Shown in pieces: positions 1 through 24,000 of a DNA stretch of 24,000 bases; within the stretch, counting starts at the first letter, position 1, and each line of letters begins with the position of its first letter. Where the stretch lies: NCBI GenBank assembly GCA_048262255.1, contig JBLXFH010000002.1:1014315-1038314 (forward strand), given 5' to 3'. A model generated the notes under the pieces. That model was not told where the DNA came from. It was given only the letters and a program-made list of their open reading frames with translations, and searched no databases. The DNA comes from Rhodospirillales bacterium (lineage in GTDB: Bacteria > Pseudomonadota > Alphaproteobacteria > Rhodospirillales > Casp-alpha2). The translations under genes were made by a program, and so were the position numbers.

Positions 1-44
1 TGCGTGCGCGCCGACTACCTAACGGCGACGCCCGGAGCAATGGC

Positions 45-2312
45 TTGCCCTATTTTTCCGATCCTTCGCCTGTTTTAGACGATGTGCTGACTGAACTGAC
101 TCAAGATAGAGACAGTAATTCTGACTGGTCAGACTCCGGGGGATTTCGCCATGATGGTTTGGTCGGCCTGGCGCTTTCCGGCGGTGGTGTGCGATCTGCG
201 ACCTTTAATCTGGGCGTACTTCAGATCCTCAACAGATACCGTATATTTGAAAAACTCGATTATATATCTTCCGTATCCGGTGGCGGCTACATTGCCAGTT
301 GCCTGAGCTCGATATTCGCTCAGGCCGATCAAAGACAAGGGCGCCAGGAATTGAATTTTCCGTTTGTCCATAAAATGGGTCAGTTGGAAAGTGCGCCGTT
401 CCAGCACCTTAGGGATTATTCCAACTATCTGGCTCCAGGCGGCACGCGCGATCTTCTGCAAATGCCAGCGCTGGTTCTGCGTGGCCTGATCATGAATTTT
501 CTTGTGATCTTTTCTTATATTCTTCTCGCTGTTTTATTGACCGTAACCTTCAACAGCAATCAAGCCATCCTGGGTCAACCCTTCGGTTGGGAACATCGCC
601 TGCTGGACTGGATCCCTGGGGATTCTTTCCGGCCAACCAAGTTTCTGGTGGGATTATTCCTCGCCTTGCTAATTGTATATCCAGGACTGCAGGTTCTCTT
701 CGACGGCCTGCCCAACTACCGCTCCAGCCGCTGGCTGGCGCGCAATATTTACGGCCGGGTCTGCGGGATGTTTCTTGCGGCCATTGCCATTGTCACCTTC
801 ATCGATTTACAGCCCCTGGCGATCCAGTTCATTCACAACACACACCTGATGCTCCAGAACATTGCCATGGAGATTTGGCAGGCGGATGAAGCCTTGCTCA
901 GACAACCCCAGGGGTTATTCACGTTGGCAGCCAGTGTCGCCACCGTTGTCTCCGCCATCCTGGCAGGAACCTTTTTCAATCATGAATCGAAATCCCTCCG
1001 CTCTTTAAGTCTCTATTTGATCGGGGGATTGGGGTTTGCGGCTTTTTGGCTGGTATATCTGATATTGTGTTACTGGGCGATCTACAGCTCAGGTCCGCAA
1101 TGGATTGTTGACCTGGAGCGCCATGCCGAAATTTTTGTAGGTATTTCTCTCGACTGGATCCCTACCGAGAACGATTACCTGATATTGATCTATGCATTCA
1201 TAATGACCGTTCTTTTTCTATACACATGGCTGTTCTACGACGCCAACAGCGTGTCCCTGCATAATTTTTACCGGGATCGCCTCAGCAAAGCCTATCTGTT
1301 TTCCTGGCATGGCGGAGACCGGCTTGAACATAATGACAACCAGCTATTGAGCACTCTCAATACGGACCAGGCCCCCTACCATCTAATCAATACTGCCTTG
1401 AATATTCACAATGCAAAATCGGCCAATCGGCGCGGTCGGAACGCAGATCTTTTTCTCTTCAGCAAACTGTATATAGGGGGCAGCTTAACGGGTTACCGTG
1501 AAACAGAAAAAATAGCTCCCGCAGGCGAAGAAGTAGACCTGGGCACGGCAATGGCGATTTCCGGTGCGGCCGCAGCACCGAACATGGGCAGCAATACATT
1601 TAAACCATTAGTCTTTCTCATGACCTTATTGAACATCCGATTGGGGTTCTGGTTGCCAAACCCCGGTCGGCCGCCGGAGCAGAACTGGTTTTCACGCCGC
1701 ATCAATAGAGTTGGGCCGCTGTTCCTGATCCGCGAAATGTTCGGATTGTTGGACGAGCAAAGTGAAAATGTAAATTTGTCAGACGGCGGCCATATTGAAA
1801 ATCTGGGTATTTATGAATTGCTGCGCAGGGAGTGCCGACTCATCATTGCCAGCGATGCAGAATGCGACCCCGAATTTCAGTTTCATGGCTTGGCCAATGT
1901 TATCCGGCTGGCCCGTATCGATATGGGAATCCGAATCACCATGACCGGGCTTGACCAGATCCGCCAGGGGCGCCAGAACCATGCCATTGGCAAGATCGAA
2001 TATAAGGGCAACAAAGTCGGCAAACTCATCTACCTGAAAGCATCCCTGCCAACGACGGAAATTATACCGGTGGCCGACCAGGGAAGACGCCGCGGGAGTT
2101 GCGATAAAGATGTTGCGGAGGCGCCTTTATCGAGCCGAGCGAAAATCAAATATGACGGCGGCACCTATATCGCCCATTACCGGGACCGGCATCCGGCGTT
2201 TCCCCACGAGACAACCGCCGACCAGTTCTTCGATGAAGAACAATTCGAATGCTATCGCGCGCTCGGATATCACGTTGCTATGCGTGTTTTTGGGGATGCA
2301 ACAAAAAGTTAG
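45..2312 (+). CDS. Patatin/cPLA2-like phospholipase with a polytopic membrane insertion
   Basis: Oxyanion-hole motif SGGGVRS (aa 45-51). Nucleophile elbow S-V-S-G-G (Ser78, nt 276-278). Catalytic Asp in SDGGHIENLG (Asp580, nt 1782-1784). About six hydrophobic helices lie between aa ~140 and ~400. TTG start with GGAG 7 nt upstream. The frame is open to the window edge, so the start could lie upstream. Confidence 0.8.
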   Translation: MPYFSDPSPVLDDVLTELTQDRDSNSDWSDSGGFRHDGLVGLALSGGGVRSATFNLGVLQILNRYRIFEKLDYISSVSGGGYIASCLSSIFAQADQRQGRQELNFPFVHKMGQLESAPFQHLRDYSNYLAPGGTRDLLQMPALVLRGLIMNFLVIFSYILLAVLLTVTFNSNQAILGQPFGWEHRLLDWIPGDSFRPTKFLVGLFLALLIVYPGLQVLFDGLPNYRSSRWLARNIYGRVCGMFLAAIAIVTFIDLQPLAIQFIHNTHLMLQNIAMEIWQADEALLRQPQGLFTLAASVATVVSAILAGTFFNHESKSLRSLSLYLIGGLGFAAFWLVYLILCYWAIYSSGPQWIVDLERHAEIFVGISLDWIPTENDYLILIYAFIMTVLFLYTWLFYDANSVSLHNFYRDRLSKAYLFSWHGGDRLEHNDNQLLSTLNTDQAPYHLINTALNIHNAKSANRRGRNADLFLFSKLYIGGSLTGYRETEKIAPAGEEVDLGTAMAISGAAAAPNMGSNTFKPLVFLMTLLNIRLGFWLPNPGRPPEQNWFSRRINRVGPLFLIREMFGLLDEQSENVNLSDGGHIENLGIYELLRRECRLIIASDAECDPEFQFHGLANVIRLARIDMGIRITMTGLDQIRQGRQNHAIGKIEYKGNKVGKLIYLKASLPTTEIIPVADQGRRRGSCDKDVAEAPLSSRAKIKYDGGTYIAHYRDRHPAFPHETTADQFFDEEQFECYRALGYHVAMRVFGDATKS

Positions 2313-2399
2313 GTTTTGGATTTTTCCACCGCGCAGGGTTTCACAACAATTCCCGAATGTTCCTGCGGGGTTATTAGGATATGAGCTGGGGTGTATCGA

Positions 2400-3080
2400 C
2401 TATCCGGTAGCTACAGCTTTCTGGCCAGGAACAATAGCCGGAGCAGCCGGTGATTGCTCGATCGCATCCGCCTCAAGAGCTTGCTGCCCGGCAATTTGTT
2501 CGTCAACAAAATTCGATTTGGCGTCCTCTATAACCACATCGCTTTGACAAGTCTCTGTTACCGACTTGCCTCGCACTTCGTCAGTTGATGCCGGTTCATA
2601 TTCGGCAGGTTGCGCCTCAACCAAATGGGACGCCGCTTCATCAAGTTGGAGGCCACTCACATCCGCCGGCGTTGTTTCTGAGAGGGCAGCGACCACCCGC
2701 GCTGTCAGCAATTGAACCTCGTAATGTAATTTTTTCAACCGATCATTGTGAGAGTTGGCCATACTGGACGGAATGGTCTGGAAAATATTTAAAGGCCCTA
2801 ACTTCATCATCTTGACGTTAACGTGGACAAGGCCCGCAAGCTGCACCAGGACCTCATTTTCGGCCTGGTTGCGCAAGGTCCGCATGAGGTTCATTGAGGG
2901 GACATCGGAGATTTCCTTATTCGCCAACAACGTGATTTCAAAGGTTTTGAGTATCTTGATCGCATCCTTGAAGCGATTGCTGTTGCCGTAGTCGGGTCGG
3001 CTTTCAATATCGGCAACAACCGCTGGAATCCCGTCAAGAATTGTCTCGATACTGCCGAACACCTTTCCGAGCACGCTCAT
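2400..3080 (-). CDS. Hypothetical protein (226 aa from the internal ATG), last gene of a minus-strand operon
   Basis: Long ORF. I prefer the ATG at 3080 (MSVLGKVFG...) because AAGGAA lies 8 nt upstream, rather than the ORF-track start at 3113. It sits 43 nt downstream of the preceding gene. I recognise no family. Confidence 0.6.
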   Translation of the reverse strand: MSVLGKVFGSIETILDGIPAVVADIESRPDYGNSNRFKDAIKILKTFEITLLANKEISDVPSMNLMRTLRNQAENEVLVQLAGLVHVNVKMMKLGPLNIFQTIPSSMANSHNDRLKKLHYEVQLLTARVVAALSETTPADVSGLQLDEAASHLVEAQPAEYEPASTDEVRGKSVTETCQSDVVIEDAKSNFVDEQIAGQQALEADAIEQSPAAPAIVPGQKAVATG

Positions 3081-3123
3081 CTTACCAATTCCTTTTTTCA
3101 ATATGCGTTCCAAATGGTTTGTT

Positions 3124-3828
3124 CTATTTTTTCTCTTTCTCTTCAGCTGCAGCCATTTCCGACTGTGCCGCTTTGGTCAACGCCGTAAGCTGATCTTGAA
3201 TTTCCTGCGCAATGATCGTCTTCAGCGTATCGGTGATCTGCTCAACGATGTCAGTTTCTGCCGGCGCCCCGAGCGATTGTGTTGTGCGACCTGATAATGT
3301 GGCATGGTCTTCGAGAACCTTGAGCGCTGAAATAAGGGCCTCATGTTCGGATGGAACGGCTGTTTGATTAACGGCGTTTGCGCTGGCATTCATTTCACCC
3401 ATGGCGGGGTCTTTATCAGCGCCCGGCTTTTGGTTAAAAACTTTTCGTGTAACATTGGCCAGCGATTGCGTGGCATGCTGTGCGGCGCTCATCTGTTTAT
3501 CGGCTTCTTGGGCGCTGATGGTTTTTCGCGCTTCAGCAAGCTGCTGCATTGCTGCCGCTTTTTGCGCTGATACAGCTTCACTTACCGCCGAGCGCTGTGC
3601 TTCGAAGGCTTTTTCGACAGCTTCGCGTTGAACCAGGGAGGCTTCAAGGATGTTTAACGCGTTTTGAACCGTTGTCGTCCCAACATCTGCCGGCGGGTCC
3701 GAATTTGGGGGTGTCGACATTTGGGGATCTCCGCTGCCCTGTTTAGGTGAACGATCTCCGGCCTCGCTCTCTGCCCCGACCTGATTATCAGGAGTTTTTG
3801 GCTCCTTATCATCTTTGCTTTTCGACAT
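3124..3828 (-). CDS. Hypothetical Ala/Gln/Glu-rich, probably coiled-coil protein with a disordered N-terminus
   Basis: 234-aa ORF on the same strand and in the same cluster as 3938-4279 and 2400-3080. The composition is helical and low-complexity. I recognise no family. Confidence 0.6.
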   Translation of the reverse strand: MSKSKDDKEPKTPDNQVGAESEAGDRSPKQGSGDPQMSTPPNSDPPADVGTTTVQNALNILEASLVQREAVEKAFEAQRSAVSEAVSAQKAAAMQQLAEARKTISAQEADKQMSAAQHATQSLANVTRKVFNQKPGADKDPAMGEMNASANAVNQTAVPSEHEALISALKVLEDHATLSGRTTQSLGAPAETDIVEQITDTLKTIIAQEIQDQLTALTKAAQSEMAAAEEKEKK

Positions 3829-3937
3829 CTGTTAAATTTCTTTCACTCAAGGGCATTCTGGACCGTAATTCCTCACGACCACACCCAATCAAAATTCCTT
3901 AAATCCAATTATACGGAATGCACAAAACATAATGAGA

Positions 3938-4279
3938 TCAAGAGCCTGATTGCGGCTCATCATCCTCCAGGGGCGGTTTTTCGTGGGGAGCGGTTTCTCC
4001 GGCATCGGTGTCCGTCGTCATGGCAGGCTCGGTTGGCCACGTGTCTTCAGCCTTGGCAGGTTTCGGTTCTGACTCGGTCTGTTTTCCGGACTCACTGGAG
4101 ACGCTTTCAGCCTCCGTCGCAGCGCCTCCAACCTCATCCTCTACGCCCTTGGCCTCAGCAGAGGCCATGGATTGAATAAGCTCGGCTTCCTTAGAAACCT
4201 CATCAGCTTCAGATACCGACGGGTTTTCTTCGTCAGAAACAGTGTCTTTATGATCGAAGGTTTCGCCCATATTGCTCAT
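3938..4279 (-). CDS. Small, highly acidic (Asp/Glu/Ser/Thr-rich) hypothetical protein, 113 aa
   Basis: I prefer the start at ATG 4279 (MSNMGETFDH...) because AAGGAGA lies 7 nt upstream. The ORF-track start at 4357 has no RBS. The predicted protein looks intrinsically disordered. Confidence 0.55.
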   Translation of the reverse strand: MSNMGETFDHKDTVSDEENPSVSEADEVSKEAELIQSMASAEAKGVEDEVGGAATEAESVSSESGKQTESEPKPAKAEDTWPTEPAMTTDTDAGETAPHEKPPLEDDEPQSGS

Positions 4280-4444
4280 GATTGCGTCTCCTTTTCGCCA
4301 GCAATTGTTTTGATGCCGACAATTACCTGATACCGCTTTGCCTGAATTGTTCTGCAAAAGAGCTTCGTAGGCGTTCGCACGTCATCGCGATGGCAACCGG
4401 CCACGTATCATCGCAGTCAACCGTCGGCGGAACTTCATGCTTAT

Positions 4445-4469
4445 GACGTACGTGCCCCTGTATCTGTGA
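4445..4469 (-). promoter_or_regulatory. Candidate ECF-sigma promoter on the minus strand (TCACAGA-N14-CGTC)
   Basis: Minus strand reads cttCACAGAtacaggggcacgtaCGTCataa. One mismatch in the -35 element. It faces the 3938-4279 / 3124-3828 / 2400-3080 operon. Confidence 0.45.
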
Positions 4470-4486
4470 AGTGTATCGATAAAATT

Positions 4487-4510
4487 TCACATCTTCGGTC
4501 GTGAAGCGTT
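4487..4510 (+). promoter_or_regulatory. Weak candidate regulon promoter upstream of the DNase II gene (TCACATC-N13-CGTT)
   Basis: aattTCACATCttcggtcgtgaagCGTTagat. Mismatches include the last base of the otherwise invariant CGTC. It ends 46 nt upstream of ATG 4557. Confidence 0.3.
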
Positions 4511-4556
4511 AGATTTACGGGTCATCCTTTGACCCCAAAACAATTGGGAGACGCAA

Positions 4557-5576
4557 ATGACATTGAATGCGATTAATGATTCAAATGACAAAGCTGTTGA
4601 TTGGTGGTTTGCCTATAAACTTCCTCACGCCGCATCTGCACCAAATGATACGTCAGGTGTGTCCGGCACAACCGGGTTTGAATATCTCTATTACGATAGC
4701 CAGGCTCACAGTCCCCTCCAGATATCTCCGCATCGATTGAATCAGCCCGATGGAGCGCTGCATCAAACGCTAGCGCACATTTTCGATACCGCAAAGGATG
4801 CATCGAGGCAAACCGGCTGGATTCTCTATAACGACGAGGCACCCGGCCGCAGAGAAAACAATGAAAGCAAGGGGCACTGCAAGGGGATCCTTAGTTTTGA
4901 CCCACAGGAAGACAGAGGAATTTGGCTCATTCACTCGACGCCCCGCTTTCCGATTGGCGGATCCCCCGATTTTCCGGAGGATGAAAAAATTTACGCTCAG
5001 ACATTCATTTGTTTGACGCTCGAAAACTATGCGACAGCGAATCTGATCGCCCGTCAATTGCTTCATCAACACGACCCGCAAGTTTATGATTTCAGTATTC
5101 CCACATCGATCCCTGATACCGATTTTGTTCGCCAACTGAGTGCCGGTGTACGTGTCCAGCCGCCCACCAAACCCAGCGAGTTGGTCTTTCATACAAAAGG
5201 GCAAAAGACCATACACAGCATTGGCAAGAACCGGCATTGGGCAGAGGACTTCTGGATTGACCTGGTCGGGCCTTATCTCAAGGTCAACCTGAATGTTGAG
5301 ACATGGCGACGCGGTCGTATTCCAAGTACCAGGGATAGCAATGGCGTCGATGATGTTGTCGACGTCACGGGCATTGATTTGTCGGTATTGGGTGCCGACT
5401 ATTCCTGGCCCTATACGAAGGACCATGCCAAATGGGCCGTATCGACCACAGCGGACTGGGTTTGCATTGCCGACATCAACAGACAAGTTTCACAGGAAAA
5501 ACGCGGGGGCGGTTGTGTCTGTTTTAATGAACCCGGCCTGTGGCATGCGTTGTCATTGATTGAGGTGAAACGCTAA
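4557..5576 (+). CDS. Deoxyribonuclease II (DNase II, acid endonuclease; phospholipase-D superfamily HxK nuclease) homologue
   Basis: N-terminal KAVDWWFAYKLP. ILYNDE...GHCKGIL (first HxK). WLIHSTPRFP. C-terminal KDHAKWAV (second HxK). CIADINRQ...EKRGGGCVCF. These match the hallmark blocks of eukaryotic and Burkholderia DNase II in the same order. RBS GGGAGA lies 6 nt upstream. No signal peptide is evident. Confidence 0.88.
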   Translation: MTLNAINDSNDKAVDWWFAYKLPHAASAPNDTSGVSGTTGFEYLYYDSQAHSPLQISPHRLNQPDGALHQTLAHIFDTAKDASRQTGWILYNDEAPGRRENNESKGHCKGILSFDPQEDRGIWLIHSTPRFPIGGSPDFPEDEKIYAQTFICLTLENYATANLIARQLLHQHDPQVYDFSIPTSIPDTDFVRQLSAGVRVQPPTKPSELVFHTKGQKTIHSIGKNRHWAEDFWIDLVGPYLKVNLNVETWRRGRIPSTRDSNGVDDVVDVTGIDLSVLGADYSWPYTKDHAKWAVSTTADWVCIADINRQVSQEKRGGGCVCFNEPGLWHALSLIEVKR

Positions 5577-5622
5577 TCGGAAGATTTCCGCCTGAAGGGC
5601 TTCACGTTCCGGCTCAAACCAT

Positions 5623-5907
5623 TTATCCGCTCTTTGATTTGCCGTTCAAATAATTCAACGGGCCGTTCTTTACCGCCTCTGTGGTCAAATCGATCACTGT
5701 TTTGCGAAGCTTCAGCATCTCCTCTTTAACGTCTGGAGGCTGTGTATTGGATTCCACCAGCGCTGTAATTTCTTTATTGGTGGTTTCGGCAAATTTTTGA
5801 AGCCCCAGGAAAATCGCTTCTTCAACCGCTTTTCTAGTGGTATCCCCGTTGACAAGGCGATCAAACAATTCACTGGGGTCGGGAGTATCGGCAGGTGACA
5901 TATTCAT
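5623..5907 (-). CDS. Hypothetical small helical protein (94 aa)
   Basis: ORF preceded by a candidate regulon promoter (6033-6057, minus strand). I recognise no family. Confidence 0.5.
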   Translation of the reverse strand: MNMSPADTPDPSELFDRLVNGDTTRKAVEEAIFLGLQKFAETTNKEITALVESNTQPPDVKEEMLKLRKTVIDLTTEAVKNGPLNYLNGKSKSG

Positions 5908-6032
5908 CTCCGTTTATGTGGGCTGAGGTTCGCCCTGGTTTATTCGCAGGCCTCACTCACGGGTGTTTCCCGATCAAGGTTGCGTGTAGAGAGCAGGCCC
6001 AGGATCAGGTGTCTATATGACGTTATAGTTAA

Positions 6033-6057
6033 GACGGTTGTTCTTACGGTTTTGGGA
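6033..6057 (-). promoter_or_regulatory. Candidate ECF-sigma promoter on the minus strand (TCCCAAA-N14-CGTC)
   Basis: Minus strand reads cctTCCCAAAaccgtaagaacaacCGTCttaac. The -10 context CCGTCTTA matches P1 and P5. It faces the 94-aa ORF at 5623-5907. Confidence 0.45.
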
Positions 6058-6174
6058 AGGACCTCATCACCGGTGTCATGCAAGAGCTTTGACATGGAGT
6101 ACGGTCGGAAAACGTTTCTGCCTTGAGCGTGAATGAGCCATGTTGATGATTTAGATGATTATGCGATTTCTTTC

Positions 6175-6198
6175 TCACAAATTAGTTGTCACACCGTC
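6175..6198 (+). promoter_or_regulatory. Candidate ECF-sigma promoter P1 (TCACAAA-N13-CGTC)
   Basis: tttcTCACAAAttagttgtcacacCGTCttgtag; the CGTC ends 80 nt upstream of the reb-1 start. Confidence 0.65.
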
Positions 6199-6278
6199 TT
6201 GTAGACGAGCACCGCGTAGTCGTTCTTTACGATGACGCAAAGTTCAACTGAGAAGAGAATCCGCAAGGAGAAACAATC

Positions 6279-6602
6279 ATGGCAATTCCGACTCCCGTGA
6301 ACGGACAGATTACAGACTCCGTCACTCAATCAAACGTCAAGGTTCTGGGCGATGCCCCGGCCATGGCGATGGGGGCGATCTTTCAGTCCCTAGCGCATTC
6401 CACCGGCATTCTTTATGAGAATGCAGTGAGCGCGCAACAGCAACTGGGCATCGCTGCGCAGGCCGCGACGAACCAGGGTGTCATCCAGATCTACAGCATC
6501 GACACCATGTCCGATGCCGTGGCGACATCGAAAATCGCCCAAAGCGATACGCCGAGCACAATGTTGTCATTGCTGACGGCCTTGAAGGCAACGCAAGGAT
6601 AA
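6279..6602 (+). CDS. rebB: R-body protein, RebB 'killing trait' family, paralogue 1 (class 1, 107 aa)
   Basis: N-terminal PVNGQITDSVTQSNVKVLGDAPAMAMG, then HSTGILYEN...QQQLGIAAQAATNQGVIQIYS. This matches my recollection of Caedibacter RebA/RebB. AAGGAG RBS. Own upstream promoter motif. Confidence 0.88.
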   Translation: MAIPTPVNGQITDSVTQSNVKVLGDAPAMAMGAIFQSLAHSTGILYENAVSAQQQLGIAAQAATNQGVIQIYSIDTMSDAVATSKIAQSDTPSTMLSLLTALKATQG

Positions 6603-6671
6603 ATCGCCCGACGGTTTGTGATGAATGGCTTTGTACTGCAAGCCATGACTCCGGCGAAGCCTATAGTTGGA

Positions 6672-6739
6672 ATTCAGGCCCAGTTCCGTTGAGGTCAGTT
6701 TCGTCTCCCAGACAAACTGGCCCAATGGCTGGCCTGAAT
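6672..6739 (+). other. Nested stem-loop in the reb-1/reb-2 spacer
   Basis: Outer stem: ATTCAGGCC (6672-6680) pairs with GGCCTGAAT (6731-6739). Inner stem: GGTCAGTTT (6693-6701) pairs with AAACTGGCC (6714-6722), with one G-U pair that is allowed only on the + strand. The loop is 12 nt. Confidence 0.5.
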
Positions 6740-6844
6740 TATCCATATACCACAGGAAGGCATCGGTCGGAACGAAACCATACGCCCATACTGTCAAATC
6801 CCTGCCAAATCCGATCCCACCGTAGTATAATCAATCATCAACAC

Positions 6845-6868
6845 TCACAAATCAGCAACTCCGCCGTC
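6845..6868 (+). promoter_or_regulatory. Candidate ECF-sigma promoter P2 (TCACAAA-N13-CGTC)
   Basis: acacTCACAAAtcagcaactccgcCGTCaataa; 79 nt upstream of reb-2. Confidence 0.65.
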
Positions 6869-6947
6869 AATAAACTGAGCTGCGCGTCCGGCATTCGGTC
6901 CGGTAACGTGAGTTCGATCGAAATCAGCTTCCTAAAGGAGAATGAGC

Positions 6948-7271
6948 ATGGCAACTCCCACCCCCGTAAATGGACAAATCACGGATTCCGTAACACAGGC
7001 CAATACCGAAGTGTTGGGCAACGCCCCGGCCATGGGCATGGGCGCAATTTATCAGTCGTTGGGACATTCCACCGGAATTCTTTACGAAAACGGCGTGAAT
7101 ACACAGCAGCAACTGGGCATTGCAGCTCAGGCGGCAACCAACCAGGGTGTGATCCAGATTTACAGTGTCAACACCATGGCCGGTGCGACGGCAACATCCA
7201 AAATCGCCCAAAGCGATACGCCGAGCACAATGTTATCATTGCTGACGGCCTTGAAGGCGACGCAAGGATAA
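6948..7271 (+). CDS. rebB: R-body protein, RebB family, paralogue 2 (class 1, 107 aa)
   Basis: Same family motifs. I prefer the second ATG (6948, MATPTPVNG) because of RBS spacing and alignment with paralogue 3. The ORF-track start at 6942 abuts the RBS. Confidence 0.88.
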   Translation: MATPTPVNGQITDSVTQANTEVLGNAPAMGMGAIYQSLGHSTGILYENGVNTQQQLGIAAQAATNQGVIQIYSVNTMAGATATSKIAQSDTPSTMLSLLTALKATQG

Positions 7272-7336
7272 ATCGCTTAATTCCATTGATTGGCTTTGCA
7301 CAGCAAACCATATTTCCGGCGTCGCATTTGGTTTAC

Positions 7337-7407
7337 ATTCAGGTCCAGTCCCGTTGGTGCCGGTTCTGTCATCCGGACGAACCGGCACAATGGCTGGGTT
7401 GATTAAT
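7337..7407 (+). other. Homologous nested stem-loop in the reb-2/reb-3 spacer, with compensatory changes
   Basis: Inner stem: GTGCCGGTTC (7357-7366) pairs with GAACCGGCAC (7379-7388); perfect 10 bp, 12-nt loop. The flanks align with 6672-6739, but the stem bases differ on both arms while pairing is retained. Confidence 0.5.
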
Positions 7408-7509
7408 CCATGCTCTGTAAAACTGAAATCGATCGGCAAATATCAAACACCTGCATAAGTCCGCCCTTGGACAATCCATCTCAAGATAAAAAAAACTGCT
7501 TATCACCAC

Positions 7510-7533
7510 TCACAAATTCGCCAGCCCGCCGTC
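7510..7533 (+). promoter_or_regulatory. Candidate ECF-sigma promoter P3 (TCACAAA-N13-CGTC)
   Basis: ccacTCACAAAttcgccagcccgcCGTCaataa; 81 nt upstream of reb-3. Confidence 0.65.
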
Positions 7534-7614
7534 AATAAGCTGAGCACCGCGCGCCCGGTTTCCGATCCGGTAACGTGAGTTCGATCGAAATCAGCTTCCT
7601 AAAGGAGAATCAAC

Positions 7615-24000: not shown

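Follow-up and report, generated by a model that had tools for sequence, protein, structure and literature searches.

Introduction

The R-bodies of Caedibacter taeniospiralis type 51, an obligate endosymbiont, are encoded by four genes (rebA-D) on pKAP plasmids, and the working model of their action involves acid-triggered extension, rupture of the cell and release of an unidentified toxin (PMC3583457). The factor released by R-body cells has remained unidentified for decades, and the payload is still listed as such (PMC3583457, PMC8322103, PMC7297999), in agreement with an initial annotation of the DNA described here. The 'kamikaze' model of release applies to the reb cluster of Pseudomonas aeruginosa PA14 (rebP1P2, with the FecI2 sigma factor and RcgA; PMC8322103) and to 'Group 2' of Raymann et al. 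2013, and it would apply alike to the locus reported here. No nuclease is reported for the PA14 or Group 2 reb clusters in the literature searched. The published surveys of reb synteny (2013, 2026) list hypothetical proteins and regulators only, with no enzyme and no nuclease, and no paper pairing R-bodies with DNase II was found in the literature searched.

The only characterised bacterial DNase II is that of Burkholderia thailandensis (BthDNase II; Varela-Ramirez et al. 2017, PMC5449587), and the properties expected of a DNase II (acid pH optimum, activity independent of divalent cations, products with 3'-phosphate ends) are known from this homologue alone. BthDNase II degrades plasmid DNA at pH 4-5 in the presence of EDTA and does not do so at pH 6-9; it is without a secretion signal, and according to its authors the enzyme stays inside the cell (PMC5449587). 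The animal DNase II toxins and virulence factors, which are eukaryotic, secreted and unrelated to R-bodies, provide a precedent for the use of the DNase II fold against the DNA of another organism, in offence or evasion. Plancitoxin-1 of the crown-of-thorns starfish is a toxin of the DNase II family. DNase II-like proteins that are secreted have also been reported for Trichinella spiralis (PMC4148230, PMC11287892).

The present analysis concerns a stretch of 24,000 nt from a Rhodospirillales bacterium (contig JBLXFH010000002.1), referred to as the window. Its novelty lies in a nuclease, predicted to be acid-active, that is embedded in a reb module and inherited together with it, and the locus supplies a conserved enzyme of known chemistry within such a module. 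Both the window and the Caedibacter plasmid encode RebB-family proteins, window Reb1 being 42% identical to Caedibacter RebB. However, the window has twelve Reb paralogues instead of four genes, plus a dedicated ECF-like sigma factor, its host is free-living and marine, and the Caedibacter plasmid is without DNase II. The R-body module of the window is here defined by its genes, and the acid trigger considered below is that of the Caedibacter model. As compared to PA14 and Group 2, a cluster-encoded sigma factor and conserved hypothetical accessory genes are common to both; the window differs in having no gene for a Crp/Fnr-type regulator, and its sigma factor of 310 aa is only distantly related. 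The Group 2 context is defined by HP2.1/HP2.2, a sigma factor and a regulator of the Crp/cNMP type; the accessory proteins of the Burkholderia Group 2 clusters have no detectable homologues among the window genes.

The DNase II protein

The gene under study is the following.

4557-5576, plus strand: DNase II (acid endonuclease of the PLD superfamily), 339 aa, as assigned from Pfam, the PDB and an AF2 model; cytoplasmic, there being no signal peptide

The product of this gene matched the Pfam family DNase_II (PF03265) with an E value of 2.3e-80 and a score of 270.7 bits against a cut-off of 23, the match extending over residues 8-333 of the ORF and positions 4-317 of the 326 positions of the profile. 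A phmmer search of the PDB yielded BthDNase II (5i3e/5unb) as the only match (E=2.9e-85, residues 7-333). The AF2 model of the protein, built on 22 homologues, has a pLDDT of 88.3 and a pTM of 0.91; when it was searched with Foldseek, 5i3e_A was the best match (E=2e-33, TM 0.84/0.82), followed by PLD3, PLD4 and PLD.

The two HxK motifs of the enzyme, GHCKG (H107/K109) and DHAKW (H290/K292), align with H100/K102 and H279/K281 of BthDNase II, and residues W250, W293 and R309 correspond to its W239-W282-R298 support triad. All of these residues of the window enzyme, along with R316, are invariant in the alignment of 22 bacterial homologues. [quoted passage not shown] The initial annotation had read an intact DNase II with both HxK motifs and no signal peptide from the letters alone and had suggested the Pfam search; the Pfam, PDB and structural matches bear this reading out, and 4557-5576 encodes a full-length, intact DNase II without an export signal.

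Within its known family the window enzyme is unexceptional. It shares with BthDNase II the family and fold (42-45% identity, TM 0.84), the HxK motifs, the W-W-R residues, the absence of a signal peptide and a length of ~340-350 aa. As judged from these likenesses, the gene is predicted, at about even confidence and as part of the best explanation given below, to encode a working, cytoplasmic, metal-independent acid endonuclease. Its GC content of 0.505 is normal for the window.

Among 185,579 genomes, each representing one species, at least 259 encode a homologue, and a metagenome-scale database holds hundreds of DNase II proteins from many phyla. The earlier description of bacterial homologues as uncommon is therefore correct per genome; it was too narrow in naming Burkholderia as the example, since the family is spread over many phyla.

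Organization of the locus

DNase II lies inside the R-body module, between two module operons, rather than merely beside the module. The order of genes is an accessory operon on the minus strand, DNase II on the plus strand, a 94-aa gene on the minus strand, and 12 RebB genes followed by the gene of an ECF-like sigma factor on the plus strand.

2400-3113, minus strand: accessory module gene of the u2400 family, 237 aa, with homologues in related loci
3124-3828, minus strand: core module gene of the u3124 family, 234 aa, with homologues at the same position elsewhere
3938-4357, minus strand: first gene of the leftward operon, encoding a small acidic protein, with the likely true start at ATG 4279 (ORF list and translation)
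5623-5907, minus strand: 94-aa module gene, convergent with DNase II, with homologues next to DNase II in 12 loci
6279-12356, plus strand: array of 12 RebB-family genes (Pfam RebB PF11747, E 5.9e-28 to 1.2e-4)
12690-13622 (12623-13622 with its motif), plus strand: ECF-like sigma factor, 310 aa, with a ~140-aa N-terminal extension (Sigma70_r2, r4_2 and ECF domains)

The RebB genes start at 6279, 6942, 7615, 8394, 9034, 9558, 10187, 10480, 10897, 11233, 11601 and 11907. The start of reb1 lies 703 nt past the stop codon of DNase II, in keeping with the distance of about 700 bp given earlier, which had left out the 94-aa gene in between. Two ORFs (6689-7402, plus strand; 7591-8052, minus strand) were considered as accessory genes and rejected as spurious frames over the reb genes 6942-7271 and 7615-7947.

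Within the leftward operon, u3124 has a homologue at the corresponding place in every one of the 11 other DNase II-linked loci that extend this far, and also in three further Reb loci (L107, L102 and L117). Homologues of u2400 are present in L175-L177, and in L102 and L117 they form part of ~1100-aa proteins preceded by the motif described below. The u3124 and u2400 products are both without a Pfam match. The product of 3938-4357 is poorly conserved and has no match in Pfam or NCBIfam.

Homologues of the 94-aa gene adjoin DNase II in 12/12 loci of the DNase II clade defined below. The protein has no family match in Pfam, NCBIfam or PADLOC, a homologue search recovered only the protein itself, and no terminator was found between the gene and DNase II. 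The gene was considered as an inhibitor or immunity factor of DNase II. This was rejected: homologues are present in seven Reb loci without DNase II (L096, L099, L101, L102, L107, L109 and L117), whereas the 77 DNase II loci examined that have no Reb are all without one, which indicates a module gene and not a DNase II immunity factor. No dedicated immunity gene travelling with DNase II is conserved across the loci compared.

A sigma factor homologous to that of the window was found in 23 Reb loci. Outside the module lie a gene for a TM-containing 755-aa patatin-like protein (45-2312) and, from 13877 on, ordinary metabolic and transport genes. A recent island was rejected as the origin of the locus, its composition being normal and native to the window and no tRNA being present.

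Regulon motif and promoter-like sites

The pattern T(C/T)ACA-N14-17-CGT(C/T) has 13 matches in the window as compared to 2.8 +/- 1.7 in shuffled sequences. Ten of these precede eight reb genes, the sigma gene and a methyltransferase, and two more, pointing away from each other, occupy the 199 nt that separate DNase II from the leftward operon. The motifs of the reb promoters are at 6175, 6845, 7510, 8285, 8928, 9493, 10019 and 11145. A two-block weight matrix was derived from 26 reb promoters in six loci, its training sites scoring 15.4-30.5 bits, and with this matrix the sigma gene is preceded by a regulon motif of its own at 12623-12646 (23.0 bits). The sites of the remaining operons and genes are as follows.

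4445-4469, minus strand: ECF-type promoter-like motif TTCACA-N16-CGTC, putatively serving the leftward accessory operon, 14.9 bits
4487-4510, plus strand: weak ECF-type promoter-like motif TTTCACA-N15-CGTT, 46 nt before the DNase II ATG, 9.1 bits by the weight matrix
6030-6063, minus strand: promoter-like motif of the 94-aa gene, 19.3 bits, near 6057

Minus-strand equivalents of the 94-aa gene site are present in L005, L007, L081 and L083. The site at 4487-4510 ranks 16 among 47,928 positions scored, and a sigma70-like reading of it (TTCACA-18-TAGATT, 9/12) is possible as well.

When the 130 nt upstream of DNase II were aligned for 11 loci, the sequences were found to be mostly diverged, with two footprints remaining. 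The leftward footprint, ACG...GTGAA, is invariant in 11/11 loci. The rightward one, TTCACA-N15/16-CGT(T/C), is placed 28-51 nt before the DNase II ATG in 9/11 loci and scores 5.6-16.7 bits; the closest relatives, L081 and L083, are without it and have an AT-rich sigma70-like TTGTAT...TATAAT instead. The weak copy of the regulon motif noted earlier before DNase II is thus present, at 9.1 bits against 15.4-30.5 for the reb promoters, and is kept in 9/11 loci. The usual CGTT in place of CGTC, together with the lower scores, would fit an expression of DNase II below that of the structural genes. The motif is here putatively assigned to the module's own sigma factor, and DNase II expression is probably weakly sigma-dependent.

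Linkage of DNase II to reb genes in one clade

The forward scan took one genome per species (185,579 species), and the best 80 of the at least 259 DNase II loci were examined for Reb within 10 kb, using an HMM built from the Reb proteins of the window; 65 of these 80 have at least 5 kb of downstream sequence. Reb arrays were detected at three of the best 80 loci, following DNase II directly on its downstream side every time: L001 (Kordiimonas sp.), L005 (an alphaproteobacterial MAG) and L007 (the cultured isolate Kordiimonas marina A6E486). What these three loci have in common with the window is limited to genes of the module (u3124 family, DNase II, 94-aa gene, Reb genes and sigma gene); their flanks differ. 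The layout of the window is also found around its closest protein relatives, P0002 and P0003 (62% identity), and is not found around P0006 and P0008 (51-53% identity).

When 87 enzymes were compared by neighbour joining, the six DNase II proteins known at that point to be Reb-linked grouped as a single clade, and a second tree placed ten further database proteins within it. Membership in this clade was used for a prospective test, in which 5/5 tree-predicted members with contigs longer than 10 kb (L173-L177) showed the layout of the window: DNase II on the plus strand, a ~90-aa gene on the minus strand and a Reb array on the plus strand, along with homologues of the u3124 family and of the 94-aa gene. 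All 12 clade members with readable context, including L087 from a metagenome scan, are Reb-linked. The DNase II proteins of the clade, from Kordiimonas relatives, are 45-63% identical to that of the window. The linkage between DNase II and reb is therefore real but confined to one lineage. The tree points to a single origin of the reb association, and the data support a functional enzyme that has been kept under purifying selection in the R-body module since the origin of this lineage.

Bacterial DNase II in other contexts

Reb was absent within 10 kb at 77 of the best 80 DNase II loci of the reference genomes. In Burkholderia megaplasmids and in B. pseudomallei, DNase II heads a conserved 7-gene operon, which continues with a 968-aa NTPase-like protein (weak PNP_UDP match), two hypothetical proteins, a Metallophos protein, another hypothetical protein and a Ferritin-like protein. 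Partners from this operon also neighbour DNase II in loci of Aquimarina, Acidobacteriota and Flavobacteriales, and no PADLOC match was obtained for the proteins of the operon. PLDc_2 together with UDG forms another DNase II context. The Burkholderia gene is not consistently near reb, whereas the window gene lies in the R-body module behind a copy of what appears to be the module's promoter motif, its acid activity being predicted.

On plasmid pBPJTT of B. pyrrocinia, ~0.85 kb separates the end of the DNase II operon from a Group 2 reb cluster. A second, independent origin of the reb link in Burkholderia was considered and rejected, as Burkholderia sp. FERM BP-3421 and B. pseudomallei have the operon with no Reb close to it. 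The adjacency on pBPJTT is not seen in these other two Burkholderia records and is a probable coincidence; the Reb link is accordingly a property of one lineage and not of the family.

Reb loci without DNase II

The reverse scan, in which the Reb alignment was searched against metagenomes, gave 80 loci with 57-92% identity to Reb1. Among the 80 loci listed, only L087, the closest relative, has DNase II. DNase II is absent from all 29 metagenomic Reb loci whose array is flanked by 3 kb or more on each side, and these 29 include more than 12 with 80-88% identical Reb proteins and a homologous sigma factor. Of 72,556 plasmids, Reb is encoded on 19 (including that of Caedibacter), DNase II on two and both on one, leaving 18/19 Reb plasmids without DNase II. 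Since most reb loci are without DNase II, it cannot be the general R-body toxin.

At the L107 locus the core of the module is present (u3124-family gene, 94-aa gene, Reb array and sigma gene), and neither DNase II nor a remnant of the gene was found in it. The housekeeping genes of its left flank are 78-84% identical to those of L005 and L007, and in the sigma tree L107 is nested within the DNase II-positive clade, which indicates that DNase II has been secondarily lost. This locus further suggests that the R-body module would work without DNase II.

A 'variable cargo slot' in other Reb clades was also considered, and was rejected as no pattern of swapped hydrolases was observed. The large motif-preceded ORFs of these clades are without a Pfam domain, and their conserved neighbours are kinases, cyclases, response regulators and glycosyltransferases.

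The initial annotation had tied DNase II to the reb genes by position. Within the clade the tie is tighter than had been claimed, the gene being embedded in the module, linked in 12/12 members and preceded by the weak promoter motif in 9/11 loci; it does not amount to a general rule. The co-occurrence of DNase II with reb across lineages, which the initial annotation had put forward as a check of its proposal, is complete in this one clade and breaks down elsewhere, at 77 of the best 80 DNase II loci, in the 0/29 metagenomic Reb loci, on 18/19 Reb plasmids and in L107.

Proposed role of DNase II

The explanation preferred here, for which the case is balanced, is that DNase II is an accessory member of the R-body module in one alphaproteobacterial lineage and is an acid-latent nuclease made together with the R-bodies. 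The ECF-like sigma factor of the module would turn on the reb genes and, more weakly, DNase II in the same cells, and the enzyme would build up harmlessly, being inactive at cytoplasmic pH. Once a predator has taken up the cell and its pH has fallen, extension of the R-body would burst it, and the same drop in pH would activate the nuclease, which would then cut the DNA exposed in the acid compartment. Inactivity at cytoplasmic pH would mean that no immunity protein is needed, and the absence of a dedicated antidote at these loci fits an enzyme that is harmless at that pH. Latency at neutral pH is thus a simple possible reason why such an enzyme needs no antidote.

A serious rival, possible although on the doubtful side, is that the gene is purely a passenger: a DNase II unrelated to R-bodies, serving nucleotide scavenging, stress response or DNA turnover, that was inserted once and kept by linkage. 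Most bacterial DNase II genes do occur in other contexts (the 7-gene operon; PLDc_2 with UDG), the reb association appears to have a single origin, the DNase II promoter is weak or missing, the gene has been cleanly lost in L107, and other Reb clades are without it. Lying between two module operons, the gene could also persist partly by hitch-hiking. However, 12/12 lineages have retained an intact gene with every catalytic residue, at identities as low as 45%, whereas the genes outside the module have been reshuffled, and a positionally conserved sigma-type motif (9/11 loci) is unexpected for an unrelated gene. It would, in addition, have to be a coincidence that the enzyme is activated, and the R-body triggered, by acid alike. 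Far less credible is a defence or anti-mobile-element nuclease that adjoins the reb genes by chance, an idea that draws on the occurrence of PLD-superfamily nucleases in defence systems, on the historical link of R-bodies with defective phages and on the TM-containing patatin-like protein nearby. No PADLOC match was obtained for DNase II or its neighbours, the viral contigs are essentially empty (one DNase II locus and no Reb array), and no methylase or immunity partner is conserved; moreover, an enzyme active only in acid would have no effect on DNA where the cytoplasm is neutral. On the PADLOC and viral-contig results, a phage or defence origin was rejected.

If the preferred explanation of an acid-latent accessory nuclease is followed, the DNA that it would act upon has to be considered. 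The DNA of a predator, with the enzyme as a toxin, is a tentative choice of relevant target, and the bacterium's own nucleoid, the cutting of which would aid lysis and release, is a somewhat weaker one. The stricter proposal, that DNase II is the first identifiable payload toxin of R-bodies, one half of a pH-gated two-part weapon in which a single acidification would both drive the R-body through the vacuole membrane and activate the stored nuclease to damage the predator's DNA, is considered unlikely. As BthDNase II is inactive at pH 6-9, such an enzyme would be poorly active in the neutral cytosol or nucleus of a predator; this inactivity, the absence of DNase II from other Reb clades and its loss in L107 argue against a strict toxin role. 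A self-directed role is about as likely as the toxin role and is improbable in its own right. In such a role the nuclease would destroy the nucleoid of the kamikaze cell itself on acidification, and not the DNA of the predator, making death irreversible or thinning the lysate, so that the R-body and the cell contents would be released efficiently. An enzyme type that is inactive at pH 6-9 would find the bacterial chromosome as its nearest substrate on activation, and related loci place cell-wall and nucleic-acid hydrolases under or beside the same promoters: L173 has a GH25 muramidase with its own 17.6-bit motif, and L081 has Endonuclease_NS and SLT behind the motif, which suggests a lysis toolkit. 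On the other hand, the benefit would fall indirectly, to kin, the GH25 and Endonuclease_NS proteins carry export signals and are not simply cytoplasmic cargo, and L107 manages without DNase II. To our knowledge, the destruction of the nucleoid of R-body cells by their own enzyme has no experimental precedent.

DNase II may accordingly be regarded as a candidate payload of R-bodies in one lineage only, and not as a general toxin. This candidate is testable: K. marina A6E486 is in culture, and recombinant R-bodies that by themselves leave Paramecium unharmed already exist, so the idea can be examined directly.

DNase II and the convergent 94-aa gene

In the window, the DNase II gene and the convergent 94-aa gene of the R-body module are separated by a gap of 46 nt (5576-5623), in which no terminator-like hairpin was found. 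In L081 and L083, two loci of the Reb-linked DNase II clade, these genes overlap by 4 nt. The 94-aa gene is preceded by a strong copy of the regulon motif (19.3 bits; region 5623-6063), and read-through from this gene, when the sigma factor is active, would run antisense to DNase II.

A natural DNase II-less form of the same module is present in L107 (5500-8800), a close relative of L005 and L007 of the Reb-linked clade. Here the 94-aa gene lies about 200 nt from the leftward promoter, and no nuclease remnant was detected in 5500-8800. L107 would be a ready-made comparison strain or locus.

Accompanying genes in sister loci and the window

Other loci of the Reb-linked clade encode the following proteins in or near the module.

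Hydrolases and other proteins of sister loci
L173, 4600-5460: GH25 muramidase with lipoprotein signal, leftward operon, own 17.6-bit motif upstream
L176, 5400-6143: GH25 muramidase with lipoprotein signal, leftward operon
L177, 7623-8366: GH25 muramidase with lipoprotein signal, leftward operon
L081, 4565-6290: Endonuclease_NS (with signal) and SLT/PG_binding protein, motif upstream
L175, 916-2790: eCIS_core (DUF4157) protein, 624 aa, near the module

In the window, a 755-aa patatin-like phospholipase (45-2312), convergent with the leftward module operon, carries the motifs GGGVR, SVSGG and DGG, and the middle of the protein is a long hydrophobic stretch. No such gene was found beside the other Reb loci examined, and the region upstream of it falls beyond the window.

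DNase II in a 7-gene operon

The most widespread conserved setting of bacterial DNase II among the loci listed is a 7-gene operon, present in at least three phyla and with no entry in PADLOC. It encodes DNase II, an NTPase-like protein of ~970 aa, two hypothetical proteins of ~255 aa, a Metallophos protein, a hypothetical protein of ~335 aa and a Ferritin-like protein.

Occurrences of the 7-gene DNase II operon
L170, 10001-19423
L167, 12001-21445
L168, 7322-16769
L024, L033, L034 and L060

On the Burkholderia pyrrocinia plasmid pBPJTT (L167/L169; record 281,000-295,300), ~0.85 kb separates the end of this operon from a Group 2 reb cluster composed of a hypothetical gene, three RebB genes, Crp/Fnr, sigma and a further RebB gene. 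The adjacency was not found in two further Burkholderia records, and pBPJTT is the only one of 72,556 plasmids with both DNase II and Reb.

Sigma factor and methyltransferase

The ECF-like sigma factor has a ~140-aa N-terminal extension, to which no domain match was obtained; the homologous proteins of related loci are about 290 to 480 aa long. The regulon motif is also present upstream of the sigma gene itself, which makes autoregulation probable. A further motif lies 105 nt upstream of the methyltransferase gene directly past the sigma gene.

Features of this region
12690-13622 (+): ECF-like sigma factor
13747-13771: regulon-type motif, 12.5 bits
13877-14665: class I SAM methyltransferase

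Since no homologue of the methyltransferase was found in related loci, it may be a window-specific member of the regulon, or the motif may be a chance match.

Organization of the reb array

Two spacers of ~340 nt (6603-6941 and 7272-7614), sited after reb1 and after the next reb gene, are mutually similar; each has a GGCTTTG-N-CAAGCCA-type hairpin at its start and a promoter at its end. This likeness suggests that reb genes and spacers were duplicated as units. The repeat was not reported by TRF because its period exceeds 500.

The ORFs 6689-7402 (+) and 7591-8052 (-), though the longest there, are artefacts, the real genes lying in other frames.

RebB paralogues in other frames
6942-7271 (+): RebB paralogue, within the span of 6689-7402
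7615-7947 (+): RebB paralogue, within the span of 7591-8052

Gene callers that automatically favour long ORFs would overlook both.
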